Shown here: positions 1 through 64,000 of the stretch, in pieces | How positions within the stretch are numbered: position 1 is the first letter of the stretch | How the letters are laid out: every line of letters starts with the position of its first letter | Source of the DNA: Candidatus Omnitrophota bacterium | GTDB lineage: Bacteria > Omnitrophota > Gorgyraeia > Gygaellales > Profunditerraquicolaceae | Assembly (NCBI GenBank): GCA_026416665.1 | Contig: JAOAET010000015.1 | Location: 4,433 to 68,432, forward strand | DNA: 64,000 nt | Reading direction: 5' to 3' | Program-made: the position numbers and the translations under genes | The notes under the pieces: model-generated | Database searches by the model: none | What the model was told of the DNA's origin: nothing | What the model saw: only the letters and a program-made list of their open reading frames with translations

Positions 1-1037
1 AACCACTTATCCACACCGGGAGCATATGCCTCTAAATCATAGCATTTGCTGGCAGCAAAACTAATATCTTGACTAGATAAAAGCACTACCCGATACGGCA
101 ATCCCAGTGCTTGTAAAATTGCCTCAGCGTTGGCTACTAACTTTTCATGTTCCTCATAGGATGACTCTGGTTTGACGAATTTAACCAACTCAACTTTGTC
201 AAACTGATGCACACGAAGCATACCGCGGGTGTCTTTACCGTAAGAACCTGCCTCACGACGAAAACAAGCAGTGTAAGCAGTTAAATATATAGGTAACTGC
301 TCCTCTTCTAGAATTTCATCAGCATAAATGTTTGTTACTGGCACCTCAGCAGTGGGGATTAAAAATAAATCATCATCTTTTAGCCGATACATATCTTCTT
401 CCATCTTGGGAAGCTGACCTGTACCAGTCATTGTCTTACGATTTACCAGATAAGGCGGAAAAACCTCAGTATAACCGTGGTGTTTGGTATGAAAATCCAG
501 CATAAAATTAAAAAGTGCTCGTTCAAGTTTTGCACCCCAACCTTTAAAAAGTAAAAAATTTGCTCCACTTATTTTTGCAGCGCGCGTAAAATCTACAATA
601 TCTAAATGTTCGGCAATCTCAATATGGTTGCGAGGTGGAAAATCAAACTGCCGTAAACTACCCCAACTACGCACAATCTGTGCTTTGTCTGGGGTCCCAC
701 GAGGAACAGAAGAATGCACCAGGTTTGGAACATATAACAGAGCAGTATTTAGTTTTTCCTCAATAGTCCTTAGTTGACCATCTAACTGGTCGCAACGTGC
801 AGAGATTTCTTTCATTGAAGTAATTTTATCCTTTGGGTCTTTCTTTTCTTTTAACAAACGGGATATTTCGTCATTTGCCTTGTTTTTTTCTGCACGCAAT
901 TGCTCCACTTCTCTTAACAACTTTCTTTTTTCATTATCTAAAGCAATTATCTCATCAATATTCAACTTAGAATTACGGTCAAGTAAAGATTGTTTTACTA
1001 AATCTGCATTCTCACGAATAAACCTTATATCTAACAT
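1..1037 (-). CDS. serS: Seryl-tRNA synthetase. The N-terminus starts at 1037 and the C-terminus runs off the window start.
   Basis: Minus-strand translation from ATG at 1035-1037 gives MLDIRFIRENADLVKQSLLDRN..., with an N-terminal coiled-coil arm. Class II motifs follow: FRREAGSYGKDTRGMLRVHQFDKVE. The ORF is absent from the track because it is truncated at the window edge. Confidence 0.85.
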   Translation of the reverse strand, partial: MLDIRFIRENADLVKQSLLDRNSKLNIDEIIALDNEKRKLLREVEQLRAEKNKANDEISRLLKEKKDPKDKITSMKEISARCDQLDGQLRTIEEKLNTALLYVPNLVHSSVPRGTPDKAQIVRSWGSLRQFDFPPRNHIEIAEHLDIVDFTRAAKISGANFLLFKGWGAKLERALFNFMLDFHTKHHGYTEVFPPYLVNRKTMTGTGQLPKMEEDMYRLKDDDLFLIPTAEVPVTNIYADEILEEEQLPIYLTAYTACFRREAGSYGKDTRGMLRVHQFDKVELVKFVKPESSYEEHEKLVANAEAILQALGLPYRVVLLSSQDISFAASKCYDLEAYAPGVDKW

Positions 1038-1051
1038 CTTTTTGCTCCTTC

Positions 1052-2512
1052 TTAACCTTTGATAACTCCTAAAGGCCGCATACGGCATACGCGCTTAGAG
1101 ATACCCGCATTATGCACGACATCAACTACATCATTTACATCTTTATACGCTTGAGGCGCCTCTTCTACAATTGTGCCGCGACCTGAGGCAAAAACCGCAA
1201 TCCCTTTTGATTCTAAATCCTTAATAAGTTTAGAGGCATCTAAAGAGCGTAGCGCCGCTGAACGAGACTTTACCCTGCCTGCACCATGACAGGTAGAACC
1301 AAAGGTTTCTTCTTCGGCTTGTTTTGTCCCTACTAACAAATAGGAATTTCTTCCCATATCTCCAGGAATAATCACCGGTTGGCCCGTTTGTTGATAACGT
1401 TGAGGTAACGCAGGATGTCCAGGTCCAAAGGCACGCGTGGCACCTTTACGATGAACACAGAGTTTCTTTTTTTTGCCATCAATGGTATATTCCTCTATCT
1501 TTGCAATATTGTGAGCAACATCATAAATCATTTCCATTCCTAATTTCTGCCAAGAAGTGCCGAAGAATTTTTCAAAACACCGACGGGTAAGATACATCAA
1601 ACACTGTCGGTTTGCCCAAGCAAAGTTTGCAGCACAACGCATTGCGGATAAATACGCCTGGCCTTCAGAAGATTTCACTGGTGCACAAGCAAGTTCTCTA
1701 TCTGGAACGTGAATATTATACTTACGCAAACACGCACCCATCTGCTGGACGTATTCGGTGCATATCTCATGGCCCAAACCACGTGAACCAGAGTGAATCA
1801 TAATACAAATCTGTCCTATTTCCAACCCAAAGACATCACAGAGTTTGGCATCATACAATTGGTCAATCACCTGTATCTCTAAGAAGTGATTGCCTGACCC
1901 AAGTGTGCCTGATTGCGCCTTACCTCGCTGATAGGCACGCTCTGATACGGTATCAGGGTCAGCACCAGCAATTGCGCCGTTTTCTTCAGTACACTCTAAA
2001 TCATCCTCACAACCATACCCCTTTTCTACTGCCCAACGTGCACCTTTAACTAAAATCTGACGTTCTTCTTGGGCACTGACTTTAATATCACCTTCAGAGC
2101 CAACTCCCGCAGGAATATCGCAAAATAAGCGATTAGTCAGTTCACGAATTTTGTCTTTAATATCTTCTATTTTTAAGGCGGTCTTTACCAAGCGCACACC
2201 ACAGTTAATATCATAACCCACACCCCCGGGTGAGATAACCCCACCTTCTTCAATATCTGTGGCTGCTACACCACCAATGGGGAAACCGTATCCCCAGTGG
2301 ATATCTGGCATCGCTAACGATGCTCTAACAATTCCAGGTAAAAAAGCAACATTAGCCACTTGCTCTGGTGCGCGGTCCTGCAGAATATCTTTTAATAACT
2401 TTTCACTGGCATAAATAATACCAGGCACGCGCATCCCCGGTTTGTAATTAGTGGGTATACGAAAACGAAAATTATCAATCTTTTCTAACTGTCCTGACCA
2501 AGATTCTGCCAT
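1052..2512 (-). CDS. rtcB: RNA-splicing ligase RtcB, archaeal/Pyrococcus type (3'-phosphate/5'-OH RNA ligase).
   Basis: Motifs seen: GSGNHFLEIQ, HSGSRGLGH, STCHGAGR, and C-terminal MRPLGVIKG. The N-terminus MAESWSGQLEKIDNFRFRIP...MRVPG matches the usual RtcB start. I prefer the internal Met at 2510-2512 over the ORF-track Met at 2575. Confidence 0.9.
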   Translation of the reverse strand: MAESWSGQLEKIDNFRFRIPTNYKPGMRVPGIIYASEKLLKDILQDRAPEQVANVAFLPGIVRASLAMPDIHWGYGFPIGGVAATDIEEGGVISPGGVGYDINCGVRLVKTALKIEDIKDKIRELTNRLFCDIPAGVGSEGDIKVSAQEERQILVKGARWAVEKGYGCEDDLECTEENGAIAGADPDTVSERAYQRGKAQSGTLGSGNHFLEIQVIDQLYDAKLCDVFGLEIGQICIMIHSGSRGLGHEICTEYVQQMGACLRKYNIHVPDRELACAPVKSSEGQAYLSAMRCAANFAWANRQCLMYLTRRCFEKFFGTSWQKLGMEMIYDVAHNIAKIEEYTIDGKKKKLCVHRKGATRAFGPGHPALPQRYQQTGQPVIIPGDMGRNSYLLVGTKQAEEETFGSTCHGAGRVKSRSAALRSLDASKLIKDLESKGIAVFASGRGTIVEEAPQAYKDVNDVVDVVHNAGISKRVCRMRPLGVIKG

Positions 2513-2517
2513 AGGTT

Positions 2518-2838
2518 TTAGGTGAGAAATTTTATGCCAGTCAAGAAAACATTCTCTCCCTGAACACGTTGCCACATTACCCTGCCCAGTGCCTCAATAT
2601 GCTCAGGTGGATTTCCTGGCAAATCAAATTCAAGACGCAGGATTGTCCCAAGGGCTAACTTCCGATTGCACTCAAGACAGAGCCCACCTTGACTAATGTC
2701 CTTGGTTGTGCCGTGTTCAATAGAAGGGATAACCACAGAATATTGCACTTTTGTTGTTATACCGATGCGTGGGAACTGTCGGCGTTCTATCCCAGAACCA
2801 GAAGACGACAGCGGTGGAACTGGTGGTTGTTCATTCAT
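2518..2838 (-). CDS. PilZ-domain protein (putative c-di-GMP receptor).
   Basis: A 106-aa ORF carrying the two PilZ signature motifs: RRQFPR (RxxxR) and DISQGG (DxSxGG). Confidence 0.65.
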   Translation of the reverse strand: MNEQPPVPPLSSSGSGIERRQFPRIGITTKVQYSVVIPSIEHGTTKDISQGGLCLECNRKLALGTILRLEFDLPGNPPEHIEALGRVMWQRVQGENVFLTGIKFLT

Positions 2839-2873
2839 CTACCAGACTCCTTTTTTAGGAAAATTTTTTATAC

Positions 2874-3294
2874 CTATACATCAAAAACTATCTGTGTATA
2901 CCAAAATGAATCTTTCTTTTGGATACACAGATTATGATAGGTTGCTGCTTTTATCTCGTGCTTAAGTTCAAAATTTTCTTCTGGTTCTGCCCATACCACG
3001 GCGCTTAAGATTTTTTTATCTAACCTTTTAATCTTAAAATCTGTAAAAATAACTTTCTCCGTTGCTGAAAGATATAATAGCTCATTTAACCAAGCAACTA
3101 AAAGTTCTTCTGGCGTGTCTGCTTTAACACTTAAAGTAACTTTTCTTTTTTTCTGGTTACCTTCTAAAGGTAAACGCTTGGCTTTTAATTCAAATAGTGC
3201 GCGCCCAGCATTAATAAAAAGACCCTTTAGGTCTTTTGCTTGCAGACGCACACAAAGGTCTGCTGTATGGTCAATAACTTCGTAATATTTCACT
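2874..3294 (-). CDS. Archease (RtcB activator).
   Basis: YEVIDHTADLCVRL matches the archease N-terminal HTAD motif, and the size (about 140 aa) fits. The ORF-track start at 3326 runs into the tRNA-Lys sequence, so I prefer the GTG at 3292-3294, immediately after the tRNA 3' end. Confidence 0.75.
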
Positions 3295-3300
3295 AAAAAT

Positions 3301-3375
3301 GGTGAGCCGCCTTGGAATCGAACCAAGAACCTTGACCTTAAGAGGGTCCTGCTCTACCAATTGAGCTAGCGGCCC
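3301..3375 (-). tRNA. tRNA-Lys (anticodon CTT), with CCA encoded.
   Basis: Reverse complement reads GGGCCGCTAGCTCAATTGGTAGAGCAGGACCCTCTTAAGGTCAAGGTTCTTGGTTCGATTCCAAGGCGGCTCACCA. It folds as a cloverleaf with a 7-bp acceptor stem, a T-arm of CTTGG/CCAAG flanking TTCGATT, and an anticodon loop CTCTTAA. Confidence 0.8.
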
Positions 3376-3438
3376 AAAAATAAATTTATGTTATTTTAGC
3401 GTAAAATCTTTTCTTTGGCAAGATACAACCATCTTCAG

Positions 3439-3512
3439 TGCGCCTGGCAGGAGTCGAACCTGCAACGCCCAGCTCCGAAGGCTGGCGCTCTATCCAGTTG
3501 AGCTACAGGCGC
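3439..3512 (-). tRNA. tRNA-Arg (anticodon TCG).
   Basis: Reverse complement reads GCGCCTGTAGCTCAACTGGATAGAGCGCCAGCCTTCGGAGCTGGGCGTTGCAGGTTCGACTCCTGCCAGGCGCA. The acceptor stem is GCGCCTG/CAGGCGC, the anticodon stem is CCAGC/GCTGG with loop CTTCGGA, and the T-loop is TTCGACT. Confidence 0.75.
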
Positions 3513-3628
3513 AGAAAGGTAATTTTTTACATTCTTGTAATTTGCTTTGTTTCTTACTTCTGACTGTTTTTAAGAATCTAAATAAAAGGATATTTCGGTA
3601 TTTTTTTACCTCTGCCACTTGCAAAACC

Positions 3629-4363
3629 CTAAATAATTTCTGCTTTTGAACCAAGTATTTGTTTTATTTGAAGCAGCTTCTGGTTACTTAAAGGTTTGCA
3701 GTTACATCCTACAGGACAACGCACAGGCGAATTAAGCTGAATTTTATCAGGATTAATCTCGGTAATTACTTTGGCAAGTTTGGAAATGTGTTTGGGTGCA
3801 TCATTTATCCCTTCAACAAGCATTACTTCAAGCCAAATCTTACCTGAATACTCTTTGCGTAACTGTATTAAGCCATTGATAACCTCTTCTATTTTAATAG
3901 AAGGATACGGCTGGTCAATCCTTTCAAAAATATCTTGTTCTACTGCATCAAGAGAAGGCACGATAAGGTCTACCTTAATAATCTCTTTTCTGACTTCTGC
4001 CTTAGACAGAAGAGAAGCATTGGTAATCAAGGCAATAGGTACAGAAGACAACTTTTTAATCTCTTCTATCAATTTACCAATGGCTGAGTTCAGCGTAGGC
4101 TCCCCTGTGCCTGAAAAAGTAATATAAGAAAGTTTCTTTGCCTGTTGTGGATTCTCCTTTAACCAATTGTGTAATTGTTCTAACACTTCTTTGGCTAAAA
4201 CATACTCTTTTTGCTGAATCGTCTTAAAAGTGGTTTTTCCTGCCTGGCAGTAAATGCAATCAAAACTACAGACTTTTGGGGGAGTCAGACTTATTCCTAA
4301 AGAGAGCCCTAACCTTCTTGACTGAATTGGACCGTAAATATAGCTCATAATGAAAACCCCCAC
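3629..4363 (-). CDS. Radical SAM protein of the small COG0731/TYW1-related Fe-S oxidoreductase type.
   Basis: N-terminal YGPIQSRRLGLSLGI followed by CSFDCIYCQ (a CxxxCxxC radical SAM cluster motif), then a glycine-rich SAM region FSGTGEP and C-terminal cysteines CPVGCNC. The true start may be the Met at 4346-4348. Confidence 0.7.
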   Translation of the reverse strand: MGVFIMSYIYGPIQSRRLGLSLGISLTPPKVCSFDCIYCQAGKTTFKTIQQKEYVLAKEVLEQLHNWLKENPQQAKKLSYITFSGTGEPTLNSAIGKLIEEIKKLSSVPIALITNASLLSKAEVRKEIIKVDLIVPSLDAVEQDIFERIDQPYPSIKIEEVINGLIQLRKEYSGKIWLEVMLVEGINDAPKHISKLAKVITEINPDKIQLNSPVRCPVGCNCKPLSNQKLLQIKQILGSKAEII

Positions 4364-4442
4364 TTTCCTTTTAGAAGAAATTGGTTATAGAAAAATGGGG
4401 GATTTTAAAATAGTATTTTAACAAAAAAAATTTAATAAAAAA

Positions 4443-4727
4443 CTATTTTACCTCAATAACTGAATTCTGAGTTCCAAAGGCATTAGCCACTGTTGGCGCA
4501 TTAGGGTCGTTAAGCCAGCAGCCATCTACAAAAAATTTATACTCATATCTGCCGGGTTTTAAACTGGCCTTAACTGACCAGTTACCTTTGGTATCTTTTT
4601 TGGCAATAAGTTTTGCCACGTCCCAGTTATTAAAACTTCCTGCAACAGCGACCTTTTTTGCCTGAGGTGCAAATAACCTAAAAACCACAGATTTTGACCG
4701 TGAACAGCAACTTGTTTTTGTCGGCAT
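4443..4727 (-). CDS. Standalone CBM48/AMPK-beta-like glycogen-binding domain protein.
   Basis: A 94-aa ORF with VVFRLFAPQAKKVAVAGSFNNWD...GRYEYKFFVDGCWLNDPNAP. This pattern is typical of the AMPK1_CBM/CBM48 carbohydrate-binding fold. Confidence 0.55.
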   Translation of the reverse strand: MPTKTSCCSRSKSVVFRLFAPQAKKVAVAGSFNNWDVAKLIAKKDTKGNWSVKASLKPGRYEYKFFVDGCWLNDPNAPTVANAFGTQNSVIEVK

Positions 4728-4794
4728 CTGACCCTCCTTTGTGTAAATATTTATTTATACACTGATTTAGGATACTGTCAAGTATTTTTAAACA

Positions 4795-5598
4795 TTAAAC
4801 CGCTACTAACCAAATCCCCAAGCGATTACATAAATAAATACATTGACTAAGGTCCAGAATCAGTGTCTTTTCTGCCTCAATTGCAAGTCCAGACGCCTTT
4901 GCCTTTTTTAAAGTAAGAATTGTCTTTAAACCAATAACCGGGATATCAAAACGCATATCCTGATGTGGACGTGCTACTTTTACGATAATTACTCCTTTTC
5001 GGGTAATCTTTCCTGCACGTAAAATCAGATTATCTGTTCCTTCTAATGCCTCTACTGCAACAATTGCTTTATCTTTTACACCTACACTAAGCCCTATATC
5101 CAAAGTAGCAATTTTCTTAGCTACCTCAAAACCAAAGTTTATATCCTGCCATAACTTTTCATCGGGTTGATTCTTAGTAAGAACACCTTTACTCGGTAAA
5201 TAATCTTCAAGAAAACTTGTTGAAGGTAAAACAGTCAGGTTCTTACTTTCCAGAAAATTAACAATTGCCTGAAAAATTGAGTTTGCTCTCCAGTCTTTAA
5301 GATTACTTAAGAATTGCCGAAGCTGTGGATTAGTTTGCACTTCTTTACTAAAAAGACGCCAAGGACTAATCTGACCGGCAAGAATTACTTCTTTTACACT
5401 ATAAGAAACAAAAAAATCAACCATACGCTGAAAATCACCTAAATCAAACCATAAGAGGCGATCAGCAAATTTTTTAATGCTAGGTGATGTCTCTTTCTTT
5501 ATTGCTGCTACAAAAACCTGTGCCTTTTTCTTTTTTGCCTCTTCACAAAGAACAATTGGAAATCTGCGATTACCGGCAATCACACCAATTTTTTTCAT
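4795..5598 (-). CDS. lpxI: LpxI-family (DUF1009) UDP-2,3-diacylglucosamine hydrolase, putative.
   Basis: About 267 aa, starting MKKIGVIAGNRRFP, and immediately downstream of lpxA in the lipid A cluster. Size and position fit LpxI. The assignment is by family resemblance and context only. Confidence 0.55.
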   Translation of the reverse strand: MKKIGVIAGNRRFPIVLCEEAKKKKAQVFVAAIKKETSPSIKKFADRLLWFDLGDFQRMVDFFVSYSVKEVILAGQISPWRLFSKEVQTNPQLRQFLSNLKDWRANSIFQAIVNFLESKNLTVLPSTSFLEDYLPSKGVLTKNQPDEKLWQDINFGFEVAKKIATLDIGLSVGVKDKAIVAVEALEGTDNLILRAGKITRKGVIIVKVARPHQDMRFDIPVIGLKTILTLKKAKASGLAIEAEKTLILDLSQCIYLCNRLGIWLVAV

Positions 5599-5656
5599 AG
5601 AAGATTTTGTTTAGAAAATATCTGACTGCTATTTACTTGCGCGGCCTTGGTAGTGG

Positions 5657-6460
5657 CTATTCTTCACCTTGTGCACGAATATTACGCGCTCTTATTACCC
5701 CGCGTGAAGAGTTTTTTATAAAAGAAACTAAATAATTCACTTCCTGACAGGTAAACTTCTCTTCCATAATCTGCTTAATGGCATTCTTCATTGAAAGTCC
5801 TGACTGAAACAAAATCTTAAAGGCCTTATCCAATTCTTTAATGGTGGTTTTGGAGAAGTTGTTTCTTTTCAGCCCCACAAGATTTAATCCATAAACACGT
5901 GCAGGGTGGCCATCAGCCATAGCAAAAGGTGGGATATCCTGAACAACTTTAGAACAACCGCCAATAATTGCAAACTGTCCCACACGAACAAATTGATGCA
6001 CAGCAGTCAACGCACTGATTAGACAATGGTCTTCTACTTGTACATGTCCGCCTAAGGTGGCGTTATTAACTAGTATATTGTAATTTCCAATCTTACAATC
6101 ATGTGCGACATGCACATATGCCATAAGTAAGTTATTATTACCAATGATTGTCTTACCAGCCTCACCTGTGCCTGGATTGATTGTACAGAATTCACGAATA
6201 ATATTATTATCACCAATTATAAGATAACTTTTCTCTCCTTTATATTTTAAATCCTGAGGTATACTACCAACAACTGCGGAACTAAATATACGGCAGTTCT
6301 TACCAATTTTAGTGTGACCAGTAATTACCGCATGCGGCCCAATAACTGTGCCTGCACCAATCTGAACATTCTCTTCAATAACTGCAAATGGGCCAACTTG
6401 GACCGAATCGTCAAGTTGTGCCTTAGGGTGAACTAAAGCATGTTTATGTATAGGACTCAT
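5657..6460 (-). CDS. lpxA: UDP-N-acetylglucosamine O-acyltransferase.
   Basis: Left-handed beta-helix hexapeptide repeats. The N-terminal region (VHPKAQLDDSVQVGPFAVIEENVQIGAGTVIGPHAVITGHTKIG) and the helical C-terminal domain are both typical of LpxA. Confidence 0.9.
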   Translation of the reverse strand: MSPIHKHALVHPKAQLDDSVQVGPFAVIEENVQIGAGTVIGPHAVITGHTKIGKNCRIFSSAVVGSIPQDLKYKGEKSYLIIGDNNIIREFCTINPGTGEAGKTIIGNNNLLMAYVHVAHDCKIGNYNILVNNATLGGHVQVEDHCLISALTAVHQFVRVGQFAIIGGCSKVVQDIPPFAMADGHPARVYGLNLVGLKRNNFSKTTIKELDKAFKILFQSGLSMKNAIKQIMEEKFTCQEVNYLVSFIKNSSRGVIRARNIRAQGEE

Positions 6461-6485
6461 AAGTATCCTTTTTTAAAATTCAGTT

Positions 6486-7796
6486 TTAATCTGCAACAGC
6501 AAACATAAGTTCTGCCTCTGCAACTACATTACCTGCAACCTTGGCAACACCGTGAACTGTTCCAGTGCGCGACTTTATCTTGCCAGCAATAACCTCAAAT
6601 ACGAGTTCATCACCGGGGAGAACAGGTCTGCGGAATTTGGCATTATTAATCATCATAAAAAACGCTAATTTCCCGCGATTTTCTTCTTGCGATAACATCA
6701 TTACTCCACCTACTTGCGCCATTGCTTCCAAAATAAGCACCCCTGGCATTACTGGTCGCTGGGGAAAGTGTCCTCGGAAAAAATACTCATCAGGCCGGAC
6801 GTATTTTACCCCTACTATACGCTTACCCTTTTCCATACTGATTATCTTGTCTACAAACAAGAAGGGGTCACGATGCGGTATAATACGCATAACCTGAGCA
6901 ACATCCATTGAACCATCTTCTCCAATAAACGGCGGTTCTCCAAACTCTACTGCCGGTCGGGCAGGGTGTTGTTTAATTTTTTGGACTAGTTTTAAATTTA
7001 AAGAATGGCCACTACGCAAAGCGATAATATGGGCTTTTAATGGCGAGCCTAAAAGATATAAATCTCCTAATAAATCCATAATCTTGTGGCGCACAAACTC
7101 ATTTTCAAAACGCAGTTTGTTTTTTATAATCCCTTGTTCACCAACCACAAGGGTATTAATGTAATTTGCACCTTTGCCTAATCCCTTAGAACGCAATACC
7201 TCTACCTCTTCAGCTAAACAAAATGTGCGTGCAGAAGCCAATTGTTCTTTGAAAGTCTTTTCTGTTACTACTATCTGCATAAAATCCTTAGCAATATAGG
7301 GATGATTGTAGTCTAAAGTATAAGATATTTTAAGCTCATCAGAAGGTAAAGCAACCAACGATGCACCATTATCTTGAACAAATAATGCCTCAGCTAATGT
7401 GTACCAAAAACGCGGTGCATCCTGCTCAATAATTGTTGCCTCTTCTAATACCTCAACGAATTGTCTACTTGAACCATCTAAACCAGGAACTTCCTCCGCA
7501 TCTATCTGGATAATTAAATTATCTATGCCAAGACCGTTTAAAGCAGCCAGTAGATGCTCTATGGTATAAATCTTAATATCATCTTTTTCTAAACAGCTAT
7601 AGCGTAAACTGCCCTCTTTGGGTTTTAGATTATCTACAGAGACCTTAATAGTAGGACAGCCTGCTAAATCCGTGCGTTCAAAAATAATACCAGAATTAAT
7701 CGGTGCAGGCTTAAAAGATAAATTAACCTTTTCTCCAGAATGAAGACCAACGCCAGAAAGATTAGCTGGCTTTGCTATTGTCCTTTGTTTCTGCAT
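6486..7796 (-). CDS. lpxC-fabZ: Bifunctional UDP-3-O-acyl-GlcNAc deacetylase (LpxC) fused to 3-hydroxyacyl-ACP dehydratase (FabZ).
   Basis: The N-terminal 290 aa or so are LpxC-like (GVGLHSGEKVNLSFKPAP, HLLAAL). The C-terminal 140 aa or so are a FabZ hotdog domain (FFRGHFPQRPVMPGVLILEAMAQ). The ORF is continuous at 436 aa. Confidence 0.85.
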   Translation of the reverse strand: MQKQRTIAKPANLSGVGLHSGEKVNLSFKPAPINSGIIFERTDLAGCPTIKVSVDNLKPKEGSLRYSCLEKDDIKIYTIEHLLAALNGLGIDNLIIQIDAEEVPGLDGSSRQFVEVLEEATIIEQDAPRFWYTLAEALFVQDNGASLVALPSDELKISYTLDYNHPYIAKDFMQIVVTEKTFKEQLASARTFCLAEEVEVLRSKGLGKGANYINTLVVGEQGIIKNKLRFENEFVRHKIMDLLGDLYLLGSPLKAHIIALRSGHSLNLKLVQKIKQHPARPAVEFGEPPFIGEDGSMDVAQVMRIIPHRDPFLFVDKIISMEKGKRIVGVKYVRPDEYFFRGHFPQRPVMPGVLILEAMAQVGGVMMLSQEENRGKLAFFMMINNAKFRRPVLPGDELVFEVIAGKIKSRTGTVHGVAKVAGNVVAEAELMFAVAD

Positions 7797-7827
7797 AGTT
7801 TTTACTACTGTCCTTACAATTTTCTGA

Positions 7828-8850
7828 CTACTTTTTTATCTTTTGGATTTGTTTTTGGATTTCTCTTACTGTATCAAAAAGTTTTGGTAGGTTCTTATAA
7901 AGCACCCGCACCTTTTTCTCTTCTTCTGCTGGTTGTGCAGGTGCACCCCAAACCACTTGACCACTAGGTATATCTTTAGATACCCCAGAACGTGCCATAA
8001 CGATAACATTATCACCAATACTGATATGCCCCACAACCCCACATTGCCCAGCCAAAATCACATTATTGCCAATAACTGTACTTCCGGATATACCTGTTTG
8101 CGCAACAATAATACAGTTCTTTCCTATTTTAACATTGTGGGCAATTTGTACCAGATTATCAATTTTTGTGCCTGCACCAATGATGGTGCGGTCAAAACGC
8201 GCACGATCTACTGTGGTGTTGGCACCAATTTCCACGTCATCCTCTATGACTACATATCCAACCTGAGGAATTTTTTGATGTCTACCATTTACTGTTACAA
8301 AACCAAAGCCATCTGAACCAATTACTGCGCCATTATGAATTATTACGCGATTACCTATATAAGTGCGCTCACGAATAGAGACATTAGCATAAATAACCGT
8401 ATCTGACCCAATCTGACAGGCTTCTGCAATGTAGACATTAGGGTAAATTACGGTATTGTCTCCAATAACAGTACCTTTTTCAATAACTGCACAGGCACCG
8501 ATGCTAACATTTTTACCCAGTTTTACTGATGGGTCAATTACTGCCTTTGGGTGAATTCCCTGAAAGTGTTTTTTCTGCGAACCAGAAAATGCCTCTACTA
8601 CTTTTACAAAAGCCAAAGAAGGATTATCCACGCGTATCCCTGGCTTTGACTTAAGTTCAACTGTTCTATCCACTATAATTGCAGAGGCACGTGTCTGGGA
8701 TAAGAAACCAGCATACTTGGGATTAGCCAGAAAAGTTATATCTCCCTCTTGAGCATCTTCTATCCCTGCAAAAGAACGAATAATAACAGAACCATTACCT
8801 ATAACTTCTCCACCAATAAGCTGAGCTATATCTGATAATGTCCTTTCCAT
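7828..8850 (-). CDS. lpxD: UDP-3-O-acylglucosamine N-acyltransferase.
   Basis: An N-terminal LpxD domain followed by a long hexapeptide-repeat beta-helix. It sits in the canonical position between skp and fabZ. Confidence 0.85.
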   Translation of the reverse strand: MERTLSDIAQLIGGEVIGNGSVIIRSFAGIEDAQEGDITFLANPKYAGFLSQTRASAIIVDRTVELKSKPGIRVDNPSLAFVKVVEAFSGSQKKHFQGIHPKAVIDPSVKLGKNVSIGACAVIEKGTVIGDNTVIYPNVYIAEACQIGSDTVIYANVSIRERTYIGNRVIIHNGAVIGSDGFGFVTVNGRHQKIPQVGYVVIEDDVEIGANTTVDRARFDRTIIGAGTKIDNLVQIAHNVKIGKNCIIVAQTGISGSTVIGNNVILAGQCGVVGHISIGDNVIVMARSGVSKDIPSGQVVWGAPAQPAEEEKKVRVLYKNLPKLFDTVREIQKQIQKIKK

Positions 8851-8858
8851 AAATTGGC

Positions 8859-9392
8859 TTATTTTTTCTTTGGTGTAGAAACCTGTGTCGGTTTATTTTT
8901 GTTGATTATCTCAATAATCTTATCAGTAATGTCTAAACTCTTATCTTGATAGACAAGTACACGGTCGTTAAAGACTAAAGTATAACCTTGTTGCTGACAA
9001 TATTGCTTAATTGCTTCATTGATATCCTTTAATAACTCCTTCATCTTCTCATCTTGCTCTTTTCGCAAATCACCTTGTTTAGAACGGTCAAATTCCTGAA
9101 GGTTCTTTATCTTATTTTCTAGCTCTGCTTTTTTGGCATCTTTTTCTTTGTCGCTTAAGAGATTCATTTTATCTTGAAACTGCTTTATTTCACTGACCAT
9201 CTTATCACGCTCTTGCTCGTAAGCATTTTGTTTATCTCCCAGTATCTTGTCATATTCCTGTGTCTTGTAATATTCACTAAAAATTTTAGTCAAATCCACA
9301 TAGGCAACCTTAAGCTGCTGTGCAAAACAAACATTACCTAAAAAAACAACACCCAAGCTTGCAAGCAAAAGCAAAACAACTTTTTGTTTCAT
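8859..9392 (-). CDS. skp: Periplasmic chaperone Skp/OmpH.
   Basis: A signal peptide followed by a lysine/glutamate-rich coiled-coil protein of 177 aa. It lies between bamA and lpxD. Confidence 0.75.
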   Translation of the reverse strand: MKQKVVLLLLASLGVVFLGNVCFAQQLKVAYVDLTKIFSEYYKTQEYDKILGDKQNAYEQERDKMVSEIKQFQDKMNLLSDKEKDAKKAELENKIKNLQEFDRSKQGDLRKEQDEKMKELLKDINEAIKQYCQQQGYTLVFNDRVLVYQDKSLDITDKIIEIINKNKPTQVSTPKKK

Positions 9393-9507
9393 CTCTTCCT
9401 CCTTTTATTGTCTAGTAGTAGCGGTTATCCCGTTTTACTTTCAAAACCAGTTTTTTTGTCTTTTCTGATGTTTTATAAACTTATAAGGGATTTTCTAAAG
9501 TGGTTGT

Positions 9508-11859
9508 CTAGAAGAGACTGTAGCCCATACTAAAGTGGAACATACCATTATCTTTCTCTGTCTCTCCTGACTCAGGATCTAAGGGGATACCATAGTACAA
9601 AAGAAGCGGACCTATAGGGGTTTTAATACGAAATCCTATACCTGTTCCTGACTTATAACCACCTTGTCCAATATCACTTGCCTTTGCCCAGACATTTCCT
9701 ATATCATAAAAAACTCCCATCCGGATATATTTTACAAGAGGAACTACTAACTCGGCGTTTAACACTACTAATGACTCTCCACCAATGGGGTCTTTAGAAA
9801 GTGCATCAATTGGTCCTATAGAACGTTCATGATAACCCCGAACACTATAAATACCACCACAGAAAAAGCGGTCAAAAATAGGAATTTTTTCTGTTGAACT
9901 AAATGGCCGTGCATACCCAATTCTTCCACGTAGTTCTATCACTGAATCATGTGGAAGTGGCATATAGTGCTCTAATGTACCAGAATATTTCCAGAAATCC
10001 TTATCCCCTCCAAAAGGTCCGCCTGCAACCGTTAAGGCATTACCAAATACGTTGCCACGCAAAGGCACAAAGATATTGTCTCGGGTGTCCATAGTCACCT
10101 CAGTTGTAAAACTTGAGACATTGTTTGTGCCAACTTCAGCCAATAAATCATTTGAGGCAGTTTCTGTTACATCTGCAATACGAATACGGTCATAACGATA
10201 AACTGTGTTTATCTTCCAATATTCTCCTATCTCTTTTCCCAGACGCAGTGCTCCACCGGTTACCTTCTCATCATAACCATAACCTACATCTGTCTCTCGG
10301 TCATGTTGGGTCTGATAAATATCAAATCCAAAAGAAAGCGGATAATCAAACAACCATGGCTCAGTAAAACTTAGTATCATACTATCTGATAAAGAACCTA
10401 TTGATGCACGTAGTTTTAGATTTTGACCTGCACCAGTAAAGTATGGCCAGTTTTTCCAATCAAAATTCTTCTGTTCAAGTTCAATAAACCCCACAAACTT
10501 CTCTACACTAGAGTATCCTCCACCAAAAGAAAGTTGCCCAGTCTTTGTTTCTTTTACCTCTACTACCAAGTCTTTATAATCTTCTTTATTGGTATCTTCA
10601 GTATCATACCGAATTTCCTCGAAGTAGCCTAGATTCTGTAGGCGCTCTTTGCTCCTTCTTAACTTATCCCCATCAAAACGCTCACCCGGTCTAATACGTA
10701 GCTCTCTGCGGATAACAATGTCTTTTGTCTTAACATTGCCCTGTATTTTAATTTGATTTACATAGATAACATTATTTTCAGTAATATTTATAATAACATC
10801 TACTCTTCCTGTATCGCGATTAAGGGCAGTGGTCTCCTGCACCTGTGCCATAATGTAACCACGGTCAAAATATAATCCTTGAATGTTAGAGATGTCTGAC
10901 TTAAGTGCCTCATAGCTAAATATAGAACCAGGACTTGAATCTTTCACTTTAGAAAGTATCTCTGACTCCGAGATGTCTTTGTTACCCTGTACCATAAAAC
11001 TACCTACTCTGTATAACTTACCTTCCTCTATTTTAATAGTTATATAAAGAAATCTACCTGAAGGATCTGTTTCAATCTCATACTTGGCGGTGGCATCAAT
11101 ATAACCATTATTATTGTAAAAAGTCTTGATGCGCTCAATATCCTCTTCTAAAACATCTTCCTTCAAAATTCCTGCGTTAAACATCCACGCACGTTTGGTT
11201 TTCATTATTTTTAAGATTCTTCGGTCAGAAAAGTGTAAGTTTCCTTCTATATAAATTGCCTGAATTCTCTGGCGTCTGCCTTCAGTGATATTAAATTCTA
11301 AAACAGCTTTACGTGTATCTGGGGCAATAGTATAAGAACTTTCTACCTCTACGTCTCTAAACCCTTTTTTGGCGTATAATTCCTTTAAGGCTTGGACGTC
11401 ACTGGCTATTAATGCCTCATCTAAAGGTTGACCCTCTTTAGATTTTATAGTGTTTTGAATTGTCTTACTTGAGATTGCTAATCTTTTTTTTGCGCCAATG
11501 ACCTTTATTTTATCAATAATAGGCCGTTCCTCAACTTTAATAATTACCTTTACTCCGTCTTTGTAAGGTTCAGTTGAAATTTTGATATCGCTAAAATACC
11601 CCAATAGATACAACCTCTTTAAGTCGTCACTGACGATGGTATCTTGGTAAACACTACCTACCCGAATTCGCAACTTTGAAAGGATAGTGGTTGTGCTTAT
11701 AGAGGTATTTCCCTGAACTTCAATAGCGGTGATTGTCTTTCCCTGGGGCTGTAAGGTGGAATTATCCTGTGCCCATACAGCAAAAGAGGTAGCTATTATC
11801 AGGAAAGTTATCCCTACCACTATACTTCTCTGTTTTAATTGAACAATAAAATTATACAT
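9508..11859 (-). CDS. bamA: Outer membrane protein assembly factor BamA (Omp85).
   Basis: 783 aa with a signal peptide, POTRA-like repeats and a C-terminal beta-barrel that ends on an aromatic residue (GYSLF). Gene order is canonical: bamA-skp-lpxD. Confidence 0.9.
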   Translation of the reverse strand: MYNFIVQLKQRSIVVGITFLIIATSFAVWAQDNSTLQPQGKTITAIEVQGNTSISTTTILSKLRIRVGSVYQDTIVSDDLKRLYLLGYFSDIKISTEPYKDGVKVIIKVEERPIIDKIKVIGAKKRLAISSKTIQNTIKSKEGQPLDEALIASDVQALKELYAKKGFRDVEVESSYTIAPDTRKAVLEFNITEGRRQRIQAIYIEGNLHFSDRRILKIMKTKRAWMFNAGILKEDVLEEDIERIKTFYNNNGYIDATAKYEIETDPSGRFLYITIKIEEGKLYRVGSFMVQGNKDISESEILSKVKDSSPGSIFSYEALKSDISNIQGLYFDRGYIMAQVQETTALNRDTGRVDVIINITENNVIYVNQIKIQGNVKTKDIVIRRELRIRPGERFDGDKLRRSKERLQNLGYFEEIRYDTEDTNKEDYKDLVVEVKETKTGQLSFGGGYSSVEKFVGFIELEQKNFDWKNWPYFTGAGQNLKLRASIGSLSDSMILSFTEPWLFDYPLSFGFDIYQTQHDRETDVGYGYDEKVTGGALRLGKEIGEYWKINTVYRYDRIRIADVTETASNDLLAEVGTNNVSSFTTEVTMDTRDNIFVPLRGNVFGNALTVAGGPFGGDKDFWKYSGTLEHYMPLPHDSVIELRGRIGYARPFSSTEKIPIFDRFFCGGIYSVRGYHERSIGPIDALSKDPIGGESLVVLNAELVVPLVKYIRMGVFYDIGNVWAKASDIGQGGYKSGTGIGFRIKTPIGPLLLYYGIPLDPESGETEKDNGMFHFSMGYSLF

Positions 11860-11951
11860 TTTTAGATCCTTGCTAAATTGAAATTAGTATACCATAGTAA
11901 AACTAAAAAGCAAAGAGTTTTTCCAGTTCCCAGGTCAGTTAGACAAACTTT

Positions 11952-14405
11952 TCAGGTTTGACTTTGTGTGTTTAATCCTTTCGTATATGAAATTATATTT
12001 TGCCGTATCATCTGAATAAAAGTATCCGCTAAAGCAGGGTTAAACTGTATTCCTTTTGCTCTTTCTATTTCAGCTAAGGCCTCCTCAACAGACAAGGCCT
12101 TTTTATAGTCACGGCCCGTAGTCAAAGCATCGTAAACATCTGCTAATGCTAAAATCTGGGCTGCTTGTGGTATTGCATCGCCACCTAAACCATGAGGATA
12201 ACCCTTGCCATCCCAACGCTCATGGTGATAAAGAATCCAAGGTAAAATATCCGCCATTCCCTTTAATGGTTCTAAGATTCTTATAGCAATAATTTCATGT
12301 TTCTTGATAAAATCATATTCTTCATCAGTAAGACGCTCTTTCTTGTGCAGTATACTATCCGGAATACCAATCTTTCCCAAGTCATGTAAGAGGGCTGCTT
12401 TTCTAAGCTTCTCCTTTTCTTGTTTGCTCCATCCTAAACGGTCAGCTAATGATAAAGCATAGTGCATTACTCTGGTAGAATGTCCCTGAGTATAAGGGTC
12501 ACGTGCCTCTAGGGCATTAACCAAGGACAAAATAACCTCAAAAAAAATTTCCTGATTGCGAATTTGCTCTTTTTTAAGCTCTTCAATTACATTAAGAAGT
12601 TGTCTGTTTTTTTCCTCCAAATCTGCATCTAATAATTCTAAGAACTGTTGCTCAAGTTGTGTTTCGCTGATAAACCTTTTTTGTAAAATATTTAAGCTTT
12701 CTTCATCAACAGTAGAAATTGGAGTAGTCTGACTATTTATTCTATCAAATAATATCGCTAGAACTTGACGTATTCTGTATTCTCTATGCCAAAGTAAATA
12801 ACAAATTTTTACTTTTACCTTAAGGGCCTTTTCTTCAAACAACATACGCAAAGAAGCAGATAAAACTTCAAGCATATGACTAAATTCTTGTTTGCTAGCA
12901 GGTATTGCTCCTACCACCGCCTCAGAAGAATATACTGCCCAGAAACTACCTTTTATCTGCAATGTCTGACGAATCATTTGCCAAATTCGACGTATACTTG
13001 CTAAAGGCATATCTTGTAATTCATCTTTTAATGATTCAAATAGAATAAAAATGCAGTAAAGTTTTCTGCCAAAATAAAAACGTTGAGCTACAAAATCAAA
13101 ATAGTAACAAAAATACCTCAGAGTGTAAAGACCGCGCACAGGATCTTGAGAAACTTTATGTTTTATCTCAGCAAGAGCAACTAAGTAACGTAGATATTTA
13201 TAAAGAAGTATAAACAGAGAAAAGGTCAATATAGATAACGCAATGATGGCAAAAGATAATTCAATTCCCATAAATCTGAAAATTATGGAATACCAGAAAC
13301 CAAGAATTAATACCCCACAAGTTATAATAAGTTGTATTCCTAATCCACCTATGGGACTTAAATAAAGAACCAAACCACAACAGACTAAAGCACCTAAAAG
13401 TGTAAGAAGCTTACTTTTTACTAAAAATTTTTGTGAAATAATGTTTAGAAAACCATTCAAATGAAGATATCCACCTGGCCATTTCCCTAGTGGTGTAATA
13501 ACTGTATCGTGTAAAACTTCTGCGTCAGGATAGATAAACACTATACTATCTTTTAAAAAATCTTCTCCTAATAATTTTTTGAGTTTTTCTAAATTGGCAT
13601 AGAGATCGTAAAATCTAATTCGTTTCACTACAGTTGGTGACGAAAAAGGGGGTAAATCAGCTGTTTGCATAATGGTCGGTTTCACTAAGTAATTTATAAA
13701 AAAAGAAGAAGCCATAATTTTTCCAGCGCGATATGGAACAAGCGGAATAAACTTTACCAGCTTTTCAGCACTTACCCCTAATGTAGTTGCAGCAAGCTGT
13801 AACGACAATGAATAAGCGGAATTAGGGAAAATATTAGTATTAGTATTAGTATTAGTATTTACATAAGCAAAAAGACGCCTGCTTACCCCATCTTTATCTG
13901 TAGGCACATCTACTAAACCTAGAACACAGTTAGGGTTATTTTGGAACTCAGGCTCTGGTAAAATAAAAGAATCACTGCCATAATAATTAAACATAAAAGC
14001 TAAAATAACCTTGGTATCAGTTATTTGTTTTATGGCCTGTGCAAAAGTTGTATCCTCTGTAGGGTCTTGGGATTTTCCTCTGAATACCAAATCAAATGCA
14101 ACCACTTTTACTTTTTCTTCATTTAAGGTCTTTAGTAATTTTGCATAAATAGAACGGCGAAAAGGATAGATAGATTCTATCTTACTAATACTTTCATCAT
14201 CAATACCAACAGCATATATTTTAAGCTTAGGCATGCGCTGAGTAAGGATTTTCTGAAAAAATGAATTGGAATGGATATAACGTAAAGGGAGGTCATCCAA
14301 AAAGAAAAATAACCTACACGGCCATAATAAAACAAGTGTGGTTATCAGAATAACAGTGAAAAACGCAACAACTTTAAGAACAAAGAAATCTCTATTTTCT
14401 TTCAA
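11952..14405 (-). CDS. CHASE2 sensor domain fused to an HD-GYP c-di-GMP phosphodiesterase.
   Basis: N-terminal TM helix, a periplasmic region, then multiple TM helices in a CHASE2-like architecture. The C-terminus carries HDLGKIGIP and HHERWDGKGYPHGL, the HD and GYP motifs. Confidence 0.75.
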   Translation of the reverse strand: MKENRDFFVLKVVAFFTVILITTLVLLWPCRLFFFLDDLPLRYIHSNSFFQKILTQRMPKLKIYAVGIDDESISKIESIYPFRRSIYAKLLKTLNEEKVKVVAFDLVFRGKSQDPTEDTTFAQAIKQITDTKVILAFMFNYYGSDSFILPEPEFQNNPNCVLGLVDVPTDKDGVSRRLFAYVNTNTNTNTNIFPNSAYSLSLQLAATTLGVSAEKLVKFIPLVPYRAGKIMASSFFINYLVKPTIMQTADLPPFSSPTVVKRIRFYDLYANLEKLKKLLGEDFLKDSIVFIYPDAEVLHDTVITPLGKWPGGYLHLNGFLNIISQKFLVKSKLLTLLGALVCCGLVLYLSPIGGLGIQLIITCGVLILGFWYSIIFRFMGIELSFAIIALSILTFSLFILLYKYLRYLVALAEIKHKVSQDPVRGLYTLRYFCYYFDFVAQRFYFGRKLYCIFILFESLKDELQDMPLASIRRIWQMIRQTLQIKGSFWAVYSSEAVVGAIPASKQEFSHMLEVLSASLRMLFEEKALKVKVKICYLLWHREYRIRQVLAILFDRINSQTTPISTVDEESLNILQKRFISETQLEQQFLELLDADLEEKNRQLLNVIEELKKEQIRNQEIFFEVILSLVNALEARDPYTQGHSTRVMHYALSLADRLGWSKQEKEKLRKAALLHDLGKIGIPDSILHKKERLTDEEYDFIKKHEIIAIRILEPLKGMADILPWILYHHERWDGKGYPHGLGGDAIPQAAQILALADVYDALTTGRDYKKALSVEEALAEIERAKGIQFNPALADTFIQMIRQNIISYTKGLNTQSQT
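13832..13859. repeat. Hexanucleotide tandem repeat (TATTAG), about 4.5 copies, lying inside the CHASE2-HD-GYP CDS.
   Basis: Read directly: tattagtattagtattagtattagtatt. It encodes NTNTNTNTN in the periplasmic sensor domain. Confidence 0.9.
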
Positions 14406-14476
14406 TTGAAAAACTTTTTATTTTCTTTCTGATGCTGTTAGCCCTGCCTTGTCTAATTAGATACCTAAATCCTCTA

Positions 14477-15115
14477 CTACTCTTTAGTCAAACTTATTTC
14501 ATTACGCACAATTGTATTGTCTTTACGGATACCTAAACCGAATCTTTTTCTTTTTAAATAATCTATATGTCGACACTTAAGTTCACTAATCTCGCCATTA
14601 AAACTAAACTCATCACTATCACCAATTAGAACAACCGTTGAATTTAGCTGTTGGTATCTTTTTATCCCCATATCTATTAAACCCTTATAAAGGGCGTAAG
14701 AAGTCTGACCACCTGTTTTTGTAGGTGGGGTATTATCTTTGGGACAAGATATCAAGTTTAAATCAAACTCAGCTAATGTATAAATAAACGGTTCAGCAAA
14801 AGCTATTGAACAAGAAGTTATATATTCGGATAAACCACTTAATTTGATTATACGGCGTTTATTATTCAGTTGAGAACAAGCGTATGAAAAATATCTCTTC
14901 GGTAAGTGACTAAGCGACTGTGGGCCATAATCATGGTCAAGCATATACAGATCCAACGCATGTTTTATTAAACGTAGATTGGCTTCACAGGTCTTTGCTT
15001 TAGAATTCTCTACCCATTGGGCCAAGGGAATCAATGCAAGAAAGCTGATAATTCCTAGAATAACGATAGTTGTCAGAATTTCTAAAAAAGTAAAACTCTT
15101 TCCGTTAGATCTCAT
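14477..15115 (-). CDS. Prepilin-type N-terminal domain protein (pseudopilin or type IV pilin-like).
   Basis: N-terminus MRSNGKSFTFLEILTTIVILGIISFLAL carries a G/FTxLE-like cleavage and methylation motif followed by a hydrophobic helix. Confidence 0.5.
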   Translation of the reverse strand: MRSNGKSFTFLEILTTIVILGIISFLALIPLAQWVENSKAKTCEANLRLIKHALDLYMLDHDYGPQSLSHLPKRYFSYACSQLNNKRRIIKLSGLSEYITSCSIAFAEPFIYTLAEFDLNLISCPKDNTPPTKTGGQTSYALYKGLIDMGIKRYQQLNSTVVLIGDSDEFSFNGEISELKCRHIDYLKRKRFGLGIRKDNTIVRNEISLTKE

Positions 15116-15196
15116 TTGCTATTTATTCACTAGAAACAATATTTTTACTTAACCCAGTTAGAATTTTTTCTCTGTGTATGTTTTGTGAAATCTTAT

Positions 15197-16549
15197 CTAT
15201 CCTTCAATTTGTGCCATATTCTCAAATCTAGTAAATTCTTTTAAGAAAGTTAAATTAAAAGAACCTACTGGGCCATTACGTTGCTTGGCAATAATTATTT
15301 CTGCCTTTCCTTCATTCTCAGGAGTAGGGTTGTAGTACTCTTCGCGTAAAATTAATACCACTAAATCAGCATCTTGCTCAATTGCTCCTGATTCGCGTAA
15401 ATCTGAAAGTTGCGGACGATGGTCCACCCGTGATTCTACTGCACGGGAAAGTTGGCTAATAGCAATCACCGCAACGTCAAGTTCCCTTGCTAATGCCTTC
15501 AATGCCCGAGAAATATCAGAAATTTCTTGTTGTCTGCTTTCAGCTGAACCACTTCCACGCATCAATTGTAAATAGTCTACTATAAGCAATTTTATATTAC
15601 AATTTGCTTTTAGTCTTCGTGCCTTTGCACGTAATTCTAATACTGAAATGGCGGGGGTATCATCAATAAAAATTGGTGCCTCAGAGAGTTTGCCTGCAGC
15701 AGCTGTCAAACGTGGCCAGTCAGAAGTAGCTAAATACCCAGTTCGCACTTTATTTGCATCTACTTTGGCGTGAGAACATAAAAGACGCTGGACAAGCTGT
15801 TCCTTAGACATTTCAAGAGAAAAAATAGCAAGAGGTACTTTGGCAATTACACCTGCATACTCAGCAATGCCCAACGCCAAAGCACTTTTTCCCATTGAGG
15901 GACGACCTGCGATAACAATTAAATCTGAAGGTTGTAAACCTGCGGTCATCCGATCAAAATCAATAAATCCGGTAGGAATACCTGTTACATGGGATTTATT
16001 CTGGTAAAGACGATCTATTGCCTCTATAGACTCTTTTATTATCTCTTTAATTGGTAAACAAGTAGATTGTGAACGTATATCACTAACTTCGAAAATAAGC
16101 CTTTCTGCCCGATCTACTAATTCATCTACTGGACCTTCATTCTCATGACAAAACTGAATAATTTTTTGCGCATTTGTAATCAAAGAACGCAAAATACTTT
16201 TCTCTTTAACAATAGCGACATAGTGAGCAATGTTTGCCGCAGAAGGAACAGTATTGACTAGCTCAGTAAGATAGCTAACCCCTCCTACCTCTTCGAGAAC
16301 TCCTAAACGCTTCAACTCATCAGTGACAGTAATAAGGTCAACTGCTTTGTTTTGGTTATATAAAGATAATATTACTTCAAAGATAATGCGATGGGCATTC
16401 TTATAAAAAGAATCTTTAGTTATTGATTCAATAGCAAAACCAATGGCGTTCTCATCAAGTAACAAAGAACCTAGTACAGCCATTTCTGCTTCTATATTCT
16501 GAGGCGGGATAATATCTTTTGGAAAGGCTTCTTTGGTCAGATTTGCCAT
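15197..16549 (-). CDS. dnaB: Replicative DNA helicase DnaB.
   Basis: N-terminal PPQNIEAEMAVLGSLLLD, a Walker A motif GRPSMGKS, and a RecA-like C-terminal domain. It lies downstream of rplI. I prefer the MANLTK start at 16549. Confidence 0.9.
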   Translation of the reverse strand: MANLTKEAFPKDIIPPQNIEAEMAVLGSLLLDENAIGFAIESITKDSFYKNAHRIIFEVILSLYNQNKAVDLITVTDELKRLGVLEEVGGVSYLTELVNTVPSAANIAHYVAIVKEKSILRSLITNAQKIIQFCHENEGPVDELVDRAERLIFEVSDIRSQSTCLPIKEIIKESIEAIDRLYQNKSHVTGIPTGFIDFDRMTAGLQPSDLIVIAGRPSMGKSALALGIAEYAGVIAKVPLAIFSLEMSKEQLVQRLLCSHAKVDANKVRTGYLATSDWPRLTAAAGKLSEAPIFIDDTPAISVLELRAKARRLKANCNIKLLIVDYLQLMRGSGSAESRQQEISDISRALKALARELDVAVIAISQLSRAVESRVDHRPQLSDLRESGAIEQDADLVVLILREEYYNPTPENEGKAEIIIAKQRNGPVGSFNLTFLKEFTRFENMAQIEG

Positions 16550-16635
16550 ATAACAAGTCAATAAAGTGGAAGTAGTAATAAAAGATTATTTAAAAAATAA
16601 TTTGCGAACCTAAAAAGTATTTGTTAAAAATAAGA

Positions 16636-17079
16636 TTATTTCTTGACTACCCAAATCTTAAGCTGCCCTTCCACTTCTGGATGTAATTTTAAAGGAACTT
16701 GATAAATCCCTAAAGTCTTAATAGGTTCATTAATTATTATAGCACTTTCTTCAATATCTATACCCTCTTCTTTTAATGCTTGGCGTATTTCTTGCGGGCC
16801 TACTGACCCGTAAAGTTTGTCTTTTTCATGAACCAACACAGGTATAGTCAAAGACAAAGAAGAAAGTTTATTACGCAGCTTCTCTGCAGCTATCTTTGCC
16901 TGCTCAGCTTGCCGTTGGCGCATCTGTTTTATTTGTTCAAGCTTTCTAAGATTTTGCTCATTAGCAGGCAAAGCCAACTTACGTGGAAAAAGATAGTTCC
17001 TGGCATATCCATCTTTTACCTTCACAACAGCGTTTTCTTGTCCAAGGCCCTCAACGTTTTTGATTAAAATTACTTCCAT
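16636..17079 (-). CDS. rplI: 50S ribosomal protein L9.
   Basis: MEVILIKNVEGLGQ...VKVKDGYARNYLFPRKLA. Confidence 0.9.
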   Translation of the reverse strand: MEVILIKNVEGLGQENAVVKVKDGYARNYLFPRKLALPANEQNLRKLEQIKQMRQRQAEQAKIAAEKLRNKLSSLSLTIPVLVHEKDKLYGSVGPQEIRQALKEEGIDIEESAIIINEPIKTLGIYQVPLKLHPEVEGQLKIWVVKK

Positions 17080-17094
17080 ATCTTTTCTCTCCTA

Positions 17095-17367
17095 CTATAA
17101 ACGAACATAAGGCAATAAAGCAAGATAACGCGCTCGCTTGATTGCCACAGCTAACTGCCTTTGATGTTTAGCGCAATTACTCGAAGAACGAGAAGAAACA
17201 ATTCTACCGCGTTCTTTAATGAATGACTCCAAAACCTTAATCTCTTTATAGTCGATTTGTGATACATTATCTACACAAAAACGACAACTCTTTTTTCGTG
17301 TTTGTCCTATATTTGTTCGCTTCCGTTCGGTTTTTTTTCCACTTGAACCTTTTTTAGTTTGTGTCAT
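17095..17367 (-). CDS. rpsR: 30S ribosomal protein S18.
   Basis: [35 protein letters not shown]...[21 protein letters not shown]. Confidence 0.9.
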
Positions 17368-17788
17368 TTATCTCTCCTTGCGTTTCATCTAACCATGCCG
17401 CCTCGCTAGTCTGCTCAGCAGCATTTGTCTCTTCCTCGGCTACATTAGTATTCTGGGCTTTGGGACCTAAGAACTGAACTCTTTCAGCCCTTACTTCTAT
17501 AACTGTTCTTTTTTTACCCTGAGGATCATCCCAACTACGCATTTGTAATCTACCTTCTACAAAAACTGGACTACCCTTTGTAAGAAATTGATTACAGCTT
17601 TCTGCCAATTTATTCCAGGCCACAACATTTAAAAAACAAACTTCCTCTTTTACTTCGCCTGCTTTATCTCTAAAGCGATGGCTGACTGCCAGTCCTAAGT
17701 TAGCAACAGCAGTTCCTTGTGGAGTATATCTAAGCTCAGGGTCGCGAGTTAAATTACCAATCAAAAATACCTTATTAAGATTTGCCAT
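17354..17788 (-). CDS. ssb: Single-stranded DNA-binding protein.
   Basis: The OB-fold N-terminus reads [35 protein letters not shown]. The C-terminus ends ...[13 protein letters not shown] and lacks the canonical DDDIPF tip. Confidence 0.85.
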
Positions 17789-17796
17789 ACTACCTC

Positions 17797-18093
17797 CTAT
17801 GCCTTGGTGGTAAGATTAAGAATCAAAAATCGCAAAATACTTTCATTAAGTTTCAACGTATTTCTTATTCTGGCAACCGCATGCGGATTAACATTAAAAT
17901 GAATAAGGTAATATACACCTTCTTGTTTTTTCTTTATAGGATAAGCAAGTTGCCTTCTTTCAGACCATAAATTAGAATCGATTACTTTGCCTTCGTTTTT
18001 AGTAATAGTTTCTTGAATAAAATTAATAAGTTGGCTACGCTCATTATCTGAAAGTCCTGCGTCTAAAATAATCATTGCTTCATACTTATTCAT
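17797..18093 (-). CDS. rpsF: 30S ribosomal protein S6.
   Basis: MNKYEAMIILDAGLSDNERSQLI...EGVYYLIHFN, in the canonical rpsF-ssb-rpsR-rplI arrangement. Confidence 0.9.
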   Translation of the reverse strand: MNKYEAMIILDAGLSDNERSQLINFIQETITKNEGKVIDSNLWSERRQLAYPIKKKQEGVYYLIHFNVNPHAVARIRNTLKLNESILRFLILNLTTKA

Positions 18094-18673
18094 TGTTTCC
18101 CTCTCTTCTTTTGTTGATCATCGCCATCGTTTTATCTATCCCTTCTTTTAACCAAAAATCTATTGCAAAACAAGCATGCTCAATAACCTCACCCAATCTT
18201 TGTTGCTCTTGAGTAGTAAAAGGTGAAAGTACATAATCTGCAGGTTCAGTTTTTGGTGTCGGTCTTCCAATTCCTATGCGCAAGCGACAAAATTCCTCAG
18301 TTCCTAAGTAGTTTATTATTGACTCTATACCATTATGCCCTGCAGAAGAACCACCGAGCTTAACTTGAATTCTCCCTAAGGGAAAATCCATATCATCGTG
18401 AACTATTAAAAGATCACGGCCATTAATACGATTTTTCTTGACTAATCTTGACACTACTGTCCCCGATAAATTCATATAAACTAAAGGTAAAGCTATAATC
18501 CCTCCAATTCCTTCATCTTTTTTTATCGTTGCAATAAATGCTTTCTGCCAAAAAACATATTTAAAATTAATCTGCTGTTCTTTAACATAAGCCCGAATAA
18601 CCGTAGCACCAATATTATGCCTGGTAGAAAGATAACGCCTGCCAGGATTTCCTAAGCCAACTACCAGTTTCAT
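18086..18673 (-). CDS. pth: Peptidyl-tRNA hydrolase.
   Basis: MKLVVGLGNPGRRYLSTRHNIGATVI, and a GGSSAGHNG-like motif in the form LGGSSAGHNGIESI. Confidence 0.9.
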   Translation of the reverse strand: MKLVVGLGNPGRRYLSTRHNIGATVIRAYVKEQQINFKYVFWQKAFIATIKKDEGIGGIIALPLVYMNLSGTVVSRLVKKNRINGRDLLIVHDDMDFPLGRIQVKLGGSSAGHNGIESIINYLGTEEFCRLRIGIGRPTPKTEPADYVLSPFTTQEQQRLGEVIEHACFAIDFWLKEGIDKTMAMINKRREGNNE

Positions 18674-18695
18674 TAATTAACATAACCCTTTTCGT

Positions 18696-19367
18696 TTATT
18701 TGCTTTCGGGCGTAGAAGTTTCCTTTACCTCTTCTTTCTTCTCCTTAATTACCTCTGGTTCTTTTAATTCCTCACCTTCAGCAGGAGCAGTTATTTCTTC
18801 TTTCATTGGAGCAGAAACAGCTACAACCACTGCTTCAGGGTCAGATAAAATCTTAACTTTTGGAGGACAGATTATTTCTTTAACATGTACGGCTTCACCA
18901 ATTTTAAGATGGGATATATCAACCTCAATATGTTTGGGTATATCTGTGGGTAAACACTCTACTTCTATCTGCCACATTACTACTTCTAAAGATCCACCTT
19001 CTTGCTTAACTCCAACGGCTTCACCAACTGTTACAACAGGGACATTAACTTTTAATGTCTTAGTCAAAGATATCTCATGGAAATCAATATGAAGGATGTC
19101 GCCATGAACAGGGTCGTATTGTATCTCTTTAATCATACAGGAACGCGATTTTTTCTTATCATCTTTAATATGTAAGTTAATAATAGCGTTCTCCAACCTA
19201 TGATGGTGATACAAAGTCAAGAACTCATGTCTTGATACCTTTATGGGTAAAGACTCTGTACCATTAGAATACACCACTGCAGGAATAAATCCTAACTTCT
19301 TCATTGCCTTGACTTCACTTCGTCCAATCTCTTGCCTTGGTTGAGCTTCTAGTATGAGGTTTTCCAT
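18696..19367 (-). CDS. rplY: 50S ribosomal protein L25 / general stress protein Ctc.
   Basis: EAQPRQEIGRSEVKAMKKLGFIPAVVYSNG, with an acidic C-terminal extension of the Ctc type. It lies between pth and prs. Confidence 0.85.
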   Translation of the reverse strand: MENLILEAQPRQEIGRSEVKAMKKLGFIPAVVYSNGTESLPIKVSRHEFLTLYHHHRLENAIINLHIKDDKKKSRSCMIKEIQYDPVHGDILHIDFHEISLTKTLKVNVPVVTVGEAVGVKQEGGSLEVVMWQIEVECLPTDIPKHIEVDISHLKIGEAVHVKEIICPPKVKILSDPEAVVVAVSAPMKEEITAPAEGEELKEPEVIKEKKEEVKETSTPESK

Positions 19368-19424
19368 TTCGCTTGTTTCCTTTCTTGAAATACAAATGTG
19401 TTTTATATGGGTTCCTTTAAGAAC

Positions 19425-20375
19425 CTAATTTCTGTGGTCATCAAAAAGACAACTAATAGATTCCTCATTATGAATACGTTTAATTGCTTCACCCATTAAG
19501 GATGCAATAGATAAAACTTTAATTCTTGGGTGCTGTTTTTTAGGCGGTAAAGGTATACTATCAGTAATAACTAATTCTTTTAAATCTTTACATTCATCAA
19601 TACGTTGCACAGCAGGACCAGAAAGCACTCCGTGAGAGATGGTTGCCCTTATCGAACGACACTTAGCCCTTTTAAGTGCCTGCACCGCTTCAATCAAAGA
19701 GCTACCCGTAGCAATCAAATCATCTACAATTACAGCATCTTTTCCCGTTACCTTACCAAGGATATGCATTACCTCTGTCTTATCTGGAGAATCCCTACGC
19801 TTATCAATTACTGCTAAAGCTGCACCCAATTTCTTAGCATAAGCACGAGCCATTTTAATTGAACCGACGTCAGGTGAAACTACAACCATATTCTTTGTAG
19901 CAAATTTTTTAAGATAATCTATAAAAACATTTATAGCAAAAAGATGGTCTACAGGTATATCAAAAAAACCCTGAATTTGTCCAGCATGTAAATCCATCGT
20001 AAGAATACGACTTGCACCAGCTACTGTTAAAAGATTTGCCACAAGTTTTGCTGTAATAGGAACCCGAGGTTGGTCTTTGCGGTCTTGTCTGGCATAACCA
20101 AAATAAGGTATCACCGCAGTAATACGACTGGCAGAGGCACGTTTTAAGGCGTCAATCATAATCAAAAGTTCCATTAACATATCATTAGGAGGTGTACAGG
20201 TTGACTGTATGACAAAAACATCTTTGCCACGAACATTCTCATTAATCTTAACACGCGTCTCCCCTTCACTGAATTGGCTAACTAAAGCGTCGCCTAAAGG
20301 AATATTAAGATAATCACAGATAGCCTTAGCTAACTTAGGATTAGAGTTACCTGTAAAAATCTTTAGTTTATCCAT
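19425..20375 (-). CDS. prs: Ribose-phosphate pyrophosphokinase.
   Basis: MDKLKIFTGNSNPKLAKAICDYL, a PRPP-binding loop VVSPDVGS, and a DDLIATGSSL-like motif. Confidence 0.9.
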   Translation of the reverse strand: MDKLKIFTGNSNPKLAKAICDYLNIPLGDALVSQFSEGETRVKINENVRGKDVFVIQSTCTPPNDMLMELLIMIDALKRASASRITAVIPYFGYARQDRKDQPRVPITAKLVANLLTVAGASRILTMDLHAGQIQGFFDIPVDHLFAINVFIDYLKKFATKNMVVVSPDVGSIKMARAYAKKLGAALAVIDKRRDSPDKTEVMHILGKVTGKDAVIVDDLIATGSSLIEAVQALKRAKCRSIRATISHGVLSGPAVQRIDECKDLKELVITDSIPLPPKKQHPRIKVLSIASLMGEAIKRIHNEESISCLFDDHRN

Positions 20376-20377
20376 AA

Positions 20378-21640
20378 CTACCTCATCTTCGTCTTTATTG
20401 GTTTTGCAGGCACTCCCACAACCGTTGTAAAGTCATCTACATTTTTATTTCTGGTAACCACACTTCCTGCTCCGGTTCTGGCTTGCTTACCCACCACCAC
20501 TGGTGCTACCAATACTGTATCTGAACCAATAAAGGCTTTATCCTTAATAATCGTTGTGTTTTTATGTTTTCCATCGTAATTAGCAGTTACTGTTCCTGCT
20601 CCAATATTTACGGAATGCCCCAGACGTGCGTCTCCTAAAAAACCAAAGTGTTTTGCTCTACTACCTGAAGCAATTTTAGTGCGGGAGATTTCAATAAAAT
20701 TACCCACTGTTACAAAATCATCAAGCCTTGTTCCAGGTCTTAACCGAGCAAAAGGTCCCACTGAACAATGGCTACCAATTTTAACATCCTTTTCAATAAC
20801 TGTAAAGGGATAAATTACGGTGTCTGTCCCTATCTTTGCATCCCAGCTTATAAAGGTAGAGTCAGGATCAACAATAGTAACACCGTTTTTCATTAAATTT
20901 TCTTGAATACGCTGTTGCATTATTTTGTTAGCATAGGCAAGTTCAACACGAGAATTTACTCCCATTACTTCTTTCGGGTCATCAGCTTTTATTGATTCAA
21001 CTACATATTCATCTTTATATAGCATTTCTATAATATCAGTAAGATAATACTCTTTTTTTGCATTGTTAGGTTTAATTCTTTTTATATAGCGTGCTAATTT
21101 TTCTCTCTCAAAACACAATATCCCCGTATTGATTTCTTTTATTGTCTTTTGGTATTCATCCGCATCCTTATCCTCGACAATACCACAGATAACATCATAA
21201 GAATCACGCAAAATTCTACCATACCCATCTGGCTTATCCATCTGGGCAGTAAGCAGGGTTGCCGCAGCCTTTGTCTCAGTATGATGCGCTATTAACTTTT
21301 TAACGGTATCAGGTTTTAATAAAGGATTATCACCATAAAGCACAATCACTGTTCCTCTAAAACCTGAAAGAAGTGGCAAAGCCTGCTTTACCGCATCAGC
21401 GGTTCCAAGGATGTTGCGTTGAATTGCTACACTGGCGGAGGCAGGTAAAAATGCCTTTACCTGCTGATATTGATACCCAACTACAACAACGTATCTTTTA
21501 ATCCGCAGTTGTTTAACAAGGTCAAGCACGTAACCTAACATTGGACGGCAGGCAACTTCATGCAGAACCTTTGGTTTGTCTGACTTCATTCGCTCCCCCT
21601 TACCTGCTGCCAATATAATCGCTGCTATAGAATTTTTCAT
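20378..21640 (-). CDS. glmU: Bifunctional GlcNAc-1-P uridyltransferase / GlcN-1-P acetyltransferase GlmU-like.
   Basis: N-terminal nucleotidyltransferase motif AIILAAGKGERMKSDKPKVL and a C-terminal hexapeptide-repeat acetyltransferase domain. It sits upstream of prs. Confidence 0.8.
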   Translation of the reverse strand: MKNSIAAIILAAGKGERMKSDKPKVLHEVACRPMLGYVLDLVKQLRIKRYVVVVGYQYQQVKAFLPASASVAIQRNILGTADAVKQALPLLSGFRGTVIVLYGDNPLLKPDTVKKLIAHHTETKAAATLLTAQMDKPDGYGRILRDSYDVICGIVEDKDADEYQKTIKEINTGILCFEREKLARYIKRIKPNNAKKEYYLTDIIEMLYKDEYVVESIKADDPKEVMGVNSRVELAYANKIMQQRIQENLMKNGVTIVDPDSTFISWDAKIGTDTVIYPFTVIEKDVKIGSHCSVGPFARLRPGTRLDDFVTVGNFIEISRTKIASGSRAKHFGFLGDARLGHSVNIGAGTVTANYDGKHKNTTIIKDKAFIGSDTVLVAPVVVGKQARTGAGSVVTRNKNVDDFTTVVGVPAKPIKTKMR

Positions 21641-21665
21641 ATTAAATTAAATTTACGATTTCAAC

Positions 21666-21737
21666 TGGGACGTCTGGACTCGAACCAGAATAGCGAGACC
21701 CAAATTCTCGTGTCCTACCAATTGGACGACGTCCCAA
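21666..21737 (-). tRNA. tRNA-Gln (anticodon TTG).
   Basis: Reverse complement reads TGGGACGTCGTCCAATTGGTAGGACACGAGAATTTGGGTCTCGCTATTCTGGTTCGAGTCCAGACGTCCCAG. The acceptor stem is TGGGACG/CGTCCCA, the anticodon stem is CGAGA/TCTCG with loop ATTTGGG, and the T-arm is TCTGG flanking TTCGAGT then CCAGA. Confidence 0.7.
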
Positions 21738-21747
21738 AATCTTCTTT

Positions 21748-22161
21748 TTACTCGTCTCCAGTTGCTTTTGCTGCTTTCGGTCCCTTTTTTACTTCCTCTT
21801 CATAGGCTGCCAGAACCTTCTTTTGTAACAACTGGCGGAATTCTTGCGTAATTGGATGGGCAATATCCTTGTGTTCCATCTGAGCGGTATTTTCGTTACT
21901 TTGCGCCTGCTGCTTACTGTTTGCAGGTAATTGCATGCCACATTGGTTGCAGAACTTAGCTCGTGCCTCGTTTTTAAAACCGCACTTTGGACAAGGATAT
22001 TTTACCTTACGCGAAGGCATGGCAATAAAAAGACCACTTGACCCCTGAATCACTTTGATATTTCTTACTACAAAAGCATTGTCAAGAGTTATCGTGGCAT
22101 AAGCCTTTAGTTTCTTGTCAGGTGAATCCTTAAGAAAAACTCTTACCTCAGTAATCTCCAT
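21748..22161 (-). CDS. spoVG: SpoVG-family protein carrying an inserted zinc-ribbon (CxxC...CxxC) segment.
   Basis: MEITEVRVFLKDSPDKKLKAYATITLDNAFVVRNIKVIQGSSGLFIAMPSRK and a later DIAHPI match the conserved SpoVG core. An insertion of about 40 aa containing CPKCG...CNQCG sits between them. I prefer the MEITEV start at 22161. Confidence 0.8.
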   Translation of the reverse strand: MEITEVRVFLKDSPDKKLKAYATITLDNAFVVRNIKVIQGSSGLFIAMPSRKVKYPCPKCGFKNEARAKFCNQCGMQLPANSKQQAQSNENTAQMEHKDIAHPITQEFRQLLQKKVLAAYEEEVKKGPKAAKATGDE

Positions 22162-22184
22162 AGTTGCCCTCCTTCTTATAATCA

Positions 22185-23072
22185 TTAGATGCTGTAAGCA
22201 AAAAATACTTTATTCCTGAAACTATTATGCAAACGGTTAAAAACTCTCTCAGCCTCCTTTCGTAAAGTAAATATCCCATATACCGCCAAGCCACTACCAC
22301 TCATCAGAACCGTCTTCGCACCCGCTGCAAGCAATTTACTTTTCGCTTCTTTTAATTGTGGATATAAAATTTCAGCAACTGGTTCTAAACTATTAGATAT
22401 TTCTTTAGTTAAAGCCGAGATGTTTTTATTTTTTAACGCTAAACAAATAAGTTTAGCATTAGTTCTTTTTTTTGTCAACCTTAAACTAGGAAATTTATCC
22501 CACGCCGCATAAATTTCAGCAGTTGACTTCTTTTTTGCTATTACTAGTATTACATGCCAAAGTCTTATTCTGTTTAATTCTGCTAAAGGTATTACTATCT
22601 GTCCCTTTCCTTTCACCCAAGCAAAGCGACAACCGTAGATAAAAAAAGGCACATCTGCACCAATATGAGAACCTATCTTAATCAACTGTTGTAAGGTTAA
22701 ATTAAGCCTCCACATTTTGTTTAATCCAATTAGAACCGTCGCTGCATTACTTGAACCACCACCCATACCACTGGCTACGGGAATATTTTTTTCTATACAT
22801 ATATCTATTCCTTTATCTATTTTGTAAAGTTGTTTAAGAAATAAAGCACTCTGATAAGCAAGATTAGTCTTATCGGTGGGAACCTCAGTGTTGTTAACCT
22901 TAACAGTGACAAAACTATCTTCTCGAGAGATAAGAGTTATCTTATCTACTAAACTGATTCTTTCAAAGAGACTGTTAAGGCAATGGTATCCGTCCGGACG
23001 TTTTCTTAGCACAGACAAAGAGAGGTTTAACTTAGCAAATGAATCAAGAGTAAGTATTCTTGTGTCAAACAC
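22185..23072 (-). CDS. ispE: 4-diphosphocytidyl-2-C-methyl-D-erythritol kinase.
   Basis: GHMP kinase motifs: LNLSLSVLRKRPDGYH and PVASGMGGGSSNAAT. Confidence 0.85.
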   Translation of the reverse strand: MFDTRILTLDSFAKLNLSLSVLRKRPDGYHCLNSLFERISLVDKITLISREDSFVTVKVNNTEVPTDKTNLAYQSALFLKQLYKIDKGIDICIEKNIPVASGMGGGSSNAATVLIGLNKMWRLNLTLQQLIKIGSHIGADVPFFIYGCRFAWVKGKGQIVIPLAELNRIRLWHVILVIAKKKSTAEIYAAWDKFPSLRLTKKRTNAKLICLALKNKNISALTKEISNSLEPVAEILYPQLKEAKSKLLAAGAKTVLMSGSGLAVYGIFTLRKEAERVFNRLHNSFRNKVFFAYSI

Positions 23073-23073
23073 G

Positions 23074-24015
23074 TTATGTAAGAAAAGACGATACTGCGTT
23101 TTCTATATCAGCGGAGGTCAAATTGTATTCACGTAAAAGCTCATCGGGTTCACCTGATTGGCCAAACTTATTTTTTATATTAACCTGCCTTATTCTCACA
23201 GGATAACTTTCTGTAACTACTTCTTGAACCGCAGAAGCAAGACCGCCTACGTTGGAATGTTCTTCACAGACTACAATTCCAGAACACTGCTTTGCAGAAG
23301 TAATAATAGCTTCTTTATCTAAAGGAGAAATAGTGTGCATATTTATTACTCTTACTTTTATGCCCTTTTTAGCCAAGTTATCTGCTGCCTGTAAAGCCTC
23401 ATAGACCATAATACCACAAGCAATAATAGCGGCGTGTTTACCTTCACGCAAGATTTGTGCCTTACCAAAAATAAACTTAGGTTTATTTTCTACAGTGGGA
23501 ACTTTACAACGTGCAAGACGGATATAGAATGGGCCACTAGTTTTAGCAGCGGTCTCAACAGCATCTTTTGTCTGCGGACCGTCACAAGGAATAATAATAT
23601 TCATATAGGGAATTGCCCGCATAAGACAAATATCTTCTAAGGCCTGGTGGCTAGAACCATCGGGTCCTACAGTAATACCTGCATGGCTGGCAACAATCTT
23701 TACATTAAAATTATTATAGGCAATGGTGTTTCTAATCTGCTCCCAAGCCCGACCCGTGGCAAACATTGCAAAACTGGAGGCAAAGACAATCTTACCACAT
23801 GAGGCAAGACCTGCCGCAGTAGCCATCATATTTTGTTCTGCTACCCCAAAGTTAAAAAACCGAGTGGGAAACTCTTTGGCAAACATAGCGGTTTTCGTTG
23901 AAGTAGATAAATCTGCATCTAATACCACTAATTCTGGTATTATTTTACCCAGTTCTACTAATGTTTTACCGTATATGTCACGTTGATGTATAAATTCTGC
24001 CATACTTATGCGCAC
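23074..24015 (-). CDS. Transketolase, C-terminal subunit (pyrimidine-binding and C-terminal domains).
   Basis: 313 aa covering the transketolase pyrimidine-binding and C-terminal domains (FGVAEQNMMATAAGLA). It is paired with an upstream N-terminal subunit ORF. Confidence 0.85.
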   Translation of the reverse strand: MRISMAEFIHQRDIYGKTLVELGKIIPELVVLDADLSTSTKTAMFAKEFPTRFFNFGVAEQNMMATAAGLASCGKIVFASSFAMFATGRAWEQIRNTIAYNNFNVKIVASHAGITVGPDGSSHQALEDICLMRAIPYMNIIIPCDGPQTKDAVETAAKTSGPFYIRLARCKVPTVENKPKFIFGKAQILREGKHAAIIACGIMVYEALQAADNLAKKGIKVRVINMHTISPLDKEAIITSAKQCSGIVVCEEHSNVGGLASAVQEVVTESYPVRIRQVNIKNKFGQSGEPDELLREYNLTSADIENAVSSFLT

Positions 24016-24845
24016 TCTGTATCTTGTTCTAACTCTTTATAAGCTTTTGCTGCCTCTTCATTAGTAGGTGCACAACCGTGAAAATTACAAACATTCTCCA
24101 TAAAAGAAACCCCTTTCCCTTTAGTTGTTCGTGCAATGATTACAGTGGGTTTACCTTTATAATTTTTTGCTGCATCAAATGCCTCAAGAATTTGACGCAT
24201 ATTATGCCCATCGATTTCTATAGTATACCAACCAAATGCCTGCCATTTGGCAACAAGAGGCTCAAGATTCATTATCTCATTAGTTCTGCCGTCTATCTGA
24301 AAACCATTATAATCTACGATTGCACAGAGATTGTCGCACTTATAATGGCTGGCAGCCATAGCTGCCTCCCAAATATTTCCTTCTTGAATTTCACCGTCAC
24401 CCATTAAACAATATACTCGATAATCTTTTTTATCAATCTTGCCAGCAAGACTCATACCTAAAGCAACAGATAAACCTTGTCCCAATGAACCAGAAGCTAC
24501 CTCTACCCCTGGTGTGCGACGGTCAGGATGCCCCTGAAGAATTGACCCTAATTTACGAAGATTTGTTAACTCTCCTTTAGGGAAAAATCCTCTATCTGCA
24601 AGCACGGCATACCACAAAGGACAACAATGCCCCTTGGATAAGTGAAAACGGTCACGGTCAGGCCATTGAGGTTCGTTAGGCCGATGGCGCAAAACTACAT
24701 AGTAAAGAGCAACTACTATATCCGTAGCAGAAAGGCTTCCTCCAGGGTGTCCCGAGCATGCCCTACAAATCATCTCAATAATCTGCTTTCTAATCTGGCG
24801 TGCCTTTTTTTCTAATTCTTTAATTTGCTTGTCATCTATCTCCAT
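24006..24845 (-). CDS. Transketolase, N-terminal subunit (TPP-binding).
   Basis: SGHPGGSLS and CLMGDGEIQEGNIWEA are TPP-binding motifs. The 279-aa ORF overlaps the C-terminal subunit ORF by 10 nt. Confidence 0.85.
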   Translation of the reverse strand: MEIDDKQIKELEKKARQIRKQIIEMICRACSGHPGGSLSATDIVVALYYVVLRHRPNEPQWPDRDRFHLSKGHCCPLWYAVLADRGFFPKGELTNLRKLGSILQGHPDRRTPGVEVASGSLGQGLSVALGMSLAGKIDKKDYRVYCLMGDGEIQEGNIWEAAMAASHYKCDNLCAIVDYNGFQIDGRTNEIMNLEPLVAKWQAFGWYTIEIDGHNMRQILEAFDAAKNYKGKPTVIIARTTKGKGVSFMENVCNFHGCAPTNEEAAKAYKELEQDTECA

Positions 24846-24846
24846 A

Positions 24847-25827
24847 TTATTTTACTTTCTGATTAAGCAACTCAAGCTTTTCTTTAATTGAACCTTTATC
24901 TGGAGCTAGACTTAATGCCTTTTCCAATTTCTCTTTTGCCTTATTAAAATCCTCAATCTTTAAATAGGCCTCTGCTAAATGTTCGAAAATAACTGGGTCC
25001 TCAAGAAGCTGTGCAGCTCTTTCTAATTCTCTGATTGCCTCAGTTAATTTGCCTTGTTTAAAATAAAGCCAGCCTAAACTATCAATATATGCACCATTAT
25101 TAGCATCTAAAGAAAGAGCTTTTTTAATAAGAATTTCTGCTTCCACTAGATTTTGATTTTCTTCAACATAGACATAACCAAGATAATTTAAAGCTGGATG
25201 ATAATCGGGCTTTAATTCTATGACTTTCTTTAGATATTCTATTGCTAATGCACGGTTTTTTTGTTCATCCACAATATAAGCCAAATAAAAAAATGCCTCA
25301 TAATCCTGTGGTGCTATTTCAGTAACGGTCTTAAAAGTTTTCTCAGCAGCTGGAAAATTCTTTTGCTGTAGGTACAAGAGTCCCAAACTCTTATAAATTG
25401 TTACGTTGGTAGGGTCCAATTTAACTGCGTTTTGCAAAGCAGACTCGTACTCTTTACCTGCCTCTGCAACATTATTTTGAAAGAAATATAATAGTGCCAA
25501 AACTGCATGTGGTTCAACAGCATCAGGGGCTATTTTGATAGCAGTCTTAAGTTCTTCAATTGCTTGAGATACTTGATTTTTCTTTAAGTAGGCACTGGCC
25601 AATGCTAAACGAATAGTAACATTATCACTATCGAGCTTAAGCGCCTTTTTATATTCTGAGATTGCTGCTTCTATTTGTTGGTTTCTTTCATAAATACCAC
25701 CCAGAATAAAATGTGTCAGAGCATCCTTAAGTTTTATATCTCTTGCCTGTATACAGGTAGTTGCCAACAAACAAATCCCTAAGGTAATAGTAAATAGCCT
25801 AGTATAACTAGATATATTAACAGACAT
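24847..25827 (-). CDS. Tetratricopeptide (TPR) repeat protein with an N-terminal signal/lipoprotein-like leader.
   Basis: A hydrophobic N-terminus with Cys (LLATTCIQA), followed by many 34-residue TPR-like repeats of the A..Y..LG..Y type. Confidence 0.7.
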   Translation of the reverse strand: MSVNISSYTRLFTITLGICLLATTCIQARDIKLKDALTHFILGGIYERNQQIEAAISEYKKALKLDSDNVTIRLALASAYLKKNQVSQAIEELKTAIKIAPDAVEPHAVLALLYFFQNNVAEAGKEYESALQNAVKLDPTNVTIYKSLGLLYLQQKNFPAAEKTFKTVTEIAPQDYEAFFYLAYIVDEQKNRALAIEYLKKVIELKPDYHPALNYLGYVYVEENQNLVEAEILIKKALSLDANNGAYIDSLGWLYFKQGKLTEAIRELERAAQLLEDPVIFEHLAEAYLKIEDFNKAKEKLEKALSLAPDKGSIKEKLELLNQKVK

Positions 25828-26013
25828 TTGTTCGGAAGGATTATTTTCTTATAATTTAATCATTTATGGTTAAAAGTCCTGTGGAAAAAAATATCCCTTT
25901 TTATTTTGGCGGTTTAGTCTTACTAGACACAACAAGTTAAAGACAGAAAAATCACCCGCCTCTTTCTTTAATAAAAATGAGTTACTCAATATAAGCTTTC
26001 TTAATTTTAAATC

Positions 26014-26115
26014 TTAACCCCAATCACGTTTCTTGAGGTGGCGACGAAGGCGACGCATCTTTTTTCTTTTGTGCGTCCTTATCTTCCTTCTTTTTCGTTT
26101 CCTTCCACAAGGCAT
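26014..26115 (-). CDS. Unannotated 33-aa highly basic small protein, possibly ribosomal protein bS22-like.
   Basis: An ATG at 26113-26115 is preceded by GGAGG with 6-nt spacing (plus strand cctcc at 26122-26126). The translation is MPCGRKRKRRKIRTHKRKKMRRLRRHLKKRDWG, with stop TAA at 26014-26016. It falls below the ORF-track size cutoff. Confidence 0.45.
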   Translation of the reverse strand: MPCGRKRKRRKIRTHKRKKMRRLRRHLKKRDWG

Positions 26116-26126
26116 CTGTGCCTCCG

Positions 26127-27011
26127 TTAGTAAATTAGTTTGTTTAGAGGATACTCAATAATACCTTCTGCACCTGCCTTTTTTAAAGCAGGAATTAAAT
26201 TTCTTACCAGATGCTCATCAATAATCGTCTCTACGGCTACCCAACCTTCAGTAGTAAGGTTTGAGATGGTTGGTTTTCTTAAAGCCGGAAGAATTTTAAT
26301 TATTTTCTCTACATCTTTTTTCTGCACATTCATCTTCAAACCAACTTTTCCTTCAGCAGCAATAGCCCCTTGTAATAACAAAGCAATCTGTTCCATCTTA
26401 GCTCTTTTGTTCTTATCACGATAAGACACTGGGTTAGCAATAAATTGTGTTGTAGATTCACAAAGAGTTGCAATCTCTACTAATTTATTCGCTCGAAGAC
26501 TTGACCCTGTCTCAGTTAAATCTACTATTGCATCTACTAATCCTGCATTAACCTTAACCTCTGTTGCCCCCCAAGAAAATTCAACTTCTACCTTCACCTT
26601 TAGTTTAGCAAAGTAGTCCTTGGTAACATTAACTAATTCGGTAGCAATGCGTTTTCCTGCCAGATCTTTTGGTGATCTATACGGGCTATCCTGGGGAACA
26701 GCCAAAACCCAACGAACTTTATTCATACTCTGTTTTGCATAGACCAAATCACAAATTCTGATTACCTTTGCACGATTTTCCAATATCCAATCATTCCCAG
26801 TAATACCACAGTCCAATGCTCCATCTTGAACATAACGAGCCATTTCTTGAGCACGTAAGAGCACTGCCTCTATCTGTGGGTCATCAATGGAAGGAAAATA
26901 AGACCGTTCAGAAGAAAGTAAAACCTTAAACCCAGCTTTCTGAAACATCCGAAAAGTTGCTTCCTGCAGACTTCCTTTTGGTAAACCCAGTCTTAATTTT
27001 TTTTCTACCAT
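26127..27011 (-). CDS. hisG: ATP phosphoribosyltransferase, long form.
   Basis: [30 protein letters not shown] is a HisG N-terminus, and at 294 aa the ORF is long enough to include the C-terminal regulatory domain. Confidence 0.85.
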
Positions 27012-27076
27012 AGATTCTGCCCCTTTTTAATCCAAGACTTAAAACACGAATTGTTATTATAACCAGAGACTAACTA

Positions 27077-27122
27077 CTTGTAAAGGACAATTTTATACTT
27101 AGTAACCTTTTTCCTTTACAAG
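27077..27122. repeat. Perfect 11-bp inverted repeat (cttgtaaagga ...24 nt... tcctttacaag) in the hisG/ppiD divergent intergenic region.
   Basis: Read directly. Arms are at 27077-27087 and 27112-27122. Function is unknown; an operator or RNA hairpin are both possible. Confidence 0.8.
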
Positions 27123-27202
27123 CCGAAATAGCTTAATATAATAATTATATCTTCTTCATATAAGAATATTTACTTTTTAGCAATTAGCTCTGGGAGGTAG
27201 CA

Positions 27203-28636
27203 ATGCTTAAAAAAATCCACGGTAAAGATTGGCAGAAACGAAAAAAAAGATTGATAATTATAATGGCTGCTCTTATTTTGCCAGGTTTTTTATTCTTTGG
27301 TATCTACTCATCATTTCGTTCCTTAAGTCGACAAACTGAAAATGCTTATGGATGGCTTTTCGGCAAACCAATCAAAGAAGAAGATTATGTAGCTGCGGCT
27401 AAGGCAATAGATATTCAACTTAAGGTTTCTTTAGGCGAGGCCTTCTATCAATTACAAAAGTTTTTCCCTCGTGATGAACTTGTGCGTCAAAGATTGGTGA
27501 TGCTAAACGAAATTAAAAAAAGAAAGATACGTGTTTCAGATAAAGAAGTAATTGACCAGATTCAAAAGGATCCTTCTTTTTACAGAAAAGGAGTTTTTGA
27601 TAAAGAACTTTATGAACAAATTATTCGCTATGGCTTAGGTATTTCTGCTAGAAATTATGAGGAAATTACCCGTCAGAACTTAGCTATACGTAAACTCTTT
27701 GAAGAAGTAACTAAAAGTGTCTTGGTTTCTGATGAAGATCTTAAAGAAATCTATCAAAAAGAAAACCAACAGTTTAGTGTTACTTACATTGCAGCAATAC
27801 CCGAATCCTTTATTAATTCACTTGAGCCGACAGAGGAACAGTTACGTCAATATTTTGAAGAACACGCTGGGGAATTTCAAACTAAGGAAAGATTTGTCCT
27901 TGAATATGTAAAGTTAGAAAATAAAGACCAGATTCCTGACCTTACACAAAGATTATCAAACAAGCAGACATTTGAAAAAATCTGTCAGGATTATAATCTG
28001 ACTGCTATGACTACTGAGCCCTTTAGTCTAAACGAAAGTAATATTATACCCTCTATTGGTTTATCAAAAGAACTGTCAGATATGATTAAACAATCTAATC
28101 CAAAAACAGTTTTACCCGTTGTTGAGGTGGATAAAAAGTTTTATCTGGTTAGAATTAAAGATAGATACCCTCCTGGCCTTGCTAATTTTGAAACAGCCAG
28201 GGAAGAAGTAAAAACAAAATTTATTAAAGAAAAAAGCCGCCAGCTTGCCAAAGAAAAAATTGAGGCTTGTGCTGCCAAATTAAAAGAAAAGAATGTCTCT
28301 AACAGAGAAGATTTTATAAATGTGGCCAAAGAATTTGGACTGAAGACACAAAACACATCTTTATTCGGATATAACAGCTATATTGAGGGCGTAGGTTTAT
28401 CTAACGCCTTCTTTAACGAGGCCTCAAGCTTAAAAGATAATCAGATAAGCCAAGTTATTGAGATGCCGTCTGGATTTTACTTGATTATGGTAAAAGAAAG
28501 GCCTGTCTTTGATCAGCAAAAATTTACCCAAGAGAAAGAACAATTACGCCAAAAAGTTCTTACGGAAAGAAAACAAGAATATTTTGATAACTTCATAAAA
28601 GACCTAATGAAAAAAGCTGAAGTAAAAAATAAATGA
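27203..28636 (+). CDS. PpiD/SurA-like periplasmic chaperone (membrane-anchored peptidyl-prolyl isomerase family).
   Basis: An N-terminal TM anchor (LIIIMAALILPGFLFFGIY) and a long helical chaperone region. The C-terminus has a parvulin-like segment (IEMPSGFYLIMVKERP). Confidence 0.55.
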   Translation: MLKKIHGKDWQKRKKRLIIIMAALILPGFLFFGIYSSFRSLSRQTENAYGWLFGKPIKEEDYVAAAKAIDIQLKVSLGEAFYQLQKFFPRDELVRQRLVMLNEIKKRKIRVSDKEVIDQIQKDPSFYRKGVFDKELYEQIIRYGLGISARNYEEITRQNLAIRKLFEEVTKSVLVSDEDLKEIYQKENQQFSVTYIAAIPESFINSLEPTEEQLRQYFEEHAGEFQTKERFVLEYVKLENKDQIPDLTQRLSNKQTFEKICQDYNLTAMTTEPFSLNESNIIPSIGLSKELSDMIKQSNPKTVLPVVEVDKKFYLVRIKDRYPPGLANFETAREEVKTKFIKEKSRQLAKEKIEACAAKLKEKNVSNREDFINVAKEFGLKTQNTSLFGYNSYIEGVGLSNAFFNEASSLKDNQISQVIEMPSGFYLIMVKERPVFDQQKFTQEKEQLRQKVLTERKQEYFDNFIKDLMKKAEVKNK

Positions 28637-28651
28637 AAGACAAATAAATTT

Positions 28652-28680
28652 GGCCGGATATTTAAATCCGGCCTTTTCTT
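28652..28680 (+). terminator. Rho-independent terminator after the ppiD-like gene, between convergent genes.
   Basis: ggccgga-tatttaaa-tccggcc hairpin, followed by ttttctt. Confidence 0.7.
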
Positions 28681-28699
28681 TAATCTGTTCCTCAAAAAG

Positions 28700-28882
28700 T
28701 TAACTTACTTTTATTGCTTGGACAGGGCACTGCTGTGCAACTTTTTTCACATCATGCACTGAACAACTCTGTTGTTTTACATGTGCTATACCATCCCCCT
28801 CTACTTTAAAGACCTCTGGGCATTCCTGTTCACACAAACCACAACCTACACAGGTTGAGCTATCTACGGTTACCTTTGCCAT
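28700..28882 (-). CDS. Small 4Fe-4S ferredoxin.
   Basis: A 60-aa ORF with CVGCGLCEQECP and CSVHDVKKVAQQCP cluster motifs. Confidence 0.75.
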   Translation of the reverse strand: MAKVTVDSSTCVGCGLCEQECPEVFKVEGDGIAHVKQQSCSVHDVKKVAQQCPVQAIKVS

Positions 28883-28903
28883 AATACCACTCCTTCTTAA
28901 CTT

Positions 28904-29800
28904 TTAGGCAGCAGAAGCTGCGGGTTGTTCTTCTATACGTAACCCATAAAAAGCAATATTTGTATCCGCAATTTCCTGAATCTGTTTTATCTGCTCAGGC
29001 TTATCTAGAATGTGTTTAAACCTTCCCTGTGTTTTTAAATACTCTTCTACAGGTTTAGGAGAAATTTTTCGAACAGCGGTCAGTTTCCCGTATTCATATT
29101 CTATAAGAGGATACAAACCGGTCTCAACAGCAAGTTTACCTATCTCTATTGTCTGCTGAGGACTATACTGCCAACCTAAAGGACAAGGCACATGAATCTG
29201 AATATATTTTGGTCCTTTTATTGAACAGGCTTTTTTTACCTTTCGCTGAATATCTTGAGGAAAACCTATACTAGCTACCGCAACATAAGGAATGCCATGA
29301 GCACGGGCTATCTCAGGCATAGGTTTTTTAGGACGAAGATTTCCCCAAGACTGACTTCCTTTAGGACTGGTGGTAGTATGCGCAAGTAAAGGCGTTAAAC
29401 CACTACGTTGAATACCTGTATTCATATAAGCTTCGTTATCATAGCATACATAAAGCACATCATGGCCCCTTTCCATCATACCTGAAAGTGCCTGCAGACC
29501 GATATCTGCTGTTCCACCGTCACCGGCTTGAGCTATTACATTTATTTGTTCCTTCTTCCCTAAATATTTTAGTGCTGCCTCTACTCCTGAAGCAACTGCT
29601 GCGGCGTTTTCAAACAGTGAATGAATAAAGGGCACCTCAAAAGCAGATTCAGGATATTTGGTAGAAAAAACTTCAAGACATCCGGTGTTATTGACTACAA
29701 TAGTGTTTTTTCCTGTAGCCTCTAGAACAAGCCTTACTGCTAAGGACTGGCCGCAACCCGCACAGGCAGTATGGCCAGGGCTGTAAACTGAATTATTCAT
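28904..29800 (-). CDS. porB: 2-oxoacid:ferredoxin oxidoreductase beta subunit (TPP-binding).
   Basis: GCGQSLAV and the [12 protein letters not shown]-binding motif. It is last in a gamma-delta-alpha-beta gene order. Confidence 0.85.
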
Positions 29801-30974
29801 AGTTCTCCTTTATAAGTTCTGGTTTTAGGTCAATAAATTCATTATCTACTTCGCGTTTACTTATTATACTAAAAATCTGTTTTATGGAATCCATAGTAAT
29901 ATCACGACCACCTAAACCAAGTATAAAGCTTGAAATTGTTTTTGGTCTTTTGGTTTTGTTAAAGAAAAGAGCTCGAATCTCCGACGCAAGCGGAGCAAAG
30001 GAACCTAAAGAAAGAGAACGGTCTATTACTGCTACCTTGGGAACATTTTTCAATGCTTCATAAACTGCCTGAGCAGGAAAAGGACGAAAACAGGTTATTT
30101 TTAATAATCCAACTTTTTTACCTTTTTGCCGCATCTGATCTATTACATCTTTTATTGTCCCGCAAACAGACCCCATTGCTACAATAACTTTTTCTGCACC
30201 TTTTAATTGATATCCTTCAACTAACCCATCATAGCTTCTCCCAAATATCTTGGCAAACTCCATTGTTAATTTTGGTAAAAGCTTTAAAACTTTTTTGTGT
30301 GTCTGATGAATAGCATAACGTGTTTCCATATAATAGTCAGGGTCAGCCAAAGGGCCAAGTGTAAGTGGATTATCTACATCCAATTTATAAAGGGGCTTAA
30401 ATGCAGGTAAAAATTTATCTACCTGCTCTTGACTTGGGACATCAACTATTTCTATCCCATGGGTCAAAATAAAACCGTCCATACATACCATTACTGGAAG
30501 CATAATGGATTTATCCTCTGCCAAGCGATATGCCAAAATATGAAAATCCATTGCCTCTTGGTTATTTTCTACATAAAGTTGGACCCAACCTGAATCGCGT
30601 AACGAAATAGTGTCTTGATGGTCATTCCAAATATTAATCGGAGCAGACACTGCCCGATTTGCATCAGTAAGAACTAATGGTAGACGTAAACCCGCAATAT
30701 TGAAGATTACCTCCCCCATTAAAAGTAATCCTTGGGAACTGGTAGCAGTATAAGAACGAACACCTGTAGCCTCAGCTCCTAAAACTACCGAAGCAGCCGA
30801 ATGTTCTGACTCTACATTAACAAACTCTGCTTTAAGATGCCCATCGGCTATCATCTGAGCTAATTCTTCAACAATATGTGTCTGAGGAGTAATAGGATAG
30901 GCAGAGATTACTCCTGGGCGACAAAGCGCTACTGACTTTGCAACTGTCATTGAACCTTCTAGAAATTCTTTCAT
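29793..30974 (-). CDS. porA: 2-oxoacid:ferredoxin oxidoreductase alpha subunit.
   Basis: A 393-aa POR/VOR alpha-type domain, sitting between the delta and beta subunit ORFs. Confidence 0.8.
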
Positions 30975-31000
30975 CTTTTCCTCTTTTTTGCTACTTATAT

Positions 31001-31264
31001 CTACTTAGATTTATCTTCTTTAACCATTTCAATTTCTTTCTTGGGACATATCATCGCACACATACCACAACCTTTACAATAAGACAAATCAACTTCAAAA
31101 ACATTTTTGGCAGTCTCTTTAACACAATTTTCTGGACAAACTAAAACACAAAGCTTACACCCCAAACAGTTTTTCTTCAGAAAATTAGGTTTAGATTCTA
31201 TCCTCCAAGAACCTGTCTTGTTCTTACGACTTGAACCTGGTTTTGAAACAAGTGGACCAAACAT
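31001..31264 (-). CDS. porD: 2-oxoacid:ferredoxin oxidoreductase delta subunit (2x[4Fe-4S] ferredoxin).
   Basis: CLGCKLCVLVCPENC and CKGCGMCAMICP motifs. Confidence 0.8.
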   Translation of the reverse strand: MFGPLVSKPGSSRKNKTGSWRIESKPNFLKKNCLGCKLCVLVCPENCVKETAKNVFEVDLSYCKGCGMCAMICPKKEIEMVKEDKSK

Positions 31265-31289
31265 ATTGTTTTCCCTTTTTACAAAATTC

Positions 31290-31841
31290 TTATCGCATTA
31301 AGTTTTTCACAAACTCATAACCTTCCTTAATGGAAGCGATGTTTCCCTCTAAGGCCTTTCCACTAAAACGTTGCTTAACCGCTTCAACCAATGCCTCAAC
31401 ATCTAACTCGCCTGTTGCTGCAGAAAATGCACCTAAGAGAGCAGTATTTCCTAAGGGTCTGCCTATATTCTTTGCAGCAATATCGTTTGCGGGGACAATA
31501 ATTACCTTTTGCTTTGCTTTAACCTTTGGAATGTCAATGCCTTCTCGTTTGTTCACAATAGCTATACCATTTTCCTTTAAACCCGCAAAACAATTAAAAC
31601 CCCTTAATAAAGTAGAATCCACAATAATAATGTAATCTGGTTCATAAATCTGGCTACGTAGACGCACTGGTTTATCATCAACTCGGACAAAGGCATTCAT
31701 CGGTGCACCCATACGGGCAGCTCCAAAATGGGGAAAGGCATAGGCAAATTTACCTTTAGAAAAATATGCGTAACCTAGAATAGAAGCAGTGGTAATTGCC
31801 CCTTGTCCTGCCCGGGCATGTATTCTGATTTCTTTCATCAA
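31290..31841 (-). CDS. porG: 2-oxoacid:ferredoxin oxidoreductase gamma subunit.
   Basis: MMKEIRIHARAGQGAITTASILGYA matches the typical POR gamma N-terminus. Confidence 0.8.
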   Translation of the reverse strand: MMKEIRIHARAGQGAITTASILGYAYFSKGKFAYAFPHFGAARMGAPMNAFVRVDDKPVRLRSQIYEPDYIIIVDSTLLRGFNCFAGLKENGIAIVNKREGIDIPKVKAKQKVIIVPANDIAAKNIGRPLGNTALLGAFSAATGELDVEALVEAVKQRFSGKALEGNIASIKEGYEFVKNLMR

Positions 31842-31950
31842 TAACTCCTTGCTCTTCTGGTAAGTTACTAAGAAAAAACAGACCTATTTTAATACTCAAC
31901 TTTTGTGTTGTCAATCAATATTTATTTTTTTATAGAGTGATAGTGGCAAA

Positions 31951-32982
31951 TTAAGGAGAAGAAGATAATTTCGAAGTTATCTTTTGCAGAACAGTAAAAA
32001 CTCTTTCTGCCTCAGTCTCGGACAAACCTCCACAACCACAGCTAGGGCTAACCATCAGTTGGTCAAACAACATTTGCCTACTGATACCTTTCTTAACCAA
32101 AGCATTTAAAGCTTCCTCTAAATGCGGATATAATGATTCTACAGACAAACCCTCACTAAATGACGTTGTCGGAACAATACCCCAACACAGAATGCCACCT
32201 CTTCTTAAGAAAGAATTTATATTTTCAGCGTATAAAACCAACTTATCCCAAAACCCATAAGCATCAAAACTAATTAGTCCTATACTTTCTATTTCCGTAA
32301 ATAATGACCAATCGGTATTACCACAACAATGAACCCCCACAGTTACTGACTCAGAAATAATATCTTTAGCCAATTCTGCCAAGGTAGTAACAACCTGTTC
32401 TCTATTAAGGGGAGTGAAAGCTGAGCCGAAGGAAGTAAGATATGGCTCGTCAACAAATACAATTATCGGCTTATTAAATTTACTAAAGTACTTAATCTGC
32501 CACTGTGCTTTCATTACCAAAGATTTTACTATCACTTCTTTAAATACCTCATCATGCAAAATGGCTGTTCCTTCAGAATTATTAATACTTGCTGCCACTG
32601 TAAATGGGCCGGTAATTTGGCATTTTATACCTAAAATCCCCTCTGTGCCTTGCTCTTCCAGGGCCTTGTAAAGTGCGTATATACCTTGGGCATAGTCAGC
32701 ACTAATAGCAAACTTCTGGATTTGGCCAGCAATAATCCGACTATAAAATATCTCTAATTCTCGCTCTCTATCACGTTCATCAAAAAATATTCCGTCGGCA
32801 GTAACACGCACACAAGGCATGCCTTCTGTAAACTGAGTAACCATGCCTTCTCTTATATCCCGTTTAGGAAGCTGCGGCCAAAAAGGCACCTTGGGCACAT
32901 AACGTAATACAAAATTTACTGCCCTGGTAGCATCAGTAAAAGGAAGACTTCCTATACCTGTAGCACACCCTTGAAACTGCAT
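31951..32982 (-). CDS. MetE-like (cobalamin-independent methionine synthase catalytic-domain family) protein.
   Basis: N-terminal GIGSLPF, VHCCGN and SPSCGCGG (an H-x-C...C-G zinc-ligand pattern like MetE/UroD-fold methyltransferases). At 343 aa it resembles the short archaeal-type MetE. Confidence 0.5.
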   Translation of the reverse strand: MQFQGCATGIGSLPFTDATRAVNFVLRYVPKVPFWPQLPKRDIREGMVTQFTEGMPCVRVTADGIFFDERDRERELEIFYSRIIAGQIQKFAISADYAQGIYALYKALEEQGTEGILGIKCQITGPFTVAASINNSEGTAILHDEVFKEVIVKSLVMKAQWQIKYFSKFNKPIIVFVDEPYLTSFGSAFTPLNREQVVTTLAELAKDIISESVTVGVHCCGNTDWSLFTEIESIGLISFDAYGFWDKLVLYAENINSFLRRGGILCWGIVPTTSFSEGLSVESLYPHLEEALNALVKKGISRQMLFDQLMVSPSCGCGGLSETEAERVFTVLQKITSKLSSSP

Positions 32983-33053
32983 AATTTAAAAATAATTAAT
33001 ATTGATTTCTTACTAAACTACTTTATCGAAAACTATATGGCGGTGCTAAACTT

Positions 33054-33431
33054 TTAAATAGTCACTTCTTTTATTCTATACTGAAAGGCCTGTTCGAAAT
33101 TAAAGGCTTCTTTGAAATCCTCTAAAGTATCTTCCTCGTTTTTAGAAAGAATTTTTTTCTTAACCATATTGAATACAATGTTCCCAAAATCAAGGCTACT
33201 TGAAATACCCCAGTGTTTTAATACTGTCTTTGCCATTGGACCGTACTCTTTCAAAGCAAGCTCTCTTATTCCTTCTAGAAGTATCTTTGCACTTACATGG
33301 CCGGCTATCTTAAATTTGTGTTGTGTATACTCTAATGCTGCTAATACAAATTCATAGCTATCCGGTCTATAACGCGGATCTTCTTCGTAAATTTCTTCAA
33401 CTAGGTCATAAAAATTTTTTCTTGATGACAT
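33054..33431 (-). CDS. Hypothetical protein.
   Basis: A 125-aa ORF with no motif I recognise. The reading frame is clean and it packs tightly against ybaB. Confidence 0.4.
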   Translation of the reverse strand: MSSRKNFYDLVEEIYEEDPRYRPDSYEFVLAALEYTQHKFKIAGHVSAKILLEGIRELALKEYGPMAKTVLKHWGISSSLDFGNIVFNMVKKKILSKNEEDTLEDFKEAFNFEQAFQYRIKEVTI

Positions 33432-33438
33432 ATTATTT

Positions 33439-33735
33439 TCAAAAACTTGTTGGTAAGTTAATCCCAGTTATTTCTTTTACCTTTTGTGCCGCCAACTGCT
33501 GAGTTTGATTAATTGCTCGTTCCAAAGCATCGCGAAGTTCCCGCTCTAAACTTTCCACAGTAATTTCTGTTAATGGCCTATTAATCCGTATTCCCGTAAG
33601 TTTCTGAGCACCATTCATAGTCAGAGATACAAGACTATCTTTGCTTTGTACAGTAATGATAGTGTTCTCTAACGTCTCTTTAACTGTCTTAATTTTTTTT
33701 TGCATTTCCATAATATTTTTTAATTGCTCAAACAT
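33439..33735 (-). CDS. ybaB: Nucleoid-associated protein YbaB/EbfC.
   Basis: MFEQLKNIMEMQKKIKTVKETLENTIITVQSKDSLVSLTMNGAQKLTGIRI matches the YbaB/DUF149 signature. Confidence 0.85.
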   Translation of the reverse strand: MFEQLKNIMEMQKKIKTVKETLENTIITVQSKDSLVSLTMNGAQKLTGIRINRPLTEITVESLERELRDALERAINQTQQLAAQKVKEITGINLPTSF

Positions 33736-33745
33736 ACTAACTCCT

Positions 33746-34372
33746 TTAAAAACCTAAGTCTTCTGCTACCATTAATACAGTTAATCTTCCCTCTGTTACT
33801 TCCGCTTCTACCACCAATAACTGACAACACATCCTCTTGTATTGTGGAGCAATACACTTATAGTTATCACAAGCACCCGTATGAAAACAAGGTGTATCCC
33901 ATTTAAGTCGTTTACAATTTAGCGGGGTAACATAATTACGTGCACGCTCTATGGCCTTTTCAAGAGTAGGGACAATTTTATTCAATCCACATATTACAAT
34001 AGTATGCGGCGCATCTGCAATGCCAGCAATACGGTGACCGAAGGCACTTAAAAAAACTAATTCTCCTGTCTCAGCAATGGCGTTGGCGCTGGTAAGAAAA
34101 AAATCTGCCTGCGCACCAAGTCTGCGCATCCGCATACTTTCCTCACGACTTAAAGAAGGGTCGTACTGATTGAATACTTTATTGCCTCTTGTCTCTAACA
34201 TCTCAATTATCTCCAACTCATCTAGTGTCTTTGAACCACTAAAACCAACGGTTGCTTCCTCAGGAATAATATCTAATAGAATACGATGGACATCGTCTCT
34301 GTTTTTGCAGAGTATACCTTCAATATTGCGTGCCTTCCATTTCCTAATTAATTCGCTGGCTTTTTCCTGCAT
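33746..34372 (-). CDS. LUD-domain (LutC/YkgG-like, DUF162) protein with a C-terminal cysteine cluster.
   Basis: Length and pattern (GFSGSKTLDELEI...FLTSANAIAETGELV) fit the LUD family. The C-terminus carries C..C.....C....C..CC. Confidence 0.5.
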   Translation of the reverse strand: MQEKASELIRKWKARNIEGILCKNRDDVHRILLDIIPEEATVGFSGSKTLDELEIIEMLETRGNKVFNQYDPSLSREESMRMRRLGAQADFFLTSANAIAETGELVFLSAFGHRIAGIADAPHTIVICGLNKIVPTLEKAIERARNYVTPLNCKRLKWDTPCFHTGACDNYKCIAPQYKRMCCQLLVVEAEVTEGRLTVLMVAEDLGF

Positions 34373-34914
34373 TTGAGTAATCTGTTAATAAGCTGGTTAG
34401 TGGAGATAAACTTTATACCTTTTTTGCGTAACATAGCCAAAGTCTTCTCCTTGCCTTCTTCTGAAACTGCCTTTGTTGCATTTATTACTAAATAGGTCTG
34501 TTTCCTCCGTTTTAATAATCCTAAACAAGCTGCTTTAACACAAAAATCTAATGCTACACCATAAACATAAGCAACATCAAATGGCTTTAAAACCTTATCT
34601 GCTTTAGGATTGGAGAACATATCAAAAGTAGTTTTAGCAATTATAATCTGTTTAGTTCGTTTTGCTATGGTAGCGGATATTTTTTTCTGACCTGCAGTTG
34701 CCTTTACACAATGTCTGGGAAACAATTTAAATTCTGGGTCATTCTTTCTGTGAGTATCCACTGAAGAAACTATGGGTATTTCAAGAGAGTCTGCTACAGC
34801 GGTTAATTTTTTAAGATGACTAATTATTTTTTCTGCCCCTTTTACGTAAAGGGCACCTGATGGGTTCATAAAATCAAACTGGGTATCCACATCAACAAAA
34901 ACAATTCGTTTCAT
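34348..34914 (-). CDS. pncA: Nicotinamidase / isochorismatase-family hydrolase.
   Basis: MKRIVFVDVDTQFDF and a cysteine-containing VYGVALDFCVKAA motif typical of isochorismatase-like hydrolases. It lies immediately downstream of pncB. Confidence 0.7.
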   Translation of the reverse strand: MKRIVFVDVDTQFDFMNPSGALYVKGAEKIISHLKKLTAVADSLEIPIVSSVDTHRKNDPEFKLFPRHCVKATAGQKKISATIAKRTKQIIIAKTTFDMFSNPKADKVLKPFDVAYVYGVALDFCVKAACLGLLKRRKQTYLVINATKAVSEEGKEKTLAMLRKKGIKFISTNQLINRLLKCRKKPAN

Positions 34915-36281
34915 TTTATTCCCCTTGCTAGATCCCTTGCGGTTTTTTTAGCTAATTTTTCTAATTTATCAGTTGGTTCTACCACAAAGTTAGTAGGATA
35001 GGTTTTTGTTATTTCTTTTAGCTCACTAGGTAAACTGGCTATTTGTGCCTTGGCGTATTGGCAAATCTCTGTTAAGGGTGGTAATGAATAAATACAATGG
35101 CCACGTTCAATAACTTTACGTAAAAGCACAGTACCTTTCTGTCTTTCAGACTCAAGGGCAAGTACATCTTTTTTTATTATACCTTTTTTATCAAATAAAC
35201 GGAAAATCTGTTTTCTACCGGGTAAAGTAACTTTTGCTGAACTTAGTTTCATAGTAGGAAGGAACTCACCATTTTCTTGTGAGACCTCAACTAATTTATA
35301 GATTGCATCCAAGGCAGGGGCATCAAAACTTGTCCCAAGGTGTGTACCAACACCAAAACTATCAACACAGGCACCTTTTTTTAATAATTTTTGTATTGCA
35401 TATTCATCAAGATTGCCACTGGCGACAATACGTAGTTCTGGAAGTCCGTGTTTATTAAAGAGTGTTCGTGCATATTTTGACAGAGAAATAATATCTCCGC
35501 TATCTAAACGAATACCATTTAGCCTTTGACCATTTTTCTGCATCAATAGTGCAATCTTTAGGGCATTTTTTATACCCTGCTTGGCATCATAGGTATCTAC
35601 CAAAAGAACAGAATTCTTTGGAAATAACTGGGTATATACCTTAAAACTTTCTAGTTCATCTGCAAAAGCCATCACAAAGGAGTGTGCCATAGTTCCTATA
35701 ACAGGAATCCCAAGCTCTTTTGCTGCTAAAACATTAGAGGTTCCCTGACAACCCCCTAGATAAGCTGCCCTTGCTACGTAAAAACCTGCAGTAGGACCGT
35801 GAGTTCGCCTAAGAGAGAAATCATATACAGGTCGTCCTTCTGCTGCAAGAACAACTCTGGCGGCCTTAGAGGCAACCATAGTTTGCAAATTAATGGTTGA
35901 GAGTAAGAAACTTTCTATTAATTGTGCCTCTATAATCGGAGCACTAACGCGTAATACTGGTTCGCCAGCAAAAAACACTGTGCCCTCAGGCATCGCCCAA
36001 ACATCACCACTAAATCGCATTTTGGCAAGATAGTCTAAGAAGCCATCTTCAAAAATTCCTTTTTGACGTAAATACGCTATTTCCTCGGGTTTAAATTGCA
36101 AATTTGTCAAGAAATCAATAACCTCTTCCAACCCGCTAAAAATAAGGAATGACCTTTGACGGGGTAATTGCCGAACAAATAGTTCAAATGTAGCTACTGC
36201 GTTAGGTTTATAGCGCCAATAACACTGCGCCATTGTTAATTCGTAAAAATCAGTTGTTAATGCAGAAAAATTTTTTTCCAT
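34911..36281 (-). CDS. pncB: Nicotinate phosphoribosyltransferase.
   Basis: ALTTDFYELTMAQCYW and a GTMAHSFVMAF motif, at 456 aa. Confidence 0.85.
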   Translation of the reverse strand: MEKNFSALTTDFYELTMAQCYWRYKPNAVATFELFVRQLPRQRSFLIFSGLEEVIDFLTNLQFKPEEIAYLRQKGIFEDGFLDYLAKMRFSGDVWAMPEGTVFFAGEPVLRVSAPIIEAQLIESFLLSTINLQTMVASKAARVVLAAEGRPVYDFSLRRTHGPTAGFYVARAAYLGGCQGTSNVLAAKELGIPVIGTMAHSFVMAFADELESFKVYTQLFPKNSVLLVDTYDAKQGIKNALKIALLMQKNGQRLNGIRLDSGDIISLSKYARTLFNKHGLPELRIVASGNLDEYAIQKLLKKGACVDSFGVGTHLGTSFDAPALDAIYKLVEVSQENGEFLPTMKLSSAKVTLPGRKQIFRLFDKKGIIKKDVLALESERQKGTVLLRKVIERGHCIYSLPPLTEICQYAKAQIASLPSELKEITKTYPTNFVVEPTDKLEKLAKKTARDLARGIK

Positions 36282-36284
36282 TGC

Positions 36285-36773
36285 TTAATTTTTAGTTACA
36301 TCGTTAATCAACTGCTTTAATTCTTCCTGTGGAAACCTAGTAGAGCGGTAACGTATCTGAGCATCTTTATCAATTAAAATATACATAGGAACACCCAATA
36401 CATCATAAAGGTCAGCAACAGTTGCCTGCTCATCTAAATAAAGTGGGAAACCCAAAGCATAATTCTGCTTCAGTCGCTGTACCCTTTGACTGGACTCTCC
36501 AACATTAATCGGTAAGATAATAATCCCTTGCTTCTCATATTCTGCAAACTCTTCATTAAGACGTTTTAGTTCTTTCAAGCAGAAAGGGCACCAACTTGTC
36601 CAGAAAAAAAGAACAGATGCTTTGGCATCTTTAAAACTAGAAAAATTGACAACCTCACCTTCTAAATTTTTTAAGGTAAATTCTTTTGAATAATAGCTCT
36701 CAGAAGCGCCCAAAGGGCTTATTAATAATAAACAGAAGAAAATAAGCAATGGAGAAACTAAATTATTTTTCAT
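36285..36773 (-). CDS. TlpA/ResA-like periplasmic thiol:disulfide oxidoreductase.
   Basis: A signal peptide followed by a FFWTSWCPFCLKE thioredoxin-like CxxC active site. The start is probably MKNNLVSPLL at 36773. Confidence 0.75.
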   Translation of the reverse strand: MKNNLVSPLLIFFCLLLISPLGASESYYSKEFTLKNLEGEVVNFSSFKDAKASVLFFWTSWCPFCLKELKRLNEEFAEYEKQGIIILPINVGESSQRVQRLKQNYALGFPLYLDEQATVADLYDVLGVPMYILIDKDAQIRYRSTRFPQEELKQLINDVTKN

Positions 36774-37444
36774 ACAAATATTCTCCTTATTGCAGAAACT
36801 ATGAAAATCAATCCAAAACCTATTAAAACCGCAGCGCATATATACTCAACATACACCATCCACTTCCCAGCTTTAGGCAGGTGTAAAACTTTCGTGCCTA
36901 ATGTTCCTGCTAAAATTAGCAATATTCCCATACCATAACCAAAGACTATTAATAAACTGGCACCATATGCAACTTTATGAGTAGTAGCTACATATAAAAG
37001 AATTGCCCACAAAGCAGGTGCCACACAAGGTGAGGCAACCAACCCTGAAACAGCACCAAAGAAAAATATGGTTAATGGTCCTTTTATTTTTATTTGGTTA
37101 CTTTTAACAACAGAAGGAAGCTTCATTTGTACTACTCTCATCATCGTTAATCCAAATAGAATAAAGACTATTCCTACTATTACCTGTGTAACTGGATGTC
37201 TACTAATTGTCCCAAACATCTTTCCACTTTGAACTGCCATAAGACCAAGAACAGCATACATTGAAGCTATACCTGATACATAAATAAAACTATAGAGCAA
37301 TCCTCTAAGATGCGAACCTTGTGCATTAATCCCGATATAGCTAATGGTAATAGGAATTAACGGATATACACAGGGAGTAAAACTTAAACCTACTCCTCCC
37401 AAAAAAGCTATAATAAAATCTGGCCAGTTACCGGAGAGATTCAT
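36770..37444 (-). CDS. ccdA: Cytochrome c-type biogenesis / thiol-disulfide transporter CcdA (DsbD transmembrane domain).
   Basis: A polytopic membrane protein with two conserved Cys (SFTPCVYPLIP and LVASPCVAPALW), typical of CcdA/DsbD-beta. Confidence 0.8.
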   Translation of the reverse strand: MNLSGNWPDFIIAFLGGVGLSFTPCVYPLIPITISYIGINAQGSHLRGLLYSFIYVSGIASMYAVLGLMAVQSGKMFGTISRHPVTQVIVGIVFILFGLTMMRVVQMKLPSVVKSNQIKIKGPLTIFFFGAVSGLVASPCVAPALWAILLYVATTHKVAYGASLLIVFGYGMGILLILAGTLGTKVLHLPKAGKWMVYVEYICAAVLIGFGLIFIVSAIRRIFV

Positions 37445-37739
37445 CTAGCCAATTTAAGTAATCTTTATTACCAGCGATTATAGGAAGCGCAATGATTTCA
37501 GGTACAGAATAACTATGTAACAACCGAACCGTCTTTATAAGCGAATTCAATTTTTCTTTCTTGGTTTTAATCACCAAAAGAAGCTCTTTAGCTTTATCTA
37601 TTTTCCCTTGCCACCAAAAAAACGAGTCTATTTTGTCAATAATATTAACACAAGCAGCAAGTTTTTTCTCTACAATATGCTGAGCAATCTGCTGTGCCTG
37701 CGCACGTTTTGGTACAGTTATAAAAACCACAATTTTCAT
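37428..37739 (-). CDS. cutA: Divalent-cation tolerance protein CutA.
   Basis: A 103-aa ORF with IVVFITVPKRAQAQQIAQHIVEKKLAACVNI...SYSVPEIIALPI. Confidence 0.8.
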   Translation of the reverse strand: MKIVVFITVPKRAQAQQIAQHIVEKKLAACVNIIDKIDSFFWWQGKIDKAKELLLVIKTKKEKLNSLIKTVRLLHSYSVPEIIALPIIAGNKDYLNWLDESLR

Positions 37740-37744
37740 GGCCT

Positions 37745-38218
37745 TTAAAATAGTCTTTTCACCAGATTAGCTATACGAACACCATAACGTTGACATTCTT
37801 TTAATACCCTTGCATCTGGGGCCCCGATAGCTACTGGGCCATAATGGTCACCCTGATAATCACCCTGAATTATCATACCATGAATAAGCATGGCATTCAA
37901 GATATCTAAAATCGTAGTCTCATTTCCACCACCAATATTTGCACTTGAAGCAAAGGCACCGCCTACCTTGCCATCTAATTTTCCGTGAAAACGAACTGAT
38001 TCGTCAAAAAGCTTTTTTATCTGATAAGCCATTGTTCCGTAATAGGTAGGAGAACCTACTATGATTGCGTCGTAATCCAAAAGTTGTTGTGCTTTAACTT
38101 CATCTACTTCTTTTACCTCTACTTCTAAATTCTCTTTTTTGATACCTTCAGCAATTGTCTGTGCCATTTTCTTTGTATTACCAGTCTGAGAGTAGTAGAT
38201 TATTATTATTTTTGCCAT
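37745..38218 (-). CDS. Flavodoxin-like FMN-binding protein.
   Basis: MAKIIIIYYSQTGNTKKMAQ is a flavodoxin-like FMN-binding N-terminus. Confidence 0.7.
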   Translation of the reverse strand: MAKIIIIYYSQTGNTKKMAQTIAEGIKKENLEVEVKEVDEVKAQQLLDYDAIIVGSPTYYGTMAYQIKKLFDESVRFHGKLDGKVGGAFASSANIGGGNETTILDILNAMLIHGMIIQGDYQGDHYGPVAIGAPDARVLKECQRYGVRIANLVKRLF

Positions 38219-38232
38219 AACTGCCTCCTTTT

Positions 38233-39063
38233 TTATGTTATTCTCCTTACCAACTCAGGTAATATTTCTGCTGCTTGACCATTTAAGTAAAAATCACACA
38301 AATGCGAAAGTGCCGACGGCTGTTGGTTTATTTCAATAAGGGTTAATCCTCTCTCTTTAGCATATTGCGGCAACCAAGCTGCAGGGTAAACCACTAAAGA
38401 GCTGCCAACAATTAAAAAAGTTTTTGTTCTATCAATTAACTGGTATGCCTTAGATAAAGCATCCTGGGGTAAAGATTCACCGAATAAAACAATATCAATC
38501 CGAAATCTTGCTCTACAGTTTTCGCATCGGGGGCAGTAACGACTCATTATCCGCAGAATAGCTATTCTTGAATTTTGCTTTTGCTCAAAAAGTTTCATCA
38601 TCTCAGCTATACGCTGTTTCTCTAAGACAACAGTTTTTTTACAACCCTGGCAACGAATACGAAAGGCATTTCCGTGTAATTCAATTACTGAACGCGTACC
38701 TGCTTCTTGATGAAGATTATCAATATTTTGAGTAACTACTGCTTCCAGTAATCCTTCTTTCTCTAAAATGGTTAAAGCAAGATGGCCCGCATTGGGTTTA
38801 GCATTCAACAAAACAGAATAAAAATCTTTGACAAACTCCACCATTTTTTTTGAGCTCTGGCGAAATAGACTTACTAATCCTTCAAAGTTACCGAACTTTT
38901 GCGGGTCATATTTTTGCCATAAGCCATTCTGTCCTCTAAAAGCAGGTATACCAGATTCGCAGGATATACCTGCTCCTGTTAAACATACAACTTCTCCTTT
39001 AGCTAAAATCTTAGCTACAGAGAAGAACAAATCACTATCTGGTTTATTATTTTGTTTAAACAT
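38233..39063 (-). CDS. cobB: NAD-dependent protein deacylase (Sir2/CobB family).
   Basis: GAGISCESGIPAFRG, QNIDNLH, and zinc Cys pairs in CQGCKK and CPRCENC. Confidence 0.85.
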   Translation of the reverse strand: MFKQNNKPDSDLFFSVAKILAKGEVVCLTGAGISCESGIPAFRGQNGLWQKYDPQKFGNFEGLVSLFRQSSKKMVEFVKDFYSVLLNAKPNAGHLALTILEKEGLLEAVVTQNIDNLHQEAGTRSVIELHGNAFRIRCQGCKKTVVLEKQRIAEMMKLFEQKQNSRIAILRIMSRYCPRCENCRARFRIDIVLFGESLPQDALSKAYQLIDRTKTFLIVGSSLVVYPAAWLPQYAKERGLTLIEINQQPSALSHLCDFYLNGQAAEILPELVRRIT

Positions 39064-39724
39064 ACCGATATTTTCTATTATCGAACAGCTTTAAAAGAAA
39101 AATTCCTCCGAAAAAACCTGCAATATGTGCGAACCAGGCAACTCCCCCCTCTGATACTCCCGCAGCTGTCTCCATAGCAAACTGCATAGACCCATTTATA
39201 ATTTGGAAAAAAATCCAAATAAGTAAAAACCACTTTGCCTCAATTTTCACCAGCCGCCAATAGTAAAAGAAAGGCACAAGCGTCAAGACCTTCGCTCGTG
39301 GATACAAAACTAGATATGCCCCCAACACACCTGAAACAGCTCCACTTGCTCCTATAGTAGGGATTTTAGAAAAAGGTGAAACAATAATATGCCCTATAGC
39401 AGCAGTTAGCCCACAGAGCAAATAAAAAAATATAAAATTTATGTGACCTAGCCGATCCTCAATATTATTGCCGAATATCCAAAGATATAACATATTACCA
39501 ATAATATGCATTAAACTTCCGTGAAAAAACATTGAGGTAACCAGCGAACGCAAATTATTAAAATGCACTACTTCATAAGGAATAAGCCCATAGAGATGTA
39601 TAATCTTTTCTAACTGACCTGCCAAGGACAACTCATAATAGAATACGATGGCATTGGCAACTATTAAACCTAAAGTTACAAAAGGAAAAGTCCTTGTAGG
39701 ATTTTCGTCACGCAGAGGTATCAT
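39056..39724 (-). CDS. Rhomboid-family intramembrane serine protease.
   Basis: A polytopic protein with GASGAVSGVLG (catalytic Ser) and AHIAGFFGG (catalytic His). Confidence 0.8.
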   Translation of the reverse strand: MIPLRDENPTRTFPFVTLGLIVANAIVFYYELSLAGQLEKIIHLYGLIPYEVVHFNNLRSLVTSMFFHGSLMHIIGNMLYLWIFGNNIEDRLGHINFIFFYLLCGLTAAIGHIIVSPFSKIPTIGASGAVSGVLGAYLVLYPRAKVLTLVPFFYYWRLVKIEAKWFLLIWIFFQIINGSMQFAMETAAGVSEGGVAWFAHIAGFFGGIFLLKLFDNRKYRYV

Positions 39725-40467
39725 AATAGCATCACAACTGACATAAATCTGCTGGAGGTTGACCCTTCTTTACGATACGAAAAAAACAAATCTTTTCTGC
39801 AAGAAGTACATAAACGACAGTCAACAATATGTTCATTTTCCACACCAAGTGAAACCAACTGACTAACATTTGCAGCTACTAAATCAAACCATAACTTACC
39901 GTTTTTAATAGATGTCTGCTCTGGAAAAATCTCAAGAAATTCTTCTTTTACTTGGTAACAACAGCACCGTAGCGCTGGGCCTAAAAATACCCTAAGATTT
40001 TTGGGATTGGATTTAAATTCTTGTTGCATTCTCTCAATGGTCAAAGAAGTAATCCTTTGAAGAGTGCTACGCCACCCAGCATGAATAATCCCAATACTTT
40101 TTGTATCTGGGTCATAAAGAGTAATTGGCAAACAATCTGCAGTCAAAACTCCAATAGCAATGCGTCGCTGATTAGTAATCAAGGCATCTGTAGAATCAAT
40201 AGCCGTAGCTTTGTCAAAAGCACCTTTACCCTTATCAGGGGTATCAATTCTTACTATCTGACAACCATGAATCTGGTTAGCACAGACTAATTCTTCTAGC
40301 TCTATACCACATCTTTGTAAAAATTGTCTCCTTGCCTGAATTACCTGCTGTTTATCATTACCTGGAAAAGACATTGAGCCATTGGAACGTAAAGAAAAAA
40401 CGCACAAACAAGAAGAATCCCACGTAAAACAATAATCATTTTTTAGTTCAGCCTCTAACTTTAACAT
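39721..40467 (-). CDS. pgeF: YfiH/PgeF (DUF152) purine nucleoside phosphorylase / polyphenol oxidase-like protein.
   Basis: ITNQRRIAIGVLTADCLPI and GIIHAGWRS motifs. Confidence 0.8.
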   Translation of the reverse strand: MLKLEAELKNDYCFTWDSSCLCVFSLRSNGSMSFPGNDKQQVIQARRQFLQRCGIELEELVCANQIHGCQIVRIDTPDKGKGAFDKATAIDSTDALITNQRRIAIGVLTADCLPITLYDPDTKSIGIIHAGWRSTLQRITSLTIERMQQEFKSNPKNLRVFLGPALRCCCYQVKEEFLEIFPEQTSIKNGKLWFDLVAANVSQLVSLGVENEHIVDCRLCTSCRKDLFFSYRKEGSTSSRFMSVVMLL

Positions 40468-40694
40468 TTGATACCATCTTCTATCTGAATAACCTTATTC
40501 CTGCTGTTTCTACCTTGGACAATTTTTATCTGATAACGTTTAAGATGTAAGTAGTCTGCCAAAACTTCTAGCAGTTGGTTATTTGCTTGGTTGTTTTCTG
40601 CTGGACGGGTTAGATAAATTTTTAAGCTTTTTCCAGCTGATTCAATTCTTACTCTGCTTGACTTTGGAATAACTTTTACAGCCACCAGTTTCAC
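40461..40694 (-). CDS. DUF167 (YggU-family) protein.
   Basis: A 77-aa ORF with KLVAVKVIPKSSRVRIE...IKIVQG. Confidence 0.65.
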   Translation of the reverse strand: MKLVAVKVIPKSSRVRIESAGKSLKIYLTRPAENNQANNQLLEVLADYLHLKRYQIKIVQGRNSRNKVIQIEDGIKC

Positions 40695-40987
40695 TGCTCT
40701 GCACCCTTGTAGGCATCTAAGATACTATAAATTCCAATAACTCCAATAAACAAGATAGATAGAAGAAACAAAGACAAGGATAATAAAAACCAAAGGCTGG
40801 TTAATGCTTGCATAATTAGACAATAGGCAATAAAGACTGCCGATACGACAATAACGATAAGACCAATCACTGAAAAACCAATAATAATTAGCCCTTTAAT
40901 AATATGGCCATTATAGAGTTGGCCTAAACCAGCAAAAATAAATGAAAGAAGCACAGCAATTGCTCGGTGTCTGTTATAATTGTTCAT
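40691..40987 (-). CDS. Small membrane protein (TM2-like).
   Basis: A 98-aa ORF that is almost entirely two hydrophobic helices (AVLLSFIFAGLGQLYNG...). Confidence 0.4.
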   Translation of the reverse strand: MNNYNRHRAIAVLLSFIFAGLGQLYNGHIIKGLIIIGFSVIGLIVIVVSAVFIAYCLIMQALTSLWFLLSLSLFLLSILFIGVIGIYSILDAYKGAEQ

Positions 40988-41930
40988 TTTTAACCGTTGT
41001 GTTTTCTAACTGTTTTGTCTGCTGCATTAACAGTAATCTATCAGAGACTCGTTCAAAACGATGAGAACTTTCCTGAAATTTTGTCCAAGCAGATTGGATG
41101 TGTCTGCCAACGAGGTCAAAGTCTTCTTTAAACTTCTTTAACTCCATAGATAACGTATTTAAGTTCTTAAGAATCTCCTTTGCATTCTCTTCTATTTTAA
41201 GACCCCTTAACCCAAGACAGATAACTTGCAGGTAAGCATAAAAAGTATTTGCAGAAACAGGGATTACATGGTGTTGCAAACTATAAGAAAAAATTTCTTC
41301 TTTAATGATAACTTCATAATAGACATTTTCTGCGGGGATATACATTAGAGCAAAATCATAGGTATTTTCTGCAGGCAAGATATACTTTGAAGAAATCTCC
41401 CCTATTCGGTTTTTAATATCTTGAATAAACTTTTTTCGAAACTGCTGTCTCTGTAGTTCATCAGTAGCCTCGGTAAACTTTAAAAAATTTTCTAAGCTGA
41501 ACTTGGCATCTACTGGAACAAGTCTCTCTCCAATAACAATCACCGCATCGACTACTTCCCCGTTTGAAAAACGATGTTGCAAATGATAGAAATTCTGAGG
41601 CAACACTTGGGCAAGGAGGCGCTCAAGTAGAGTTTCCCCAATTTGACCACGCAGTTTGGGGGCACGTAAAAGCTCTTGTAGTTTTGCGATATCCTGACTT
41701 ATCTGCATAATCTGCCGATTTGATTCTTCTAAAGCCCCTAGTGTTTTCTGAACATTACCAAAGATATTAGTAGCATTACCCATATTTAGTAATATCGAAT
41801 CCGATAGCTTCTGTAAAGATTGATTCATTGCCTCAAGTCGCCCACTAGTTAGAGAAAAAATTTTAAAAATAAGGAAAATAACTGATATACAGAATCCAAT
41901 AAGAATGATTGAAATTGTAAGGACTATCAT
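40974..41930 (-). CDS. rmuC: DNA recombination protein RmuC.
   Basis: An N-terminal TM and coiled coil, then the RmuC-domain pattern VDAKFSLENF...ALMYIPAENVYYE. Confidence 0.8.
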   Translation of the reverse strand: MIVLTISIILIGFCISVIFLIFKIFSLTSGRLEAMNQSLQKLSDSILLNMGNATNIFGNVQKTLGALEESNRQIMQISQDIAKLQELLRAPKLRGQIGETLLERLLAQVLPQNFYHLQHRFSNGEVVDAVIVIGERLVPVDAKFSLENFLKFTEATDELQRQQFRKKFIQDIKNRIGEISSKYILPAENTYDFALMYIPAENVYYEVIIKEEIFSYSLQHHVIPVSANTFYAYLQVICLGLRGLKIEENAKEILKNLNTLSMELKKFKEDFDLVGRHIQSAWTKFQESSHRFERVSDRLLLMQQTKQLENTTVKNEQL

Positions 41931-41977
41931 AACTTATCTTATTCTACACCTGATTTTTTATTATACCACTAAATTAT

Positions 41978-42700
41978 TTAGAGAAGATAATCCTTATTTA
42001 TCCGTTTTAAACTGTTTAAAATATTAGTTTTTACTTCTGGACAAATTCTTTCAAGACTCTGAATAATCCCAGCTACTGTCCTCCGACGAGACAAACTGGC
42101 TTGAGGGCAAACACATTCAAAAACAGGCAGCTTGTTCTCTTTAACAAACCGTTTTATCATTTTTTCTTCAACATATAAAAAAGGTCGGATTATTTTTATC
42201 TTGCCATTAAATAGCTTTTGAACAGGCTTCATTGCAGAAATTTCACCTTGAAAAAAAAGATTTAAAAGAATAGTCTGGGCAATATCATCTTTATGATGCC
42301 CCAAAGCAACAACATTGAAACCCAGTTTATCAGCAGACTGGAAAAGATGTTTTCTCCTGTTCCAAGAACACCAAAAACAATTAATTTTGCCTTTTTCTGT
42401 GTTTTTTAACTCCTGTGCCTTGACTATACGATAATCAACATCTATCTGCTTAAAATATTTTTCAAGTTGATGGGCAACAGATTTAGGATAACCTAAATCA
42501 ATATGTAAAGCAAGCAAATGGTATTTTATAGGGACAAAAGTCTTTCGGTCTAACAAAACCTTAAGCAAAGCCATGCTATCTTTTCCACCAGAAACAGCTA
42601 CAGCAATTCTATCACCGTTGGCAATCATTTTATATTCTGTGATTGCTTTCCCTGTACGCTTAGAAATATAAAATTCTGCCTGATTCATTGTAACGTGCAC
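41978..42700 (-). CDS. ttcA: tRNA 2-thiocytidine synthase TtcA-family PP-loop ATPase.
   Basis: The PP-loop reads AVSGGKDSMALLKVL. The Cys motifs are CFWCSW and ECVCPQ. Confidence 0.7.
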   Translation of the reverse strand: MHVTMNQAEFYISKRTGKAITEYKMIANGDRIAVAVSGGKDSMALLKVLLDRKTFVPIKYHLLALHIDLGYPKSVAHQLEKYFKQIDVDYRIVKAQELKNTEKGKINCFWCSWNRRKHLFQSADKLGFNVVALGHHKDDIAQTILLNLFFQGEISAMKPVQKLFNGKIKIIRPFLYVEEKMIKRFVKENKLPVFECVCPQASLSRRRTVAGIIQSLERICPEVKTNILNSLKRINKDYLL

Positions 42701-42718
42701 TGGCTTATTCGTTTTATC

Positions 42719-43546
42719 TTAAAATAAGCGTGGTAAAAAAAAGATATTAAGAATTGACTGTTGCCAGAAAATAGTAATAACTGCTGCTAAAGACAAGAAA
42801 GGGCCATAAGGAATAAGGTGGTCTTTTCTTACAAGCAAGTTACCTATTGCTACAAAAATGCCCAGAAATGGCGCTATAAAAAATGTCAATAATGCCGCCT
42901 TCCACCCTAAAAAAGCACCAATCATAGCAAGAAGCTTTATATCACCTCCGCCCATAGACTCTGTCTCTCCTTGAATAGGAGGGCGTTTTAGTATCTTAAA
43001 ATAAACAAGGTCAAAAATCCATCCAACACTAAATAATATCCCTCCACCTACTAAAATACCCAAAAGTGACATAAATCCGGGGTAGAAACTAAAATGTAGT
43101 GGATTGATAGAAATTCCTCTTAAGATATTAACCACTAATGCAAAAAGCATCCCCCCTATGGATACCTCATCTGGGATTATACGGTGAGCCAAATCAACAA
43201 AAGTAGCAACTATCAAACAACAGATAAGAATTAAATAATATACCAAATTAAAACTAAAACCAAAGTGCTGGTAAAATAAAACGAAACTTATTGCGGTAAT
43301 AGATTCTACCAGAACATAACGGAATGATATCTTTACCTTACAATAGCGACAACGACCCCAAAGGAAAAAATAACTTAAAATAGGTATATTATCATACCAA
43401 ACAATAGATTTTTGGCATTGAGGGCAATGAGAAGCAGGGGAAATTATTGATTCCTGTCGAGGCAAACGATAAATACAGACATTAAGAAAACTGCCCACCA
43501 CTGCCCCTATGATAAAAATAAATACTTTCTCAAAATATTCTAACAT
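42719..43546 (-). CDS. pilD: Prepilin leader peptidase / N-methyltransferase (A24 family).
   Basis: An N-terminal zinc motif CPQCQ...CRYC and a polytopic A24 peptidase body containing GGGDIKLLA. Confidence 0.85.
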   Translation of the reverse strand: MLEYFEKVFIFIIGAVVGSFLNVCIYRLPRQESIISPASHCPQCQKSIVWYDNIPILSYFFLWGRCRYCKVKISFRYVLVESITAISFVLFYQHFGFSFNLVYYLILICCLIVATFVDLAHRIIPDEVSIGGMLFALVVNILRGISINPLHFSFYPGFMSLLGILVGGGILFSVGWIFDLVYFKILKRPPIQGETESMGGGDIKLLAMIGAFLGWKAALLTFFIAPFLGIFVAIGNLLVRKDHLIPYGPFLSLAAVITIFWQQSILNIFFLPRLF

Positions 43547-43705
43547 GGTTTTCTTTTGTTTTTTGAAATTGTATCACGCTTTATTGATATACTCAAGAAG
43601 ATTTGTTATGAGTATTGTATTCACAAATCCTTTTCTTCTTATGACGGAGAAATGATCGTGTCAAGTTTTGGTTTTTAAAGAAAAATCAGAAAGTATATAA
43701 ATTAA

Positions 43706-43730
43706 AACCGGGAAAATTACTTTCCCGGTC
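43706..43730 (-). terminator. Putative rho-independent terminator downstream of the 43770..44552 gene.
   Basis: ccggga-aaattactt-tcccgg hairpin. The minus strand reads the stem followed by ttttaattt. Confidence 0.55.
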
Positions 43731-43769
43731 TATAATAACAAAATCTATCTTTAAGATACTTTAAGCTGA

Positions 43770-44552
43770 TTAAGCCTCAGGTTGCTCTCCAGGAATCATT
43801 TTTACCACTATCTGTGCTTCTTCTTTTGCTGAAATTACCTTCATCGAGGTATCATTAAACCAGCGTAATTCTAAGGTAAGCGTTTCTGGGAATCTTCCAC
43901 CAAAATCTGCTGGGACAAGCAATACACTTCCACTTATAGTGGGATCAAGCACCCGAGGCGGTGCAGGTGGCTGCTTTTCAAAACTAATCTCACCAAAATC
44001 AGGCATAGTTAAAGCACCGTATTCTCCTTTAGGTTTTCCATCAACAAATAGACGAGCGTAAACTTGCCCACCTTTTATCTTTTGTTGCGACTGCCCACAC
44101 CAAGAAGAACAAAACTTAGTAATATCAAGAGGTTGCTGTTCTTTAGCTGCCTCAACTCTGAGTGTCCAGAAGATAAGTATCTTTGTATCTATTCTGCTAC
44201 GTTCAGGAATATTTAATACCATTTTGTCGAAACCGTTAAATTTTACATATCCTCTTTCTTGCTCAGGATCAAACATAAAGCCATCTTTAGTTTTAAAACT
44301 TACTGTTTCCTTTAGACCTTCAGCACAGGAAGCAGCGCCAGAACATTTTTTCGCAGTTTCTAAAGTAACAATTTCATGATAATAGTGTCCTTCGAGTGTA
44401 TCTGCCTTATTACTGATAAATTGTTCTAAAACAGGAATTGAAGTAGCCGGCATATTAGTTTTATTTTCTTCATCGGTAGCAAAGACATTTATACACAAAA
44501 TAAAAAAGCAGATACTAACTTTAAACCATGTCTTATTATACATCTTGGACAT
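43770..44552 (-). CDS. Hypothetical secreted protein.
   Basis: A 260-aa ORF with an N-terminal signal peptide (WFKVSICFFILCINVFA) and no motif I recognise. Confidence 0.45.
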   Translation of the reverse strand: MSKMYNKTWFKVSICFFILCINVFATDEENKTNMPATSIPVLEQFISNKADTLEGHYYHEIVTLETAKKCSGAASCAEGLKETVSFKTKDGFMFDPEQERGYVKFNGFDKMVLNIPERSRIDTKILIFWTLRVEAAKEQQPLDITKFCSSWCGQSQQKIKGGQVYARLFVDGKPKGEYGALTMPDFGEISFEKQPPAPPRVLDPTISGSVLLVPADFGGRFPETLTLELRWFNDTSMKVISAKEEAQIVVKMIPGEQPEA

Positions 44553-44629
44553 TAGACCCTCCTTATCTATTAAACTCTACGAATTTTCCCTAATATAAGT
44601 ATGGCATACAAAATTAGAAAATGCCAAAA

Positions 44630-45475
44630 TTATAATTTTTTCTTTTGATTAGCTTCGTAAAACGCCTTTTCCATAACATCCTGCGGTGGTCTCTTGCCTG
44701 TCCAAAGCTCAAAAGAACGCATACCTTGATAAATAAGCATACCTGCTCCGTTTAGAGTCTGTGCGCCCTTCTGTTGTGCTAAATAAAGCAATTTTGTTAA
44801 AGGGGGATTATAAATTAAGTCATACACGAAGAGTCGTTTACTTAAGTATTCTTCTGGCACAGGCAAGGGGTCATTCTCTTTAAGCCCCAATGGTGTAGCA
44901 TTAATAAGGATATCGCTTTCAGGTATGTTAAGCTCCTTTAAGCTTGAAGCTACAAAAATGTCTATTCTCGGAAAAAGCTGTTGTATCATCTCTGATATTG
45001 CCTTAGCCTTTTTTTGTTCTATATCAAATACCCTAATCTGAGCAACTGACTCTTCTGCCAATACATAACTTACTGCCCTGGCTGCCCCACCTGCTCCAAT
45101 TATTGTTACATATTTACCTTTTAAACTAATATGTTCTTTTATATGCCTTTTAAAACCATCTATATCTGTATTATATCCATACCATCGCCCATTTCGCTTA
45201 ACCATAGTGTTGATTGCTCCTACTATTTTAAGAAAAGCCGAATCCTTATCTAATGTTACATAAGAAAGTGCCTTTTCTTTATAAGGGATGGTTACATTTA
45301 AACCACTTATACCTTGTTGGTCAAGACTATTTAAAAAAGAATCGACTTCTTCGGGTTTGAGTGGAAATAACCGGTATTCTGCTTGTATTCCTAAAGCTAA
45401 AAAAGCAGCATTGTGAATAGCTGGGGATAAACTATGTCCTAATGGCCAACCAATCAGTCCGTAAAGAACTTTCAT
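44630..45475 (-). CDS. aroE: Shikimate dehydrogenase.
   Basis: MKVLYGLIGWPLGHSLSP and an NADP-binding motif GAGGAARA. Confidence 0.85.
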   Translation of the reverse strand: MKVLYGLIGWPLGHSLSPAIHNAAFLALGIQAEYRLFPLKPEEVDSFLNSLDQQGISGLNVTIPYKEKALSYVTLDKDSAFLKIVGAINTMVKRNGRWYGYNTDIDGFKRHIKEHISLKGKYVTIIGAGGAARAVSYVLAEESVAQIRVFDIEQKKAKAISEMIQQLFPRIDIFVASSLKELNIPESDILINATPLGLKENDPLPVPEEYLSKRLFVYDLIYNPPLTKLLYLAQQKGAQTLNGAGMLIYQGMRSFELWTGKRPPQDVMEKAFYEANQKKKL

Positions 45476-45539
45476 TTAATAAGATATAAAATTTAAGATA
45501 ATCTAAAGAGAAAGTAGTTTTTCTCTAAAGGATTTTTAA

Positions 45540-47063
45540 TTAAAGAGATTCTATTTTGTTAAGTGCTGAAATATAAGCCCTAACCGAAGATTCAATAATG
45601 TCTGTAGAAGAGGCGTGGCTGGTTACTACCTTACCTTTTGCCTTTAATTTTAAACTTACTTCACCAAGAGCATCTTTGCCACGTGTAACTGCTTCTATGC
45701 GAAAATCCTGCAATTCTGCTCTTATTTTCGTAATTTTATCAATTGCCTTAAAACAGGCGTCAATTGGACCATCGCCAACAGAGTTTCCACAACTGACTTT
45801 TCCTTTATACTTCAAACAGACCTCAGCATGTGGCTTTATATCTGTGCCAGAATTTACCTTGAAACTATCTAAAATCCAGATGGCTTTCACTGGCTTTGTT
45901 TCGTCCTCTACTAATGCAATCAAGTCATCATCGTAAAGCGTCTTCTTCTTATCTGCTAACTCTTTAAAACGTTGATTAACCTTATCAAGCTGTTCCGCAG
46001 TCAAATTACCATATCCTAATTCAGCAAGCCGTTGACTTAGGGCGTGCCTACCGGAGTGTTTGCCTAGAACAATACCACTGCCTACAAAACCCACCATCTC
46101 AGGACGAATTATTTCATAGGTAGAACGTTCTTTAAGTATACCATCCTGATGAATCCCTGATTCATGACGAAAGGCATTTGCTCCTACAATAGCTTTGTTG
46201 GGTGCAATAACAAAACCTGTAAGTTTTGAAACAAGACGAGATACTTTCCAAATATGATTTGTTTTAATAGCAGTATCTACTTCCGCGAAGATATCTCTGC
46301 GTGTCTTTACTGCCATAACCAACTCTTCCATTGAACAATTACCAGCCCGTTCACCGATTCCGTTAATAGTGCATTCTACCTGCCGTGCACCATTTTTGAT
46401 TCCTGCTAATGAATTGGCTACCGCAAGTCCCAAATCATTATGACAGTGAAGGGATATAACTGCTTTATCAATGTTGGGAACATTTTCTTTTATTGACTTA
46501 ATCAGCTCCCCATATTCCTGTGGATAAGCGTAACCTACAGTGTCAGGTATATTCACAGTAGTTGCACCTGCATCAATGACCGCTTCTATCACTTTGAAAA
46601 GAAATTTGGGTTCTGTGCGAGAGGCATCTTCAGGTGAAAACTCTATGTCTTCACAAAGTTTTTTGGCGTATTTTGTCCATTCATAAGCAAGACGCAATAT
46701 CTCATCCTCTGCCTTCTTTAATTTATACTGCATATGAATTTTAGAGGTGGCTAAAAACACATGAATACGTCTACGTTTTGCTGGACGAGTTGCCTCATAA
46801 GCTGCATCTATATCTTGTTTAACCGCTCTGGCAAGCCCACAGATAATTGACCCTTTTACAGTTTTAGCAATCTCTTTTACCGCTGCAAAATCGCCTGGTG
46901 AAGAAACAGGAAAACCTGCTTCAATAACATCTACGCCCATATCCGCTAACTCGTGGGCAATCTCTAATTTCTCTTTGGTATTTAAAGATGCACCTGGGGC
47001 TTGTTCTCCATCACGAAGTGTTGTATCAAAAATGATAATTTTTTCCATTACTTTACCATCCAA
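45540..47063 (-). CDS. leuA: 2-isopropylmalate synthase / (R)-citramalate synthase family (LeuA/CimA) with a C-terminal regulatory domain.
   Basis: [18 protein letters not shown] and [15 protein letters not shown] motifs. The 507-aa length includes the LeuA dimerisation and regulatory domain. The gene lies directly downstream of ilvC. Confidence 0.8.
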
Positions 47064-48040
47064 GGCATCATCTGTCGTAATTGTTTTCCTACTTGCTCAA
47101 TTAGATGATTGTCTGCCTCTGCCAGCAGTCTATTAAAATTGGGTCTTCCTGCCTCATTTTCTTTTATCCACTCACGAGCAAACTTTCCTGAACGAATTTC
47201 TTTAAGTATTTTTTTCATCTCTTTACGCGTTCGCTGGGTAATAATCCGTGGACCACGGGTAAGGTCTCCATAACAAGCAGTATTAGAAACACTGCGTCGC
47301 ATTCCAGATATTCCTTTTTCCTGAATTAAGTCAGTAATCAGTTTTAATTCATGTAAAACTTCAAAGTAAGCAATTTCTGGTTGATAGCCGGCCTCTACTA
47401 AGGTATCAAAACCTGCTTTGATAAGCTCACTTACTCCACCGCAAAGCACTGCCTGTTCACCAAAAAGGTCAGTCTCAGTCTCTTCAGCAAAGGTGGTCTG
47501 AATAACACCTGCTTTTGTTGCCTTCAATGCCTTGGCATACGCAAGTGCAAGTTGAAGTGCTTCGCCGGTTGCATCCTGAAAAACTGCTACTAAACAGGGA
47601 ACACCTTTATCCTCTTCATACATCTTACGCACTAAAGCACCTGGACCTTTAGGTGCAACCATAAACACATCCACATTTCTCGGCGGTTTTATCTGTTTGT
47701 AACGGATATTAAAACCATGAGAGAAACAGAGTGCCTTTCCTTTTCTAAGATTGGGCTTAATTGCCTCCTGATAAACCTTTGCTTGCACATGGTCTTGGGT
47801 TAGTATTTGAATAATGTCAGCTGTCTGTGCTGCCTCAGAAGCGCTCAGTGGCACAAAACCATCCTGTTTTGCCTTCTCAAAATTAGGAGAATTTTCAATT
47901 TCAGAAACAACAACGTGCACTCCTGAATCACGTAAACATAATGACTGCCCCCGTCCCTGAATACCATAACCAATAATTGCTACGGTTTTATCTTTTAATA
48001 AATCAAGATTTGCATCTTTATCGTAATAAATTTTTGCCAT
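47048..48040 (-). CDS. ilvC: Ketol-acid reductoisomerase.
   Basis: [20 protein letters not shown] is a Rossmann-fold motif, and at 330 aa this is a class I KARI. Confidence 0.9.
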
Positions 48041-48086
48041 TTTACCTCCTTTTTCAGTGGTCTTGCGTAAGCTATATCTATTGTTT

Positions 48087-48560
48087 TTAGTATGCTATTG
48101 CTAGACGGCCTGTTCTAACCAATTCTTTTATACCAAAAGTACTTAAAGCCTCAAGCAACTTCTTTATTTGTTCTTGATCTCCAACTGCTTCAATAATGGC
48201 TATATCGTTTTTACATTGAATAATCTTACCAACAAACCGCTCAAGGGTTCGTTCTAACTTTGGTTTATCTCTCGTAGAGCAAACAACCTTAGCAATAATC
48301 ATCTCACGATCAATGTGTTCTTTCTTTGTGAAATCCGTTACTGTAATAACATCAATTAGCTTATTCAACTGTTTCTTTATCTGTTCTAAAACTGCCTCGT
48401 CCTTTGCTTCAACAACAATTGTCATATAGGAAATAGTTGGGTCTAGCGTCTCGCTAACTGCTAATGAAGCAATATTATAACCTCTTGCCGAGAAAAGACC
48501 AGCAATACGCGCAAGTACACCAAACTTGTTTTCTACTACTAAAGATAATGTGTGTCGCAT
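48087..48560 (-). CDS. ilvN: Acetolactate synthase small (regulatory) subunit.
   Basis: An ACT-domain N-terminus: [30 protein letters not shown]. Confidence 0.85.
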
Positions 48561-48600
48561 CTTTGTAAAATAACTACTGATAATTTTCTTCCTATAAAAT

Positions 48601-50265
48601 TTAAGCTAACCCTTCAATCATACGATTGAGCGCCTCTCCTGCAGGAACCATTGGGAAAACATTCTCCTCAGATTCAATATGAAAATCTATGAACACAACA
48701 GTATCTGCTTTGATTGCCTGCTCAATTGCTGGACGAACTTCCTCTTTAGCAGTTACGCGTATGCCCATACCTCCATAACTCTCTACAAGGCGCACAAAAT
48801 CAGGGTTATACAAACAAGTATAAGAGTAACGACGTTTATAAAACAACTCCTGCCACTGACGAACCATCCCCAAATAGCCGTTATTTAAAATAAGCACTTT
48901 CACCGGTATCTTATTGCAGACACAGGTAGCAATTTCTTGTATGTTCATCTGGATTGAACCATCTCCAGCAATATCAAAAACAAGTTTATCGGGTCTTCCT
49001 ACTTTTGCACCAATAGCTGCCGGAAAACCAAATCCCATTGTTCCCAAACCACCTGAAGAAATAAAGGTGCGAGGCTGAGTATAACGAAACCACTGAGCAG
49101 CCCACATCTGATTCTGTCCTACCTCTGTAGTAATAATTGCATCTCCACCGGTTATTTCATAAAGTTGCTCTATTATATATTGAGGGCTTAGTTTATTCTT
49201 CCACTGGTATTTTAATGGATATTTTTTCTTTAGATACTCTATATGCTTCAACCAATCCTTTGTGTCTGGCTTTTTATCTACTCCTTCTAACAGCTGCCCC
49301 AAAACATTTTTCACATCGCCTACAATGGGAACATCTACCTTTACATTTTTACTAATGGAAGAAGGGTCTATGTCTATATGTATCTTTTTTGCATTTGGGG
49401 CAAAGGCATCTACCTTCCCAGTTACACGATCATCAAAACGCGCTCCTATGGCAATAATCAAGTCTGACTCCATAATCGCATGATTAGCGTAAGCTGTCCC
49501 ATGCATTCCAAGCATTCCCAAAAACAACTCATCTGTCCCAGGAAAACACCCCAAACCCATTAAGGTAACTGTTACAGGTATCTGTAATTGTCTGGCAAAA
49601 TCTGTTAACAGAAAACTTGCACCTGCAGAAATTACCCCACCACCTGCATATATTATTGGGCGTTTTGCACTTTCAATAAGCTTCAATGCTTTTTTAATCT
49701 GCCCTGGATGGCCATAAAGCGTGGGATGATAACCTCGTAATTCAACTTTTTCGGGCCAAATAAACTCTGCTTCCTTCTTCTGCACATCTGAAGGAAGATC
49801 AATCAATACTGGCCCTGGTCTTCCACTTGAAGCAATATAAAAAGCCTCCCTAACAATACGTGCTAAATCTCGTGTATCTTTTACCAGATAATTGTGTTTT
49901 GTAATGGGACGGGTAATACCAGTTACATCTGCCTCCTGAAAGGCATCATTTCCAATAAGCGTAGTAGGCACTTGACCAGTAATTGCCACCAGCGGACTTG
50001 AGTCCATAAAGGCATTGGCAATACCTGTTACCAAATTCGTTGCTCCTGGGCCAGAAGTGGCAATACAGACACCTACTTTACCCGTTGCACGCGCATAACC
50101 TTCAGCAGCATGCGCAGCTGCCTGTTCATGTCTGGTCAGTATAAAGCGGATGGAACAGTCATAAAGTTTATCAAAAGTAGGAAGAATTTGTCCGCCCGGA
50201 TAACCGAACATTACCTCTACCCCTTCACGTTTTAAACATTCTATTAGTATTTCTGCTCCAGTCAT
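48601..50265 (-). CDS. ilvB: Acetolactate synthase large subunit.
   Basis: MTGAEILIECLKREGVEVMFGYPGG, and a TPP motif GDGSIQMNIQE. Confidence 0.9.
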   Translation of the reverse strand: MTGAEILIECLKREGVEVMFGYPGGQILPTFDKLYDCSIRFILTRHEQAAAHAAEGYARATGKVGVCIATSGPGATNLVTGIANAFMDSSPLVAITGQVPTTLIGNDAFQEADVTGITRPITKHNYLVKDTRDLARIVREAFYIASSGRPGPVLIDLPSDVQKKEAEFIWPEKVELRGYHPTLYGHPGQIKKALKLIESAKRPIIYAGGGVISAGASFLLTDFARQLQIPVTVTLMGLGCFPGTDELFLGMLGMHGTAYANHAIMESDLIIAIGARFDDRVTGKVDAFAPNAKKIHIDIDPSSISKNVKVDVPIVGDVKNVLGQLLEGVDKKPDTKDWLKHIEYLKKKYPLKYQWKNKLSPQYIIEQLYEITGGDAIITTEVGQNQMWAAQWFRYTQPRTFISSGGLGTMGFGFPAAIGAKVGRPDKLVFDIAGDGSIQMNIQEIATCVCNKIPVKVLILNNGYLGMVRQWQELFYKRRYSYTCLYNPDFVRLVESYGGMGIRVTAKEEVRPAIEQAIKADTVVFIDFHIESEENVFPMVPAGEALNRMIEGLA

Positions 50266-50321
50266 AATTATTTGATTGTTTAAATTACTTTACATTCCTC
50301 AAAATCAATCAGATTAACAAA

Positions 50322-51992
50322 TTAACTAAGTATTGCGCCTTTATCTGCGGAAGACACAAGTCGTGCATAACGAGCAAGATAACCAGTAGTAACTTTGGGA
50401 GCGGTTGGCTTCCACTTTTTAAAACGTCTCTTTATTTCGGTTGGACTTAACGCCACCTCTAACTTCCGTTCAGGTATATCAATATTTATTGTATCACCAT
50501 CTTTAAGAATTGCAATTGGTCCTTTAGCTGCCGCCTCTGGAGATACATGTCCGATACAAGGACCACTGGTTCCTCCAGAAAAACGCCCATCAGTAATAAG
50601 CGCAACTGAATCTGCTAATCCCATCCCCACAATAGCAGAAGTAGGTGCAAGCATCTCCCGCATACCCGGACCACCTGCGGGTCCTTCATAACGAATTACA
50701 ATTACCTGACCTTTGTCAATTTTACCTGCCATTATAGCCGCCATTGCCTCTTCTTCCCGATTAAATACGCGGGCTTTCCCTGTAAAACGCATCATCTTAG
50801 GGTTGACTGCAGACTGTTTTACCACTGCACCATGAGGAGCTAAATTCCCAAATAAAACAGCTATTCCTCCTTCCCAATGGTAAGGACGGGTCAACGGACG
50901 AATTACTTCCTCATCATAAATTTCTGCCTCATTTGCAATCTCTAAAATCTTCTTTCCACTTAGAGTCATACAATTATTAAGATAGCCTTTTAACCGTTTA
51001 AGAACAGCAGGGATTCCACCTGCATACTCAACATCCTCCATCTGATTTGTTCCTGCTGGCTCAATAAGGGCAATATGGTGAACATGACGAGAAATTTCAT
51101 CAAATTTTTTTAAAGAAAGTTTCACCCCTGCCTCATGGGCAATAGCCATTAAATGCAGCACAGTATTTGTTGAACCACCTAATGCCATATCAACAGTAAT
51201 AGCATTCTCAATTGCCTCTTCAGTAACTATACTACGTGGGGTAATATTTTTTCTTACCAGCTCTACTATTCGCTCACCACTTGCCTGAGCAATACGCCGT
51301 TTTTTCGCAGAAACTGCTAACGCAGTTGCACACCCTGGCAAAGATAATCCCAAGGACTCAGTAATGCAAGCCATTGTATTTGCAGTATACAATCCCTGAC
51401 AAGAACCAGCACCAGGACATGCCTCTATCTCCAAACAGGCCAGTTCTGCTTCTGAGATTTCACCTTTTTTTGCCCGGGCTAATGCCTCAAAGGTATCATG
51501 CACAAATGCAAGTTTTCGCTTACGATATCTACCCGACATCATTGGACCGGCAGTCACAATAATAGTAGGAATATTTATACGTAATGCGCCCATTATCATC
51601 CCTGGTGTAATCTTATCGCAATTAGTTAAACAAACTAGGCCATCCAACTGGTGTGCATTACAAATTGTCTCAATAGAATCTGCTATCAATTCACGAGAAG
51701 CTAAGGGATAACACATACCTAAATGCCCCATAGCAATCCCGTCACAAATACCTGGTATACCGAAGAAAAACGGAACACCTCCAGCGTAACAGATCCCGCG
51801 TTCAATAAAACGTTCTAAATCACGCATACCAATATGTCCAGGTATAAGGTCAGTAAAAGAAGTTGCTACGCCGATAAACGGTCTATCTAAATCCTTACGT
51901 GACAAACCCGTTGCATGTAACAATGCACGGTGAGGGACTCGCTCTAAACCTTTTTTTATCGCATCTGATCTCATGCGCACTCCTTTCATCAA
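50322..51992 (-). CDS. ilvD: Dihydroxy-acid dehydratase.
   Basis: An ILVD/EDD signature, CDGIAMG (with the conserved Cys) and SGGTSG. The start is probably the Met at 51972-51974 (MRSDAIKK). Confidence 0.9.
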
Positions 51993-52003
51993 CTTAATAA
52001 TCT

Positions 52004-53329
52004 TTAATCAGCACCCTCTCCATCGTGAACAACTTCTTTAGAAGGCTTTCGTTTACGCACAATTACTCTCTTTAGCTTAACAAACTTATCCACTAATGGC
52101 TTATTATTTATGGCATTAAGTTGTTTGAAGAGGAACTCAAATTTTTTCTCAATTTCACCTGCGATTGCATCACGCACTTCTACAGGAAGAGACATAAGCT
52201 CCTTTTTAAATGGACCGAGCGCTTTTTTACGACTGCTATAGAAAAATTGTTCATCAGTTTGTCCTTCTTTACGCTCATTGGCAGCGTTGACTTTAAGCCA
52301 ATCATACATCTTTGCCTTTAATTGTGCCGGGAAGTATTTAGAGTCATAAATCATATTTTGAAACTCCGTGGCTAAATGCACTTCTGCAGTTTCAGTTTCA
52401 GGGAACTTATGAAATGCCTCTGCAGGCAAAGTAGAAGCTCCATGCTGAACTGCTCCTGCCATACCATATTCTTTCCGAGCAATTTCCGAAATGGAACGTA
52501 ACGCTTCAAAATCAAGTTTCACCTGAGCAATGCTACCATCAGGCAAAACTACTCCCCCGTGAGAAGTACCTGTCTGAATACTAATCTTTGATATACCTAC
52601 CAAACCTTTCCGTAGTGTTCCCTGAAAACCTTCCATAAAAGCTCTTAAATCCTCGGGTGTGGAATTTTTATGCCCCACTTCTCCTATCTCTCCACCAACA
52701 GAGATCATTATACCTCTAGGTTGAATCTGACGAATATAGTGGGTAAGTCGTGCACAAACTAAATAATTGTGAAACTGTTGTTTTTTAAGATTGGGTTGAG
52801 TTAAATCTACTAGCGTAGAAGAATCAATATCTATATTATAAAAATGATTTTCAATAGCATCGGAAATTAAAGCTTTTAAAGATTCTACTTCTTTATTAGG
52901 GTCTTCGGCATACTTTTTAGCATTTACTTGAAAATGGTCACCTTGAATAAAAACAGGTCCGCTGTATCCTTCTTTTACCGCAGCAGCTAATACTACCGCA
53001 GAATATTCTACTGGTGGCTGAGCAGTATATCCCATTTCGGACTTGGCAATTTCAAAGATAAAGGCAGCCGCGTCATTTCTTTTAGCTACACGGAAAATAG
53101 CTCTGGCTAAATCGTAAGTCAATGCACGTAGGTTTATGGCTGGAACGGTAAAACCGTGCCATTCTCCTCTTCCTCGTGCCATATACAACTCATGAATACT
53201 AGAAGGATATATACCCTTTTTATAAGCAATGTCTACAATTTTTTTTGCAATCTGTTTTTTTACTTTCATATCGTCACTGATTACCAAATTCATTACCAGC
53301 TTATCCATATCTAACGGTTTCCTTCCCAT
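52004..53329 (-). CDS. Class II (metal-dependent) fructose-bisphosphate aldolase family protein, long and divergent form.
   Basis: Motifs in class II FBA order: [31 protein letters not shown]. The ORF is 441 aa and lies immediately downstream of pfkA. Confidence 0.55.
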
Positions 53330-53410
53330 CTGTTTTTCCTCCTTTATTTACTTAAATTTTTTAAACTTTTTATAAATATTTTACTTAGTTTAAAAATTAC
53401 CTTCTTATTA

Positions 53411-54376
53411 TTAAGTTAACTTTTTGATAAGTTGTAAAAACACATCGCAGTCTACATTCTTCTTTGAAACAGCAAATTCTAAATCAACTGCAGTAAGCTG
53501 ATTGGATTGGACTCCTACTGCCTTGGCAGTCGCTCCCTGTATAAGCAACTCAACGGCATAGGCACCTAGTCGTGTAGCTAAATTGCGATCCTTTGCAGTA
53601 GGACTGCCTCCGCGCTGCACATGTCCAAGAACCGCCACCCTAGTTTCTAAACTAGTAATTTCTGTAATCTGTGCAGCTATCTTTTCTGCACTACCTGCTC
53701 CCTCTGCAACAATAATAATCCAACTAATTTTACCACGTAAATTTCCTTCAACAATATCATGACACATACGGTGTATATCATAATTACGTTCAGGGATAAT
53801 TACTTCTTCAGCACCGCTTGCCAAACCCACTTGTAACGCTATAAAACCTGAGTCCCTTCCCATTACCTCTACTACGAAAATACGTTCCATAGAAGTTACC
53901 GTATCCCGGATTTTATCGATTGCTTCAAGAGCAGTGTTCACTGCTGTATCGGCACCAATGGTCTCATCTGTTCCGTTTATGTCATTATCAATTGTGCCAG
54001 GCACGCCAATACATGGTATACCCCATTTACGAGAAAGCGCAATACCTGCTTGATAAGTGCCATTTCCACCGATAAGCACAAGTCCGTCGATACCGTATTT
54101 TTTGATAATCCCTACTGCACGTCTTTGAGTGTCTTCTTCTAGGAATTCTGGACAGCGCGCAGTTTTAAGTATCGTTCCACCGTGTGAGATAATATTTGAC
54201 ACTGAACGATGGTCAAAGACCTTCATCTCTTCATTAATTAAACCCAAGAAACCGCGAAATATACCTATTACTTCCAGGTTACAGGAAAGTGCATAACGGG
54301 TAGCTGAACGAATAGCTGCGTTCATTCCAGGGGCATCGCCACCAGAAGTTAATATACCAATTCTACGAAACGACAT
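53411..54376 (-). CDS. pfkA: ATP-dependent 6-phosphofructokinase.
   Basis: RIGILTSGGDAPGMNAAIR, VIGGNGT- and GTIDNDI-type motifs. Confidence 0.9.
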   Translation of the reverse strand: MSFRRIGILTSGGDAPGMNAAIRSATRYALSCNLEVIGIFRGFLGLINEEMKVFDHRSVSNIISHGGTILKTARCPEFLEEDTQRRAVGIIKKYGIDGLVLIGGNGTYQAGIALSRKWGIPCIGVPGTIDNDINGTDETIGADTAVNTALEAIDKIRDTVTSMERIFVVEVMGRDSGFIALQVGLASGAEEVIIPERNYDIHRMCHDIVEGNLRGKISWIIIVAEGAGSAEKIAAQITEITSLETRVAVLGHVQRGGSPTAKDRNLATRLGAYAVELLIQGATAKAVGVQSNQLTAVDLEFAVSKKNVDCDVFLQLIKKLT

Positions 54377-54407
54377 ATCTTTTTCTTCTTATTTTTATTT
54401 TTCCAAT

Positions 54408-56069
54408 TTACAAACCTTCTATCTGCATATCACGCGGATGTTCTATATTAAAAGAGTAGGTGATTTCTTTTTTCTCTTGAGGTGCAAGTTCCATCTCCCA
54501 AAGACAAACGCCTTTCTTATCCTGCCAATTCTCTTGTGTAGGTTTTTGACTCATATAAGTTATTTTTACCTTGATACGGTCATCCTCAGAGACAGGTAGT
54601 GCTTCAAATATCTTAAGTGTAACCTTTTGCTTTTTTAAATTCTGAACAGTAATTTTAAATTTAAACTCGGTTTTCTTGTTTGGAGAAGGTAATGCACCTA
54701 AAATGGTCTGTTCTATTCTCTTCTCTATCAACTGCCGCTGTATCTTTACTTGTTCATCAGCGCCTAAATATAAATTAAATTCTTCTTTTGGGGCAATAGC
54801 ATCTACCTTAGATGAACCAACAAACATATCAGATATAAAAATATTAACTTTAGCAGGCAATATATGCATATCCTCTATATTAGTAAGCGTAGCTCTAACA
54901 TACGCTAAATTATCTTTAGCAGGAAAAGACGAATAGTCAAATTTAGCTTTAAGTAGCCTGCTTATTATAGGTAAAGTAATCTCTTGCCCGTCACAAGGGA
55001 CATTAACGGGTTGGGGCAAATTATACTCTAAACTTGTGGTTTTATCTAACACAGCTGTTTCTTGTACCAAAGTATTTTCCGTATCTAATCTATCTATTTT
55101 ATCTGTTTCGAACTCTGCATATTGCGCAGATCTACTTACTCCCATTAAAGCTATTGACTTGGACTTTTCAACAGGTGGTCTGGGACGAATAATCCAACTA
55201 GAAATATCAGGCATAACCCCGCCTCTTGAAGGAACAGCTGTAGAAATAGATAATTGCACTTCCGACCAAGGCTCACCTGTAGTCTGCCGCAAAATAGCAT
55301 AACAGATAAACTCAAGCTGCTGTTTATCAAAGTCTGCCCGAGCATCATAAAGTGGTTGCCAACTAGCACCCTTTACCAAATAAGAGACAATTACTTTTGC
55401 AGTTTGTGCCTTTTTTGCTTCTACCTCAACTACGATTGAACGTTTAAGCCTCTGAGTGGGATTTTCAATATCACTGAGTTCTCTGCGTAAAACGTCTAGT
55501 TGCTCATTTAACAGACGTGTTCGTAAGTCAGAATCCATCATTGCTTGGTAGTATTCTTTGAGTCGACTGTCTAAAAATTTATATATCCCATCTAACTCTG
55601 CAGTAGTAGGGACTTTAGTAATTAAATCCCGCGGTAGTTGTGCTTGAACAAAAAAGCGTAATGAGTCAAGGAAATTTTTCTCATCGTTAAGTAACCGGCG
55701 AAAATCCTGTTCTTTTCGCTGTTGGTCTTCTAAGGAACGTATTTGTTGACGCAATTTCTGCACTTTTTCTGGGGCTGGCTGAACAAGATAATCTATTTTC
55801 TGTCGCACACCTTTTAACCACACTGCCTCAGTATCAAGTAAAGAGACTCTTAAAGAATTCTCATCAATTACAGGAACAATAGAATCAAAAACTATACTAT
55901 TATCGCCCGCATTAAGCTTTACCTGAGCTAATCTACTTACTCGTGCACAGTCTGGATACACAATTACCTTAACAATTCTTGAATCTGCTATTATTTCAGC
56001 AGCCTGACAGAAACAAGAAAATACTATCACCAATAAAACTCCGACCACCAAAAATGTTATTTTTTTCAT
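54408..56069 (-). CDS. DUF4139/DUF4140 domain-containing secreted protein (mucoidy-inhibitor MuiA-like family).
   Basis: A signal peptide, then VKVIVYPDCARVSRLAQVKLNAGDNSIVFDSI, which looks like an N-terminal DUF4140. A coiled-coil middle region and a long C-terminal domain follow. Confidence 0.55.
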   Translation of the reverse strand: MKKITFLVVGVLLVIVFSCFCQAAEIIADSRIVKVIVYPDCARVSRLAQVKLNAGDNSIVFDSIVPVIDENSLRVSLLDTEAVWLKGVRQKIDYLVQPAPEKVQKLRQQIRSLEDQQRKEQDFRRLLNDEKNFLDSLRFFVQAQLPRDLITKVPTTAELDGIYKFLDSRLKEYYQAMMDSDLRTRLLNEQLDVLRRELSDIENPTQRLKRSIVVEVEAKKAQTAKVIVSYLVKGASWQPLYDARADFDKQQLEFICYAILRQTTGEPWSEVQLSISTAVPSRGGVMPDISSWIIRPRPPVEKSKSIALMGVSRSAQYAEFETDKIDRLDTENTLVQETAVLDKTTSLEYNLPQPVNVPCDGQEITLPIISRLLKAKFDYSSFPAKDNLAYVRATLTNIEDMHILPAKVNIFISDMFVGSSKVDAIAPKEEFNLYLGADEQVKIQRQLIEKRIEQTILGALPSPNKKTEFKFKITVQNLKKQKVTLKIFEALPVSEDDRIKVKITYMSQKPTQENWQDKKGVCLWEMELAPQEKKEITYSFNIEHPRDMQIEGL

Positions 56070-56124
56070 TTTGTAGGTTCCTTTTAGAGGTTACTTAAGG
56101 TTAGAAAAATATTCTTTTTAAAAA

Positions 56125-57384
56125 CTAAGTGCCCATCTGCCAACTAGCTAAATATTTCTTTTGCTCTTTGGTCAATTTGTCAATACGCACACCCATTGAT
56201 GCTAATTTAAGTCGAGCTATTTCGCTATCAATTGGGTCAGGGACCTTATAAACTGCCTGTTTTAGTTTATTATGATTTTCAAGAATATACTCCACAGACA
56301 AAGCTTGATTAGAAAAAGACATATCCATCACTTGGGCAGGATGCCCCTCTGCTGCTGCTAAGTTAATAAGGCGTCCTTCACCTAAAAGATATATCCTTCT
56401 ACCATTAACTAAAGTGTATTCATCTGTGAAATCCCTAATTGTTTTTTTAGAACGGCTTAATCTCTCTAATGCCGGTATCTCTATCTCAGCATTAAAATGT
56501 CCAGCATTACAAACAATGGCACCATCTTTCATCAACAAAAAGTGCTCTTTACGGATAACATTAAGATTGCCTGTAACGGTGATAAATATATCACCTCGCC
56601 TTGCTGCCTCTTTTATAGGCATAACTTGAAAGCCGTCCATAACTGCTTCCAATGCCGATAATGGTGACGTCTCAACTACAATAACATTTGCCCCCATACC
56701 TTGGGCACGTTTGGCTACACCTTTACCACACCAACCATAACCACAAACCACCACTACTGAACCAGCAAGGAGTTTGTTAGTAGCCCTGATAATCCCATCT
56801 ATGGTTGACTGGCCTGTTCCATAGCGATTATCGAACATATGTTTAGTTAAGGCATCATTGACTGCAATAATTGGATAAAGTAATCTCTTCTGTTGCGCAA
56901 GTGCCTTCAATCTTATGACACCTGTGGTAGTTTCTTCAGTTCCACCCAAAACATCTTTTGCCAGAAACTTTTCCGGGTGTTGATGAATCATCGACACAAG
57001 ATCAGCACCGTCATCCATAGTAATACGAGGATGAAAAGAAAGAACAGCTTCTATATGTTTATAGTAAGTTTTTGTATCTTCTCCCTTGATTGCAAAAACA
57101 GGTATACCTAAATTATGTACCAGAGAAGCGGCAACATCATCTTGAGTAGAAAGAGGATTAGAAGCGCAAAGAACCACATTTGCTCCACCTGCTTTTAAGA
57201 CTTCCATTAAAACTGCTGTCTCTGTGGTCACATGAAGGCAGGCAGCAATATTCACTCCTTTTAAAGGACGCTCTTTTTTAAAACGACCATACACCATCCT
57301 TAAAACAGGCATATTATTTCGCGCCCATTCTATTCTTAAAGCCCCTTTTTTGGCTAGATTTAGGTCTTTAATATCGTATTTCAT
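56125..57384 (-). CDS. ahcY: Adenosylhomocysteinase.
   Basis: An N-terminus typical of the short (419 aa) SAHH form, [28 protein letters not shown], and an NAD-binding motif [11 protein letters not shown]. Confidence 0.9.
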
Positions 57385-57440
57385 TAATTCTCCTTTTTGT
57401 AATTTTACTTTATTTTATAGTTTAACTACTTTTCGAAAAA

Positions 57441-58625
57441 CTACATCCGTGCAGCTTGTTTTTTTAGTGTAGCTACTTTATCCGTTAGCTCCCAAGTAAA
57501 TTCTGGTTCTGTCCTACCAAAATGTCCAAAACAGGCAGTCTTACGGTATATTGGACGAAGAAGGTCTAATGACTTGATAATCCCTCTGGGAGTTAATTCA
57601 AAATTTTCCCGAATAAGTTTGATTATCTTATCATCTGAAATTTTTCCTGTTCCAAAGGTATTTACAAATATAGAAAGAGGCTCGGGATAACCAATAACAT
57701 ATGATAGCTGCACCAAAAGCTGATCAGCGACACCTGCAGCTACCAAATTCTTAGCAATGTAACGACACATATAAGCAGCTGAGCGATCTACTTTGGTAGG
57801 ATCCTTTCCAGAAAATGCACCTCCACCGTGAGGAACACTGCCACCATAGGTATCCACAATAATCTTTCTTCCAGTCATCCCTGTATCTGATTGAGGACCT
57901 CCAACTACGAATTTACCTGTCTGGTTTACATAGTACTTGGTTTTTTTATCAATCAAACCCTTTAAAACAGGCTCAGCAATAACTTTAATCATCTCTTCTC
58001 TTGCCTGTTGAGTAATGTGTTCTCCGGTAGTATCTAACACATCTTCAGTATGCTGACAGGCAAGTACTACTGAATCAATCCGCTTAGGTTTACCTGCCTG
58101 ATATTCAATAGTAACCTGGGACTTACAATCTGGTCCAAGGTATTTGAGGATACTTTTCTTACGCACCTCTGCCATTCTTCTTACTAACCTATGTGCAAGC
58201 ATAATTGCAAGAGGCATAAGCTCTTCAGTTTCCCGACAAGCATAACCAAACATAATTCCTTGATCCCCTGCACCTCCTGTATCTACACCCATGGCTATAT
58301 CAGGTGACTGGGAATGAATGGTATTTACAATTGCACAGGTATGATAATCAAAACCGTATTTGGGATGGGTGTAACCTATATCACGAATAATATCCCGTGC
58401 CAATTTGTGAATATCTACATAGGCGTGGGTAGTAATCTCACCCCCAATAATCAGAAGCCCCATGGTCACATACGTCTCACAAGCCACCCTTCCCTTTGGA
58501 TCTTGTTTAAGGACCTCATCAAGCACACCATCAGAAATTTGGTCACAAACTTTATCAGGATGACCTTCACCCACTGATTCCGAGGTAAAAAAGAAGTTAT
58601 TTTTCACCAACCCCTCCCTGTTCAA
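57441..58625 (-). CDS. metK: S-adenosylmethionine synthetase.
   Basis: [32 protein letters not shown] and [28 protein letters not shown] motifs. Confidence 0.9.
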
Positions 58626-59355
58626 GTATTCGTCTAAGGCTTTTGTACATTTTTATTGACCCGATATCAAACCATCTTTTCTTAAATATAAAGGCATAAA
58701 CCTTACCTTTTGTAGTTAACCATTCAAGGTATGCTCCCGCATTATCAGTATGTTTTGGCATAACTTTAATATATTCATCTAATAATCTAGTTGTAGCTGA
58801 AGGGAAATAATAAAGACACATCGCAACTAAACTAGTTAAAGGACGCCTGGGCTTCTCTTGAAAGACAATAACACGATTATTATCTGCTAATTTTACTACG
58901 CCATAGTTTCGTGCTTTTGTTTTTGAACCTATATCTAAAACACCCACTGTAACAGAGCTTTTCCTTTTCGCAGCCTGAAAGACAAAATCATACAAAGGTT
59001 CTTCAAAGAAATTATCACCGCCAAGAATTAAATAATCTTGGTCATAACCAACACGTTGTAACACAAAATGCATATCACCAACAGCACCACGGCGCTGTTT
59101 AGGAGAAGTGGTCAAATCATTTATTATCTTTAGTTTTTTACAGGTAGAAGAATTATTTTTCCAGTGCTGAAACTTACTAAAAAAACAATTGTTTGTAACT
59201 ATAATAATTTCATCTAGGTTGTCTAATACTTGCAATTTCTCTATTAAATACTGAATTAATGGTTTACCATTTAAAGGTAAAAGTGGTTTAGGAAAATCCT
59301 TTGTATAAGGATACAATCTTGTGGCGTAACCAGCTGCTAGAATAAGTGCCTTCAT
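58597..59355 (-). CDS. Sugar-phosphate nucleotidyltransferase (NTP_transferase family).
   Basis: [34 protein letters not shown] is a G-x-G-T-R-L nucleotidyltransferase motif. Confidence 0.7.
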
Positions 59356-61091
59356 TATTCTGTTTTTAGAATCATTTTTAACTTTTTCTGCAAGAACTCC
59401 TCTACTGCATACGCAGTGGGAAGAGTCAAGACATACCTAGCTATTTCTTTTGCCTCGCTGAAATTCACACTGCGAATTATATATTTTATCTGTGGAATAG
59501 ATAAGGAAGAAACACTAAACTCATCTAGTTCCATACCCAAAAGCATAAGGGTAAAAAGCTCATCAGAGGCCATCTCACCGCACATAGCCACCCAGATGTT
59601 GTGTGAATGTGCTGCTTCAATAACTGTCTTAATCATCCGCAACACTGCCGGATGAGCTGGTTCATATAAATAGGCGACTTTTTCATTAGTCCTATCCACT
59701 GCTAACGAATATTGAATAAGGTCATTAGTTCCTATTGAGAAAAAATCTGCTTCTTGTGCCAAGACATCTGCGGTCATTACTGCTGAAGGCACCTCAATCA
59801 TTACCCCTACTTCTAAATTATCGTTAAACGGTATTCGGTCACGACGCAATTCTTCTTTACATTCTTTCAGAATCTGGTTCGCCTGACGTAACTCCTCAAT
59901 TCCAGAAATCATCGGATACATAAGACGTAAATTACCAAAATAAGAGGCACGTAATATTGCCCTTAACTGCACCTTAAAGATATCTGGCCTAGCTAGACAG
60001 AAACGTATTGCCCGCCAACCTAAAAATGGCTCTATCTCCTTAGGCATCTCAAACTGTGAAAGGAATTTATCTCCCCCCAAATCTAAAGTGCGAATAGTCA
60101 CCGGGGCAGGATTCATCTCTTCCGCAACATGTTTATATGCGCGGAATTGCTCTTCTTCGCTAGGTGCATCTTTTCGATTCATATAGAAATATTCTGTGCG
60201 GTAAAGTCCTATCCCTGCTGCCCCATGTAATTTAATAGAAGGTATCTCTTCAGGAAGTTCTATGTTGGCATAGATTTCTACTTTGCGACCATCCAGTGTT
60301 TGAGCAGGAAGGTCTTTTACTACTAAAAACCGTTCAGCAATACCTTTGAGTTTCTTTGCCTCTTCTTCATATAACTTGAGTGTTTCTTCATCGGGATTAA
60401 CAATAACTACACCCATACTGCCGTCAACAATAAGTAAATCTGAGGACTTAATCTTCTGAGTTGCCTCAACTACACCTACGACTGCAGGAATCTCTAAAGA
60501 CTTCGCCATAATAGCAGTATGGGAGGTTTTCCCTCCTATGTCTGTAACAAAAGCACACACATGTTGCTTATGCATAGCAGCAGTATCGGAAGGAGACAAA
60601 TCGTGTGCTACCACTGCTACCCGTTCCTGGATATCTTTTAAACTGCGTTGCTCTTTACCTAATAGATTTCGTAAAAGCCTACGTCCTACATCATTAAGAT
60701 CTGCAATTCGTTCACGTAGATATTCGTCTTCAATCTTAGAAAATACTTCAATGTATTTCTTCAATACCTCTGAAACAATATAGGGCACAGCTACTTGTTC
60801 CTTTTTTAAGCGCGAAATAACCTCTTCAATTAACATACGGTCTTCAAGCACTAATAAGTGCGCATCAAATATCTGCGCTTCTTCTTTTCCCATTTCAGTA
60901 GCAATACGTTTTTGCAACTCAAGAATTTCTCTACGAGTAGCAATGAGGGCCTCTTCAAAAAGCTGAATTTGGATGGGAATCTCTTCTGGTTTAATAGGCT
61001 GAGGTAATACCTCTATCTCATCTTTACCAATCTTATATGCCTTAGCTATGGCAATACCGGGAGCTGCTGCTATTCCCTTAAGTTTAATCAT
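59355..61091 (-). CDS. ptsI: Phosphoenolpyruvate-protein phosphotransferase (PTS Enzyme I).
   Basis: The N-terminus is MIKLKGIAAAPGIAIAKAY. The active-site His region is GGKTSHTAIMAKSLEIPAVVG. The PEP-utilising motif is SIGTNDLIQY. Confidence 0.9.
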   Translation of the reverse strand: MIKLKGIAAAPGIAIAKAYKIGKDEIEVLPQPIKPEEIPIQIQLFEEALIATRREILELQKRIATEMGKEEAQIFDAHLLVLEDRMLIEEVISRLKKEQVAVPYIVSEVLKKYIEVFSKIEDEYLRERIADLNDVGRRLLRNLLGKEQRSLKDIQERVAVVAHDLSPSDTAAMHKQHVCAFVTDIGGKTSHTAIMAKSLEIPAVVGVVEATQKIKSSDLLIVDGSMGVVIVNPDEETLKLYEEEAKKLKGIAERFLVVKDLPAQTLDGRKVEIYANIELPEEIPSIKLHGAAGIGLYRTEYFYMNRKDAPSEEEQFRAYKHVAEEMNPAPVTIRTLDLGGDKFLSQFEMPKEIEPFLGWRAIRFCLARPDIFKVQLRAILRASYFGNLRLMYPMISGIEELRQANQILKECKEELRRDRIPFNDNLEVGVMIEVPSAVMTADVLAQEADFFSIGTNDLIQYSLAVDRTNEKVAYLYEPAHPAVLRMIKTVIEAAHSHNIWVAMCGEMASDELFTLMLLGMELDEFSVSSLSIPQIKYIIRSVNFSEAKEIARYVLTLPTAYAVEEFLQKKLKMILKTE

Positions 61092-61363
61092 TTCAGTTCC
61101 TCTTTAGCAACAATGCGTTCAAGTTCTGCCACTGCTTGTTCTGCGTCACGCCCATCCGCTTCAATAATAATTTCACTACCTTCTTCGGCACCTAGCATCA
61201 AAATGCCCATAATGGACTTACCGTTTACCCTTTCCTTTTCACGACTAACAGTAATATGAGACTCAAATTTATTAGCGACCTGCACAAAGACTGCTGCAGG
61301 ACGCGCATGTAAACCCTGTTTGTTTTTGACAATTACTTTTTTTCTCACCACTGCCATATCCAA
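61088..61363 (-). CDS. ptsH: Phosphocarrier protein HPr.
   Basis: KVIVKNKQGLHARPAAVFV (His15 region) and GKSIMGIL (Ser46 region). Confidence 0.85.
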   Translation of the reverse strand: MDMAVVRKKVIVKNKQGLHARPAAVFVQVANKFESHITVSREKERVNGKSIMGILMLGAEEGSEIIIEADGRDAEQAVAELERIVAKEELK

Positions 61364-61369
61364 AAAATA

Positions 61370-62614
61370 TTATTCTTCTAAAAGCCCTAAAATTAACTTA
61401 GCAAGTTTTAAGGTATCATGTCTTACCATCTGATCTTCTAAAGTTATTGTGTCATCTTCTATAACCCGATAACCCATTGCTTGAATAGACTTACGGCTAT
61501 AGGCAACAGGATAAGCTCCTTCACTGGCATAACGTTTAAGAATATGCTCTGGGATTTTAGCGGTATTCACAATGCAATAGTCTAATATCCGAGGATGGCT
61601 ATGAGAAATTAAGTATTTAATATGCATGGCTGCGTTAAAACCATCTGTCTCCCCAGGTTGAGTCATCACGTTGCAAACGTAAACTTTAACTGCTGAAGAA
61701 TTAACTATTGCTTGTGTTATCTGATGGACCAAAAGATTGGGTAAAATACTGGTAAATAATGAACCCGGACCCAACACAATAACATCCGCATCTTTAATTG
61801 CTCTGAGTGCTTCTTTAGATGCAGAAACATCAGCTGGTTTTAAAAATACCTTTTCAATAGCCTTACGTTGTTTAGGTATGTTGTTTTCTCCTTCCACAAT
61901 ACTGCCGTCTTTAAACTTGGCTACCAAAACAACTTTTTCTAAAGTTGAAGGTAAAACCTGCCCTCGCAAGGCAAGCACACGACTTGTCTCTTGCACAGCT
62001 TTTTCAAAATCACCGGTTAAGCGTGTCATTACCGTGATAAACAAATTACCAAAACTATGCCCTGCTAACTCTGAACCTTCTTCAAAACGAAACTGAAATA
62101 ATTGTCGCATCATACTAGAAGCATCCGCAAGCGCAACTAAACAGTTTCGGATATCTCCTGGTGGTAAAATATCAAATTGTTTGCGTATTCTACCAGAAGA
62201 ACCGCCGTCGTCAGCAACAGTCACAATGGCTGAGATGTTTGAACTATACTCTTTAAGACCAGTTAAAAGCATACTCAAACCCGTGCCACCGCCGATAGCT
62301 ACTATTTTTGGACCTCGAGCCAGCTGCTTACGAACATAGAGAATATCTACTAACTCATCTTGTCGGCTGGGAGGAACAAAGACATTAATCATTGCTCCGA
62401 TTAAACGTTTAATGCCTAAAATTAATAAACCCAGCCCCGAGACTAAGATAATTGCATCTAGTAATTTTATAACAAAAAAATTACTGGGAGGCAGTCCCCT
62501 AAATCCTAGTAAAAGTAGAACAATCCCAAAGGCAATAAGTCCTATCCAGCGCTTTATGCCAATACCTGGGTATAACCATAAAAAAATACGCCTGATTTTA
62601 TTTATCATAAGCAC
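61370..62614 (-). CDS. YvcK/UPF0052 (CofD-like) gluconeogenesis-factor family protein with an N-terminal transmembrane extension.
   Basis: The core motif is IVAIGGGTGLSMLLTGLKEY. It is preceded by about 90 aa containing two predicted hydrophobic helices. Confidence 0.8.
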   Translation of the reverse strand: MLMINKIRRIFLWLYPGIGIKRWIGLIAFGIVLLLLGFRGLPPSNFFVIKLLDAIILVSGLGLLILGIKRLIGAMINVFVPPSRQDELVDILYVRKQLARGPKIVAIGGGTGLSMLLTGLKEYSSNISAIVTVADDGGSSGRIRKQFDILPPGDIRNCLVALADASSMMRQLFQFRFEEGSELAGHSFGNLFITVMTRLTGDFEKAVQETSRVLALRGQVLPSTLEKVVLVAKFKDGSIVEGENNIPKQRKAIEKVFLKPADVSASKEALRAIKDADVIVLGPGSLFTSILPNLLVHQITQAIVNSSAVKVYVCNVMTQPGETDGFNAAMHIKYLISHSHPRILDYCIVNTAKIPEHILKRYASEGAYPVAYSRKSIQAMGYRVIEDDTITLEDQMVRHDTLKLAKLILGLLEE

Positions 62615-62623
62615 GCATCAAAA

Positions 62624-63109
62624 TTACACCTTCTCATCTTCTTGCGCGATGATATCTAAAATTTGTTTCTCATTAGTGGCATTTCTTAAGTTATCACGGA
62701 AGAATTTATCTTTAAAAAGACGGGAGATGCGCGCTAATGCTTTAAGATGCGGGCCTGCAGAATCTTGAGCAGCTAAGAGAAGAAAGAAGATATAAACTGG
62801 TTCTCCATCAAGTGAATCAAAGTCTACACCTTTTTTAGATAATGCTAAAGCTGCAACCAATTTAGAGACACAATCAGTTTTGGCATGAGGAATAGCAATA
62901 CCTTGACCTATAGCAGTAGAACCTAAAGATTCGCGCTCCATAATTGCTGCTATAACTTTTGCGCGGTTTGCTTTATCTATCTCACCAGCATTAATTAGAA
63001 GATCAACTAACTCCCGAATAGCGTCTTCTTTTCGTGAAGCCTTCAAATCAGCGGTGATTGCTTGTTTAGAGAGAAAATCCATTATTCTCATAAAAAACTC
63101 CTTTCTCAA
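62624..63109 (-). CDS. ptsN: PTS EIIA (fructose/nitrogen type, PtsN-like).
   Basis: DFLSKQAITADLKASRKEDAIRELVDLL and GQGIAIPHAKT (active-site His). The start may be an internal Met (MRIMDFL, around 63091). Confidence 0.75.
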   Translation of the reverse strand: MRKEFFMRIMDFLSKQAITADLKASRKEDAIRELVDLLINAGEIDKANRAKVIAAIMERESLGSTAIGQGIAIPHAKTDCVSKLVAALALSKKGVDFDSLDGEPVYIFFLLLAAQDSAGPHLKALARISRLFKDKFFRDNLRNATNEKQILDIIAQEDEKV

Positions 63110-63197
63110 AATCTAAGTTGCAAACAGCAAGCAGCTGTCTATTTTCTTAGATTTCTACAAAATTAAAACAAGATGGAAATTTAATATTATAAGTTAA

Positions 63198-63270
63198 AGC
63201 GGGAGACGGGGTTCGAACCCGCGACAACTACCTTGGCAAGGTAGCGCTCTACCAACTGAGCTACTCCCGC
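63198..63270 (-). tRNA. tRNA-Gly (anticodon GCC).
   Basis: Reverse complement reads GCGGGAGTAGCTCAGTTGGTAGAGCGCTACCTTGCCAAGGTAGTTGTCGCGGGTTCGAACCCCGTCTCCCGCT. It folds as a cloverleaf with anticodon loop TTGCCAA. Confidence 0.8.
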
Positions 63271-63387
63271 AAGTACTAACCTTAACCTTTTATTAAAACT
63301 GTCTTTTTGTCCCTGGCTAAAAAATTTTTTATAAACCTCTTTCGAACAAATTGTTTCCTGAGTTAATTTGTCTGCTGTGGGAACTCC

Positions 63388-63469
63388 TGCGGACGGAGGG
63401 ATTTGAACCCCCACAGGTCTCCCCAACAGCTCCTAAGGCTGTCGCGTCTGCCAGTTCCGCCACGTCCGC
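63388..63469 (-). tRNA. tRNA-Leu (anticodon TAG) with a long variable arm.
   Basis: Reverse complement reads GCGGACGTGGCGGAACTGGCAGACGCGACAGCCTTAGGAGCTGTTGGGGAGACCTGTGGGGGTTCAAATCCCTCCGTCCGCA. The anticodon loop is CTTAGGA and the extra arm is GGGGAGACCTGTG. Confidence 0.75.
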
Positions 63470-63566
63470 TCACCTTAGATTAGAAATATCTTATCTCTCA
63501 TTACCACTACTAATTTAATGGTAAACCAGATAAATAATCTCGTCTCTGGTCATCTTAATAATCAAA

Positions 63567-63639
63567 TGAGCCTCCCGCGACTCGAACGCGGCACACCCAC
63601 CTTAAAAGGGTGGTGCTCTACCTGATGAGCTAGAGGCCC
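63567..63639 (-). tRNA. tRNA-Lys (anticodon TTT).
   Basis: Reverse complement reads GGGCCTCTAGCTCATCAGGTAGAGCACCACCCTTTTAAGGTGGGTGTGCCGCGTTCGAGTCGCGGGAGGCTCA. The anticodon loop is CTTTTAA. Confidence 0.8.
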
Positions 63640-63648
63640 AAATTTTTT

Positions 63649-64000
63649 CTAAAATTCTAAAACTTCTTTTTCTTTAACCTTCAATATTTCTTCTATCTTA
63701 GCAGAATACTTATCTACTAATTTTTGAATCTCATCTAAAGAGCGAAACTTATCATCTTCGGTAATAACTTTATCTTTTTGCCATTTTTCTAACTGTTCTT
63801 TTGCTTCATGGCGTATTGTCCGAATAGAAATCCGACCATCTTCTGCCATCTTATGAACCAGTTTTACTAATTCTTGTCTGCGCTCTTTAGAAAGCGCCGG
63901 AACAGTCAAACGTATCACTTTTCCGTCAGTAGAAGGTGTCAACCCTAAATTAGACTTTAAAATAGCTTTTTCTATCTCGGGAATAGCGCTGGGATCCCAA
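63649..64000 (-). CDS. frr: Ribosome recycling factor (C-terminal part; the gene runs off the window end).
   Basis: VIRLTVPALSKERRQELVKLVHKMAEDGRISIRTIRHEAKEQLEK matches the RRF C-terminal helices. The reading frame stays open upstream through position 64000. Confidence 0.85.
   Translation of the reverse strand, partial: WDPSAIPEIEKAILKSNLGLTPSTDGKVIRLTVPALSKERRQELVKLVHKMAEDGRISIRTIRHEAKEQLEKWQKDKVITEDDKFRSLDEIQKLVDKYSAKIEEILKVKEKEVLEF

Follow-up and report, generated by a model that had tools for sequence, protein, structure and literature searches.

The question raised by this locus is whether the gene for a PilZ protein, lying between the genes for archease and the RNA ligase RtcB, makes the three a c-di-GMP-linked RNA repair module, as proposed in a preliminary description. 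In the window (the whole stretch of 64,000 nucleotides analysed) archease and rtcB are not directly adjacent: PilZ (2838–2518) intervenes, as that description had it. The three genes share one strand, again as described (the minus strand), and each has a Pfam match. Its statement that such an arrangement is undescribed also holds, as the literature yielded no link between PilZ or c-di-GMP and RtcB or archease and no case of PilZ inside an RNA-ligase operon. The features concerned are:

3629–4363, minus strand: radical SAM protein, 244 aa (PF04055, 57.1 bits)
3438–3512, minus strand: tRNA-Arg(TCG) (ARAGORN; Rfam tRNA, 67.9 bits)
3393–3421, minus strand: sigma-70-like promoter, TTGCCA-17-TAAAAT, between tRNA-Arg and tRNA-Lys (10/12 consensus matches)
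3300–3375, minus strand: tRNA-Lys(CTT), first gene of the operon, CCA end encoded (ARAGORN, Rfam)
2874–3293, minus strand: archease, 139 aa (PF01951, 120 bits; PRK00407 aligned over 1–139 of 139)
2839–2881, minus strand: archease-PilZ spacer, with a relic of the ancestral start and a new Shine-Dalgarno (SD) sequence
2518–2838, minus strand: stand-alone canonical PilZ protein, 106 aa (PF07238, 49.7 bits)
1052–2512, minus strand: RtcB RNA ligase, 486 aa, without intein (PF01139, 592 bits, full length)
1–1037, minus strand: seryl-tRNA synthetase (SerRS), 5′ part, truncated by the window start
11952–14405, minus strand: CHASE2-HD-GYP protein (CHASE2, 113.7 bits; HD_5, 141 bits)

Archease and RtcB are both full length, co-oriented and tightly packed in one apparent transcription unit. 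The two tRNA genes are placed as reported, with 6 nt between the 3′ end of tRNA-Lys and the archease GTG start (no SD; the same start as in public annotation P0071) and tRNA-Arg 62 nt further upstream. The reported 5-nt gap between the PilZ stop and the rtcB ATG can be read from the sequence; this ATG has no SD, and RtcB alignments begin at residue 1 in most relatives. The rtcB stop is followed after 14 nt by the ATG of SerRS, which has its own SD (AAGGAG). No terminator-like sites were found on the minus strand from 3512 to 1, and Rfam identified only tRNAs in the window, with no riboswitch or other known RNA element. The promoter motif recurs, as TTGCMAAA...TTTTAAGNTAAAAT, in 13 related loci, 45–72 nt ahead of tRNA-Lys, and in L007 and L013 it stays by tRNA-Lys although insertions part tRNA-Arg from tRNA-Lys. 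The promoter at 3393–3421 is likely to be the start of the operon transcript, and because a conserved promoter lies just upstream of tRNA-Lys, the segment from tRNA-Lys to SerRS has the look of a single housekeeping operon. Nothing points to separate promoters for rtcB and archease.

The order archease-PilZ-RtcB-SerRS is common to about 22 distinct Omnitrophota loci, a tandem duplicate of PilZ is present in 2, and the PilZ ORF is conserved between archease and rtcB in about 24. Archease stop and PilZ ATG overlap by 8 nt (GATGTCTGA) in 22/24 related loci (the exceptions being the window and L010), the gap between PilZ and rtcB is 5–15 nt in 18/21, and that between rtcB and serS is 8–26 nt in 10/15. 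tRNA-Lys lies directly upstream of archease in relatives both with and without PilZ, SerRS comes next after rtcB (or after PilZ, if rtcB has been deleted) in all related loci of sufficient length, and beyond the position of the window edge relatives carry a membrane ORF and tRNA-Ser after SerRS. tRNA-Arg is also syntenic, its spacer to tRNA-Lys often split by inserted genes. Recurrence in about 24 distinct relatives indicates that the arrangement is inherited, not accidental. A single insertion probably lies behind it, so that recurrence across loci is not independent evidence of function, and since the LpxD-to-tRNA-Ser block is syntenic as a whole, the conserved position of PilZ alone is weak evidence.

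The nature of that event can be read from the junction. The sequence GATGTCTGA is identical in loci of both kinds, starting PilZ (MSE) where PilZ is present and RtcB (MSE) where it is absent. In the classical form, seen in PilZ-less Omnitrophota relatives, archease overlaps rtcB by 8 nt, and in L084, L087, L088 and L089 archease directly adjoins rtcB. PilZ appears to have been inserted, in one Omnitrophota lineage, exactly at the overlapping archease/rtcB junction of an older archease-rtcB-serS operon, where it would have captured an SD (GAGGTGAT) located inside the archease 3′ end together with the ATG-TCT-GAR start, both of which are used by rtcB in PilZ-less relatives. This capture would have left rtcB without an SD, 5–15 nt after the PilZ stop. 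Where PilZ is present, the SD duplex energy is −9.9 kcal/mol for PilZ, −8.0 for SerRS and −1.2 for RtcB (+2.1 for rtcB of the window); for rtcB in PilZ-less relatives it is −6.9 to −10.8 kcal/mol. A missing SD is not exceptional on its own, since 44% of long window ORFs have none at the first ATG, although this control, taking first-ATG starts, is crude and noisy. In the window, what is left of the ancestral overlapping start (ATG, 2881–2879) persists in the spacer as a dead 8-codon ORF, together with a new SD (GGAG, 2850–2847). With rtcB lacking an SD and lying close after the PilZ stop, its translation most likely depends on re-initiation after PilZ, and such coupling would mean that archease, PilZ and RtcB are made together. 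The locus would then record how an inserted gene seized a ribosome-binding site, leaving an RNA ligase dependent on the new gene for its translation.

PilZ scores 49.7 bits against PF07238 (E = 5e-13; Pfam positions 1–86 of 102), above the gathering score of 22.5. Both motifs described previously are present, RxxxR as R20-QFP-R24 and the second as D47-I-S49-QG-G52, and R20, R24, D47, S49 and G52 are invariant in 30/30 family members; the second motif, given earlier as DxSxGG, is properly D/NxSxxG. The protein is predicted to consist of a flexible N-terminal arm with RxxxR and a minimal beta-barrel with DxSxxG, and the C-terminal helix is absent. As to the six-stranded barrel of PilZ domains, in the AF2 model (mean pLDDT 72.9) strands 44–104 are confident and residues 1–35 are not. 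The best Foldseek matches in the PDB are PilZ domains with bound c-di-GMP (BcsA, 4p00; PP4397, 2gjg; Alg44, 4rt0; MotI, 5vx6), each at a probability of about 1.0, but with E-values of only 0.02–0.3 and TM-scores of 0.43–0.50. No sequence relatives of the PilZ profile were found in the PDB. PilZ thus has the features of a minimal canonical receptor, and its motifs suggest that it binds c-di-GMP.

The PilZ family search gave 70 matches of 96–120 aa, from Omnitrophota only, which reduce to one representative at 50% identity and are confined to one clade of the phylum. Among distant relatives (29–48% identity) the annotated neighbours are unrelated, and the flanks retrieved (5–6 kb where the contig allows) contain neither rtcB nor archease. 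No fusion of PilZ to RtcB, archease or SerRS was found among the best 120 archease matches, the best 120 RtcB matches and the nearest PilZ representatives, the long matches among the latter being multi-PilZ, Hsp70-like or TonB_C fusions. Conservation of a family-specific surface (FDLPGDxPEHIEALG..WQR, TGIKFL) is the same whether the locus has archease and rtcB or not, and a search for residues whose conservation is limited to loci with rtcB and archease gave no robust signal.

Presence and absence, scored at this locus rather than genome-wide, show that PilZ and the ligase pair do not co-occur consistently, both reciprocal absences being found within the same syntenic block. All of the close relatives sampled through RtcB on long contigs (3/3) have the same block with PilZ absent. 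Conversely, archease and rtcB are gone from the locus with PilZ kept in at least four separately supported lineages. The PilZ-only loci are spread over four clades that each have 200/200 bootstrap support, and three of these clades also contain archease-PilZ-rtcB sister loci; monophyly of all PilZ-only loci was recovered in 0/200 bootstraps. Deep branching is weakly supported, with monophyly of PilZ-bearing loci in 77/200 and 74/300 bootstraps. In L030 an intact PilZ is flanked by deletion scars of both archease and rtcB, and inside one PilZ-only clade PilZ has a dN/dS of 0.08–0.13, indicating purifying selection. Repeated two-sided deletions that removed the ligase pair and spared PilZ amount to a clean natural experiment, in which PilZ-only loci were found by PilZ search, so that loci having lost all three genes together would escape, and in which retention of PilZ says little if copies of rtcB and archease sit elsewhere in those genomes. 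Relatives without PilZ or with PilZ alone make it unlikely that PilZ is dedicated to RNA repair. Conservation of the PilZ ORF, its profile score and the lack of separate promoters all fit the earlier idea of c-di-GMP-linked RNA repair, but the module is unsupported as a unit.

The radical SAM gene, previously described as flanking the three genes, gives the module no support either. It is a member of PF04055 (threshold 29.5 bits) with a CxxxCxxC motif (C-SFD-C-IY-C) near the N-terminus, but the COG0731/TYW1-related label was not borne out: the score against TYW1 (TIGR03972) is 43.9 bits, with a cut-off of 317.95. Models of tungsten-cofactor maturase and MoaA score above TYW1, still sub-threshold; no NCBIfam family reached its cut-off and no PDB sequence relatives were found. 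The gene keeps its place upstream of tRNA-Arg whether or not archease, rtcB or PilZ is there. It is one element of a broadly conserved gene order, without a tie to the RNA-ligase pair.

The CHASE2-HD-GYP gene is, as described, about 9.1 kb from PilZ, and its product has the motif HHERWDGKGYP (fitting HHExxDGxGYP). Between it and the operon lie eight unrelated genes (CBM48, LpxI, LpxA, LpxC/FabZ, LpxD, OmpH, BamA). The presence of this phosphodiesterase indicates c-di-GMP use by the organism. A search of the 64-kb window for other c-di-GMP genes gave neither a second PilZ nor a GGDEF (diguanylate cyclase) motif, and ten further large ORFs there are housekeeping genes. Inserts between tRNA-Arg, tRNA-Lys and archease in relatives are a miscellany of membrane proteins and methyltransferases. 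One of them, just upstream of tRNA-Lys in L007, is a HAMP-HD-GYP gene; since L007 is the sole relative with HD-GYP there, c-di-GMP genes are not recurrent between the tRNAs and archease.

The reading that we somewhat favour is that of a tRNA-headed housekeeping operon with an inserted PilZ that acts in trans as a c-di-GMP adaptor, its main partner being encoded elsewhere. The operon (promoter, tRNA-Lys(CTT), archease, PilZ, RtcB, SerRS) would be transcribed constitutively, providing the putative adaptor with steady expression; if RNA ligation were affected, this would be accessory. Co-expression with RtcB and archease does not make PilZ a factor dedicated to them. As counterpoints to the adaptor reading, tight translational coupling over long divergence often marks physical partners, and tandem PilZ copies (L028 and L054) stayed between archease and rtcB. 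With its small size (about 100 aa) and a surface that is invariant and peculiar to it, this PilZ family would be a tractable bait for a c-di-GMP target in an uncultivated phylum.

Alternatively, c-di-GMP-loaded PilZ could bind RtcB or archease and switch RNA ligation (tRNA repair) on or off. PilZ lies exactly between ligase and activator and is coupled to both in about 24 loci, its tandem duplicates remained inside the pair, L007 has its HD-GYP gene beside tRNA-Lys, and RtcB is a GTP-dependent enzyme, GTP being the substance from which c-di-GMP is made. Single-domain PilZ adaptors are also known to control enzymes, one of which acts on translation factors (PMC11250160). Set against this are archease-rtcB pairs without PilZ, the lineages (at least four) with PilZ alone, in which purifying selection and the conserved surface persist unchanged, the lack of fusions among the best 120 archease and best 120 RtcB matches and the nearest PilZ representatives, the synteny that makes position weak evidence, and a literature without any PilZ-RtcB link. 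A direct switch of this kind is unlikely on balance, and a version in which PilZ was recruited as a c-di-GMP-dependent switch on RtcB-archease, with PilZ-only lineages reflecting a second partner, is a decidedly doubtful proposition. If PilZ does switch RtcB-archease, a second messenger would decide whether tRNA and other RNAs are repaired or spliced, and RNA ligation would for the first time be tied to c-di-GMP signalling; RNA repair would become a new c-di-GMP output, and bacterial RtcB would gain a new type of regulator. Control of RNA ligation by c-di-GMP is possible but unsupported.

An action of PilZ on SerRS, the following membrane ORF or the tRNA transcript, linking c-di-GMP to serylation or translation, is improbable. 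SerRS follows PilZ, directly or past rtcB, in every long enough PilZ-bearing locus, with gaps down to 21–35 nt in PilZ-only loci, but PilZ-less versions of the block also have SerRS and the membrane ORF, SerRS is served by an SD of its own and shows no coupling to PilZ, there is no precedent, and insertion followed by rtcB deletion accounts for the adjacency. It is very improbable that PilZ is a degenerate, non-signalling relic, failing to bind c-di-GMP or kept only for rtcB expression. The apparent dependence of rtcB on PilZ translation, the minimal protein ending at Pfam position 86 of 102 without the C-terminal helix, and the lack of a diguanylate cyclase motif in the 64-kb window would suit such a relic; all motif residues that contact c-di-GMP are, however, invariant in 30 sequences, the HD-GYP phosphodiesterase shows c-di-GMP use by the organism, and dN/dS stays near 0.1 even in loci that have lost rtcB, where nothing is left for PilZ to couple to.

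Among known systems, the E. coli DosC/DosP complex with PNPase links c-di-GMP to RNA processing and is a precedent for c-di-GMP touching RNA metabolism, although receptor, enzyme and logic differ from those suggested here and no PilZ protein is involved. In Pseudomonas, the adaptor MapZ binds CheR1. Single-domain PilZ proteins are known trans-acting adaptors, such as N5MapZ, which binds the methyltransferase HemK in Xanthomonas citri (PMC11250160). Like MapZ and N5MapZ, PilZ of the window is about 100 aa, consists only of the predicted barrel and the N-terminal RxxxR arm, has canonical motifs and would be expected to act by binding a partner protein; unlike them, it belongs to a family limited to one Omnitrophota clade and sits inside an RNA-ligase operon. 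The E. coli rtcBA RNA-repair operon, which shares an RtcB-family ligase with this locus, is under the sigma-54 activator RtcR, according to Tanaka and Shuman (2011) as cited in PMC4604427. Here, neither rtcA nor rtcR lies beside rtcB, which is preceded by archease and PilZ and followed by serS, and the transcript shared with a tRNA and serS suggests constitutive rather than stress-induced expression, unlike that of rtcBA. The closest parallel is the archease-RtcB ‘tRNA splicing operon’ known in bacteria and archaea (Desai et al. 2014, PMC3973293; Desai et al. 2015, PMC4604427), which likewise joins ligase and activator, here full length and co-oriented in one operon. The present locus is a clade-specific variant of it, different in that tRNA-Lys heads the operon, the essential serS continues it, and a stand-alone PilZ at the junction owns the ribosome-binding site of rtcB.

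A PilZ gene lies between archease and rtcB in the window, with a gap of 5 nt before rtcB and all three genes on one strand (the minus strand), as the preliminary description had it. The region comprises:

4363..3629, minus strand: radical SAM gene
3512..3438, minus strand: tRNA-Arg(TCG)
3375..3300, minus strand: tRNA-Lys(CTT), CCA end encoded
3293..2874, minus strand: archease (Pfam, 120 bits)
2838..2518, minus strand: PilZ, 106 aa (Pfam, 49.7 bits; threshold 22.5)
2512..1052, minus strand: RtcB (Pfam, 592 bits)
1037 to the window edge, minus strand: seryl-tRNA synthetase (SerRS; serS), first 345 codons

Archease starts with GTG 6 nt past tRNA-Lys, and 14 nt separate the rtcB stop from the serS start. 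The PilZ product scores above the Pfam threshold and carries the motifs RRQFPR and DISQGG. In the public annotation RtcB begins at Met27 (P0191; 460 aa), but orthologues conserve the 26 residues upstream, evidence for the ATG at 2512 and with it for the 5-nt gap. Database entries identical to the PilZ, archease and RtcB proteins come from a 102-kb contig of a Candidatus Omnitrophica MAG.

Two neighbors drawn into the proposed c-di-GMP-linked RNA repair module fit it less well. The CHASE2-HD-GYP gene (14405..11952; motif HHERWDGKGYP) is real, but unrelated genes (CBM48, LpxI, LpxA, LpxC/FabZ, LpxD, OmpH and BamA) separate it from the operon. The radical SAM gene encodes a genuine radical SAM protein, but not one that can be called TYW1 (43.9 bits against a cut-off of 318), and it reached no family cut-off in an NCBIfam search. 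LpxC and FabZ form a single fused protein (436 aa; 6486..7796) in the window and in all relatives examined. A 94-aa stand-alone CBM48/AMPK-beta-like glycogen-binding module (4443..4727) separates LpxI from the radical SAM gene and is kept across the whole clade.

A search of 5.8 billion proteins identified 70 relatives of this PilZ, all of 96–120 aa and mostly 51–81% identical to it; all hits with a source name carry the label Omnitrophota or Omnitrophica. Clustering at 50% reduces the family to essentially one representative, the next matches being ordinary stand-alone or double PilZ proteins, and the inspected flanks of relatives below 50% identity contain neither rtcB nor archease. Residues R20, R24, D47, S49 and G52 are invariant, and a family-specific stretch (FDLPGDxPEHIEALG..WQR...TGIKFL) is almost so. 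In the AlphaFold model (pLDDT 72.9) residues 44–104 form a confident barrel and the N-terminal arm is disordered; its top PDB matches are c-di-GMP-bound PilZ domains, with weak E-values. Tandem PilZ copies occur between archease and rtcB in L028 (8001..8610), L054 and a 3.3-kb contig encoding P0063 and P0069. RxxxR and DxSxxG persist in the second copy, whose family-specific surface is altered (ALGRVxWQR to VVGRAVWVKE).

Loci for comparison came from exact-protein look-ups, a species-representative genome scan, a metagenome scan and archease- or RtcB-anchored look-ups, and were typed by tblastn. Every PilZ family member located lay in one conserved block, with LpxD, LpxC/FabZ, LpxA, LpxI, CBM48, radical SAM, tRNA-Arg and tRNA-Lys upstream of a variable part, and SerRS, a ~240-aa membrane ORF and tRNA-Ser downstream of it. 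Four versions of the variable part occur:

archease-PilZ-RtcB: the window and ~21 other distinct loci
archease-PilZ-PilZ'-RtcB: L028, L054
PilZ alone: L004, L026, L030, L033, L044, L052, L053/L055
archease-RtcB without PilZ: L087, L088 and L089 in the same block; also L084, in a more distant Omnitrophota MAG

L087, L088 and L089 are the only long contigs sampled via RtcB, that is, without selection for PilZ. Only ~6 of the >120 RtcB clusters at least 75% identical to the window RtcB share contig-length fingerprints with PilZ hits, so most close relatives seem not to have the PilZ-containing arrangement.

Other variation in these loci includes an intein in many orthologous RtcBs (~990–1000 aa; L001, L007, L011, L013, L035, L039), absent from the window, L010, L012, L014, L015 and L017 and thus patchy inside one clade. 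The membrane ORF (L001 10575..11306; L010 9052..9800), whose place downstream of serS falls outside the window, is multi-pass, has no Pfam match, precedes tRNA-Ser(TGA) and overlaps the serS stop by ~22 nt in L001, L004 and L007. The tRNA-Arg/tRNA-Lys and tRNA-Lys/archease spacers are insertion hot-spots (L007, L011, L013, L030, L032, L087, L089) and have taken up unrelated genes for DsbA, a second radical SAM, methyltransferases and membrane proteins; no such interruption occurs in the archease-to-serS run. Only L007 has a c-di-GMP gene between the two tRNAs, where HAMP-HD-GYP and M50 peptidase genes (3291..5336) lie just upstream of the operon promoter. The whole Omnitrophota block between LpxI and tRNA-Ser, with archease-PilZ-RtcB in it, also occurs on L017 (JBLMZF010000007.1), a contig assigned to a Deltaproteobacteria MAG and probably mis-binned or mislabelled.

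The PilZ insertion junction is visible at the archease 3′ end, which in PilZ-less L087 and L089 reads ...GAGGTGATTTTTGATGTCTGA. Within this sequence rtcB starts at ATG-TCT-GAG (MSE), with GAGGTGAT as its Shine-Dalgarno (SD) sequence. PilZ-bearing loci retain this junction, where ATG-TCT-GAR starts PilZ (MSE or MSD), and rtcB downstream retains its own MSE/MSD-xW-xG start. Archease and PilZ overlap by 8 nt in 22 of 24 loci; in L010, the window's closest relative, and in the window itself, a 35- or 54-nt spacer that carries a new SD has replaced the overlap, and the old ATG persists in the window spacer as a dead 8-codon ORF. Anti-SD duplex energies in PilZ-bearing loci are −9.9 (PilZ), −8.0 (serS) and only −1.2 kcal/mol (rtcB), against −6.9 to −10.8 kcal/mol for rtcB in PilZ-less loci. 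As a crude control, first ATGs in the window often lack an SD, so the informative point is the SD shift between orthologous rtcB genes. In 18 of 21 loci rtcB follows the PilZ stop by 5–15 nt, so re-initiation after PilZ is most likely required for its translation.

A promoter-like site (3421..3393) matches a motif that 13 relatives carry 45–72 nt ahead of tRNA-Lys, among them loci with genes inserted between the tRNAs, and no terminator-like site was found on the minus strand from the tRNAs to the window edge. Together these argue, at the level of sequence, for an operon that begins at tRNA-Lys and extends into essential serS, a layout that favours steady expression over induction by stress. 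The archease start codon, GTG or TTG in nearly all PilZ-bearing loci, has no SD and usually lies 6–22 nt past tRNA-Lys, as in the window (3293..3300), L001, L010, L012, L013, L015, L039, L046, L062 and L087. This adjacency probably predates the PilZ insertion, because PilZ-less L087 shares it. Once the tRNA 3′ end is processed the archease mRNA is predicted to be nearly leaderless, so that maturation of the tRNA may be needed to translate it.

PilZ-only loci, read against a tree of SerRS plus the membrane ORF, fall in four clades (each with support 200/200), three of which also hold archease-PilZ-rtcB loci; their monophyly has support 0/200. Because of this separation, archease and rtcB appear to have been lost jointly, with PilZ spared, at least three times and probably four, losses being read at locus level, with rtcB possibly elsewhere in these genomes. 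L030 retains an archease mini-ORF upstream of PilZ (N-terminal ..FIEHTAD.. joined to C-terminal ..AEAIFDV and a stop) and rtcB fragments downstream (..ADEKLIKDIE.. and ..SKRVCRMRPLGVIKK, the latter ending in a stop); the remaining PilZ-only loci keep an archease 3′ remnant with the SD. In a clade consisting only of PilZ-only loci, PilZ dN/dS is 0.08–0.13 (dS 0.28–0.39) and the family-specific surface is as conserved as elsewhere. PilZ-only assemblies include JGI Ga0209340_1000001 (1.87 Mb) and ENA ERZ27247097 k141_144950 (1.01 Mb) and k141_62582 (686 kb). The PilZ-only loci were collected by PilZ search, which covers loci that still have PilZ and not those from which all three genes have gone. 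PilZ history may be a single gain or also include loss; its conserved position is largely that of one ancestral insertion in a generally syntenic block.

On this evidence PilZ is probably linked to RtcB/archease by co-expression and not by dependence, as both PilZ-only and PilZ-less loci exist. That c-di-GMP acts through PilZ as a direct switch on RNA ligation would suit the placement between archease and rtcB, but is fairly unlikely given PilZ persistence where both are lost. The likelier reading, slightly more probable than not, is a general c-di-GMP adaptor wired into expression of a housekeeping operon: insertion into archease/rtcB/serS would have placed the adaptor so that it is expressed with the RNA-ligase pair. 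A trans-acting adaptor role is established for single-domain PilZ proteins, and one of them regulates a translation-factor methyltransferase (PMC11250160). Among the papers searched, none connects RtcB or archease to PilZ or c-di-GMP, and a large PilZ survey mentions neither tRNA, RNA ligase nor Omnitrophica. The archease-RtcB operon itself is well described (PMC3973293, PMC4604427), whereas its PilZ-bearing form is new and confined to one clade.

Follow-up and report, generated by a model that had tools for sequence, protein, structure and literature searches.

In the window, by which we mean the whole 64,000-nucleotide (64-kb) stretch of Candidatus Omnitrophota DNA that was analysed (G+C content 37.7%), an open reading frame of 33 codons follows hisG on the same strand, 11 nt separating it from the hisG stop codon (Table 1). 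Its product, MPCGRKRKRRKIRTHKRKKMRRLRRHLKKRDWG, contains 19 K/R and 2 H, that is 21 basic residues out of 33 (64%), and has a pI of 12.0 and a mass of 4.35 kDa. Such a content of K/R/H makes it an outlier in the window, as it is the sole ORF above 38% among the 559 that are at least 25 aa long. The start codon is preceded by a Shine-Dalgarno-like motif, in the layout GGAGG-CACAG-ATG. An earlier, sequence-only reading of this DNA had singled out a 33-aa ORF at 26014-26115 downstream of hisG, leaving its strand unstated. The ORF indeed exists and is carried by the minus strand. The GGAGG ribosome binding site that was described upstream of the ATG is also present, but it lies 5 nt and not 6 nt from the start, and the count of 20 residues K, R or H among 33 has to be corrected to 21.

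The neighbouring genes of the minus strand, downstream of the small ORF, encode a TPR-repeat protein and, as two separate ORFs, the two parts of a transketolase. Upstream of hisG, a consensus scan detected a promoter-like site of the form TTTACA-17-TATAAT, with 11/12 positions identical to the consensus, which suggests a candidate promoter for a unit comprising hisG and the small gene. Back-to-back promoter-like sites, each matching the consensus at 11/12 positions, lie in the intergenic DNA that separates hisG from the divergent PpiD/SurA-like rotamase gene. On the 3′ side of the small ORF, we found one weak consensus match to a terminator, and the downstream RNA fold gave a z of -0.4; there is no convincing terminator after the small ORF and we do not claim one. 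At the gathering threshold, the Rfam scan of the window returned no match at the small ORF, and no rRNA or other non-tRNA family in the 64-kb window. Six tRNA genes were found in the window, three of them clustered.

Table 1. Position of the 33-codon reading frame and of other features of the window.
Feature	Position	Strand	Remarks
33-codon ORF, probable bS22-type gene	26014..26115	minus	ATG 26115..26113, stop TAA 26016..26014
C-terminal tail LKKR[A/D]WG	26014..26034	minus	residues 27-33 of the 33-aa product
Shine-Dalgarno-like GGAGG	26121..26125	minus	5 nt before the ATG of the 33-aa ORF
hisG (ATP phosphoribosyltransferase, long form)	26127..27011	minus	294 aa; upstream of the small ORF; Pfam HisG 1.4e-48, HisG_C 1.8e-26
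Promoter-like TTTACA-17-TATAAT	27056..27084	minus	upstream of hisG; 11/12 to consensus, consensus scan only
Back-to-back promoter-like sites	27056..27142		between hisG and the rotamase gene; each 11/12
PpiD/SurA-like rotamase gene	27203..28636	plus	divergent from hisG
Weak terminator consensus match	25963..25939		3′ of the small ORF
TPR-repeat protein	24847..25827	minus	stop 1 nt upstream of the transketolase N-terminal-part ORF
Transketolase, N-terminal TPP-binding part	24006..24845	minus	separate ORF
Transketolase, pyrimidine-binding/C-terminal part	23074..24015	minus	10 nt overlap with the N-terminal-part ORF
tRNA genes	3303..3512
tRNA genes	21665..21736
tRNA genes, cluster of three	63198..63639	minus

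Conservation of the small ORF in related genomes

For comparison, we used 80 hisG-anchored loci, each taken from a distinct species-level genome, in which HisG is 67-82% identical to that of the window; almost all of them bear titles of Candidatus Omnitrophota MAGs. A motif scan detected an intact ortholog directly 3′ of hisG, on the same strand, in 73/80 loci. Three loci, where the contig ends 2-23 nt from hisG, were left out as not assessable, and the four remaining misses of the scan all carry the gene. Indeed, two copies start with GTG (L020 and L044), a third (L022) is interrupted by a run of N (about 3990-4070) which masks the middle of the small gene and leaves both of its ends visible, and in the last one a single K-to-Q change hid the ortholog from the scan pattern. 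The small ORF is present directly downstream of hisG in 77/77 assessable loci of the relatives. Some loci (L005, L009, L019, L021, L024, L066 and others) bear the titles 'uncultured Planctomycetales', 'Margulisiibacteriota' or 'Deltaproteobacteria'. They display the same hisG - bS22 - TPR - transketolase order, with a HisG that is 74-79% identical, and probably represent Omnitrophota MAGs whose taxonomic labels are imprecise or erroneous.

Complete copies were available from 75 related loci, which with the window copy makes a set of 76. These are 76 different nucleotide sequences, encoding 50 distinct peptides, and their length is exactly 33 aa in 64 cases and 32, 36 or 29 aa in the others. 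The mean amino acid identity of the relatives' copies to the window copy reaches 82.5%, compared with about 75% for HisG and about 49% for the TPR protein. In the alignment of 27 Omnitrophota representatives, 13 positions are invariant (M1, P2, G4, K6, R7, K8, H15, K16, R17, K19, R25, H26 and K28) and a further 8 are conserved at 90% or more. A Shine-Dalgarno-like motif (AGGAG, GGAGG, GAGG or GGAG) precedes 75 of the 76 copies, ending 4-13 nt from the start codon, in most cases 5-8 nt, and the spacer between hisG and the ORF ranges from 9 to 181 nt. Furthermore, of the 72 loci for which enough DNA is available, 71 show the collinear order hisG - small ORF - TPR protein - transketolase N-subunit.

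Relationship to ribosome-bound bS22 and to the curated profiles

When the window peptide was compared by phmmer with 177,635 distinct PDB sequences, three matches only were obtained, and all are ribosome chains occupying the bS22 position: 8FMW_V, the bS22 of Borrelia burgdorferi (E 6.6e-6), 7JIL_5, the bS22 of Flavobacterium johnsoniae (E 7.9e-5), and 9I5V_10, named as an AURKAIP1/COX24 domain-containing protein (E 0.0095). With a profile built from 27 Omnitrophota sequences, the corresponding values were 1e-10, 1.3e-9 and 1.2e-7, and no other PDB sequence was matched at E<=10. Because K/R-rich peptides could match by composition alone, we ran as a control 20,000 composition-preserving shuffles of the window peptide, of which 0/20,000 reached the observed score, whichever chain was considered (z = 12.3, 12.1 and 9.6 for 8FMW_V, 7JIL_5 and 9I5V_10, respectively). 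Each alignment starts at residue 1 and runs without gaps, the identities being 21/28, 19/30 and 18/30 in the same order, and the non-basic landmarks M1, P2, G4, I/V/M12, T14, H15 and H26 are in register with all three chains. The size and basicity expected of a bS22 (about 28-33 aa, at least about 60% basic, pI above 12) also fit the window peptide. The AF2 single-sequence model consists of one helix spanning residues 5-31 (pLDDT 88.7) with no bend, whereas the helix of a bS22 is expected to be bent. This model is compatible with the role of bS22, but has no discriminating power for a peptide so rich in K/R and computed without its rRNA. Sequence comparison thus supports the assignment of the window protein as a bS22 homolog of the Borrelia/Bacteroidota sequence subtype (MPxGxKRK..K[IVM]xTHKRKK..RH). 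One relative's copy (L080), MPCGRKRKRAKMAKHKRKKRMRRDRHKKS, of 29 aa and ending in ...DRHKKS, is intermediate between the Omnitrophota and the Borrelia/Bacteroidota forms.

The bS22-like identity put forward by the sequence-only reading is therefore upheld, by PDB matches confined to bS22 chains and a shuffle z of about 12, but not on the basis that it had quoted, the mycobacterial motif KKRRKR..KKKHRKLLRRTR. Indeed, in the pairwise comparison of the window peptide with the mycobacterial-type sequence, z is 0.7 and 4713/20000 shuffles reach the score, and no mycobacterial chain occurs among the PDB matches at E<=10, with either phmmer or the profile.

A search of Pfam and other HMM models of bS22 had also been proposed as a check. 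The scans of Pfam and NCBIfam, PF08213 and NF047430 included, gave no match to the window peptide even at E<=10, which the sequence-only reading had listed among the outcomes that would refute it; the result is however not diagnostic since the solved Borrelia and Flavobacterium chains fail too: 8FMW_V and 7JIL_5 are likewise without a match in either collection, and 9I5V_10 scores 11.8 bits on PF08213, below the cut-off of 23. For this reason we did not count the profile result against bS22 membership. As a further control we used a mycobacterial-type bS22 sequence, whose correctness is supported by its score of 62.6 bits on NF047430 (ribo_bS22); it scores 46.2 bits on PF08213 (COX24_C). Both models thus cover just the actinobacterial subtype, to which the window protein does not belong.

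A HMMER search of a library of 1.8 billion proteins returned 0 matches at E<=0.001, which is uninformative because a peptide of about 29 bits cannot reach significance in a library of this size. The exact window peptide was not found in public protein records by an exact-sequence look-up. The orthologs were looked up in the protein collections with the 45-aa, mis-started database version of one of them; public orthologs exist, named 'hypothetical protein' only (e.g. OQB08986.1) or unnamed, and without any Pfam domain. Public gene callers sometimes over-extend the N-terminus, yielding versions of 43-55 aa (P0005, P0019, P0021, P0027 and P0033). Our literature search found no paper naming bS22 together with Omnitrophota.

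Nature of the gene and comparison with known bS22 systems

The 33-codon ORF is a real, strongly conserved coding gene under purifying selection. Over the 76 copies, the entropy at codon positions 1, 2 and 3 is 0.36, 0.24 and 1.11, so that the third position holds 3-4 times the variation of the first two, and the in-frame pN/pS is 0.128 for a pS of 0.78, where synonymous differences are near saturation. One may ask if the conserved object could instead be a non-coding element, such as the hisG 3′ UTR, a terminator or a small RNA, kept open by its purine-richness. Several alternative frames are indeed open at the window site, K/R codons and their complements hold few stops, and 51/75 relatives have an open antisense frame 0. 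However, variation is concentrated at third codon positions, and the pN/pS of 0.13 in frame compares with at least 1.7 in four of the five other frames: the two remaining sense frames have values of 2.4 and 1.7 and the antisense frames of 0.24-1.8, the value of 0.24 being that of antisense frame 1, which is open in only 34/75 relatives. The ORF frame is open in 74/75, the exception being the naturally shorter 29-aa copy, as against only 7-8/75 for the other sense frames. Moreover, the start, the stop and the Shine-Dalgarno motif are conserved, neither the Rfam scan nor the downstream fold (z=-0.4) points to a structured RNA, and no frameshifted yet conserved copy was seen among the 75 complete copies from the 80 loci, all of which makes a non-coding element very improbable. 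As for an ORF open by chance in intergenic DNA of low complexity, it could be suspected from a length of only 33 codons and from the absence of the gene from the initial ORF track, but it is refuted by the comparative data. The ORF is kept in 77/77 loci at a mean amino acid identity of 82.5%, and the nucleotide identity to the window, which is 75.5% in the coding sequence, drops to the random level (28%) over the 60 nt that follow the stop; with the specific PDB homology added, we grant the chance reading practically no credit. We reject the chance-ORF, non-coding and alternative-frame readings because of the codon-position statistics and of the frame openness. The proposal of a missed small protein gene is in this way confirmed by conservation (77/77), pN/pS (0.13) and the Shine-Dalgarno motif (75/76). 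The conservation of the ORF and of its ribosome binding site at the same locus, which had been suggested as a check, was found in these same 77 assessable loci and 75 of 76 copies.

We propose, with a probability of about 0.88, that this gene encodes ribosomal protein bS22, of the Borrelia/Bacteroidota subtype, in this Candidatus Omnitrophota bacterium. One point against it is that the neighbourhood of hisG is atypical for a ribosomal-protein gene. A conserved small basic peptide of bS22 ancestry could be imagined to act outside the ribosome, by binding or condensing nucleic acids, or as a regulator of histidine biosynthesis through its link with hisG. In favour of such a role one could cite the fact that the gene is strictly linked to hisG from one species to the next, which is not usual for genes of ribosomal proteins, and the lineage-specific tail LKKR[A/D]WG, missing from the solved bS22 chains. 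However, the landmark residues of ribosome-bound bS22 are all in register and invariant across the family, and the rRNA pocket of bS22 is described as structurally conserved among bacteria (PMC10618245). In addition, since the whole hisG-ORF-TPR-transketolase block is collinear, the strict linkage may simply reflect this collinearity and need not be functional. We consider a non-ribosomal role unlikely and retain ribosomal protein bS22 as the best explanation.

The bS22 protein was discovered by cryo-EM in Mycobacterium, Bacteroidota and Borrelia, its gene being unannotated or 'hypothetical' in two of them (PMC10618245, PMC7797042, PMC12123416). The Borrelia protein binds in an RNA pocket made up of 16S h2, h27, h44 and h45, also makes contact with 23S H68, and is the one ribosomal protein unseen by standard MS; its gene, unannotated and with a GUG start, is among the essential-gene candidates (PMC10618245). 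In F. johnsoniae and P. gingivalis, bS22 lies between h44 and h45 and contacts H70; it adds a bridge between the subunits, close to the decoding centre and to the aminoglycoside site (PMC7797042, PMC12123416), the C-terminus being the part that reaches the 50S subunit (PMC12123416). In M. smegmatis, a higher susceptibility to kanamycin is reported upon loss of bS22 (PMC7797042, PMC12123416 and a preprint).

By homology with the proteins of these structures, the window peptide, of 33 aa, with a pI of about 12 and predicted to be mostly helical, would insert into the 16S pocket h2/h27/h44/h45, beside the decoding centre, and its C-terminal end would reach 23S H68/H70. It may in this way neutralise RNA charge, stabilise h44 and add an intersubunit contact. 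We infer its incorporation into the ribosome and its binding site from the bS22 homology. The gene is most likely co-transcribed with hisG, as judged from the 11-nt gap and the promoter-like site upstream of hisG, and its product would be translated by independent initiation from its own Shine-Dalgarno site.

The assignment extends the Borrelia/Bacteroidota subtype of bS22 to a third, uncultured phylum, Omnitrophota. Both curated models (NF047430 and PF08213) miss the whole Borrelia/Bacteroidota/Omnitrophota subtype, and the orthologs are labelled 'hypothetical protein'; a new MPxGxKRK..THKRKK profile could be of practical value to recover a ribosomal protein absent from many annotations and ribosomal-protein inventories. 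The value of the finding lies mainly in annotation and in mapping the true spread of bS22. From a biological point of view the finding is only slightly surprising, since the occurrence of bS22 in other bacteria had been explicitly predicted by the authors of the Borrelia study, on the grounds that its short length defeats annotation and that the pocket is structurally conserved among bacteria (PMC10618245).

A broader reading, which we regard as doubtful when taken as a whole, is that the Omnitrophota bS22 is a distinct variant combining a contact of its tail with the 23S rRNA and a co-regulation with hisG. The tail carries Trp32 in 71/75 copies, and seven Omnitrophota copies extend it by GKG (36 aa). 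Since the C-terminus of bS22 reaches the 50S subunit (PMC12123416), this tail with its Trp32 may, speculatively, make an additional lineage-specific 23S rRNA contact at the subunit interface. The coupling to hisG, for its part, might co-regulate a component of the ribosome with the ATP/PRPP-consuming reaction that opens histidine synthesis. Were this joint reading true, the MPxGxKRK..THKRKK subtype would be widespread (Spirochaetota, Bacteroidota, Omnitrophota, probably others) and invisible to the current profile libraries, and the distribution of bS22 in bacteria would approach universality far more closely than is assumed.

Among the known systems, the bS22 of Borrelia (Borreliella) burgdorferi (bb0822; 8FMW_V), composed of 61% K/R (PMC10618245), has an N-terminus, MPCGRKRK, identical to that of the window protein, and the two have in common M1, P2, C3, G4, I12, T14, H15, K16-K19 and R25-H26. 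Annotation either overlooked the two genes or gave them no name. The GTG start of the Borrelia gene is also used in two Omnitrophota relatives (L020 and L044), whereas the window gene uses ATG. The window protein differs by being 5 residues longer, with the tail ...LKKRDWG, and its gene by its position downstream of hisG, in a different phylum.

The Bacteroidota proteins, namely Fjoh_1533 (7JIL chain 5; 30 aa and pI 12.7, PMC7797042), the related 9I5V chain 10 and the Porphyromonas gingivalis bS22, have the register and the motif MPxGxKRKxxK[IVM]xTHKRKK..RH in common with the window protein. However, they carry Ser or Asn at the position of its Cys3, and their C-terminus is a poly-Lys tail (RHKKKK), as opposed to the LKKR[A/D]WG of the Omnitrophota proteins, which none of the solved 28-30 aa bS22 chains possesses. 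Bacteroidota are, moreover, largely devoid of Shine-Dalgarno sequences (PMC7797042), whereas that of the window gene is conserved. The mycobacterial/actinobacterial bS22 (NF047430, PF08213), analogous to the mitochondrial mS38 and the eukaryotic eL41, shares with the window protein its size class (33 aa), its extreme basicity and a predicted helical shape, but a sequence relationship is not detectable (z=0.7, no profile or PDB match). Indeed, the mycobacterial and the Bacteroidota/Borrelia types of bS22 are united by their pocket and their fold, and not by their sequence (PMC7797042, PMC12123416).
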